A program made the translations under genes and the position numbers. This document shows, piece after piece, positions 1 to 38,230 of a DNA stretch of 38,230 nt. Each line of letters begins with the position of its first letter. The stretch's first letter is position 1. This stretch comes from a virus (taxonomy: Duplodnaviria; Caudoviricetes), in the IMG/VR virus record IMGVR_UViG_3300016667_000212, positions 1-38,230 of that record; one strand, given 5' to 3'. The notes under the pieces were generated by a model, which worked only from the letters and a program-made list of their open reading frames with translations, had not been told where the DNA came from and searched no databases.

Positions 1-1608
1 CTGTACGGCGACACCGGCCAAGCCGCTGCGGCCAACGCTTTCATTGACAACCTCCAGACCCAACTGCAACAAGGCGGCAACGGCAGCAAGCTGCTCAAGA
101 GTGTGCAGCAGCTGCGTCAGGAAGCCCAGAGCATCTACCACTCGGAAAAGGCCGGCCACCCGATCACGCCCGAGATGCGCGCTCAAGCCAACGCCAAGAT
201 GGGCGCAGCCGACGCGCTGGAGCTGGCGATCGAGGAAAGCATTCCCGACACCAAGGCGCGCCAAGCGTTCGCTGACGCACGCAAGAAGATGGCGCAGACC
301 TACGATTTTGAGGCGGCCACCAACTTTGCGACCGGTAAGCTCGACCCGCAAGTGCTGGCAAAGATGGCCGAAGAGGGTAAACCCTTGTCGGGCGTCGTCG
401 GCGACCTTGCCAAGATCGCAGCCAACTACCCCGAGACGTCCAAGATCGGCGCCCAGCCTGAGCTGCGCCCGCGCCTGACCCGTACTGGCGTCAGCGGCAC
501 GATCGGCGGCGTGATCGGCAACATGCTGGTGCCGGGCGCCGGCTGGGTGCCGGGCACGGCCATCGGCGCCGGCGTGGGGTATGTGTCCAGCGGCATCGGT
601 GCCAAGCGCATGGCAACGCCTGAGTACCAACTGCGTCACGCTGTGCCGACCGACTACCGTCAGCCCGCGCCGTTCCAAGAGATCCCGCGCTCCAACGCGC
701 TGGTGCCCTACAACGCGCCGATCGAAGTGCTGCCGCCCGAGATTCGCCCGAATTGGGTCTACGGCCAGCCGTCGCCCAACATTCAGCCCGGCGTGGCCCC
801 GCAGACCAACATGTTGGCGCCGCCGTCTGCCGAAGGCACTATGAACAGATTACAAGCAGAACGCGAGCGAGCTGGTCAGATGTCGCGGGTGCTGGGCGAA
901 GCCGCAGAACAACGCGGAAATGTCGTCTACTACCGGACTAAGTCTGGTGAAATGACTACGACCCCGCCAAACGAACCAGCAGACATGTACACCCGCGTGT
1001 TCCGAGGTACTGGCGGCCCAGAAGGGCGCGACATATTTGAATTGCAGCCTATGGGGCCCTACACGCCGCCCAAAAAGGTCAACCGAGGTGAGCTCATGCT
1101 CGAAATCGACCCGGTCACCGGCCGCCTGCGCGAAGCCAGCCAAGGCATCAAGGGCGCCACGCCCGAGACGTTCAGCAACTTCGGCGCGTCCCTCGACATC
1201 GCGGCCAACAAGGTCGCGTCGGGCCAGCGTTTTGCGCTGACCGCTGCCGAGAAGGTGGCGTGGGACAAGACCAAGGTCGATCTGGCCGAGGTGGCGCCCG
1301 GCTTCAAGGCGCTCAACGACAAAGCGATTGCCGAGCGCATGCAAGACCGCGCATGGGTGGAGCAGACCGCCGTCAAGGCCCGCGAGAAAGCCGCCGCGTT
1401 TGAGCAGATCGCCCGACGTGCAGCCGATGAGCGTGCTCGTCAGACCGCGCTTGCCAACCGTGAGCGCATGATGACGTTGGCCGAAGAAATGGAAGATTCG
1501 TTGCGTGTCGGGCGCCCCACATCAGGTGGCGGCCAAGGCCCCAAGACCCGCGAGTTCAACCGCAATCGGTTGATCACTGGCACAAACAAAAACAACTTAA
1601 CGAGGTAG
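1..1608 (+). CDS. C-terminal 535 aa of the large DNA-ejection/internal virion protein (starts at 37271, about 855 aa in total)
   Basis: Frame open from base 1 (LYGDTGQ...) through the 103..1608 ORF and in frame with 37271..38230; Gly-rich hydrophobic segment GVSGTIGGVIGNMLVPGAGWVPGTAIGAGVG; last gene before lysis, the position of P22 gp16. Confidence 0.7.
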   Translation: MYGDTGQAAAANAFIDNLQTQLQQGGNGSKLLKSVQQLRQEAQSIYHSEKAGHPITPEMRAQANAKMGAADALELAIEESIPDTKARQAFADARKKMAQTYDFEAATNFATGKLDPQVLAKMAEEGKPLSGVVGDLAKIAANYPETSKIGAQPELRPRLTRTGVSGTIGGVIGNMLVPGAGWVPGTAIGAGVGYVSSGIGAKRMATPEYQLRHAVPTDYRQPAPFQEIPRSNALVPYNAPIEVLPPEIRPNWVYGQPSPNIQPGVAPQTNMLAPPSAEGTMNRLQAERERAGQMSRVLGEAAEQRGNVVYYRTKSGEMTTTPPNEPADMYTRVFRGTGGPEGRDIFELQPMGPYTPPKKVNRGELMLEIDPVTGRLREASQGIKGATPETFSNFGASLDIAANKVASGQRFALTAAEKVAWDKTKVDLAEVAPGFKALNDKAIAERMQDRAWVEQTAVKAREKAAAFEQIARRAADERARQTALANRERMMTLAEEMEDSLRVGRPTSGGGQGPKTREFNRNRLITGTNKNNLTR

Positions 1609-1610
1609 TC

Positions 1611-1823
1611 ATGGCGTTGGAAGGTAGCGCAGAAATCGATCTGGTCAAATACGGCGCCCTCTGGCAGAAGGTGCAGGACATGGACAAGAAGATGGACAAG
1701 ATGGAGCAGCAGATGGAGCAGCTCATCGACATGGCGAGTCGGTCGAAGGGCGCGCTGTGGCTTGGCATCGGCCTGTGGTCAATCCTGACCGGGGTCGTTG
1801 GGTTCTTCTTCGGCAAACACTAA
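1611..1823 (+). CDS. Small membrane protein (coiled coil plus C-terminal TM helix), holin-like
   Basis: RBS GAGG; heptad MDKKMDKMEQQMEQL; hydrophobic GALWLGIGLWSILTGVVGFFF; upstream of endolysin. Confidence 0.6.
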   Translation: MALEGSAEIDLVKYGALWQKVQDMDKKMDKMEQQMEQLIDMASRSKGALWLGIGLWSILTGVVGFFFGKH

Positions 1824-1832
1824 GGAGCTGAC

Positions 1833-2012
1833 ATGGCAACCAAGAACTGGATCGCTGGCGCGATCAAAAAGCCCGGCGCGCTGCGCAAGGAGTTGGGCGT
1901 CAAGAAGGGCGAGAAGATCCCCGCTGCCAAGCTCGCCAAGGCCGCTGAGAAGGGCGGCAAGCTGGGCCAGCGCGCTCGTCTGGCCGAGACGCTCAAGAAG
2001 ATGAAGAAGTGA
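1833..2012 (+). CDS. 59-aa highly basic protein (MATKNWIAGAIKKPGALRKELG...), not in the ORF track
   Basis: RBS TAAGGAG before ATG 1833; stop overlaps the endolysin GTG (GTGA); 15 Lys + 3 Arg versus 4 Glu. Confidence 0.8.
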   Translation: MATKNWIAGAIKKPGALRKELGVKKGEKIPAAKLAKAAEKGGKLGQRARLAETLKKMKK

Positions 2013-2389
2013 CCTTCAAGCTCGGCCCCCGTTCTGTCGCCCGGCTCAAGGGTGTGCACCCTGACCTAGTCAAGGTCGTGGAGCGCGCCATTCAGCTGTC
2101 GACGGTGGACTTCACGGTGCTGGAGGGCCTGCGCACGATCGAGCGTCAGAAGGCGCTCGTCGACGCCGGTTCCAGCCAGACCATGAACAGCCGGCATCTG
2201 GACGGCCACGCCGTCGATCTGGGTGCATGGGTGGACGGGCAGGTCGATTGGTCTTGGCCGCTGTACAGCCGGATCGCTGACGCCATGAAACGCGCAGCTG
2301 ACGAACTTGAAATCCCTATTGAGTGGGGCGGGGACTGGAAAATGAAGGATGGCCCCCACTGGCAACTCCCTTGGAAAGAATACCCATGA
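2009..2389 (+). CDS. Endolysin, M15-family (L-Ala-D-Glu) peptidase
   Basis: LxGVHPDL, EGLRT.ERQ, SRHLxGHAVD, WGGDW and DGPHWQ zinc-peptidase motifs. Confidence 0.9.
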   Translation: MTFKLGPRSVARLKGVHPDLVKVVERAIQLSTVDFTVLEGLRTIERQKALVDAGSSQTMNSRHLDGHAVDLGAWVDGQVDWSWPLYSRIADAMKRAADELEIPIEWGGDWKMKDGPHWQLPWKEYP

Positions 2390-2559
2390 TCAACGCAACC
2401 ATCATTCAAGCTATCGTGCGCCACCTGCTGACCGGCGTCGCCGGCGGTTTCGCTGTCAAGTACGGCATCGACGGCGGCGTCATGGACGCCATCATTGGCG
2501 GCCTGTCGGCGCTGGCTGGCGTGGGCTGGTCGATCTACGACAAGCGCAAGGCAGCCTGA
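2386..2559 (+). CDS. Putative holin (57 aa, two hydrophobic helices, basic C-terminus)
   Basis: ATGA overlap with the endolysin stop; IVRHLLTGVAGG ... AIIGGLSALAGVGWSIYDKRK. Confidence 0.65.
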   Translation: MINATIIQAIVRHLLTGVAGGFAVKYGIDGGVMDAIIGGLSALAGVGWSIYDKRKAA

Positions 2560-2751
2560 TCACAGCGCCTTCGCCTCGCGAAGGATCTCCATGCGCTCAC
2601 GGGCTGTACGCAGCGCCGTGTAGCGCTGGTGCAAACGCTCCAAAATCGAGATGCGTTTGCGCCCAGCGCGCTCGGCGTTGAGCAGCTCCAGCACCTGCGC
2701 TTCGTCAAGCAGCGCCAGCTCTTTGTTCAGCTTTCGCCAGTTCGTTTGCAA
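2560..2751 (-). CDS. Hypothetical protein (about 63 aa, TTG start)
   Basis: GGAG upstream of TTG 2751; LLNAERAGRKRISILERLHQRY; last gene of the leftward operon. Confidence 0.6.
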   Translation of the reverse strand: MQTNWRKLNKELALLDEAQVLELLNAERAGRKRISILERLHQRYTALRTARERMEILREAKAL

Positions 2752-2893
2752 TTTTCTTCTCCAGTTCGTCGATCTGCTTGCCCACGCGCAGCATGGCGCG
2801 CTCGGCACGGTTGTAGGCTTTGGCCCATTGGCGCTCTTCGGCTTTGGATGCCTTGAGCTTGGCCTTGAGCAGCTTAATTTTTGTCGAGTCCAT
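2705..2893 (-). CDS. Hypothetical coiled-coil protein
   Basis: RBS AAGGA; part of a chain of overlapping ORFs. Confidence 0.6.
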   Translation of the reverse strand: MDSTKIKLLKAKLKASKAEERQWAKAYNRAERAMLRVGKQIDELEKKIANELAKAEQRAGAA

Positions 2894-3077
2894 ATCGTTC
2901 CTTGATTACACGGGTGATGTCTTTGGGCGTCATGTCAGGGATCGCTGAGATCAGCGCGCACTCCATCGCCACCTTCTGCGCAAACTGGCGCATCTCTTTG
3001 ACCGTCATCACAGCGATCGGCAGCTGCTCAGTGGCTGCGTCGCGGATCATCTCGATCAGCTCTTCGTCTTTGATCAT
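2874..3077 (-). CDS. Hypothetical protein
   Basis: ATGA coupling to the upstream gene; phage-like codon usage. Confidence 0.6.
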   Translation of the reverse strand: MIKDEELIEMIRDAATEQLPIAVMTVKEMRQFAQKVAMECALISAIPDMTPKDITRVIKERYGLDKN

Positions 3078-3301
3078 GATGTGTACCCATCTTTCACCAC
3101 TTTATGCAGCGCTTCGGTCAGCGCGCCGATCAGTTGGAGTCGGTCTTGCGTCGGGCTTGTCTTGATCTTGAACTGCCCCCGGTCTTTCCAAAACAGCACG
3201 ACGACCGCCGTGTCCGGGTTCTCGTCTAACGCCTCATGCAGCATCTCTGCTGCGGCTTCTTTGTATTTGTCGCTGATTGCAACAGGTTGCAGTTTGCTCA
3301 T
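3074..3301 (-). CDS. Hypothetical protein
   Basis: RBS GAGGTG; ATGA coupling. Confidence 0.65.
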   Translation of the reverse strand: MSKLQPVAISDKYKEAAAEMLHEALDENPDTAVVVLFWKDRGQFKIKTSPTQDRLQLIGALTEALHKVVKDGYTS

Positions 3302-3510
3302 TTCGTCACCTCACGAATTGCTGTCTCAATCAGCGCCGACAATTCTTTCCACTCTGCGGCGGTGAATAAGCTCATGTGAAAATCACCGATGCGGGCTTCG
3401 TTGTCGTTCGGCACTTCACCGCGCTCTGGTTCTGGCTTCGTCACCGTGGTGATATGCAAACCGTCCATTTGGATGGTTATCTCCGTAACTTTTGATTGGA
3501 AATTGCTCAT
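3298..3510 (-). CDS. Hypothetical protein
   Basis: RBS GGAGG; ATGA coupling to the helicase stop. Confidence 0.6.
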   Translation of the reverse strand: MSNFQSKVTEITIQMDGLHITTVTKPEPERGEVPNDNEARIGDFHMSLFTAAEWKELSALIETAIREVTK

Positions 3511-4802
3511 TTCAGTTCCTCCATTGCTATGTCACTCAGGGCACGCTTGTCGTGGAGCGCCGCCCAGATGCGCTCGTCCACGGTCTTGTTGGTCATCAGG
3601 ACGTAGGCCCACACATCGCGTTGTTGTCCAGACCGATGGAGCCGTCCGACTGTTTGCTCGAAAAGCTCCAGACTCCACGGCAGGGACAGAAAAACCATGT
3701 GGCATCCGCCGTGTTGTAAGTTAAGCCCATGCCCTGCGGATTTTGGGTGCACGGCCAGAAGTCGTACCAGCCCGGCGTTCCAGCGAGCAATAGCGCCTCC
3801 ATCATCAAGAGTAACGAGTCCCTTGAATCGTCGCTTAAGTTCGGCCAGCTCTTCTTGGAACTGATAAACGACAATGGTGTTTGCATGCTGGTTCTCCTGT
3901 AGTAAGTCATCAAGGGCGTCAAATTTGTGCTGGCTGAACCAGACGGCGTCGGGTGTATATACAAACCCCGACGACATCTGTTGCAGCTTCTGCGTCACCA
4001 CGGCGGCGTTCTGGGCCACGGCCTGCGCATCGGGGAACTGCACCACGAAGTCCTTCTTCATCTTCTCGTAGGGCTCGCGGTCTTCCAGATCGGCGCGCAC
4101 TTCAACGATGTGCAGCGGCGGCAGCTTGTCCTTGTACTCGCCCGGCTCCAACACGAACGTCGCCGGCTTGATGCGATCCATGACCAGCTTGAGCGCGCCC
4201 GGGCGTGGCGTCCACTCGTCGTAGCCGCCATGCGTCGACAGCAGGAAATACTGCTGCATGAACGCACCCTTGCTGCGGCCCAGCAGCTGCTGATCGATGA
4301 TCTTGCACTGGCCGAAGACATCCTCCAGACCGTTGCTGGTGAACGAGCCGGTCAAGCCCCAGCGAATGCGGAACTGATCGATGACCTTGTGCAGCGCCTT
4401 GAAGCGCGCGCCAGAGGGGTTCTTCAGCTTGGTGAGCTCGTCGAACACGACGCCGTCGAAATGGCTCAGGTTTTGCTCGGCCAGCCACTGGAGGTTGTCA
4501 TAGTTGACGACGACCACATGGGCGTTGGAAAACAGCGCGGCGCTGCGCTGCGCCGGTGTGCCAACGCACACAGCGACCGTCAGATCGGGCGCCCACTTGG
4601 GCGCCTCGACCGGCCAGACGTCGGTGCACACGCGCTTGGGCGCCACGACCAGCCAACGACGCACGACCAGATCGCGCGCCATGTCGCGCATGGCCGTGAG
4701 CGTGAGCGCGGTCTTGCCCGCCCCCACAGGCGCCAGCACCATCGCCCTGTCGTGTTCGTACAGGAAGTCAGCGCCCTGCTCTTGGTAGTCTCTTAGCTCC
4801 AC
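3507..4802 (-). CDS. SNF2-family (SF2) helicase
   Basis: LRDYQ (Q motif), APVGAGKT (Walker A), VVFDE (motif II), LTGS (III), GHGLNLQ (V), QTVGRLHRSGQ (VI). Confidence 0.9.
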   Translation of the reverse strand: MELRDYQEQGADFLYEHDRAMVLAPVGAGKTALTLTAMRDMARDLVVRRWLVVAPKRVCTDVWPVEAPKWAPDLTVAVCVGTPAQRSAALFSNAHVVVVNYDNLQWLAEQNLSHFDGVVFDELTKLKNPSGARFKALHKVIDQFRIRWGLTGSFTSNGLEDVFGQCKIIDQQLLGRSKGAFMQQYFLLSTHGGYDEWTPRPGALKLVMDRIKPATFVLEPGEYKDKLPPLHIVEVRADLEDREPYEKMKKDFVVQFPDAQAVAQNAAVVTQKLQQMSSGFVYTPDAVWFSQHKFDALDDLLQENQHANTIVVYQFQEELAELKRRFKGLVTLDDGGAIARWNAGLVRLLAVHPKSAGHGLNLQHGGCHMVFLSLPWSLELFEQTVGRLHRSGQQRDVWAYVLMTNKTVDERIWAALHDKRALSDIAMEELK

Positions 4803-5113
4803 CGTTTCGTCTCCGGGTTGTATGCGCGGCTGCGCACATAGTCGGCCATTTCGGCGTCCGTCATGCGTTGCGTGACCGGCGCGGCGTAGGCGGATGGCGG
4901 GTACTCAAACACGTCGGTGCTGTTGAAATACTCGGCGATCTCTTTGGCGTGCGCCTCGTTGGTCACGACAGCGCCGGGCTTGTCGGGGAACGTCAGCACG
5001 TTGACGCCAGTTTTGTTCATCACACCCCACCACGTCGGCCCGACCTGCTCGGCCCGGTATGGCCCGACGGCAAAGGGTTTAGCTGGCACGGCTTTTAATC
5101 CACTCATCGACAT
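4793..5113 (-). CDS. Hypothetical protein (about 106 aa)
   Basis: RBS GGAG upstream of ATG 5113; overlaps both neighbours in the operon. Confidence 0.55.
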   Translation of the reverse strand: MSMSGLKAVPAKPFAVGPYRAEQVGPTWWGVMNKTGVNVLTFPDKPGAVVTNEAHAKEIAEYFNSTDVFEYPPSAYAAPVTQRMTDAEMADYVRSRAYNPETKRWS

Positions 5114-5354
5114 GTTCTTTACTCCATAAACAAACGTAGTTCTGGCGCAGCCGCGCCATCTCATCGGCGAACACCTTCTGCAACGGCGACAAGCGCCCAC
5201 CTTCGGTCTTGAGCTCGATGAACCATGTGCTGCCATCGGGCAGGCACACGATCCGGTCGGCCACGCCGCGCTGGGCCGGGCTCACGAACTTGTAGGCCAC
5301 GCCGCCGATACGGCGCACGCTCTTGACCAGATGGGCTTCGATGTGTTTTTCCAT
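5079..5354 (-). CDS. VRR-NUC domain nuclease (probable Holliday junction resolvase)
   Basis: EKHIE...YKFVSP..RGVADRI...FIELK...GRLSPLQ PD-(D/E)xK signature; typical position beside a SNF2 helicase. Confidence 0.88.
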   Translation of the reverse strand: MEKHIEAHLVKSVRRIGGVAYKFVSPAQRGVADRIVCLPDGSTWFIELKTEGGRLSPLQKVFADEMARLRQNYVCLWSKEHVDEWIKSRAS

Positions 5355-5361
5355 GCCCAGC

Positions 5362-5410
5362 AGTATACACGTCAAAAAGTTTTTGACAACCTGAATTTTT
5401 ATGATACAGT
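5362..5410. promoter_or_regulatory. Overlapping divergent sigma70-type promoters with a central dyad
   Basis: Rightward TTGACA(5383-88)-16-TACAGT(5405-10) preceded by TGn; leftward TTGTCA(5389-84)-16-TATACT(5367-62); inverted repeat GTCAAAAA-G-TTTTTGAC at 5371-5387. Confidence 0.7.
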
Positions 5411-5441
5411 GGTGGCTCAATCAATTACAGGAGAGTCCTCT

Positions 5442-6575
5442 ATGACCCAAGTTGCAGCGCATTCCAGCCTCGTCGGCGGCTCGACCGCCAGCCGTGTGAT
5501 CAACTGCCCCGGCTCGGTGGCACTGGTTGCCAAGATGCCACCCAAGCCCAGCAGCAAGTACGCCGACGAAGGTACGCTGCTGCACGACGTGATGAGCGAC
5601 CTGCTCTCCTCTGACAAGCACGTCAGCGATTTCCTCGGCCGCAAGTACAACGACATCGTGCTCACGCAAGAGCTGATCGACGAGAAGATCAAGCCCGCGC
5701 TGGAAGCGCTCAATGAGATCGACCCCGACATGAAGATGGAGATCGAGGTCGAGTCCCGAGTGGGCTTCGGCACCCTGATCCCCGACGCCTTCGGCAGCAC
5801 CGACGTGCTGGGCCGCCTTGGCAAGCGCACCATCGTGCTCGATTGGAAGTTCGGCGACGGCGTTCCCGTGCCGGCCGAGAACAACAAGCAGCTGCTCTTC
5901 TACGCGGCCGCTGCGCGCCTGACGCCTGAGACGCAGTGGGCGTTTGAAGGCACCGAAGAGCTGGAGCTGATCATCGTGCAGCCGCCCCACGTCAAGCGCT
6001 GGGTGACCGACTTCAAGACGCTGGAGAACTTTGTCCACGATCTGGTGCGCGCCGTTAAGCAGGCCCAGACCCCCAACGCCCCGCTGGCAGTGGGTGATCA
6101 CTGTCGCTGGTGCGCAGCCAAGCCGCTGTGCCCCAAGATGACCGGCGCTGCCGAGCGCGCGCTCAAACTCAAACTCGATGCGCTGGACAGCGCTGCTATC
6201 GGCAAGCTGCTGGGCCAAGCCGATCTGGTCGAGGAATGGATCAAAGACCTGCGCGAGCTGGCGTTCACCATGCTTGAGAATGACAAGCCGGTCGCCGGGT
6301 ATAAACTGGTACCGAAGCGTGCGACGCGTCAGTGGGTCGATGAGGCCAAGGCCGTAGCATATCTGGAGGCTCATGGCGTGAGCCCGCACAAAGAACCCGA
6401 GGTGATTTCTCCGGCTGCTGCCGAGAAGGCCCTCAAAAAGAGCAAGGTGGAGTTGCCCGACGACCTCGTAGTGGCGATTTCAACTGGCAGCACGTTGGCG
6501 CCGGAGAGCGATCCCCGACCCGCCGTGTTAAACGTGGGTAAGCAGTTGTCTGCTGCCCTTTCTAAACTTCAGTAA
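5442..6575 (+). CDS. Cas4-like PD-(D/E)xK exonuclease (DUF2800-like)
   Basis: RBS AGGAGA; HS..GGS...R...CPGS, ADEGTLLH, FGSTD, VLDWKFG, QLLFYA, GDHCRWCAAKPLCP. Confidence 0.85.
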   Translation: MTQVAAHSSLVGGSTASRVINCPGSVALVAKMPPKPSSKYADEGTLLHDVMSDLLSSDKHVSDFLGRKYNDIVLTQELIDEKIKPALEALNEIDPDMKMEIEVESRVGFGTLIPDAFGSTDVLGRLGKRTIVLDWKFGDGVPVPAENNKQLLFYAAAARLTPETQWAFEGTEELELIIVQPPHVKRWVTDFKTLENFVHDLVRAVKQAQTPNAPLAVGDHCRWCAAKPLCPKMTGAAERALKLKLDALDSAAIGKLLGQADLVEEWIKDLRELAFTMLENDKPVAGYKLVPKRATRQWVDEAKAVAYLEAHGVSPHKEPEVISPAAAEKALKKSKVELPDDLVVAISTGSTLAPESDPRPAVLNVGKQLSAALSKLQ

Positions 6576-6586
6576 GGAAGACAGTC

Positions 6587-7246
6587 ATGTCCAATCTCGT
6601 AGCTTTCAGTCAAGCCAACCTCCCCGCAGTCTCCAGCCTCTCAACGGCGTTGCGTGCACTTGAGAAAGATGTCGGCCCCGCCGGCACCGTCATTCTCAAG
6701 ATGGACAAAACCGGCCATTGGGTTTTCGGCGCCGACCAAACCGAAGTCGAAGACGATTCGACTTGGGCGGTCAATCCCTTCTCCTTCGTCCACGGCTCTA
6801 TCGCTTGGGGTGACGGTGAAGTGCTCGCCGAGAAAATGGTTTCTGTGTCGCAGCCCCTGCCCGAACTCGACGCAGCGCCTCCCGGCGCCAAGCGTGGATG
6901 GGAGACGCAGGTCGGCATGTCGCTCAAGTGCCTCAATGGTGAAGACAAGGACATGGAAGCGCGCTTCACGACCACCTCGGTGGGCGGCAAGCGCGCAGTC
7001 CAGACCTTGGCCCTCGCTATCGCAGCGCAGGTTGAGAAAGACCAATCCAAGCCCGTGCCTGTCGTGCGCCTGAAAAAGGATCACTACACGCACAAGTCCT
7101 ACGGCAAGATCTTCACTCCGGTGTTTGAGGTTGTCGAGTGGATCGGCATGGATGGTGGCGCAGCTGGCGCCGAGGCCGAGGCCCCTGCGGCCGAAGCACC
7201 GTCAGCAGCCGAGGAAGCACCGCGTCGTCGCCGTCGTGTCGCGTGA
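6587..7246 (+). CDS. Putative single-stranded DNA-binding protein
   Basis: Lies between the Cas4-like nuclease and PolA; aromatic-rich beta core; low-complexity Ala/Glu/Pro tail ending in RRRRRVA. Confidence 0.6.
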   Translation: MSNLVAFSQANLPAVSSLSTALRALEKDVGPAGTVILKMDKTGHWVFGADQTEVEDDSTWAVNPFSFVHGSIAWGDGEVLAEKMVSVSQPLPELDAAPPGAKRGWETQVGMSLKCLNGEDKDMEARFTTTSVGGKRAVQTLALAIAAQVEKDQSKPVPVVRLKKDHYTHKSYGKIFTPVFEVVEWIGMDGGAAGAEAEAPAAEAPSAAEEAPRRRRRVA

Positions 7247-7254
7247 GGTCAACC

Positions 7255-7425
7255 ATGTTGATCGATCTACACGTCAGCGAAATCAACGCAGCCATCGCCC
7301 TGTTCTCGGGCGTGGCTGAGAAGATTCGTGAGCAAGCGATTGCTCAATCGATGCCGCCTGCACCGATGCCCGACCCCAGCGTTCCAGACAACGCTGAGAT
7401 TGTGCCGGTCACCAAGGCTGAGTAA
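7255..7425 (+). CDS. Hypothetical protein (56 aa)
   Basis: RBS GAGGT; MLIDLHVSEINAAIALF... Confidence 0.6.
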   Translation: MLIDLHVSEINAAIALFSGVAEKIREQAIAQSMPPAPMPDPSVPDNAEIVPVTKAE

Positions 7426-7430
7426 GTCTG

Positions 7431-7467
7431 GGCCGGGGCCTTGTGAAAGGTTCCGGCCTTTTTCTTT
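7431..7467 (+). terminator. Rho-independent terminator
   Basis: GGCCGGGGCCTT-GTGA-AAGGTTCCGGCC followed by TTTTTCTTT. Confidence 0.85.
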
Positions 7468-7479
7468 CTGGAGAACGAG

Positions 7480-7665
7480 ATGCACCCCTACCAAGAACTC
7501 TGTCACCTGCTGCGCGAGTACAGCACGGCATGTGACGCCTGCGATGACGACGGCGCGCTGAAGGTCGCCATGGAAATTCGTCAGGCCGCGCAGCAGCTGG
7601 TGGTTCAAGCCGCTGCCAACACCAACCCGCCGACGGATCCGCGCCAGCTGGAGCTGCCGCTATGA
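7480..7665 (+). CDS. Small protein with a C-terminal beta-clamp-binding-like motif (QLELPL)
   Basis: RBS GGAG; ends ...DPRQLELPL*. Confidence 0.65.
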   Translation: MHPYQELCHLLREYSTACDACDDDGALKVAMEIRQAAQQLVVQAAANTNPPTDPRQLELPL

Positions 7666-7757
7666 ACACTTGGCCCTTCCCCCAACACCCGCTGCCGCCC
7701 TACAAAGAGCCGCGTGGCCCACGCTACCCCGCTGACGCAGAGGAGGCACCATGGTGA
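7662..7757 (+). CDS. 31-aa Pro-rich peptide MNTWPFPQHPLPPYKEPRGPRYPADAEEAPW, not in the ORF track
   Basis: ATGA coupling upstream; GGAG before the start; overlaps the start of the next gene. Confidence 0.55.
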   Translation: MNTWPFPQHPLPPYKEPRGPRYPADAEEAPW

Positions 7758-7942
7758 TTGACAGCTATATGGTCAAGTTCGTGCTCGTCAATCTGGTATT
7801 TTTTGGCGTCATCATTGGCGCGGCGATGTATCTGTCTGACCGATACGACGAGTACGCTCGCTGGTGCGAAGGTGCTGGCGGCGTGGTTTTGAAATCCAGC
7901 GCTGGCTATGTCTGCATCAAAGCAGAAAGGATCACAGGATGA
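7751..7942 (+). CDS. Small membrane protein
   Basis: RBS GGAGG; TM helix FVLVNLVFFGVIIGAAMYL; two Cys in the C-terminal part. Confidence 0.65.
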   Translation: MVIDSYMVKFVLVNLVFFGVIIGAAMYLSDRYDEYARWCEGAGGVVLKSSAGYVCIKAERITG

Positions 7943-8166
7943 AAGACGCCAACGACCACTACGAGCGCCTGTACGGCGATCTGGGCCTGCACCCCAAGGA
8001 CGCAGCGCGCTGGGTGTTCGCCTCGGGCTGGAACGCAGCCCTTGAGGAACTGATGAAGCGAGTCAACGCCATGCCTTTTGGTGACGACACCCGCGCATCG
8101 TTTGCCGTGTACATCGGCTCCATGATGCACGTCGATCCCAATACCATTTCGGAGCGCATGCAATGA
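7939..8166 (+). CDS. Hypothetical protein (75 aa)
   Basis: ATGA coupling; F..GWNAAL motif common in small phage proteins. Confidence 0.65.
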   Translation: MKDANDHYERLYGDLGLHPKDAARWVFASGWNAALEELMKRVNAMPFGDDTRASFAVYIGSMMHVDPNTISERMQ

Positions 8167-8453
8167 GACACGATCGCCTTGAGTTCAATCCGTTCATGTC
8201 GGGCTGGGATCGCTTCTGGCGCGTGATCTTTCTGCTGATTGTCATGGCGCTGGCGCTGGTGTCGTTTGAGTCGCAAGCCGTTGTTGTCGTGGCGCCGCGC
8301 CCGGTCATCGTGCCGCGCGTCGCTCCACGTCCTGCGGTTGTGCCACGACCCGCGCCTGCACCTGAGCACGTCACGCCTCGCCCGGTGCCTGTCATCGTGC
8401 CCGGCATCGTGCCGCACCACAAGTGCGACGAAAAGAAAGAGAAGTGCAAGTGA
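8163..8453 (+). CDS. Membrane or exported Pro/Arg/Val-rich protein
   Basis: RBS GGAG; hydrophobic VIFLLIVMALALVSF ending in SQA; repeated PRP; coupled to PolA by GTGA. Confidence 0.65.
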   Translation: MRHDRLEFNPFMSGWDRFWRVIFLLIVMALALVSFESQAVVVVAPRPVIVPRVAPRPAVVPRPAPAPEHVTPRPVPVIVPGIVPHHKCDEKKEKCK

Positions 8454-10420
8454 GTATCCTGTGGCTTGACTTTGAGACGCGCAGCCGGTGTGACCTGCTG
8501 AGTAAGGGCGTCTACAACTACGCGCAGGACGCCAGCACCGATGTCCTCTGTATGTCCTACGCTTTCGACGACGAGGACGTCGTGACGTGGGTGCCGGTGC
8601 AACTGGACGGTACGTCCAACCCTTTCCCTGACCGTGTGGCCGCGCACACAGGCCAGATCCGCGCCCATAACGCCGCCTTTGAGCGGCTGATCTTCTGGTA
8701 CGTCCTCCAGATCGACTACAAGCTGGAGCAGTTCTACTGCACCGCTGCGCAAGCCCGCGCCAACTGCGCGCCCGGCAGCCTTGAAGATGTGGGCCGCTTC
8801 GCGTCGGCCGACATGCGCAAGGACTACCGTGGCGCGCAGCTCATCCGACTGCTGTCCATCCCGCAGGCCGACGGCACATTCCGTGACGACCCCGCGCTCA
8901 TGGCCGAGATGATCGCCTACTGCGAGCAGGACGTGCGCGCCATGCGGGCCATCTCCAAGTCCATGCGCAACCTGTCCGACGAGGAGCTGGCCGACTACCA
9001 CGTCAACGAGCGCATCAACGATCGCGGCGTGCTGGTCGACCTCGACCTGTGCAAGGCGGCCGTCAAGTACGCCAGCGACGAGCTCATCGAGATCGAAGAG
9101 ATCGTGGCTGAGGTCACCAACGGCGAGGTCGCCAGCGTGCGCTCGCCCAAGATGCGCGAGTGGGTGCTGGAGCGCGTCGGCGACGAGGCCAAGAAGATGA
9201 TGACCGTCTACAAGGACGGCGAGAAGAAGTTCAGTATCGACAAGACCGTCCGCGCCAACCTACTGGTGCTGGCTGAGGAGAACCCCGATGAAATCCCGCC
9301 GGATGTTGCTGAAGTCATCCAGTGCGCCGACGATCTCTGGGCGTCGTCGGTTGCGAAGTTCAGCCGCCTTGCTGCTCTCGCAGACGAAGAAGATCACCGC
9401 GTCAGGGGAGCCTTTGTTTTTGCGGGTGGATCAGCTACGGGACGGGCTTCGTCCTACGGCGCTCAAGTTCACAACTTTACCCGGAAGGTCGCGGCAGCCC
9501 CCGAGGACGTTCGTCATGCAATGGTCAGAGGTCATGGCATTGTCCCGAAGTTCGGAAAACGAGTGACCGACGTTTTGAAGGGTATGTTACGCCCTGCGCT
9601 TGTGCCAGCACGGGGGCATGTCCTCATCGTAGCAGATTGGGCGGCCATTGAGGCGCGCATGAACCCGTGGTTGTCGGCCGACGTCACGTCCGAGGCCAAG
9701 CTCGACCTGTTCCGCAAGAACGAGGACGTCTACAAGCACAACGCCAGCCGCACCTTCCACATCCCGGTCGATGAGATCGACAAGGATCAGCGCCAGATCG
9801 GCAAGGTGCAGGAGCTGGCCTGCGGCTATGGCGGCGGCGTGGGCGCCTTCGCGGCGATGGGCCGCATCTATGGCGTTCACTTACCCGAATCTGACGCCCG
9901 CCGGATGGTCGACGCATGGCGCCGCGCCAATCCGTGGGCGGTCACTTACTGGCAAGCCCTTGAATCGGCGTACACCCGGGCGCTGCGCAACCCCAAGTAC
10001 GAGTTCAGCGCCGGCCGCGTGACGTACTACTTCGACGGCCAGCACCTCTGGTACGCGCTGCCATCTGGCCGGATCTTGTGCTATCCCTATGCCCGGCTGG
10101 ACAGTGACGGCGTAACATACGCCAAGGCGTCTTGGAAGCCGGCCGCTGATGCCAAAGAGTGGCCCCGCGCACGCCTGTGGAAGGGTCTTGCATGCGAAAA
10201 CATCTGTCAGGCTGCGGCCAACGACGTCCTGCGCGCCACGCTGCGCGAGGTCAAGTCGGCGGTGCTGCACGTCCATGACGAGGTGGTGCTAGAAGTTCCC
10301 GAATCGGAAGCCGAGCAGGCGGTACAGACGCTTCACAGCGTCATGTGCACGCCGCCGGTATGGGCAACCGGCCTGCCCTTGGAGGCCGAGATCAATGTGA
10401 TGAAGCGATACGGAAAGTAA
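8450..10420 (+). CDS. DNA polymerase family A with 3'-5' exonuclease domain
   Basis: ExoI LDFET, ExoII AHNAAFE, ExoIII YCEQDV; TGRASS; motif A ADWAAIEAR; motif B RQIGKVQELACGYG; motif C HVHDE. Confidence 0.95.
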   Translation: MSILWLDFETRSRCDLLSKGVYNYAQDASTDVLCMSYAFDDEDVVTWVPVQLDGTSNPFPDRVAAHTGQIRAHNAAFERLIFWYVLQIDYKLEQFYCTAAQARANCAPGSLEDVGRFASADMRKDYRGAQLIRLLSIPQADGTFRDDPALMAEMIAYCEQDVRAMRAISKSMRNLSDEELADYHVNERINDRGVLVDLDLCKAAVKYASDELIEIEEIVAEVTNGEVASVRSPKMREWVLERVGDEAKKMMTVYKDGEKKFSIDKTVRANLLVLAEENPDEIPPDVAEVIQCADDLWASSVAKFSRLAALADEEDHRVRGAFVFAGGSATGRASSYGAQVHNFTRKVAAAPEDVRHAMVRGHGIVPKFGKRVTDVLKGMLRPALVPARGHVLIVADWAAIEARMNPWLSADVTSEAKLDLFRKNEDVYKHNASRTFHIPVDEIDKDQRQIGKVQELACGYGGGVGAFAAMGRIYGVHLPESDARRMVDAWRRANPWAVTYWQALESAYTRALRNPKYEFSAGRVTYYFDGQHLWYALPSGRILCYPYARLDSDGVTYAKASWKPAADAKEWPRARLWKGLACENICQAAANDVLRATLREVKSAVLHVHDEVVLEVPESEAEQAVQTLHSVMCTPPVWATGLPLEAEINVMKRYGK

Positions 10421-10447
10421 AAAATGACAACGACAAAAGGTGCAACT

Positions 10448-12760
10448 ATGCAGTTTCTGGATTTTCTGGTGGCGCTCGCTCCCGAGGGTGAGACACCGCT
10501 GATGGTGCGGCAAAAGCCGCAGCGACGTGATGGCGAGCTGCAATTCCACGCAGACGGCGCCATCAAGTGCACATGGCCGGCGTACCTGCCGGACGTGGAG
10601 CGCATCAAGCCCGACCAAGCGTGGTACGGCAACACGGCCAGCTTCATCATCGACCGCTTCGCCGACGGCAAGCCCAGCGCCTCGGCTGCCAACTGTGAGT
10701 ATTGTCTGGTGCTGGTGCTCGACGACGTGGGCACCAAATCCAAAGAGCCGCCGCTTGAGCCGACGTGGATCATGGAGACGTCGCCCGGGTCATTCCAGTG
10801 GGGCTACGCTTTCACCGAAGACCAGCCGACCAAGGGCGAGTTCGCCGCAGCCATCAAGGCGATCGCCGACGCAGGCTACACCGACCCGGGGGCGCTCAAC
10901 CCTGTGCGCAACTTCCGGCTGCCGGGCTCGATCAACCTCAAACCCGGCCGCGACAACTTCGCCGCCAAGCTGGTGGAGTTCCACCCGCAGCGCTTCTTCA
11001 CCCTGCCGCAGATCTGTGAGGCGCTGGGCGTCACGCCAGCCGAGGCCGACAGCCTGACCATCAAGCCCATTCGCGTGCAAGACACCGGCGGTGACGACGT
11101 CTTCGCGTGGCTGATGGACAAGGGTCTGGTGCTGTCCAAACCCAACGCCGAGGGCTGGGCCGGCGTCATCTGCCCCAACGCCAAAGAACACACCGATGGC
11201 AACCCCGAGGGGCGCTACATGCCTGCCACGCGGGCGTATTGCTGCCTGCACAGCCATTGCATCGACTTCGACACCAAGATCTTCCTCGATTGGGTGGCGA
11301 CCAATGGCGGCCCCAAGCATGAGCCGGGCATCCGCGACGACCTGATGGCCGCCACCATGCAGGCGACGCTGGAAAAGCTGGAGCCGTCCGACTTCTTCAC
11401 TGACGACGCCGCCAAGGTGATCGAGGAGGTCGAGAAGAAAGAGGTCGGCCGTCTGGACAAGGCCGGCTGGTATTCGCGCTTCGCCTATGTGCAGAACGAT
11501 GATTCGTACTTCGACATGCAAGACCGGCGCGAGATCAGCCGTGGCACCTTCAACGCGATCTTCCGTCATGTGTCCTGCCGCTCGATCCACAACCAGCGCA
11601 AGGTCGAGGCCAGTGTGTGCTTTGATGAGAACCGCCAGAGCATGGGCGCCAAGACCTTGATCGGTATCACCTACGCTGCCGGCGAGTCGGTGCTGGTGGC
11701 GCGTGATGGCGACGTTTATGGCAACCGCTGGCGCGACGCACGTCCTGCACTATCAGGCGAGAAGGTCAAGGATGCTGACGTGCAGATGTGGCTGGATCAC
11801 TGCGCGACGCTGGTGCCCGAGAAGAGCGAGCGCGAGCACATCTTCAACGTCATGGCGTACAAGGTGCAGCATCCCGAGGTCAAGATCAACCACGCCGTGC
11901 TGCACGGGGGTGATCAGGGCTGCGGCAAAGACACACTGTGGGCGCCGTTCATCTGGGCCGTGTGCGGCCCGGGCATGAAGAACCGTGGCCTGCTTGACAA
12001 CGACACACTAAACAGCCAGTGGGGCTATCAGCTGGAGTCTGAAATCCTCATCATCAACGAGCTGAAAGAACCCGAGGCGCGTGAGCGTCGTGCGCTGGCG
12101 AACAAACTCAAGCCCATCATTGCAGCCCCGCCTGAGATGCTGCCGATCAACCGCAAGGGCCTGCACCCTTACGACATGGTCAACCGCATGTTTGTGCTGG
12201 CGTTTTCCAATGACCCGGTGCCGATCTCGATCGACAGTCAGGATCGCCGCTGGTTTTGCGTCTGGTCGACAGCGCCGCGCATGAACCCGGTCAAAGCCAA
12301 GAAAATGTGGGATTGGTACAAAACTTCCGGTTTTGGCACTATTGCCAACTGGCTGGCGCAGCGCGATGTGTCGGCGTTCAACCCGTCCGAAGCGCCCGCG
12401 TGGACTGAGTTCAAGTCCAATTTGGTCGAGCATGGCATGAGCATGGCCGAGTCGTATCTGGTGGACATGATGCGCGAGCGCCGGGGCGAGTTCGGGAAGG
12501 GCGTTGTTGGATCTCCGTTTCACGCACTATGCGATCGGCTGGCCGGCAGCGCTCCGACCGGCGTGAAGATCCCGCAGGCAGCTCTGCTTCACGCACTAAA
12601 GGAAGCTGGATGGCAGGACATGGGGCGCATCGCGTCGGGCGAGCTCACCAGCAAAAAGCACATCTTCGCCGCGCCCGATCTGGTCGGCAGCGTGTCCAAG
12701 TCGGAGATGCGTCGACTTGTCGAAGAGTCGCCAGCGCCGCGCATGGCGCTTGTGAAATGA
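10448..12760 (+). CDS. Primase-helicase (RepB-like primase, Cys/His zinc finger, DUF5906/SF3-like P-loop domain)
   Basis: LVLDDVG, ETSPGSFQWGY, RLPGSIN; CPNAKEH...CLHSHC; Walker A GGDQGCGKDT; IIINE; FSN; DRRW. Alternative start at 10424. Confidence 0.85.
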   Translation: MQFLDFLVALAPEGETPLMVRQKPQRRDGELQFHADGAIKCTWPAYLPDVERIKPDQAWYGNTASFIIDRFADGKPSASAANCEYCLVLVLDDVGTKSKEPPLEPTWIMETSPGSFQWGYAFTEDQPTKGEFAAAIKAIADAGYTDPGALNPVRNFRLPGSINLKPGRDNFAAKLVEFHPQRFFTLPQICEALGVTPAEADSLTIKPIRVQDTGGDDVFAWLMDKGLVLSKPNAEGWAGVICPNAKEHTDGNPEGRYMPATRAYCCLHSHCIDFDTKIFLDWVATNGGPKHEPGIRDDLMAATMQATLEKLEPSDFFTDDAAKVIEEVEKKEVGRLDKAGWYSRFAYVQNDDSYFDMQDRREISRGTFNAIFRHVSCRSIHNQRKVEASVCFDENRQSMGAKTLIGITYAAGESVLVARDGDVYGNRWRDARPALSGEKVKDADVQMWLDHCATLVPEKSEREHIFNVMAYKVQHPEVKINHAVLHGGDQGCGKDTLWAPFIWAVCGPGMKNRGLLDNDTLNSQWGYQLESEILIINELKEPEARERRALANKLKPIIAAPPEMLPINRKGLHPYDMVNRMFVLAFSNDPVPISIDSQDRRWFCVWSTAPRMNPVKAKKMWDWYKTSGFGTIANWLAQRDVSAFNPSEAPAWTEFKSNLVEHGMSMAESYLVDMMRERRGEFGKGVVGSPFHALCDRLAGSAPTGVKIPQAALLHALKEAGWQDMGRIASGELTSKKHIFAAPDLVGSVSKSEMRRLVEESPAPRMALVK

Positions 12761-12945
12761 CGCCGGCCGAGCTGGCCGCGCGCCGGATCCGTCGCATGTT
12801 TAGCCGTCGGCAGGCGCTGGCGCGCCGCGTGGCCCGGGGTGAGGTGAGCGCTCGGGCCGCGCGCGCAGCGCGTGAGCGCTTCGATGTTGAGCTGTTGCAG
12901 CTGTTGCAGCAGCTGGCCGCGCAGGGCCCCGGCGAGCGCCCATAA
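12757..12945 (+). CDS. Arg/Ala-rich hypothetical protein (62 aa)
   Basis: ATGA coupling to the primase stop; ends at the terminator. Confidence 0.5.
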   Translation: MTPAELAARRIRRMFSRRQALARRVARGEVSARAARAARERFDVELLQLLQQLAAQGPGERP

Positions 12946-12971
12946 AAAAGCCCCGGCGGTAAGGCCGGGGC
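12944..12971 (-). terminator. Rho-independent terminator of the minus-strand early operon
   Basis: On the minus strand GCCCCGGC-CTTACC-GCCGGGGC-TTTTTT; sits where two operons converge. Confidence 0.8.
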
Positions 12972-13018
12972 GTAAAGGGTGATCGGTCACCCGGGGCAAC
13001 TGCGCAGCGCGTGCGCGT

Positions 13019-13081
13019 TTATAAGTCTAACAGCGCCGCAATGAAAATGAGCGCCAGCGCGACGCAAACGAGCGTGAACAT
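13019..13081 (-). CDS. 20-aa hydrophobic peptide MFTLVCVALALIFIAALLDL
   Basis: RBS GAGG; starts 10 bp after the previous stop; almost entirely hydrophobic. Confidence 0.45.
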   Translation of the reverse strand: MFTLVCVALALIFIAALLDL

Positions 13082-13091
13082 GGCCGCGCCC

Positions 13092-13289
13092 TCATTGCAG
13101 CACGCTGCCGACGGCCAGAGCGAGCCACAGCAGCGCGTAAGCGCCGGCAGCGCCGGCCAGCACGGCCGCATAAAAAAGCGGGCCCCGGCCCTCGTCAAAA
13201 TCGGCGCGCCAGCGCTCTAGGCGCGTGGCCGGGATGCTGGACAAGGTGAGGCGGCCATTGTGGCCGCGACGATAAAAAAGGTTTCGCAT
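13092..13289 (-). CDS. Small protein with C-terminal TM helix
   Basis: RBS GGAG; LFYAAVLAGAAGAYALLWLALAV. Confidence 0.6.
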   Translation of the reverse strand: MRNLFYRRGHNGRLTLSSIPATRLERWRADFDEGRGPLFYAAVLAGAAGAYALLWLALAVGSVLQ

Positions 13290-13293
13290 GGGG

Positions 13294-13980
13294 TCAGCTC
13301 CGAACAGGGGTTAAGGGAATGACGCGCCGGGCGCGCTCGTCGGCCGCGCGGGCGCGGGCGCCGTGGGCGCGGAATCCGACGATCACGGCCCGATCGGCCC
13401 GGGCGCAGAGCTGGCAGCTCGCGCACGTCACGCCGTCGCGCGTTTGGGCCGGGCAGACGACGACCGGCCGGCCGGCCGGGGTCGTCGAGCGCTCGGGCGC
13501 GTCGATCGGCAGCACCACGGCCACGGGGCCGGCGCCCGTGGCGGCCAGCTCGTCGGCTTGCCCGACGTCGTCGGCCGATAGGTTAACCACGAACCCGGCC
13601 GCATTGGCCGCGCGTATGGCCGCCAGCGCGGCCGGCGCGCGCTTGTGCGAATAGGTGAACCCGCGCCGGCCGGCATTGGCCGCGACGAGCTGGCGCAGCT
13701 CGCCGACGTTGACGCGCTCACCACGGCCGGGAAGGTCGCCGGCCACGGCGTAGCGCCAGAGCTGGCCGGCCGGCAGCTCGGCCACGGCCGCGCAGAGCTG
13801 GCGCCAGCTCGCGCCGTCGTCGGCGCGGTTCCACGCGAGCCGGGCCGGGCCGCCTTCGGCGTAGCAGCTCGTGCGATAGTGCGCGCAGCTCGGCGGGCAG
13901 CTCGCGCGCTCGGCGTAGGCCACCGGCAGCGGGCCGGTTTTCGCGTTCTCGCTTTTCGCGACAAAAAGGGCGCGCGTCAT
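13294..13980 (-). CDS. Cys-rich GP88-like protein (possible Fe-S / radical-SAM-like fold)
   Basis: NxKTG...CPPSCAHYRTSCYA; WRYAVAGD; GFTYSH; NLSAD; C-terminal CPAQ...TCASCQLC...VGFRAHG. Confidence 0.6.
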   Translation of the reverse strand: MTRALFVAKSENAKTGPLPVAYAERASCPPSCAHYRTSCYAEGGPARLAWNRADDGASWRQLCAAVAELPAGQLWRYAVAGDLPGRGERVNVGELRQLVAANAGRRGFTYSHKRAPAALAAIRAANAAGFVVNLSADDVGQADELAATGAGPVAVVLPIDAPERSTTPAGRPVVVCPAQTRDGVTCASCQLCARADRAVIVGFRAHGARARAADERARRVIPLTPVRS

Positions 13981-14432
13981 GCTCGGGCCCCTTCGAAAAC
14001 GAACGCGGCCAGCGTCGAGAATGGCGCGCGGTAGGTCACGCCGTCGGCCAGATCCGGGCGCCGGCAGCGCCAGCCGCGACGCTGGCCGGCCGGCTCGGTC
14101 AATTCCAGCAGCGCGCCGGTGCGCGAATGGCGCCAGAGCTGGCCGGGCGCGTACGCTGGCCGCTCGGCCACCAGCTCGGGCGCGAAGCGCGAATAATTGC
14201 GGATTTTCGCGGGCGCGTCGCTCACGCGCTCGACCAGCTCGGGATCGCGGCCGAAGCGCTCGCGGTAAGCCACAAAAAACGTCGACGCGTCGCAGTCCTC
14301 TTCCAGATAGCCGAAACCGGCGGCCGCGTAACTGTACGGCGTGATTTTCTCGACAATCCCCAGCTCGCGCAGCAGCGCGCCGGGTACCTTGATCCAGCCG
14401 TGGCCGGGATCGGAAAAAAATTCGAATTTCAT
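13977..14432 (-). CDS. Hypothetical protein with DPGHGW / YLEEDCD motifs
   Basis: RBS AAGGGG; SDPGHGWIKVP ... ITPYSY ... YLEEDCDA, a pattern recalled from phage and plasmid early regions. Confidence 0.7.
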   Translation of the reverse strand: MKFEFFSDPGHGWIKVPGALLRELGIVEKITPYSYAAAGFGYLEEDCDASTFFVAYRERFGRDPELVERVSDAPAKIRNYSRFAPELVAERPAYAPGQLWRHSRTGALLELTEPAGQRRGWRCRRPDLADGVTYRAPFSTLAAFVFEGARA

Positions 14433-14479
14433 TTTGAGCCCCTTAAATTGTGGGCCGGCGCGCTGGCCGGCCCCGGTTT

Positions 14480-15577
14480 TTAGATTACTTCGACCAGATC
14501 CAGCAGATCGCCGGCGCCGGTTTCAAATTCGACGCGCTCGGCCGTCCATGGGATCGACTTCGCGTAAGCCGTGGCGCCGGTCACGACGTCCCAGATCGTC
14601 TCAATCGGCCGGCCCTCTTCGGCCATATGCGCAGCTGCGACGCGCTGGCCGACCTTCGGCCCGAAGCGCTTCGATAAAAACTCTTCGACCTTATCGACCT
14701 TAGAGCGCTGCGCGCTCGCCAGCACGCGCTCGACGGATCCGGCCGACGCTTGAGAGTAGGCCAGCAGCGCCGGGGTTACCTCTTCGACGAATCGATCGGG
14801 CGCGCTGGCCGTGTGCCGGATCGCGATTTCCTCGAGCTCATGGGCGCCCCAGACAATCCGGTTTTGACAGACATAGTCGAAGAGGAAAGTTTTCACGCGC
14901 AGCGTACCGGCGCCGACCTCAGAATTTGAGACAAAAAAGCCACGCGCCAGCGTGCCGGTTTGCCCGTCGCGTCGGCCGGGCAGCTCGATCCGGTTTTTTT
15001 CGTCGGCCAGAAAAACAAACATATCGCGGTCGCCAGCGAAGAGCGTCGTATTCTCGCCGGTCACTTGATCGAGCTCGCGGCCGAAGATACCCGGCACGCG
15101 AAAATCACCGGTCACGCCGTCGCCGAAGCGGTCAATCAGCGCATCGACGACGTCGCCGTTCCAGATCCGGCCGTAACGCGGGCCCGTCATGGCGCGCATG
15201 ACCGCGTCGCCGTTCTTGGTCAGCAGCACGCCGACGTCTTGCGCGTCGCGCTCGACGTGAAAACCATAATTGAGACAATCGGCGGCCACCGGCGCCGGCA
15301 GCGTGCGCAGATATGCTGCCGGCGCGCCGACCAGCTGCGCAGCTTGGCCCATGGCCCAGTTTGTCGGCGCGAAGCCGTAGCCGCTCGGCCCTTCGATCAA
15401 GAGCCCGTCGGCGCCGTCGGGTACGGCGCGCAGCTTGCGCGAGCTCACGACGGCCGCGCGAGTGATGGCGCGCTGCGCGTGAAAGTGAGCCGACATGGCC
15501 GTGAGCGACGTGTAGCGCTCTTCGGCCGGGCGCGTCGCCCATTGTTTGCTGGCTTGGGTGAGAGTGGAATTCGACAT
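14480..15577 (-). CDS. DUF932-like phage/plasmid protein, first gene of the early operon
   Basis: QWATRPAEERY, RAMTGPRYGRIWN, DRDMFVFL, RGFFVSNSEVG, YVCQNRIVWG, IRHT. Confidence 0.7.
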   Translation of the reverse strand: MSNSTLTQASKQWATRPAEERYTSLTAMSAHFHAQRAITRAAVVSSRKLRAVPDGADGLLIEGPSGYGFAPTNWAMGQAAQLVGAPAAYLRTLPAPVAADCLNYGFHVERDAQDVGVLLTKNGDAVMRAMTGPRYGRIWNGDVVDALIDRFGDGVTGDFRVPGIFGRELDQVTGENTTLFAGDRDMFVFLADEKNRIELPGRRDGQTGTLARGFFVSNSEVGAGTLRVKTFLFDYVCQNRIVWGAHELEEIAIRHTASAPDRFVEEVTPALLAYSQASAGSVERVLASAQRSKVDKVEEFLSKRFGPKVGQRVAAAHMAEEGRPIETIWDVVTGATAYAKSIPWTAERVEFETGAGDLLDLVEVI

Positions 15578-15648
15578 GATTTTGCCCTTCGTTTAGTGGA
15601 TTGAAATTTACCGTTTCACGGTTTCCCGCGTCGCCGAAGCGAAGCCCG

Positions 15649-15702
15649 AGCGTAAAGGATTGTTTTGCACTTGTCAAGCCCCCAGCACAAAAAAAATTTT
15701 GT
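15649..15702 (-). promoter_or_regulatory. Sigma70 early promoter with UP-like element
   Basis: Minus strand TTGACA(15677-72)-17-TACGCT(15654-49); A/T tract at about 15688-15700. Confidence 0.75.
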
Positions 15703-15726
15703 CGGCCAGCTGCGAGGGCTTTTTTG

Positions 15727-16393
15727 TTGGGTCACGGCGCGCGCTTTTCGGTCATGCTTCGGTCACGTCGGCGCGTCGACATGACCCAGCGAAGAGCGGC
15801 GAAAATAAAGGGCTTTTTGCTTTTTTAGGTCATTTAGGTCATTTATTCTTTAGGATGTTAGAAGAATAATATATTTCATAATGTGAAATATGACAGTCGA
15901 GCCGGCGCGATTTATTTTCGATGACAAACTGACCTAATTGACCTAATCGGCCGCGTCGACATGCCCGCGCTTTTTGCCCCGGTTTTTTGCTTTTTGCCCG
16001 GGCCCGAACAATCCCCGATTTTCGCGCCAGCGCGTGCCTTGTGCTTTTTAGGTTATAGCTTTTTGATTGACCGAATTGACCTAATGCCGGCAGCTGCCGG
16101 CCAGCTGGCCGACGGCCCCGGGCGCCAGCTCGACCGGTCACGCAAAAAAGGGTCCGGGGCATGGGCTGCATGCAACATGCGCGCAGCTCGACGGCTCGAT
16201 GCTGTTTGCGTAGTGCTTTTTGCTGCATCGGGTTTTCCCTAAGGCATTTTGAATTGGGGAGTGGGCGCAAGGCCCCCGGGTAGGGCCCGCCGCAAGGGCC
16301 CACGCGAGCGGAGGGTTCAGAAAAATTTTGAAAATTTTTTGCAACATGCCCAACAACTCCTTACACTCACGGCTATGGGTCACTTGGGTCGTT
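15727..16393. repeat. Array of 9-bp TT(A/C/G)GGTCA(T/C) boxes, often as tandem pairs, in both orientations
   Basis: TTAGGTCAT x2 at 15825-15842; TGACCTAAT x2 at 15930-15947; TGACCGAAT+TGACCTAAT at 16068-16085; further copies at 15727, 15747, 15758, 16048 and 16376-16393. Confidence 0.85.
16321..16367 (+). promoter_or_regulatory. Sigma70-type promoter for the packaging/late operon
   Basis: TTGCAA(16339-44)-17-TACACT(16362-67), preceded by the dyad AAAAATTTT-G-AAAATTTTT. Confidence 0.65.
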
Positions 16394-16433
16394 TGGCCTT
16401 CCGAAAAAAATCGCACCGGACTAAACTGCGCAC

Positions 16434-16898
16434 ATGGCATTCAAAAGTCTTCCACTCACTGTCAGAGAGATCAAAGCAACCGACGCCGTGTTGGAGAAGA
16501 TCTACCACGCTGCCTTCTTGGGGTTGAAGGGAGACTCTCTTGCATTGGCAGCAGGAATGCTTCCTGTGGAGTACAACCGACTGAAAGAGCTTGACCAAAT
16601 GGCCCAAATGGCCGAACAGAAGGGGCGCGCTGACAGTGAGCTCGAAAACAGCCAGCATCTGCTCAACGCCGCCCGGGCCGGTGACGCCAAGGCCGCGCTT
16701 GCTATCCTCCAGCACGTCCACGGCTGGGTCGCCAAGCAAGCCATCTCCGTCGAGGTCGACCAGCGCATCAGCGTCATCGACGCCCTGCGCGCTGCTGAGA
16801 GCCGCGTCATCGACGGCGCCGTCACCGAAGTGATCGAGCAGAAGCACGCGCCGACGCTACAGACCAAAGTGGTCAACACCAACCAAGCGACAGCCTGA
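16434..16898 (+). CDS. terS: Terminase small subunit
   Basis: Directly upstream of and coupled to terL; helical N-terminus; GDAKAALAILQHVHGW. Confidence 0.7.
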   Translation: MAFKSLPLTVREIKATDAVLEKIYHAAFLGLKGDSLALAAGMLPVEYNRLKELDQMAQMAEQKGRADSELENSQHLLNAARAGDAKAALAILQHVHGWVAKQAISVEVDQRISVIDALRAAESRVIDGAVTEVIEQKHAPTLQTKVVNTNQATA

Positions 16899-18424
16899 TG
16901 CAAAAACCCATCTACGCCCCGGAAGACGAACAGCTGCTGATGACCCGACTGTGGTCGCCACAGATCAAGGACGACCCCGAGGCGTTTGTGTTGTTTGCCT
17001 TCCCGTGGGGCCAAGAGAACACGCCGTTGGCGAAGTACAAGGGCCCGCGCATGTGGCAGCGCCAAGTACTTCGCGACATCAAGGCGCACATCGACAAGAA
17101 TCGAGGCCAGATCAACATGGACACGCTGCGCGAGGCAGTGGCGTCCGGGCGCGGTATCGGCAAGTCGGCCTTAGTCTCATGGCTCATCCTGTGGATGCTT
17201 TCCACGCGCATCGGCTCCAGCGCCATCATCTCGGCCAACTCGGAAGCGCAGCTCAGATCTGTGACGTGGGGTGAGCTGACCAAGTGGTCGACCATGGTCA
17301 TCAACGCCCACTGGTGGGAGATCAGCGCGACCAAGCTGACGCCGGCCAAGTGGCTGTGCGACTTGGTCGAACGCGACCTCAAGAAGGGCACGCGCTACTG
17401 GTCGGCCGAGGGCAAGCTGTGGTCGGAAGAGAACCCCGACAGCTACGCCGGTGTGCACAACCACGACGGCATGATGCTGATCTTCGATGAGGCGAGCGGT
17501 ATCCCCGATGGCATCTGGTCGGTGGGCGCGGGCTTCTTCACGGAAAACATCCTTGACCGCTACTGGTTCGCGTTCAGCAACCCCCGACGCAACACGGGCT
17601 ACTTTTTTGAGTGCTTCAACGCCAAGCGCGACTTCTGGCACACGCGCCAAGTCGACGCGCGCACGGTGGAGGACACCGACAAGCAGGTCTACGAGCAGAT
17701 CATCGCCGAGTACGGCGAGGATTCGTCACAGGCCAGAGTTGAGGTGTACGGCGAGTTCCCATCCGCTGGCGACGACCAGTTCATCGCGCCCAACATGGTG
17801 GCCGACGCCGCCCAGCGCCCGCGCTACAAGGACGAGACAGCCCCGATCGTGATCGGCGTCGACCCGGCCCGAGGCGGGGCCGACTCCACGGTGATCGCCG
17901 TGCGGCAAGGCCGCGATCTGGTGGCGATCCACCGCTACCACGGCGAGGACACCATGACGATCGTCGGTCGGGTGATCGACGCCATCGAGGAGTACAAGCC
18001 CACGCTGGTGGTGCTGGACGAGGGCGGTCTGGGCTACGGTATTCTTGACCGGCTGCATGAGCAGCGCTACAAGGTGGTCAGGGGTGTGAACTTCGGCTGG
18101 AAGGCCAAAAACCCCATCATGTACGGCAACAAACGGGCCGAGCTGTGGGGCACGATGAAGGAGTGGCTGCGCACCGCTTCCATTCCGAACGATCGTGGGT
18201 TAAAGTCCGATCTGACCGGGCCTACCATAAAACCGAACTCGTCGGGTACAATTTTCCTAGAAGGCAAGAAGGAAATGAAAGCCAGAGGGCTGGCATCACC
18301 CGACGCCGCCGACGCACTGGCTGTGACGTTCGCGTTCCCTGTGGCGCACCGGCAGTATGTTGAAAAACCGACCACACGCGGGTACGCAGCCAACGGCGTG
18401 GTCACATCTTGGATGGGGGCGTGA
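16898..18424 (+). CDS. terL: Terminase large subunit
   Basis: Walker A ASGRGIGKS; Walker B LIFDEASG; FSNP; nuclease IGVDPARGGAD; SPDAADAL. Confidence 0.95.
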   Translation: MQKPIYAPEDEQLLMTRLWSPQIKDDPEAFVLFAFPWGQENTPLAKYKGPRMWQRQVLRDIKAHIDKNRGQINMDTLREAVASGRGIGKSALVSWLILWMLSTRIGSSAIISANSEAQLRSVTWGELTKWSTMVINAHWWEISATKLTPAKWLCDLVERDLKKGTRYWSAEGKLWSEENPDSYAGVHNHDGMMLIFDEASGIPDGIWSVGAGFFTENILDRYWFAFSNPRRNTGYFFECFNAKRDFWHTRQVDARTVEDTDKQVYEQIIAEYGEDSSQARVEVYGEFPSAGDDQFIAPNMVADAAQRPRYKDETAPIVIGVDPARGGADSTVIAVRQGRDLVAIHRYHGEDTMTIVGRVIDAIEEYKPTLVVLDEGGLGYGILDRLHEQRYKVVRGVNFGWKAKNPIMYGNKRAELWGTMKEWLRTASIPNDRGLKSDLTGPTIKPNSSGTIFLEGKKEMKARGLASPDAADALAVTFAFPVAHRQYVEKPTTRGYAANGVVTSWMGA

Positions 18425-18684
18425 TGGCAAAAAAGAGCGTTTCGCTGTCTGTTGGACGGGGGGAAAAACTGCCCGTGTCCAAGGGCGCCGGCCTCACCGC
18501 CAAAGGTCGGGCCAAGTACAACGCTGCCACCGGCTCCAAACTCAAAGCTCCTGCACCCAGCCCCAAGACCGAAGCCGACAAGGGCCGCAAGGCCAGCTTC
18601 TGTGCGCGCATGGAAGGGGTCGTCAAAAACGCCAAGGGGCCGGCCGAGCGCGCCAAAGCCTCACTCAAACGCTGGAAGTGCTGA
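18424..18684 (+). CDS. Small basic protein (86 aa, DUF6321-like)
   Basis: TGATG coupling; GLTAKGRAKYN...LKAP...RKASFCARM...SLKRWKC; 16 Lys. Confidence 0.8.
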   Translation: MAKKSVSLSVGRGEKLPVSKGAGLTAKGRAKYNAATGSKLKAPAPSPKTEADKGRKASFCARMEGVVKNAKGPAERAKASLKRWKC

Positions 18685-18686
18685 TC

Positions 18687-18866
18687 ATGGCAACCAAACC
18701 CGGGCTCTACGCCAACATCCACGCGAAGCAAGAGCGCATCAAGGCCGGCAGCGGCGAGAAGATGCGCAAGCCCGGCAGCAAAGGAGCGCCCACCGACAAG
18801 GCGTTCCGTGAGTCGGCCAAGACGGCCAAGAAGCCGGCGAGCAAGCCGATGAAGGGGAAGTGCTGA
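18687..18866 (+). CDS. Small basic protein (59 aa, [14 protein letters not shown]...)
   Basis: Starts 2 bp after the previous stop; 13 Lys; [11 protein letters not shown]. Confidence 0.75.
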
Positions 18867-19027
18867 TGCCACTCGTCAAATCCACATCCAAGCAGGCGTT
18901 CCGCAAGAACGTGGCCGCTGAAGTGAACGCCGGCAAGCCGGTCAAGCAGGCCGTCGCGATTGCCTACGACGTCAAGCGCCGCGCAGCTGCGCCAGCCAAA
19001 AAAGCACCCACGTCGAAGAAAAAATAA
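18866..19027 (+). CDS. Small basic protein (53 aa, [15 protein letters not shown]...KQAVAIAY...[11 protein letters not shown]), not in the ORF track
   Basis: TGATG coupling upstream and TAATG coupling to the portal; 11 Lys. Confidence 0.8.
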
Positions 19028-21279
19028 TGGCAACGATCAACCAAGACCCCACAGGCATCGACGGCGCAGGCAAAGTGTCTGCGCGCGGCGGCCCAGACCA
19101 AAAAGACCACCGCGACACGCTCCAGCTCATGCGCGACCGCATGCGCCAAGCGGTCGGTGCGTACTCTGAGAGCCGTGAAGACGAGCTCGACGACCTGCGC
19201 TTCATGGCGGGCTCCCCAGACAACCAGTGGCAGTGGCCGCAGGACGTGTTGGCGACCCGTGGCTCTGTGCAGGGTCAGACCGTCAACGCCCGTCCGTGCC
19301 TGACCATCAACAAACTGCCGCAGCACGTCCGTCAGGTGACGAACGAGCAGCGTCAGAACCGTCCCAGCGGCAAGGTGATACCGGTCAACGATCAGGCTGA
19401 CGTGGAAGTGGCCGAGGTGCTCGATGGCATCGTGCGCCACATCGAGTACATGTCAGACGCTGACGTGGCCTACGACACCGCCTGCGAGAACCAAGTCACC
19501 TACGGCGAAGGTTACATCCGCATCCTGACTGAGTATTGCTACGAGGACAGCTTCGATCAGGACATCAAGATCGCCCGCGTTCGCAACAGCTTCTCGGTCT
19601 ACATGGATCCGCTGATCCAAGACCCCTGCGGCTCGGATGCCGAGTGGTGCTTCATCACCGAAGACCTGATGAAAGAAGACTACCAGCGCATGTACCCCAA
19701 CGCTGCGCCGCTGTCGTCCATCATGGTTCAGGGCATCGGCGACCAAGACATCAGCCAGTGGATCACCGAAGACACGATCCGCATCGCCGAATACTTCTAC
19801 ACCGACCACAAGACCGAGACGCTGTACCTGTTCCCGGGCAATCAGTCCGTGTTCAAAGGCTCCCGCGAGGAGAGAAACCTACGCGCTGCCGGGCTGAACC
19901 ACATCCGCGAGCGTCAAGTCGACCGCAAGCGCATCATGTGGATGAAGACCAACGGCTTTGAGGTGCTGGAAGAGCGCGAATGGGCCGGCAAGTGGATCCC
20001 CGTGATCCGCGTGGTGGGCAACGAGTTCCAAGTGGACGGCCGGATCTTCATCTCCGGCATCGTGCGCAACGCCAAAGACGCCCAGCGCATGTACAACTAC
20101 TGGACTTCGCAGGAAGCCGAGATGCTGGCGCTGGCCCCCAAGGCCCCCTTCATCGGCTACGGCGGCCAGTTTGAAGGCTACGAGTTCCAGTGGAAGACCG
20201 CCAACACCCAGAACTGGCCGTATTTGGAGGTCAACCCGGACGTCACAGACGGCTCAGGCGCCGTTTTGCCGCTTCCGCAGCGTGCCGCCCCGCCCCTGCC
20301 CCAAACCGGCCTCATTCAGGCCAAAATGGGCGCTTCTGAGGACATCAAGACCACCACCGGCCAGTACGATGCGGCCCTCGGTCAGGTGTCCAACGAGCGT
20401 TCTGGCAAGGCCATTCTGGCCCGCGAAAAGCAAGCTGACGTCGGCACCTACCATTACGTCGACAATCTGGCCCGCGCGGTGCGTTACGTCACGCGCCAGC
20501 TGGTCGATCTGATTCCCAAGATCTACGACACCCAGCGCATCGCCCGAATCATCGGCATTGACGGCGAAACCAACATGGTCAAAATCGATCCGACGCAGGC
20601 CGAGCCGGTCAAGAAGATCGTCGACCAAGCTGGTGTGGTGATCGAAAAGATCTACAACCCGTCCGTGGGTCGCTACGACGTGGCTGTGACCACCGGCCCG
20701 AGCTATCTGACCAAGCGTCAGGAAGCCATGGACGCGATGGCCCAGATTCTGCAAGGCAACCCCCAGCTGTGGGCCGTGGCCGGCGATCTGTTCGTCAAAA
20801 ACATGGATTGGCCGGGCGCGCAAGAGATGGCCGCCCGCATCCGCAAGACCATCGACCCCAAACTGCTGGCCGATCAAGACAACGACCCCGCCTTGCAGGC
20901 CGCTCAGAAGCAAATTGAGAGCCTCATGGGTGAGATGCAGGCCATGCACCAGATGCTGATGAACGTCAACAGCTCGTTTGAGGCCAAAGACGTCCAGATC
21001 CGCGAGTTTGAGTCGAAGATCAAGGCATTCGATGCGGAAACCAAGCGCATTTCGGCCACAATGGCCGGTATGACACCCGAGCAGATCCAAGACATCGTGA
21101 TGGGCACGCTGGCAGCGGCCCAAGATGTCGGCGATCTGATCCCGCCGCAGGGCATGATGGGCCCGATCGAGGAAGGCCCGCAGCACGAAGGCATGGAATC
21201 CCCCCAAATCGAGCGTCAGGAGGAGGCCCAGCAGGCCACGCCGATGCCAAATATCGCGCCTGAGGAGGGCCAAGCATGA
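19027..21279 (+). CDS. Portal protein (P22-like)
   Basis: 750 aa; RPCLTINKL, G.VRNAKDAQRMYNY, SGKAILAR, GRYDVAVTTGPSY.TKRQEA; C-terminal coiled coil. Confidence 0.92.
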   Translation: MATINQDPTGIDGAGKVSARGGPDQKDHRDTLQLMRDRMRQAVGAYSESREDELDDLRFMAGSPDNQWQWPQDVLATRGSVQGQTVNARPCLTINKLPQHVRQVTNEQRQNRPSGKVIPVNDQADVEVAEVLDGIVRHIEYMSDADVAYDTACENQVTYGEGYIRILTEYCYEDSFDQDIKIARVRNSFSVYMDPLIQDPCGSDAEWCFITEDLMKEDYQRMYPNAAPLSSIMVQGIGDQDISQWITEDTIRIAEYFYTDHKTETLYLFPGNQSVFKGSREERNLRAAGLNHIRERQVDRKRIMWMKTNGFEVLEEREWAGKWIPVIRVVGNEFQVDGRIFISGIVRNAKDAQRMYNYWTSQEAEMLALAPKAPFIGYGGQFEGYEFQWKTANTQNWPYLEVNPDVTDGSGAVLPLPQRAAPPLPQTGLIQAKMGASEDIKTTTGQYDAALGQVSNERSGKAILAREKQADVGTYHYVDNLARAVRYVTRQLVDLIPKIYDTQRIARIIGIDGETNMVKIDPTQAEPVKKIVDQAGVVIEKIYNPSVGRYDVAVTTGPSYLTKRQEAMDAMAQILQGNPQLWAVAGDLFVKNMDWPGAQEMAARIRKTIDPKLLADQDNDPALQAAQKQIESLMGEMQAMHQMLMNVNSSFEAKDVQIREFESKIKAFDAETKRISATMAGMTPEQIQDIVMGTLAAAQDVGDLIPPQGMMGPIEEGPQHEGMESPQIERQEEAQQATPMPNIAPEEGQA

Positions 21280-21638
21280 AACCCGCAGAGTTTGTCGGCA
21301 TGATGTTTCTGGCCCGTGATGTGGCGCACTCTGTGCACCTCAACACGCGCAGTTTTTCCAAGCACATGGCCCTGAACACGTTCTACGAAGAGATCATCGA
21401 GCTCGCTGACAAGTTTGCCGAGGCGTACCAAGGAAAACACGGTCTGGTGGGCCCGATTTCGCTGATGAACGCCAACAAGACATCCAACATCGTCGAATTT
21501 TTGCAAGATCAGGTCGACGGTATTGAAAAGGCCCGGTACGAGGTTTGTGACAAAACCGAAACGGCGTTGCAAAATATCATTGATGAGATTGTCGGGCTGT
21601 ACCTGAGCACGCTCTACAAACTTCGTTTCTTGGCATAA
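21276..21638 (+). CDS. Ferritin/Dps-like four-helix protein (DUF5856-like)
   Basis: AHSVHL...HMALNTFYE....LADKFAEAYQG; LQNIIDEI....STLYKL. Confidence 0.7.
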   Translation: MKPAEFVGMMFLARDVAHSVHLNTRSFSKHMALNTFYEEIIELADKFAEAYQGKHGLVGPISLMNANKTSNIVEFLQDQVDGIEKARYEVCDKTETALQNIIDEIVGLYLSTLYKLRFLA

Positions 21639-21647
21639 GGAGCCACC

Positions 21648-21914
21648 ATGGCACAGTACAAACAAGGCAGCGCAGACGCGCAAATCAAGATCGGCGGCGG
21701 CAAGCTGTTCGGCGTTTTTGTCTCCAGCACCTCCAGCGGCACGTTCACGCTGTATGACACGGCCACGGCCAACACCAGCGACCCCAAGATCGTTGCTACG
21801 GTGACCCCGGCAGCCGGCACGCAGTATGTGAGCTTCCCTGCTGGCCTGTGGTTCAGCAACGGCCTGTACATCGACGTTGCCAACACCATCGAATACACGG
21901 TCGCCTACGAGTAA
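21648..21914 (+). CDS. Small beta-rich virion protein
   Basis: RBS AAGGAG; within the structural operon. Confidence 0.65.
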   Translation: MAQYKQGSADAQIKIGGGKLFGVFVSSTSSGTFTLYDTATANTSDPKIVATVTPAAGTQYVSFPAGLWFSNGLYIDVANTIEYTVAYE

Positions 21915-21923
21915 GGACACGCC

Positions 21924-23990
21924 ATGGCTGTCAACCTTTCCCCCGTGGGCGGCGTTGCGGCCCAATTCTTCGACAACAGCGGCTACCCTTTGACGGGTGG
22001 CAAGCTGTACAGTTATGCTGCCGGCACCACTACGCCTGCAACGACATACACCAGCTCCAACGGCTCCACAGCGCACAGCAACCCTATTGTGCTGGACGCA
22101 GCCGGCCGCGTGCCTGCTGGCGGTGAGATTTGGCTCACGGATGGCATCACCTACAAGTTCGTGCTGAAGACCAGCACCGACACGCTGATCGCAACCTACG
22201 ACAACATCACCGGCATCAACAGCAACGCGATTGCTTTTACCAACACTCAAGAAATTCAAACGGCCACCGCAGGCCAAACGGTCTTCACGCTAACCAACTC
22301 ATATCAACCCGGCGCCAACAGTCTGTCAGTGTTTGTGGACGGCGTGAATCAGTACGGCCCCGGCGCCCAGTACTCTTACGTTGAGACGGACGCCAACACG
22401 GTGACGTTTAACAGCGGACTGCACGTTGGCGCGTCGGTCAAGTTCACCACCACGCAGCAGCAAGGCGCTGGCGCTGTGGATGCACAACAAGTGTCGTATG
22501 TGCCGCCGTTCACAGGGTCTGTCGCAACCAACGTCGAAGTCAAACTGGCGCAGTACATCAGTGTGCAAGATTTTGGCGCTGTGGGCGACGGCAGTACCGA
22601 CGATCAACCGGCCATTCAAGCTGCGCTTGATTATGCGGCGTCTCTGTCAAATCAAAGCCCCACTTTTGTCTTGTTTCCGGGGCAAAACAATGAAGTGTAC
22701 GCAATCGAAAGCCAGATCGTTGTAGACAGTGACTACAACGTCGGAATAAGTGGGTTTGGCGGCACACCAACGATCAAGTACACCGGCCCAGTTATGAATA
22801 CGTCCACTCAAAACGATTCAACTGGTGCGATGATCTATTTCAGCGGCACGGATCACGCTTTTGGCGGCATCAAAGACCTGTTTGTGGACGCAAGCAGCGC
22901 GGCAAATTTCTGTGTCTATCTGGAGGGCATTTGCCAGCCCCAATTCAATATCAAGAACCTGCACATGAAGCACGCGCAGCTTGATATTTTGTACGCCAAC
23001 AACAACGCTGGACTCGGACAGACGCAACTGTTCATTGACGAATGCACGTTTTTTCCGGCTACAGGCGCTACGTTCTCGGGGCAGACGGCAGTGTGTGGCC
23101 GGTATCCGATTCACATTGCAGTAGGCTCCAACACCGGGATGATCCGTATCAGCAACACTGGGATCGATAGCGGTGTTGCAGGATGTGTCGGCATCACCGC
23201 AGGCGCTGGAGCGTCGTACATCAATGAGCAAATCTTGATGGATAACGTGCGGTTTGAGACGTATGGTTCCAACAAAGACGTAATCGTTTTGGATTATGGT
23301 GCGCTTACAAATCCCGGCGAAATTACGCTACTTAATTGCAAACCATCAATTGGCGATGCAGGCAGCATTACAGCCTACGTCGCAAATGCAACATCCCCCG
23401 CAGGCGCTCGCCCCGTCATCAATTTTGTACCCTACATGGAACAAAACACGATGACGTACATCTACAACGATATAGATACGGCGTATCGGGTGACGGATGA
23501 CACAAAACGACAAAGCGTAATTTTTGCAATCAACCAAACCAGTTCTGTTGGCCGTCTTCAAATGGGCACCGCGATGCCCAGCACTCCCGTGGACGGAGAC
23601 TACTATCTCAACAACTCGACGCGACAGTTGGTTGGCCGCATCAACGGAAAAACATTTGTTCAGCCGTTTGGCAACCCAACTATCTTGGGGCCAAGCACAA
23701 CGTACAGCATCGCATACACCGATTTTGACAAACTGATCCACAACAACAACGCTGGCGCGTTGACGTTGAATCTGCCATCGATTGCGACTGTGTCTACCGG
23801 GTTTAAGCTCAACATTGCCGCCACCACATCGGGGGCTATTACGCTCACGCCAGACGGCACTGATTCGATTGGCCCAAAAACTGCCGGGCAGACTTACGTT
23901 AGCAGCGGAAGTGCAGGCGACGCATTGATTCTGATGGCTGGCCCCGGCAGCAAATGGGTGGTGCTGTCCAAAGTGGGGACTTGGTCGTAA
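21924..23990 (+). CDS. Tailspike / receptor-binding protein 1 (particle-binding N-domain plus beta-helix)
   Basis: QFFDNSG.PL.GGKLY.Y.AGTTTP...NPIVLD..GR N-domain; SVQDFGAVGDG.TDD..AIQAALD beta-helix cap. Confidence 0.85.
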   Translation: MAVNLSPVGGVAAQFFDNSGYPLTGGKLYSYAAGTTTPATTYTSSNGSTAHSNPIVLDAAGRVPAGGEIWLTDGITYKFVLKTSTDTLIATYDNITGINSNAIAFTNTQEIQTATAGQTVFTLTNSYQPGANSLSVFVDGVNQYGPGAQYSYVETDANTVTFNSGLHVGASVKFTTTQQQGAGAVDAQQVSYVPPFTGSVATNVEVKLAQYISVQDFGAVGDGSTDDQPAIQAALDYAASLSNQSPTFVLFPGQNNEVYAIESQIVVDSDYNVGISGFGGTPTIKYTGPVMNTSTQNDSTGAMIYFSGTDHAFGGIKDLFVDASSAANFCVYLEGICQPQFNIKNLHMKHAQLDILYANNNAGLGQTQLFIDECTFFPATGATFSGQTAVCGRYPIHIAVGSNTGMIRISNTGIDSGVAGCVGITAGAGASYINEQILMDNVRFETYGSNKDVIVLDYGALTNPGEITLLNCKPSIGDAGSITAYVANATSPAGARPVINFVPYMEQNTMTYIYNDIDTAYRVTDDTKRQSVIFAINQTSSVGRLQMGTAMPSTPVDGDYYLNNSTRQLVGRINGKTFVQPFGNPTILGPSTTYSIAYTDFDKLIHNNNAGALTLNLPSIATVSTGFKLNIAATTSGAITLTPDGTDSIGPKTAGQTYVSSGSAGDALILMAGPGSKWVVLSKVGTWS

Positions 23991-24808
23991 TGGCAAACAG
24001 CAAAATCTCCGCGCTCACGTCAGCGACTACACCGCTGGCGGGTACGGAGACTTTGCCTGTTGTTCAGAGTGGCGTCACCAAACAAGTCAGCGTCGCCAAC
24101 TTGACCGCTGGCCGGGTGGTTGACACCGCTGGCCTCACAATTACCGACTATGCGGGTGCAACCGCTGCAATAAACATCTCGGGCGCGGGCACAATTCCCG
24201 CCCGAATTCGTGTTGTCAGCACCACCAGTGCAGGTGCCAACATTGTTTTGCGCGATAGTGGCACGACCAACAACGTCACGCTTCTTTCGTCTGGGCAAGA
24301 CCTTGTAATCCAAACTGGCGGCGTTCAGCGTGTCAACGTCAGCGGCGGCGGCGACTTAACAATGCTGACGGGCAACGTCATCCAAGGCACCGCAGCCAAA
24401 GGTATCAACTTCACCGCCAACACCGCTACAGCGGGTTCTACAAGCAGGTTGCTGAACTGGTACGAGGAAGGGACTTGGACGCCGAACGCCGTGGCTACTA
24501 CTGGCACCATTACCACATACACGTCGTCTGGTCGTTACACACGAGTTGGCAGGTTAGTTACGCTGCAAATTGAAATCAACATAACCACTAACGGAACTGG
24601 CGCAGGAACTATCAAAGTGGACAACTTGCCGTTTACGGTAGGTTCCGTTAATGCCGCAGGTGTGGGTAAAGAAGTTGCCAACACTGGCAAAGCAATCTCA
24701 GGAAGTTTTAATGCGTCAAGCACCAACTCGTATTGGAATTACTATGATGGAACGTATCCTGGTGCGAGTGGAAACGTCATCTGGATCACCGGGTCGTATT
24801 CTGTTTAA
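23990..24808 (+). CDS. Tail fibre / receptor-binding protein 2
   Basis: TAATG coupling; MANSKISAL...GTETLPVVQSG anchor; YEEGTWTP...GRYTRVGRLVT...NLPF tip domain. Confidence 0.8.
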   Translation: MANSKISALTSATTPLAGTETLPVVQSGVTKQVSVANLTAGRVVDTAGLTITDYAGATAAINISGAGTIPARIRVVSTTSAGANIVLRDSGTTNNVTLLSSGQDLVIQTGGVQRVNVSGGGDLTMLTGNVIQGTAAKGINFTANTATAGSTSRLLNWYEEGTWTPNAVATTGTITTYTSSGRYTRVGRLVTLQIEINITTNGTGAGTIKVDNLPFTVGSVNAAGVGKEVANTGKAISGSFNASSTNSYWNYYDGTYPGASGNVIWITGSYSV

Positions 24809-24817
24809 GGATTTATC

Positions 24818-26098
24818 ATGTCTCTGACCAAAGCCTCTTATGCAATGACCACTGGCGCTGCCGTCAACGCGCTTGATTATGGTTGCGTTGCCGACGGCAC
24901 CACTGACGATACCGCCGCCCTTCAAGCTGCAATCGACGCGGCCGCTGGTAAGCAGCTATGGATGCCCAAAGGTAACTACAAAATCACTGGAACATTGACG
25001 CTTCCTCAACAAATTCGCATAACGGGCGAAGTGTTAAGGGGCGGGAATGGCACGACGATCACCGCTGCCTTTGCGGGGCCAGCAATCAGCCGCGCGCCTG
25101 CATCTTTGACGCCTTGCGAGATTTTGCTTGAACACTTGTTTGTGTTTGGAAAATACACTCAGTATGGCGCTGGCGATGGCATTTACATCAAAAACAGCCC
25201 TTCATTTAGCATTCAGTTTTGCGTGGTGGCTGGATTCAACAGACAGATTTATATTGACACTGGCTCGTATGGGTGTTTGGTGCGTGACACTTATGTTGCT
25301 GAAACATGGGGAACTGGCGGCAGCAACGCCAACATCTATTGCTCGTCTGAATTTTGCACGTTTGACCGTGTTGAGTCAGATGATGCTACCTTCAGTATTT
25401 TCTTGGCAACAGGCGCATACGGCTGCCAGATCATGCACTGCACCCTTGAAGGTTGGTCTAACTCTTGTATTCTTGTGCAAAGCAGCCTAACGACGGATCG
25501 AACCATCATTCAAGGAAATAAAATAAACGGTTCGCGTGGTGGGACGGGTATTTCCACAGACGCCAACCGAACCAACATCATCAACAACCAGATTTCTTTG
25601 ACCGCCGGTAGTGTCGGGGTTAACTTGACCGAAAACTCATACGCAAGCGTGGTTGTTGGAAACGTGGTGCAAGGTGGTAGCACTGGCGTCTACGTCAAAA
25701 ATTCTGGCGCAAACGTCATCAATGACAACTTTATCTCTGGTGATATTGCTCTTGATGTTCAAGGTGGATCGGGCTATGTGACCTATCCCCAGACGATCTC
25801 TAACAACATTGTTTCTGGTGTGACTCAAAGTTTGCGGCACAACCAAAACAACAAAACGTCGTACATCGGCAATATGTTTCAAGACGCTGCCACCGGCGCG
25901 TACAAAGCGCCTTATTTGCAGTCCGGCGCACCTTGGATCATGTCGCCTGACGGCACCAATATGACGATGTTTTCTGGTGCTATGAGTTTCCCGGCCAACA
26001 GCCTGATTGTTGCTGGCGGCGCAGGCACCAATATCGTGTCTGTCGGTGCTGCCGATTCTGGCGGTACTGGCTATCGGTTGCTTCGCATTCCAAACTGA
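24818..26098 (+). CDS. Tailspike / receptor-binding protein 3 (pectate-lyase-like beta-helix, probable depolymerase)
   Basis: NALDYGCVADGTTDDTAALQAAID, PKGNYKIT, repeated I.GN/I.NN ladders. Confidence 0.85.
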   Translation: MSLTKASYAMTTGAAVNALDYGCVADGTTDDTAALQAAIDAAAGKQLWMPKGNYKITGTLTLPQQIRITGEVLRGGNGTTITAAFAGPAISRAPASLTPCEILLEHLFVFGKYTQYGAGDGIYIKNSPSFSIQFCVVAGFNRQIYIDTGSYGCLVRDTYVAETWGTGGSNANIYCSSEFCTFDRVESDDATFSIFLATGAYGCQIMHCTLEGWSNSCILVQSSLTTDRTIIQGNKINGSRGGTGISTDANRTNIINNQISLTAGSVGVNLTENSYASVVVGNVVQGGSTGVYVKNSGANVINDNFISGDIALDVQGGSGYVTYPQTISNNIVSGVTQSLRHNQNNKTSYIGNMFQDAATGAYKAPYLQSGAPWIMSPDGTNMTMFSGAMSFPANSLIVAGGAGTNIVSVGAADSGGTGYRLLRIPN

Positions 26099-26100
26099 TC

Positions 26101-26130
26101 TTGCATTCGATTGAAAATCGGATGTAAGAT
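26101..26130 (+). promoter_or_regulatory. Possible internal promoter for scaffold/coat genes
   Basis: TTGCAT-18-TAAGAT in the largest intergenic gap of the late arm. Confidence 0.45.
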
Positions 26131-26180
26131 CAAACAATCCCGTACTGGTGCGGTTCATCAGGGATTCTCAGGAATCATCA

Positions 26181-26975
26181 ATGAGTGACGCAAGTCAAAA
26201 CTTAGCGGAAGTTGAATCCGCGCAAGCCCCCGAGGTGACGGCCACCACGGATCAGGCACAAAATGCGCCGGAAGTCGCTGAACAGCAGCAGACGGAACAG
26301 CAAGTTGAGGAGAAGAAATTCACTCAAGCTGAACTCGATGCGATGATCAGCAAACGCCTCGCAAGAGAGCAACGTAAGTGGGAACGAGAGCAGAAGCTGC
26401 GCCAGCCAGAACCTAGCGCAACGCCCGCCGAGTTACCGCCGCAAGAGCAGTTTGAGAGCCCGGAAGCCTACGCGGAAGCGCTGGCCGAACGCAAAGCTCA
26501 ACAGCTGATCGCGCAGCGCGAAGCCCAGCGCCAGCAAGCTGAAGTTCTTGAGAGCTACCATGAGCGCGAAGAGGAAGCACGCAACAAGTACGACGACTTT
26601 GAACAGGTCGCCTACAACCCGCGCCTCCCGATCACGCAAGTGATGGCCGAGACGATCCAAGCCTCGGAAGTGGGCCCCGAAGTAGCGTACTACCTCGGAT
26701 CCAACCCCAAGGAAGCCGATCGCATCGCCCGCCTGTCGCCCTTCATGCAGGCAAAAGAGATTGGGAAGATTGAAGCCAAGTTGGTCGACAATCCCCCGGT
26801 CAAAAAATCGTCGAGTGCCCCAGCACCGATCGCGCCAGTTACCCCTCGGGGTGGCAACGCAAGGACTCTGGACACCACCGACCCGCGCTCCATCAAGGAG
26901 ATGTCGACGTCGGAGTGGATTGAGGCCGAGCGCCAACGGCAGATCAAGAAGTGGGAAGCTCAAAGAAACCGCTAA
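26181..26975 (+). CDS. Capsid scaffolding protein
   Basis: Acidic N-terminus, coiled coil, directly upstream of the coat gene; RBS AGGA before ATG 26181. Confidence 0.8.
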   Translation: MSDASQNLAEVESAQAPEVTATTDQAQNAPEVAEQQQTEQQVEEKKFTQAELDAMISKRLAREQRKWEREQKLRQPEPSATPAELPPQEQFESPEAYAEALAERKAQQLIAQREAQRQQAEVLESYHEREEEARNKYDDFEQVAYNPRLPITQVMAETIQASEVGPEVAYYLGSNPKEADRIARLSPFMQAKEIGKIEAKLVDNPPVKKSSSAPAPIAPVTPRGGNARTLDTTDPRSIKEMSTSEWIEAERQRQIKKWEAQRNR

Positions 26976-26996
26976 TTTTTTGAAAAGGAAATTGTC

Positions 26997-28205
26997 ATGG
27001 CAAACAGCCTGCTTACCATCGACATGATCACTCGCAAGGCCCTTGAGATCCTTGAGAACAATCTTGTCTTGACCCGCAACGTGAACCGTCAGTACGACGA
27101 CAGCTTCGCTGTCGAAGGTGCCAAGATTGGTTCGACCCTCCGTATCCGTCTGCCCGACCGCGCTCTGGTCACCGACGGCGCTGCCCTGCAAGTGCAGAGC
27201 GACAACGAACAGTACACGACCCTGACTGTTGCTTCTCAGAAGCACATCGGCGTGAACTTCACGTCTGCCGAACTGACCTTGCAGTTGGACGACTTCGCCG
27301 AGCGTGTGCTCAAGCCTCGTATCAGCCAGCTGGCCGCCAGCATCGACGCTGACGTCGCCAACTCGTTCAAGTACATCGGCAACTCTGTCGGCACCCCCGG
27401 CACCACGCCGTCCACCTCTCTGGTGCTGCTCCAAGCCCAGCAGAAGCTGAACGAAAACGCTGCGGTGATGAGCCCCCGCTATGCCACCGTCAACCCGGCC
27501 GCCAACGCTGGTCTGGTTGAAGGCATGAAGGGCCTGTTCAACCCCACCGACACCATCAGCCGCCAGTTCAAGAACGGCATGATGGGCATGGGCGTGCTGG
27601 GCTTCGACGAAGTCAACATGTCTCAGTCGATCAAGCAGTTCACCACTGGCTCGCGTACCGCCACCGGCGGCACCACCTCTGCTGCTGTGACCAGCGAAGG
27701 CGCAACCACCATCGCCATCACCGGCGCTGGCGCCAACGCCACGATCAAGCAGGGCGACGTGTTCACCGTGGCTGACTGCTATGCCGTGAACCCGCAGACC
27801 CGCGAGTCCACCGGCTCGCTGTTCCAGTTCGTGGCCGCCGCTGACGTGACCCTGAACGGCTCTGGTGCTGGCAACGTCACCGTGTCGCCGATCTACTCGT
27901 CTGCCAACGCTCTGGCAACCGTGGACAGCCTGCCCGGCAACAGCAAGGCAGTGGTGTTCTACGGCGCTGCTTCCAGCCAGTACGCCCAGAACTTGGTCTA
28001 CCACAAGGACGCAATCACTTTCGCTACCGCCGACCTGATGATGCCGCAAGGCGTCGACATGGCGTCGCGTCAAGTGCACAACGGCATCTCCATGCGTATC
28101 GTGCGCCAGTACGATATCAACAATGACCGTATGCCTTGCCGTATCGACGTGCTGTACGGCTACAGCGTGATCCGTCCTCAGATGGGCGTTCGCCTCTGGG
28201 GCTGA
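26997..28205 (+). CDS. Major capsid protein (P22 gp5-like)
   Basis: MANSLLT...ALEILENNLV...KIGSTLRIRLP; C-terminal RIDVLYG. Confidence 0.92.
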   Translation: MANSLLTIDMITRKALEILENNLVLTRNVNRQYDDSFAVEGAKIGSTLRIRLPDRALVTDGAALQVQSDNEQYTTLTVASQKHIGVNFTSAELTLQLDDFAERVLKPRISQLAASIDADVANSFKYIGNSVGTPGTTPSTSLVLLQAQQKLNENAAVMSPRYATVNPAANAGLVEGMKGLFNPTDTISRQFKNGMMGMGVLGFDEVNMSQSIKQFTTGSRTATGGTTSAAVTSEGATTIAITGAGANATIKQGDVFTVADCYAVNPQTRESTGSLFQFVAAADVTLNGSGAGNVTVSPIYSSANALATVDSLPGNSKAVVFYGAASSQYAQNLVYHKDAITFATADLMMPQGVDMASRQVHNGISMRIVRQYDINNDRMPCRIDVLYGYSVIRPQMGVRLWG

Positions 28206-28259
28206 TCGGCTCAGGGGGCTACGGCCCCCTTGTCAAACTCACTTTGAAAGGAATTCATC

Positions 28260-28646
28260 ATGGCAATCCCTAATGGCGCTGGTGGCTACCAGTACAGTGA
28301 CGGCAATCAGGGCGAACCCCTTCTGTTCGCTCAAGGCGCTCCTGCGGCTTACACCGCAGCCGCAACCCTGACTGCCGCCGATCTTTGCAACGGCATCATC
28401 ACCCTGACCAACGGCTCTGATCAGAACCTGCAACTGCCTCTGGCAGCAGATCTGGACAACGCCGTGTCTTCGGCCAACGTGAACACCGGTTTCGCGTTCT
28501 CTGTGATCGCTCTGGGCGCTGGCGGCGCTACCTTGACAACCAACACCGGCTGGACGCTGGTGGGCGTCACCAAGGTAACGGCCTCCAACCGCTACATTGC
28601 TCGCAAGACCGGCACCGGTACTTGGGCTCTGTATCAAGTGGCGTAA
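28260..28646 (+). CDS. Probable capsid decoration/auxiliary protein
   Basis: Follows the coat gene; strong RBS GAAAGGA; Ala/Thr/Gly beta-rich. Confidence 0.6.
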   Translation: MAIPNGAGGYQYSDGNQGEPLLFAQGAPAAYTAAATLTAADLCNGIITLTNGSDQNLQLPLAADLDNAVSSANVNTGFAFSVIALGAGGATLTTNTGWTLVGVTKVTASNRYIARKTGTGTWALYQVA

Positions 28647-28687
28647 TTTGCGGGGGCTTCGGCCCCCGTCATTGAAAGGACACCACC

Positions 28688-29005
28688 ATGCCTAATACCA
28701 AAGCAACCGGCGTCGCATACAGCGACCCACAGTTCGACAGTTTGACCGTTACCGGCCCGTCGGCATTGGCAGCTGTGACCGCTACCTCGGTCACCACTTC
28801 CGGCGCCGTCAGCAGCACCGCCACAAACGGTGCAGCCGTTGCCAACGGTACTGCCGCGCTGTACTTTCTGACGAGCGCCATCACGGCCAACTCGACCACC
28901 ACCACCGCGCCTGTTGGCTCGCTGGCTACAACCACCAACGCCACTGGCCTTGGCAAGCTGTTCATCTCGGACGGCACCAAGTGGCAGTATCCTGTTGTTG
29001 CTTAA
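28688..29005 (+). CDS. Probable virion decoration protein
   Basis: RBS GAAAGGA; Thr/Ala-rich; GKLFISDGTKW. Confidence 0.55.
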   Translation: MPNTKATGVAYSDPQFDSLTVTGPSALAAVTATSVTTSGAVSSTATNGAAVANGTAALYFLTSAITANSTTTTAPVGSLATTTNATGLGKLFISDGTKWQYPVVA

Positions 29006-29036
29006 ACGGACGGGGGCCTCGGCCCCCGCTTAAATC

Positions 29037-29270
29037 ATGGCAGTCATCTACCTCCAACACCCCAAACACGGCGCCAAAGTTGCAATTTCGCAGCAGGAAG
29101 CCGACAATGACATGCAGAACGGCTGGGAAGAGTTCGACCCGACCGAGGCTGTCAACGAATCGCCAGCCCCTGACGCTGAAAAGGCTTTTGCAGACGGCAA
29201 AGACGAGGTGACAGACGTTGTCAACGAGCTGCCGCGCCGTCGCGGTCGCCGCCCTGTGGAGACTGAATAA
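29037..29270 (+). CDS. Hypothetical protein (77 aa, C-terminal RRRGRRP)
   Basis: Usual position between capsid genes and the head-completion gene; TAATG coupling. Confidence 0.65.
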   Translation: MAVIYLQHPKHGAKVAISQQEADNDMQNGWEEFDPTEAVNESPAPDAEKAFADGKDEVTDVVNELPRRRGRRPVETE

Positions 29271-29989
29271 TGACAACCACTGCCAGCGCCGGTGAACTGA
29301 TCAAAGGTGCGTTGCGCCTGATCGGCCAGTTGGCCGAAGGGGAAGAGCCCTCGGCCGACACCATGCAAGACTCCATCATGGCGATGAACCAGATGATTCA
29401 GTCTTGGGACACCGAGCGACTGTCAGTGTTTGGCACGCAAGATCAGGTCTTCTTGTGGCCGGCCTACGAGAAGACCCGCACCATCGGCCCGACCGGCGAT
29501 TTCGTCGGCCAGCGCCCGATCGAGATCGACGACGCCACCTACTTCAAAGATCCGCAAAGCGGCCTGTCGTTTGGCGTCAAACTGATCAACCAGCAGCAGT
29601 ACGACGGCATCGCGTTCAAGACCGTGACGTCGACGTACCCGCAAGTGCTGTGGGTCAACAACTCTTTCCCCGACATGACGATGACCATTTACCCGGTTCC
29701 AATCAAGGAGCTGGAGTGGCACATCATCTCGGTAGAAACCCTTAAGGAGGTGGACAGCGTCGCCACCGACATGTACTTCCCGCCCGGGTATCTGCGCGCC
29801 TTTCGCTACAACTTGGCGATGGAGCTGGCGCCCGAGTTTGGCGTCGAGCCGTCGCCGCAGGTCGTGCGCATCGCGATGACCAGCAAGCGCGACCTCAAGC
29901 GCATCAACAATCCGGGTGACCTGATGGCGATCCCGTACCCGATCGTGGCGACCCGCCAGCGTTACAACATCTACGCCAACAACTTCTGA
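29270..29989 (+). CDS. Head-completion/adaptor protein (P22 gp4-like)
   Basis: LIKGALRLIG...GEEP..D.MQD....MNQM..SW; YNLAMELAPEFG. Confidence 0.75.
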   Translation: MTTTASAGELIKGALRLIGQLAEGEEPSADTMQDSIMAMNQMIQSWDTERLSVFGTQDQVFLWPAYEKTRTIGPTGDFVGQRPIEIDDATYFKDPQSGLSFGVKLINQQQYDGIAFKTVTSTYPQVLWVNNSFPDMTMTIYPVPIKELEWHIISVETLKEVDSVATDMYFPPGYLRAFRYNLAMELAPEFGVEPSPQVVRIAMTSKRDLKRINNPGDLMAIPYPIVATRQRYNIYANNF

Positions 29990-31422
29990 TGAAAACGCCG
30001 ATCCTTGGAGCCACCTACGTCACGCGTTCGGTGAACGCGGCCGACGCGCGGATGATCAACCTGTTTCCCGAGATCATCCCGGAGGGTGGCAAAGAGCCGG
30101 CGTTTTTGATGCGCGCGCCCGGCCTGCGCAAGCTGACCGAGGTTGGCACCGGGCCTGTTCGGGGCCTGTGGCAGCTGGGCGACTACCTGTACGTCGTCAG
30201 CGGCAGCACCCTGTACAAGGTCAGCAAGACCTACGTTGCCACGGCGCTGGGCACGATCGCCAACACACCCAACCCTGTCAGCATGGCCGACAACGGCACG
30301 CAGATCTTCATCGCGGCCAACCCGCAGGGTTACATCTACAACACGACCACGAACGTCTTCCAGCAGATCACCGACCCGGATTTCCCCGGCGCGGTCAATG
30401 TCGGCTACATCGACGGCTACTTCGTGTTCAACGAACCCAACAGCCAGCGTTTCTGGGTCACCAGCCTGCTGGACGGCACCTCGGTCGACCCGCTGGACTT
30501 TGCCAGCGCGGAAGGCTCTCCTGACGGCATCGTCGGCCTGATCGTCGACCACCGCGAGGTATGGCTGCTGGGCACCAATTCGGTCGAGGTCTGGTACGAC
30601 GCCGGCCTGCTCGACTTTCCGCTCCAGCGCATCCAAGGCGCTTTCAACGAGATCGGCTGCGTGTCGCCGTACTCGATTGCCAAGCTGGACAACGGCATTT
30701 TCTGGCTGGGCCAAGATGCTCGCGGCCAAGGCATCGTCTACCGCGCCAACGGCTACACCGGCCAACGCATCTCGACGCACGCTGTCGAGTGGCAGATCCA
30801 GCAGTACGGCAATCTGTCGGACGCGATCGCCTACACCTATCAACAGGATGGTCACAGCTTCTACGTCCTGATCTTCCCGTCGGCCAACACGACGTGGGTC
30901 TACGACGTCGCCACGCAGGCGTGGCATGAGCGCGCCGGCTGGAGCAACGGCAACTGGACACGCCACCGCAGCAACTGTCAGGTGTTCTTCAACAACATGG
31001 TCGTCGTCGGCGACTATGAGGACGGGCGCATCTACGAGTTCGACCTTGACTACTACAAGGACGACGACGCCATCCAGCGCTGGTATCGGACGTGGCGCGC
31101 GCTGCCCACCGGCGCCAACAACCTCAAACGCACGGCCCAGCACAGCCTCCAGCTCGACTGCGAGACGGGCGTTGGCCTGAACGACGGCCAAGGCGACGAC
31201 CCGCAGGTCATGCTGCGCTGGTCGGACGACGGCGGCCACACATGGTCGTATGAACACTGGAAACAGATGGGCAAGATCGGCCAGTACGGTTTCCGCACCA
31301 TCTGGCGCCGGCTGGGCATGACCACCAAAATTCGCGACCGCGTCTACGAGCTGTCGATGACCGACCCGGTCAAGATCGCAATCATGGGCGCCGAGCTGTA
31401 TGTGACGCCCACCGATGCCTAA
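29989..31422 (+). CDS. Packaged-DNA stabilisation / tail hub protein (P22 gp10-like)
   Basis: INLFPE, PGL..., VSMADNG, DGYFVF, FASAEGSPD, MLRWSDDGGHTW, WRRLG. Confidence 0.85.
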   Translation: MKTPILGATYVTRSVNAADARMINLFPEIIPEGGKEPAFLMRAPGLRKLTEVGTGPVRGLWQLGDYLYVVSGSTLYKVSKTYVATALGTIANTPNPVSMADNGTQIFIAANPQGYIYNTTTNVFQQITDPDFPGAVNVGYIDGYFVFNEPNSQRFWVTSLLDGTSVDPLDFASAEGSPDGIVGLIVDHREVWLLGTNSVEVWYDAGLLDFPLQRIQGAFNEIGCVSPYSIAKLDNGIFWLGQDARGQGIVYRANGYTGQRISTHAVEWQIQQYGNLSDAIAYTYQQDGHSFYVLIFPSANTTWVYDVATQAWHERAGWSNGNWTRHRSNCQVFFNNMVVVGDYEDGRIYEFDLDYYKDDDAIQRWYRTWRALPTGANNLKRTAQHSLQLDCETGVGLNDGQGDDPQVMLRWSDDGGHTWSYEHWKQMGKIGQYGFRTIWRRLGMTTKIRDRVYELSMTDPVKIAIMGAELYVTPTDA

Positions 31423-33841
31423 CAATCCAACCAACATCACCAACATCACGCCGCCGCGCGTTCCGTTGACGGATCAGCGCACGGGGCTGGTGTCGCGTGA
31501 GTGGTATCGCTTCTTCCTGAACATGTTCCAGCTGGTCGGCCAAGGCCAGAACCAGATTTCGCTGCTGGACGTTCAGTACGGGCCCCCGGGTGGCACGGCC
31601 AACCCTTCCGACACCGGCAACCCCAGCATCGCGCCTGATCCGTTGCCGGGCGAGCTGCTGTCCACCACCGCAGAGATGCAAAAGCAGATCTACGGGCTGG
31701 AGATGGGCGCCAAGCCACAGCTGGGCACCATGGCGCAGCTTCAGCAGGCGTGGCTTCCATGGGTGACCTACGACACCGCGCCAGAGTTCACGCCGCCCAA
31801 TGTGGGCACCGTGGCGTGGGACGGCGGCACAACGCTGGGCGTTCAGATGACGACCAACGTGTTGGGCCGCGTCAACGAGTCGGGTTACTATTACATCAAG
31901 GCCAGCAGCGCCATCACCAAAGGTCAGGTGATCATGTTCACCGGCGCTGTGGGGGCTTCGGGTGTGCCCACTGGTGCGCCAGCCACCGGCGTGACCGACG
32001 GCAGCTACATCATGGGCATCGCCGCCGAGTCGATTGCGCTCAACGGCTTCGGTCTGGTGCAGTTCATCGGTACGCTGCGCGGCGTCAACTTGTCGGCCTA
32101 CGCCGACGGCGACATCCTCTGGTACAACCCGGCCGTGGCCGGCGGCCTGACCAAGACCAAGCCCAGCGCGCCCAATGTCAAGGTGCAGATGGCTGCCATC
32201 ATCTCGGCGGCCAACAACGGCACCATGCTGATCCGTGTCACAGCCGGCTCTGAGCTGGGCGGCACGGACAGCAACGTGCAGTTTGGCACGCTGGCGACCA
32301 ACGACCTGATCCAATACAACGGGACGTACTGGACGAACGTGACGCCGTCCAGCGTCGCAATCGGCACGGCCACCAATCTGGCTGGCGGCGCTGCCGGCTC
32401 GGTGCCGTACCAAAGCGCGGCCAACACCACGACGTTCTTGGGCATCGGCACTGCCGGCCAGTTCCTCAAGGTCAACTCGGGCGCCACCGCACCGCAGTGG
32501 GCCAGCCCCGCAGCCCTGACGAAAACTGACGACACCAACGTCACGCTGACGCTTGGTGGCAGCGCCAGCACGGCCCTGCTCAACGCCGCGTCGCTGACGC
32601 TGGGCTGGACAGGTCAGCTAGGGTTAACCCGAGGCGGCACAAATGCCAGCCTGACCGCGTCGGCCGGCTCGGTCGTCTATTCGACCGCCAGCGCGCTGGC
32701 CGTCAACACCGCCGGCAGTTCAGGCGATTGGCTCAAGAGCGGCGGCACCGGCGCGCCGGTCTGGACGTCGCCGGCTGCGCTGACCAAGACCGACGACACC
32801 AACGTGACCCTCACGCTGGGCGGCAGCGCCAGCACTGCGCTCCTGAACGCCGCGTCGCTGACGCTGGGTTGGACGGGTCAGCTGGCGGTAAGCCGTGGCG
32901 GCACGGGCGTCAACACGACGCCGGCTAACGGCCAGCTGCTGATCGGCAACGGCACCGGCTACACCGTTGCCAACCTGACTGCCGGCAGCGGCGTCAGCAT
33001 CACCAATTCGGCCGGCGGCATCTCGATTTCGGCCACCGGCACGGGCGGCACGGTCACCAGCCTCTCGGTCGTGTCGGCCAACGGCTTTGCCGGGTCGGTC
33101 GCCAACGCTTCGACGACACCGGCCATCACCATCTCGACCAGCATCACCGGGCTGCTGTACGGCAACGGCACGGCCATCGCCGCTACTACCGTCAGCGCGC
33201 CCCTGACGTACTCGGCCGGCACGCTGGCGATCACGCAGGCCACCACGTCGACCAACGGCTACCTGTCGTCCACCGATTGGAATACGTTCAACAACAAACA
33301 GCCGGCGGGCACTTACGTCACTTCGGTCACAGGTACGTCGCCGGTTGTGTCCAGTGGTGGCACAACGCCCGCGATCAGTTTGGCGTCAGGGTACGGCGAC
33401 ACGCAGAACCCGTATGCCAGCAAGACGGCCAATTACTTTTTGGCCGCACCCAACGGCAGCGCAGGTGCTCCGACGTTTCGCGCCATTGTGGCCGCCGACA
33501 TCCCGTCGCTGCCCTACCAGCCGACGCAGGCTCCGGTCACCTACACAGCCAACTTTTCCGTGGCGGCCACGGACGTTTGGATCATCAACAACAAGTCTGG
33601 ATCGAGCTGCACGGCCACGCTGCCGACGGCGTCCAGCTATTCTGGCCGCGTCCTGCGTTTCCAGAACTATCAGGCTCAGACGCTGGTTTCTGCGTCCAGC
33701 AACGTCGTCCCTATCGGGGGCGGCGCCGCCGGTACATCGATTCTGCTGGCGAGCGCCGGCGATCAGTGCACCTTGGTTTCTGACGGAACAAACTGGATAA
33801 TGATGCAGTACATCCCCAACAACATTTTGTTGCTTGAATAA
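31415..33841 (+). CDS. Long tail needle/fibre protein
   Basis: PPRVPL.D.RTG.VSREWYRFF N-terminus at the P22 gp26 position; Gly/Thr/Ser-rich fibre repeats; internal duplication. Confidence 0.75.
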   Translation: MPNNPTNITNITPPRVPLTDQRTGLVSREWYRFFLNMFQLVGQGQNQISLLDVQYGPPGGTANPSDTGNPSIAPDPLPGELLSTTAEMQKQIYGLEMGAKPQLGTMAQLQQAWLPWVTYDTAPEFTPPNVGTVAWDGGTTLGVQMTTNVLGRVNESGYYYIKASSAITKGQVIMFTGAVGASGVPTGAPATGVTDGSYIMGIAAESIALNGFGLVQFIGTLRGVNLSAYADGDILWYNPAVAGGLTKTKPSAPNVKVQMAAIISAANNGTMLIRVTAGSELGGTDSNVQFGTLATNDLIQYNGTYWTNVTPSSVAIGTATNLAGGAAGSVPYQSAANTTTFLGIGTAGQFLKVNSGATAPQWASPAALTKTDDTNVTLTLGGSASTALLNAASLTLGWTGQLGLTRGGTNASLTASAGSVVYSTASALAVNTAGSSGDWLKSGGTGAPVWTSPAALTKTDDTNVTLTLGGSASTALLNAASLTLGWTGQLAVSRGGTGVNTTPANGQLLIGNGTGYTVANLTAGSGVSITNSAGGISISATGTGGTVTSLSVVSANGFAGSVANASTTPAITISTSITGLLYGNGTAIAATTVSAPLTYSAGTLAITQATTSTNGYLSSTDWNTFNNKQPAGTYVTSVTGTSPVVSSGGTTPAISLASGYGDTQNPYASKTANYFLAAPNGSAGAPTFRAIVAADIPSLPYQPTQAPVTYTANFSVAATDVWIINNKSGSSCTATLPTASSYSGRVLRFQNYQAQTLVSASSNVVPIGGGAAGTSILLASAGDQCTLVSDGTNWIMMQYIPNNILLLE
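32504..32884 (+). repeat. Intragenic duplication of a 39-aa unit (117 bp x2, 264-bp period)
   Basis: SPAALTKTDDTNVTLTLGGSASTALLNAASLTLGWTGQL at 32504-32620 and 32768-32884. Confidence 0.95.
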
Positions 33842-33850
33842 GGAGCCGCC

Positions 33851-34189
33851 ATGGCAGTCTATGTAAAAGTTCTCATCCCTGCGAAGATCGCCGAGGCGTC
33901 TCAGACCACGCAATACACCGCGTCGGGTGTCACCACGATCGTCGACAAGTTCACCGCGACGAATTACGGCGCCGCCGCCGCGTCGATCAGCGTCAACGTC
34001 GTCACCACGACCGACACCGCTGGCAACCAGAACTTGATCGTCAAACAGAAGACGCTCCAGCCTTCCGAGACGTACACGTTCCCCGAAATCGTCGGCGTCG
34101 CTCTGGAGCCGGGCGGCTTCATCTCGACCTTGGCCGGCACGGCCAGCTCGATCAACATTCGTTCCAACGGGCGCGAGATCACATCGTGA
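33851..34189 (+). CDS. Small beta-sandwich virion protein
   Basis: RBS AAGGAG; TIVDKFTATN, ETYTFPE..G..LEPG. Confidence 0.7.
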   Translation: MAVYVKVLIPAKIAEASQTTQYTASGVTTIVDKFTATNYGAAAASISVNVVTTTDTAGNQNLIVKQKTLQPSETYTFPEIVGVALEPGGFISTLAGTASSINIRSNGREITS

Positions 34190-35058
34190 GCGACTTGATG
34201 ACCACAGGCCAACAGGCGCTCGCTCTGGTCGCTCAGATGGAGAACGCCGAGAAGGAGCTGCTGCAACATCCGCAGGCAGACTGCCCTGTGGTTCATCACT
34301 TTGGCCCCGGCGTCTGCATCCGCGAGGTCTTCATGCCGGCCGGCACGCTGGCGATCGGGCACAAGCAGAAGTACGAGCACCTGAACCTGATGCTGCGCGG
34401 CAAGGTCATGGTCATCAACGACGACGGCACCGCGCACGTCCTGAGCGCGCCCATGATCTTCGTCGGCAAGCCCGGGCGCAAGATTGGCTACGTCCTTGAG
34501 GACATGGTCTGGCAGAACATCTACGCCACCGACCTGAAGAACCCCGACGACGTCGAGGCGTACTTCATCGAGAAGAGCGAAGATTGGCGTCTCGACCATG
34601 AGGCAAAATTTGCCGCCGAACAGACTGCCCGCGCCGCCGACCGTGTCGATTATCTGACGCTGATCGAGCAGGGCGGCTTTGACCCAGAGGTCGTGCGCCA
34701 GCAGGTCGAAAACCCCGACGATCAGATCTGGATCGACAACGCCATCACTCGGGTGTCCGAGTCGCCCATTCAGGGCAAGGGCCTGTTTGTCACCCACCCC
34801 GTCAAGGCCGGCGACGTCATCTGCCCGGCCCGCATCGACGGCATGCGCACGCAGGCCGGCCGATTCACCAACCATTCTTTGTTCCCCAACGCTAAAATGG
34901 TCGCCAAACCAAACGGGGACGTTGACCTAGTTGCTCTTGTCGATTTTGAGGGCTGCAAAGGCGGGAGTATTGGAATCGAGGCAACCATCGATTACCGTCA
35001 GGCGCTGGCGCTTTCGGGCATCGAACTGAACAAACAGGAGTCACTATGTCTGGAATAG
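34186..35058 (+). CDS. Cupin-like plus SET-domain fusion protein (putative protein-lysine methyltransferase)
   Basis: N-terminal HHFGPGVCIREVFMPAGTLAIGHKQKYEHLN cupin-like motif; C-terminal SPIQGKGLF (34774-88), GRFTNHSLFPN (about 34858-34890) and GIEATIDY (to 34995) match SET motifs GxGxF, RFxNHSxxPN and GEELTxDY. Confidence 0.8.
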   Translation: MSDLMTTGQQALALVAQMENAEKELLQHPQADCPVVHHFGPGVCIREVFMPAGTLAIGHKQKYEHLNLMLRGKVMVINDDGTAHVLSAPMIFVGKPGRKIGYVLEDMVWQNIYATDLKNPDDVEAYFIEKSEDWRLDHEAKFAAEQTARAADRVDYLTLIEQGGFDPEVVRQQVENPDDQIWIDNAITRVSESPIQGKGLFVTHPVKAGDVICPARIDGMRTQAGRFTNHSLFPNAKMVAKPNGDVDLVALVDFEGCKGGSIGIEATIDYRQALALSGIELNKQESLCLE

Positions 35059-35747
35059 CAACCGCAATCGTAGGCGGCGCCGTCATCGGCGGCATCGCAT
35101 CGAACAAGGCGGCCAGCACGGCCGCCAGCGCCACTGAAAACGCGGCCAACACGGCTGCGGCGTCTCAGGAACGCATGTTCAACAAGCAGGTTGAACTGCA
35201 AGAACCATGGCGCCAAGCCGGCGTTAATGCGCTGGCGCAGTTGGGCACTGGCTTCAGCGGGCAAGTGGATCTGACTCAAGACCCCGGCTACGCCTTCCGC
35301 ATGTCCGAGGGTCTTAAAGCGCTCGACCGCAGTGCAGCTGCACGCGGCGGTCTGATGTCCGGCTCGGCCCTGAAGGCCGCTGAACGCTTCGGCCAAGACT
35401 ACGCCTCGCAGGAATACCAGAACGCCTACAACCGCGCGCTGACCAAGTACAACACCACGGCCGCGCTGGCTGGCGTCGGCCAGACCGCCACGAACGCGCT
35501 CACCGGCGCCGCTGGCAACCTTGGCAGCAACTTGGCGCAGCTGCAATACGGCGCAGGTCAGTCGGCTGGCGCTGCCCGCGCTTCCGGCTACATGGGCATG
35601 TCGAACGCGCTGACCGGCGCCATCGGCAGCGGCCTGAACTACTACCAGAACCAGAACTTGTTGAACCGGCTGCTGCCACAGCAGACAGGTGGCGGCGGCG
35701 CAACGTACCCGTCGATGGCTGTCGACCCCTACGCCAACATCGGTTAA
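35046..35747 (+). CDS. DNA-ejection protein (P22 gp7-like)
   Basis: Gly/Ala N-terminus, PWRQAG..AL, DPGYAFR..EG, AAARGGL.SG..LKA. Confidence 0.75.
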   Translation: MSGIATAIVGGAVIGGIASNKAASTAASATENAANTAAASQERMFNKQVELQEPWRQAGVNALAQLGTGFSGQVDLTQDPGYAFRMSEGLKALDRSAAARGGLMSGSALKAAERFGQDYASQEYQNAYNRALTKYNTTAALAGVGQTATNALTGAAGNLGSNLAQLQYGAGQSAGAARASGYMGMSNALTGAIGSGLNYYQNQNLLNRLLPQQTGGGGATYPSMAVDPYANIG

Positions 35748-35756
35748 GGAGCAGAC

Positions 35757-37271
35757 ATGGCAGACATCAACGCACTCATCGCTCAGGGCGTCACGCCCAT
35801 CCAGATCGAAAGCCCCATCAACCAAATGGGCAAGATCATGTCGATCCGCAACGCGCAGCAGGAATACTCGATGAACGAGCAAAAGCTCGCCGAGCAGAAC
35901 GCGCTGCGCGACTTCTTGAAAAGCAACCCCAACCTGTCGGACGCCGACACGCTGAACCGTCTGACGACGGGCTTTGGCCCGAGCGGCCTCGCCTATGGCA
36001 CCAAGCTGCTGGAGATTGACAAGGCCCGCCGCGCTGAAAAGGCTGCCGAGTGGAAGCTGGTCGAAGACAAGACCAAGTATTTCCGCGACGCGCTCTCCAA
36101 CGTCAACACACCCGACGACGCCCGGGTATGGACGGCCGCTGTGTACAGCGACCCCAACCTTGGCCCTGTGTTCCGTGGCATGGGCACTTCAGTCGAGCAA
36201 GCCATCGCAAAGATTCCGACCGACCCCAACGGGTTTACGAGCTGGAAACAACAAGCCGCCATTGGCGCCACAAGATTTGCCGAGTTGAACAAACCGCACT
36301 TTGTGACACAAAACACTGGCGGCACTGAACAAGTGTTGACGATGCCCGGTATGGGCGGCGCAGCCACTGTGGTGCCGGGCTCGGTTACCAAGAAAACAGC
36401 CACGCCCGGCGAACTGCTGGTCGACGCCCGCGCTCGCGAGCGCCTTGCCGCCGAGATGGAACAGGGAAATTACTCGCCCGAAACGGTGTCCTACCTTGCG
36501 ACCATTTACAACCAGACCGGCCAGCTGCCGGCGCTGGGCATCGGCAAGAAGGCCGGTGACGTCAAGATGCGCATCTTGGAAGAGGCGCGGCGTCTGGGCA
36601 CGCAAGCGCCTACCGACGGCGGCGCGGCGCCCACCACGCAAGAAGCCGCCGAAAGGGTCGTGCAGAACAAACAGTCGCGCGCAGCCGAGCAATCGACGCT
36701 GCGCTCGTTTGGTGCTGGTGTCGAGGGTCGCAGCGTGCGGTCGTTCAACACCGCCATCGACCACCTCGACACCATGTCCAAGCTGGCGACGGCGTTGGAA
36801 AACGGCGACGTGCGGGCATTCAACACGGTTGCCAACGCTTTTGCCAAGGGCGTCGGTACGGCTGCCCCGACCAACTTCGATACCGCCAAGAGCATTGTGG
36901 GTGGCGAAGTCGCCAAGGCTCTGGCCGGCTCCAGCATGGCTTTGAAAGACCGGGAAGAGATTCGCGACGCCATTTCCCGCGCCAACAGCCCCGAGCAGTT
37001 GGCCGGTTCCGTGCGCACGTTGCAAGAGCTCATGGGCGGTCAGCTCAAGAGCCTCAAGCTGCAATACGAGTCGGGCACCAACCGCAAAGACTTCGACAGT
37101 CGCCTGTCGAGCCGCGCCAAAGAGGTTGTCAAGTCGCTGGAAGGTGGCGAGCCCGCAGCGACCGCACCGGCAGCCGCCGGGGCCGCGTCGGTCGTGTTGC
37201 CTGACGGCCGCACGATGAATTTCCCCAATGCCGCAGCAGCAGCGGCCTTCAAGAAAGCGGCAGGACTGTAA
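35757..37271 (+). CDS. DNA-ejection/internal virion protein (gp20 position)
   Basis: RBS AAGGAG; helical Ala/Gln-rich; lies between the gp7-like and the large ejection protein. Confidence 0.65.
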   Translation: MADINALIAQGVTPIQIESPINQMGKIMSIRNAQQEYSMNEQKLAEQNALRDFLKSNPNLSDADTLNRLTTGFGPSGLAYGTKLLEIDKARRAEKAAEWKLVEDKTKYFRDALSNVNTPDDARVWTAAVYSDPNLGPVFRGMGTSVEQAIAKIPTDPNGFTSWKQQAAIGATRFAELNKPHFVTQNTGGTEQVLTMPGMGGAATVVPGSVTKKTATPGELLVDARARERLAAEMEQGNYSPETVSYLATIYNQTGQLPALGIGKKAGDVKMRILEEARRLGTQAPTDGGAAPTTQEAAERVVQNKQSRAAEQSTLRSFGAGVEGRSVRSFNTAIDHLDTMSKLATALENGDVRAFNTVANAFAKGVGTAAPTNFDTAKSIVGGEVAKALAGSSMALKDREEIRDAISRANSPEQLAGSVRTLQELMGGQLKSLKLQYESGTNRKDFDSRLSSRAKEVVKSLEGGEPAATAPAAAGAASVVLPDGRTMNFPNAAAAAAFKKAAGL

Positions 37272-38230
37272 TGGACTACGACGCTCTCGCCAAACAATTT
37301 GGGGGTTCGGCTACGCCGGCGCCGGTGGACTATGATGCCCTTGCCAAACAGTTTGGTGGGCAGACCAGCGGCATTCCGGGCAAACGCGCCGACTTTATGA
37401 CCCGGCTTGGCCGAGGCGCCGCGTCGCTGGCCGACGTGGTGGTGGGCGACATTCCCGCCATGGTCGTGCAGCAGGCGGGCTACCCCGTCATCCGGGCGTT
37501 CACGTCGCCTGAGCGCGCAACTGAGTTGACTCAGCCGGTCACCGCCGCGCTGACCAGCCCGGTGGGCAAGCTGTTTGGCGTCGAGCAGACGCCCGAGTAC
37601 AAGCAGGAAGCCTCGCGCAAGCTGATGGACTTCATCGGCCAGAACATCAACAAGGGCTCTAAGTGGATCTCAGCTCAGACCGGCTTGCCTGAGTCTGACG
37701 TCAGCAACATGATCGGCAGCCTGACGCTGGCCGCCCCTGCGGCCATCAAGCCGGTTAAGCAAGGTGTCACGCAAGCCACCAAGGCCGTCGTCGAGTCTCA
37801 GCCTGTACAAACCGCCATCGCGCCCGTCAAACAAGCCCTGCAAGAGCGCCAGACCCGCATCGCGGGCGAACGCAGCGCCAAGAGCTGGGAACGCGCGCCG
37901 CAGATCGAAGCCGCCCAGCTGGCGCCCAAGTACGACATTGCGCTCGATCCCGCACAGTCCAACCCGACTGTGAGCAACCGCATCAAGGCCACGCTGTCAG
38001 GCGCCGGCGATCTGGACGTCAAACTGTCGGCGCGCAACGAAGCCAAATGGGTGAGCGCGGCCAAGGACGCCATGGGTTTGCCGGCCGAGAGCGTGCTCGA
38101 CAAAGCCGCCTTCGACAAGGCCCGCAGCCGCCCCGAGATTTCGCGGCCCTACGAAGCCGTGCGCAACATCCAGACCGTGGTTGTCCCCGACGCGACATAC
38201 GAGGCGCTCGATCGTTTGCGCGTGCAGCCG
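37271..38230 (+). CDS. N-terminal 320 aa of the large DNA-ejection protein (continues at position 1); not in the ORF track
   Basis: TAATG coupling; open frame to the window end; starts MDYDALAKQFGG...DYDALAKQFGG. Confidence 0.8.
   Translation, partial: MDYDALAKQFGGSATPAPVDYDALAKQFGGQTSGIPGKRADFMTRLGRGAASLADVVVGDIPAMVVQQAGYPVIRAFTSPERATELTQPVTAALTSPVGKLFGVEQTPEYKQEASRKLMDFIGQNINKGSKWISAQTGLPESDVSNMIGSLTLAAPAAIKPVKQGVTQATKAVVESQPVQTAIAPVKQALQERQTRIAGERSAKSWERAPQIEAAQLAPKYDIALDPAQSNPTVSNRIKATLSGAGDLDVKLSARNEAKWVSAAKDAMGLPAESVLDKAAFDKARSRPEISRPYEAVRNIQTVVVPDATYEALDRLRVQP

Follow-up and report, generated by a model that had tools for sequence, protein, structure and literature searches.

What does a protein that joins a cupin domain to a SET domain do in a phage, and on what does it act? 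The question is raised by a gene in the window analysed here, which spans an entire virus record (38,230 bases) and in which such a fusion occupies the IVP-A slot (the position of T7 gp13 and P22 gp14). The role of T7 gp13 and P22 gp14 has long been open; T7 gp13 is needed for infectious particles, yet is not in them. Neither a phage cupin-SET protein nor a leader-modifying role of this slot is described in the literature searched, which consisted mostly of open-access main texts. We offer a concrete and cheaply testable idea, namely that the target of the slot protein is the stretch of about 14 residues with which the ejection protein encoded next to it begins.

A cupin-SET fusion in the ejection operon

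The structural module of the window is P22-like, with terminase, portal, coat, adaptor and head-closure genes, and is followed by a long tail protein gene, a 112-aa gene, the fusion gene and the ejection genes. The features referred to below are as follows.

33851..34189, + strand: upstream tail-module gene, 112 aa, given for context; no family match, member of a cluster of 78 homologous ORFs
34186..35058, + strand: cupin-linker-minimal SET fusion gene, 290 aa, in the IVP-A slot (PHROG 34170, E 1.7e-85)
34267..34578, + strand: cupin domain, about aa 28-131 (PHROG 12032/24280, database label 'short tail fiber')
34579..34740, + strand: helical linker, aa 132-185, the least conserved part (model and alignment)
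34741..35001, + strand: minimal SET domain, aa 186-272, with S193-x-I-x-G197-x-G199, N229-H230 and E265-x-T-x-x-Y270 and an almost absent SET-I insert (motifs, profile and model)
34951..34974, + strand: family-specific G-C-x-G-G-x-x-G insertion in the SET domain (alignment), residues 257-260 of which contact the docked leader in a complex model
35046..35747, + strand: gp7/IVP-B-like ejection protein, 233 aa (PHROG 598 'DNA ejection', E 4.5e-36)
35046..35087, + strand: N-terminal leader of the gp7-like protein, residues 1-14, Met-Ser and then a small/hydrophobic run; predicted cupin ligand and likeliest methylation target
35757..37271, + strand: second ejection protein, 504 aa, gp20-like by position, given for context (position and size; no family match)
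37271..38230, + strand: 5' part of the third ejection protein, gp16-like by position, given for context (frames open at both ends)

The fusion ORF starts with GTG and is free of internal stops. As the initial annotation noted, it overlaps both neighbours, by 4 nt with the upstream 112-aa gene and by 13 nt with the downstream gene. The accompanying statement that it directly precedes three ejection genes is borne out for the first by its PHROG 598 match; the second and third are assigned by position and size alone, and a family search with the 5' part of the third returned no match. The third gene spans the ends of the window, running in frame from 37271-38230 into 1-1608.

The fusion is not an assembly artefact, because 1029 relatives of similar length were found among 2751 candidates and because the cultured phages P26218 (50% identity) and PH1 (31%) carry it. 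Atlas clusters of the family are 93-97% viral, and 66 records of an annotated phage collection match, 8 of which cover at least 80% of the query. The variant of the SET fold that these fusions carry is real and widespread, and it seems not to have been studied. The SET domain was also sought on its own, but the 11 short matches lie on contigs of 0.7-3.2 kb and are probably fragments, while the cultured-collection records that match the SET part (8/8) all match the full fusion too. One GenBank record names its copy of the fusion by likeness to vSET.

As a single sequence the fusion gave nothing significant in Pfam, NCBIfam and PDB searches. We therefore rely on an alignment of the query with 149 relatives, comprising 135 of the 150 listed representatives of 50% clusters (15 partial or extended ones were left out) and 14 of the 120 relatives listed in the search of the 2751 candidates. 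Pfam SET (PF00856) matches 131 of the 150 aligned relatives, and the family profile matches the SET domains of MLL1 (E 4.2e-10) and of the chlorovirus protein vSET (E 1.6e-6). An AlphaFold2 model of the fusion (pLDDT 96, pTM 0.91) agrees: the 12 top structural matches are SET structures (Z 8.4-10.2), with MLL1 aligned over about residues 183-286 at Z 10.2 and rmsd 3.2 across 90 residues. Profile and structure prediction thus confirm the SET fold that had been proposed, and the three hallmark motifs occur in the order given for them, GKGLF (197-201), RFTNHSLFPN (226-235) and EATIDY (265-270). G197, G199, N229, H230 and Y270 are all retained in 141 of the 150 aligned rows, the query included. 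Y270, the equivalent of the terminal Tyr that lines the methyl-transfer site of SET enzymes, is 97% conserved; it begins a short helix in the model (270-276), and the tail after it has 2-27 unconserved residues. Judged by mean identity to the query, the SET half (47%) appears about as conserved as the cupin half (51%), with the linker at 22%.

This SET domain is nonetheless unusual. GxG and NH (G199-N229) lie 30 residues apart in 134 of the 145 rows in which both can be located, as opposed to 65 in MLL1, and SET-I is therefore nearly gone. In canonical SET domains SET-I pairs with the lysine-bearing peptide; without it the acceptor channel might not form. The fusion resembles MLL1/KMT2A and vSET (A612L) in fold, in profile homology and in the order of GxG, NH and terminal Tyr. 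It differs from them not only in its missing SET-I but also in lacking a Cys-rich post-SET region, in carrying the GCxGG insertion (itself missing in the PPWT-type subfamily), in its attached cupin and in the lack of a histone substrate in a bacterial host.

A cupin-like domain had been placed ahead of the SET domain, correctly so: the region of about 30-133 of the model matches cupins (Z about 8; Foldseek E 1e-5 to TM1459 variants) and has the double-stranded beta-helix fold of metal-binding cupins of the TM1459 type. When what we take to be the His ligands of cupin motifs 1 and 2 are located in the query, the set is incomplete (H59, Q61, H65, K99, Y113), and the metal site of the fusion cupin may be altered. 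Stand-alone cupins of PHROG 12032/24280 (PHA00672) are homologous to the N-terminal domain of the fusion (E 1e-31) and share its slot and downstream leader type but have no SET. They usually keep His61, His65 and His113 (48, 36 and 36 of 50), whereas the fusions keep H61 in 7/24 and H113 in 2/24, with mostly Gln61 and Tyr113 in their place. This eroded His set would fit a cupin that may once have depended on a metal and now serves for binding, catalysis having moved to the SET domain. The label 'short tail fiber' or 'adhesin' attached to this cupin is without support in the fold or in the literature searched, and if our reading is true a label propagated over a large phage cupin family would be corrected.

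Occupants of the slot before the ejection genes

The fusion had been assigned to the slot of T7 gp13 and P22 gp14, and synteny upholds this. In the T7 and P22 records the slot gene lies directly before the gp14/gp7-type ejection gene, and the fusion lies directly upstream of the IVP-B/gp7 gene in the window, in P26218, in PH1 and in the SET loci paired for the leader comparison described below. Cupins take the same place, between tail tube B and IVP-B in the T7-like phages phiAp1 and VAC_51 (the gp13 position) and before the gp7 homologue in RSK1, VvAW1 and P26218. An 'alternative to IVP-A' has reportedly been published for phiRIO-1 gp39. Passages of Hardies et al. (PMC4819975) report that T7 IVP-A matches acetyltransferases, in keeping with the acetyltransferase-like slot gene mentioned in the initial annotation, that it is required for morphogenesis but not kept in the virion, that it has a syntenic homologue in P22 and that an unrelated gene can take its place. 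T7 gp13 (IVP-A, PF11090) and P22 gp14 (PF11039) thus precede the same type of ejection protein as the fusion does, but theirs is a GNAT fold with an acyl donor while the fusion combines a cupin with a SET domain and would use a methyl donor. The fusion does not match either of these GNAT-type families, and both of its domains were assigned to other folds. It acts as a replacement in the slot, not as a member of the gp13/gp14 family.

Two samples of loci define what else the slot can hold. The first, anchored on the window gp7, took the best 80 of 586; 3 of these were fusions known already, and 75 of the 77 new loci were scored, with a cupin alone in 62, no cupin in 11 and a cupin-SET in 2. The second, anchored on the VvAW1 homologue (57 loci, 56 scored), has a cupin in 28, a cupin-SET in 3 and neither in 25. 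Among these 25, library scans found a GNAT or P22-gp14-family match in the slot of L179, L181, L213 and L218-L221. GNAT together with DUF6445 was found in L194, an Asp/Asn-hydroxylase-like (2OG-oxygenase-like) protein in L217 and a radical SAM protein in L193; the same scans returned nothing for L186, L188 and L204 and an unnamed PHROG only for L178. In L199 and L215 a cupin is followed by a hydroxylase-like gene. From these assignments the slot appears to accept several kinds of predicted modifying proteins, with the cupin as its commonest occupant in this lineage.

The expectation that a protein-modifying enzyme resides in the slot is therefore only partly sustained, since enzymes of several kinds are predicted there but SET is not the core of it. 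SET as the essential function of the slot was rejected because most close relatives have a cupin alone or nothing. Comparison of L139 with L158 shows both SET flanks kept in L139 with the SET core missing, which shows SET loss by deletion. With the cupin alone as the usual occupant and SET deleted in relatives, the cupin is the core of the slot and SET an optional add-on. The step itself is dispensable, since in 11 of the 75 close loci no cupin gene separates the hub gene from the gp7 gene. Strict mutual exclusion of GNAT genes and the cupin family, an idea raised with the initial annotation, is refuted by BPP-1, in which a GNAT gene lies directly beside a SET-less cupin. No GNAT-like ORF was seen when the SET-fusion loci were tiled between the hub and gp7 genes, three of those ORFs having been library-scanned.

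The leader of the ejection protein as likely partner

The start of the protein encoded after the cupin goes with the type of cupin. Leaders of the form MS[AG][VIL]A go with the window-type cupin, MPW with a 113-aa cupin type, MTFW and MTWV with two other types, and M[SA]GW with the PPWT cupin type, whether SET is attached or not. After dereplication, and without 8 loci whose partners are more distant or not homologous, 66 loci were compared, with start codons chosen by script. Similarity of leader residues 2-5 follows cupin similarity (Spearman 0.43, partial 0.43) and not similarity of the gp7 body (-0.03), in rows that are not phylogenetically independent and with SET loci confined to three cupin groups. 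The nearest neighbours by cupin and by body differ in 54 of the 66 rows; in these rows the leader is better matched by the cupin neighbour 33 times and by the body neighbour 8 times, and 13 are ties. The tree of the cupins was built by a quick method and leaves many forks open, and neither a root nor an order of gains was drawn from it. Since the leader and cupin genes are adjacent and often overlap, such co-variation could also arise from linkage together with general selection on the leader.

Among the cultured-phage records examined, the gene after the cupin starts with Met-Ser or Met-Thr plus a small/hydrophobic run in 12 of 12. This holds even in R8W and BPP-1, in which the gene that follows the cupin is a small pre-portal one, while a gp7-like paralogue upstream of the cupin in Amaethon starts differently. 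The IVP-B-like genes of R8W and BPP-1 also show Met-Ser/Met-Thr-type starts; this could reflect action in trans or no more than a start that is widespread.

We then modelled the complex from SAM and two alignments, one of the fusion and one of gp7 residues 2-50. The fusion-leader complex scored 0.80, whereas the best of three controls, which included no other hydrophobic leader, scored 0.00. Of 157 solved complexes 116 attained the score mark of the method, as against 2 of 215 mismatched pairs, though these counts are a rough guide here given the custom alignments and the ligand, and in the method's description 7 of 44 blind neighbour pairs reached the mark. At least 65% of the contacts are shared between runs, and the partner pLDDT is no lower than 51. 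In the confident contacts, leader residues 2-14 meet the cupin at residues 25-35, 46-61, 98-111 and 124-134 and also touch a few N-terminal residues and residues 257-260 of the SET insertion. The predicted leader-binding pocket of the cupin consists of Q30, H37, R46, G58, K99, W109, N111 and E124, and the contacted residues include Q30, R46, G58, W109, N111 and E124, which are near-invariant in the family. The complex model supports binding of the leader by the cupin. Residues of the SET active site (G197/G199, N229/H230 and Y270) are absent from the confident leader contacts of the model. Because the leader is docked in the cupin without touching that site, methylation would need a hand-off or a second subunit.

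The docked geometry also suits a non-catalytic role, in which the fusion would be a leader-binding chaperone whose SET domain extends the leader groove and either binds SAM/SAH or is purely structural. The 257-260 loop is the sole confident contact between SET and leader, SET-I is absent, the His set of the fusion cupins is eroded, and the cupin alone is enough in most relatives, with SET deleted between kept flanks in L139 relative to L158. Against this, the 97% conservation of Y270 is not what a structural extension would call for, and the other slot occupants look like enzymes. We regard the chaperone role as decidedly improbable and the SET domain as probably an active methyltransferase.

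Substrate and reaction

The initial annotation named the ejection proteins and four Lys-rich mini-proteins of the phage as candidate substrates, the latter as histone-like targets of a lysine writer. Only the first half of this proposal survives. The four mini-proteins of the window do contain 19-25% Lys, and at least one of the three pre-portal mini-genes occurs in 7 of 17 SET-bearing records. It also occurs in 8 of 24 SET-less records, however, and the SET-less carriers include 8 of the 9 records found through the window's own gp7. The remaining 10 of the 17 SET-bearing records have no pre-portal mini-gene, among them P26218, PH1, G001 and G002, the last two judged 100% complete and with fusions 68-69% identical to the query. 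The fourth mini-gene (1833-2012) matched in 0 of 41 records, in a search without a positive control. Across these 41 records, in which the SET query matched exactly the 17 picked as fusion carriers, the Lys-rich genes thus do not track with SET and the expected co-occurrence is not seen. A writer for the mini-proteins is very hard to reconcile with these counts, and we consider it the most improbable of the readings discussed here. With co-variation and the complex model pointing to an ejection protein, the likely partner of the fusion is the ejection-protein leader and not the Lys-rich proteins.

The residue after the initiator Met is the feature of the leader most closely associated with SET. 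Ser2 is present in 58 of 58 SET loci compared with 32 of 101 cupin-only loci, or 24/24 compared with 19/50 after dereplication. Within the PPWT cupin clade, SET-bearing members have Ser2 (5/5) and SET-less members mostly Ala2 (4/5); VvAW1 and L101 have no SET and retain Ser2. In 40 of the 58 SET loci Ser2 shares bases with the overlapping C-terminal codon of the fusion, which is a Cys codon in the 15 dereplicated rows listed, and this sharing offers an alternative reason for a change from Ser to Ala after SET loss. Overlap as the sole cause of Ser2 was rejected, as the 18 SET loci with an overlap of 4 nt or less all keep it.

Lysine is a less consistent feature of the partner. A conserved Lys is absent from the gp7-like protein, the SET-linked gp7 of L028 has zero Lys, and the first 40 residues are without Lys in 4 of 24 SET-linked gp7s, so Lys on gp7 is not a universal target. 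The SET fold and the SAM-site motifs of the proposed lysine methyltransferase are thus retained, while its Lys acceptor is doubtful because SET-I is missing and the gp7-like partner has no conserved Lys and in one case none at all. The cupin could still bind and escort the leader while SET methylates a Lys, or a His or Met, at some other position of gp7 or in a different protein, be it an ejection protein, a tail protein or a nearby host protein. Such a target would agree with the kept catalytic Tyr and NH motif, with lysine methyltransferases as the nearest structures, with a first Lys at positions 17-33 in 19 of the 24 SET-linked gp7s and with a leader tip that stays in the cupin in the complex model. 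It sits poorly with the missing SET-I and the Lys-free gp7 of L028 and leaves the invariance of Ser2 unexplained, and we think it unlikely.

The reading that we favour is a different one, in which the cupin half binds the leader at the N-terminus of the gp7-like ejection protein encoded by the next gene, Met removal exposes Ser at the start of this leader, and SET uses SAM to methylate the leader, most likely at the alpha-amine of the exposed Ser, before the gp7-like protein is taken into the head. An initiator Met followed by Ser is usually removed. We give this account as a whole a probability of roughly 0.4. That the cupin binds the leader is, from the model, probable; that the target of SET is the leader N-terminus falls a little short of an even chance. 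Alpha-N-methylation is preferred on account of the Ser2 pattern, the Lys-less gp7 and the His-eroded cupin. By analogy with T7 gp13, the fusion would act during assembly rather than in the virion.

Some tailoring of this N-terminus is plausible because the gp14/gp7 class is the outer-membrane-penetrating ejection protein, as stated in part of PMC8954989, and because P22 gp7 is itself processed at its N-terminus, according to PMC8402733 and to a note in the P22 record. The partner starts with Met-Ser here and with Met-Cys in T7 gp14, while the host-cleaved P22 gp7 has the end Lys-Gly-Gly-Lys-Gly (PMC8402733). The reaction proposed is the one catalysed by NTMT1/2, METTL13 and PrmA, which methylate the alpha-amine after Met removal; these differ from the fusion in their seven-beta-strand fold and recognition motifs, and the N-alpha methyltransferases described in the relevant part of PMC10293735 are seven-beta-strand enzymes, none of them SET.

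SET chemistry beyond lysine does have a precedent in BurB, which S-methylates free methionine (from portions of PMC12542666). Like the fusion SET as proposed here, BurB is compact and has an acceptor other than lysine, but it is a stand-alone metabolic enzyme without a cupin, and its insert is longer, about 48 residues as inferred from the numbering in that part of the paper. The fusion might accordingly be a small-molecule or Met S-methyltransferase whose acceptor is free Met or a Met1 still present on the leader, possibly in conjunction with the cupin. BurB matches the model (Z 7.1, 104 aligned), and the fold matches include sulfonium-handling cupins such as DddK (Z 7.7). The BurB match, with rmsd 5.1, ranks 47th, however, below lysine methyltransferases, and BurB is not among the 60 of 135 profile matches listed. 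In addition, the gene is welded to the ejection operon and not to metabolic genes, and a Met ahead of Ser would as a rule be cleaved off. We consider such an activity very unlikely.

Alpha-N-methylation of the leader can be set in a wider scheme, which we put forward tentatively and hold to be possible rather than probable. The slot would be an interchangeable leader-tailoring cassette, RiPP-like but within virion assembly, in which GNAT, 2OG-oxygenase-like, radical-SAM and cupin proteins each recognise a matched ejection leader and modify it, and the cupin-SET protein combines a reader with a writer in the form of an N-alpha-methylating SET. If SET is active on the leader tip, SET chemistry would be widened beyond lysine on a very small scaffold and a chemical maturation step would be added to ejectosome assembly. 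A cultured system is at hand in P26218, which has a Rhodoferax host.

GNAT genes and the starts of gp7-like ejection proteins

In the related loci L219 and L221, the gp7-like ejection proteins encoded behind a GNAT gene begin MGGKG or MGKG, and these starts resemble the Lys-Gly-Gly-Lys-Gly end of mature P22 gp7 (PMC8402733). This resemblance suggests a leader class that is specific to GNAT. In phage phiAp1 (L146) it is a cupin that stands before IVP-B, and a GNAT-like gene, recognized by eye and without Pfam support, is located elsewhere in the same genome, followed by a small pre-portal gene starting Met-Gly.

L146:1629-2006, + strand, GNAT-like gene of phiAp1

Other genes adjoining the gp7-like gene

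The cupin of Dickeya phage Amaethon lies between two gp7-like paralogues, and only the downstream paralogue carries the Met-Ser hydrophobic leader. An Asp/Asn beta-hydroxylase-like gene is immediately 5' of the gp7-like gene in three loci, in two of which (L199 and L215) the order is cupin, hydroxylase-like gene and then gp7-like gene. The L178 gene directly before the ejection gene encodes a protein with a DDxxD-like motif that gave weak atlas leads to isoprenoid-synthase-type clusters (0.75-0.76), and structural comparison matched it to a domain of viral sulfotransferase-family proteins (TM 0.70). As a lead only, it is a possible leader-lipidating enzyme.

L153:5222-7001, + strand, Amaethon gp7-like paralogues flanking the cupin
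L199:1453-1992, Asp/Asn beta-hydroxylase-like gene
L215:1661-2194, Asp/Asn beta-hydroxylase-like gene
L217:1447-2025, Asp/Asn beta-hydroxylase-like gene
L178:1999-2439, + strand, PHROG 21390 gene

Genes upstream of cupin-SET and elsewhere in the window

A 290-aa gene, glycosyltransferase-like by eye and with no match in a Pfam search, adjoins cupin-SET on its 5' side in L005, six related loci and P0122, the last having both genes in one frame. In L049, cupin-SET stands immediately 3' of a 148-aa ORF that is P-loop/sulfotransferase-like by eye and matches PHROG 10855 "hydrolase" (E 1e-12).

L005:9132-10004, + strand, glycosyltransferase-like gene
L049:5519-5965, + strand, P-loop/sulfotransferase-like ORF

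The three Lys-rich mini-genes that separate terminase from portal in the window are strongly conserved among close relatives (the first up to 97% identical) and align with the ends of longer PHROGs of unknown function. The portal stop is overlapped by a DUF5856 gene, and the tail module lies downstream of three pectate-lyase/tailspike-like genes.

18424-19027, + strand, Lys-rich mini-genes (three)
21276-21638, + strand, DUF5856 / PHROG 858 ("starvation-inducible transcriptional regulator") gene
21924-26098, + strand, pectate-lyase/tailspike-like genes between portal and scaffold genes
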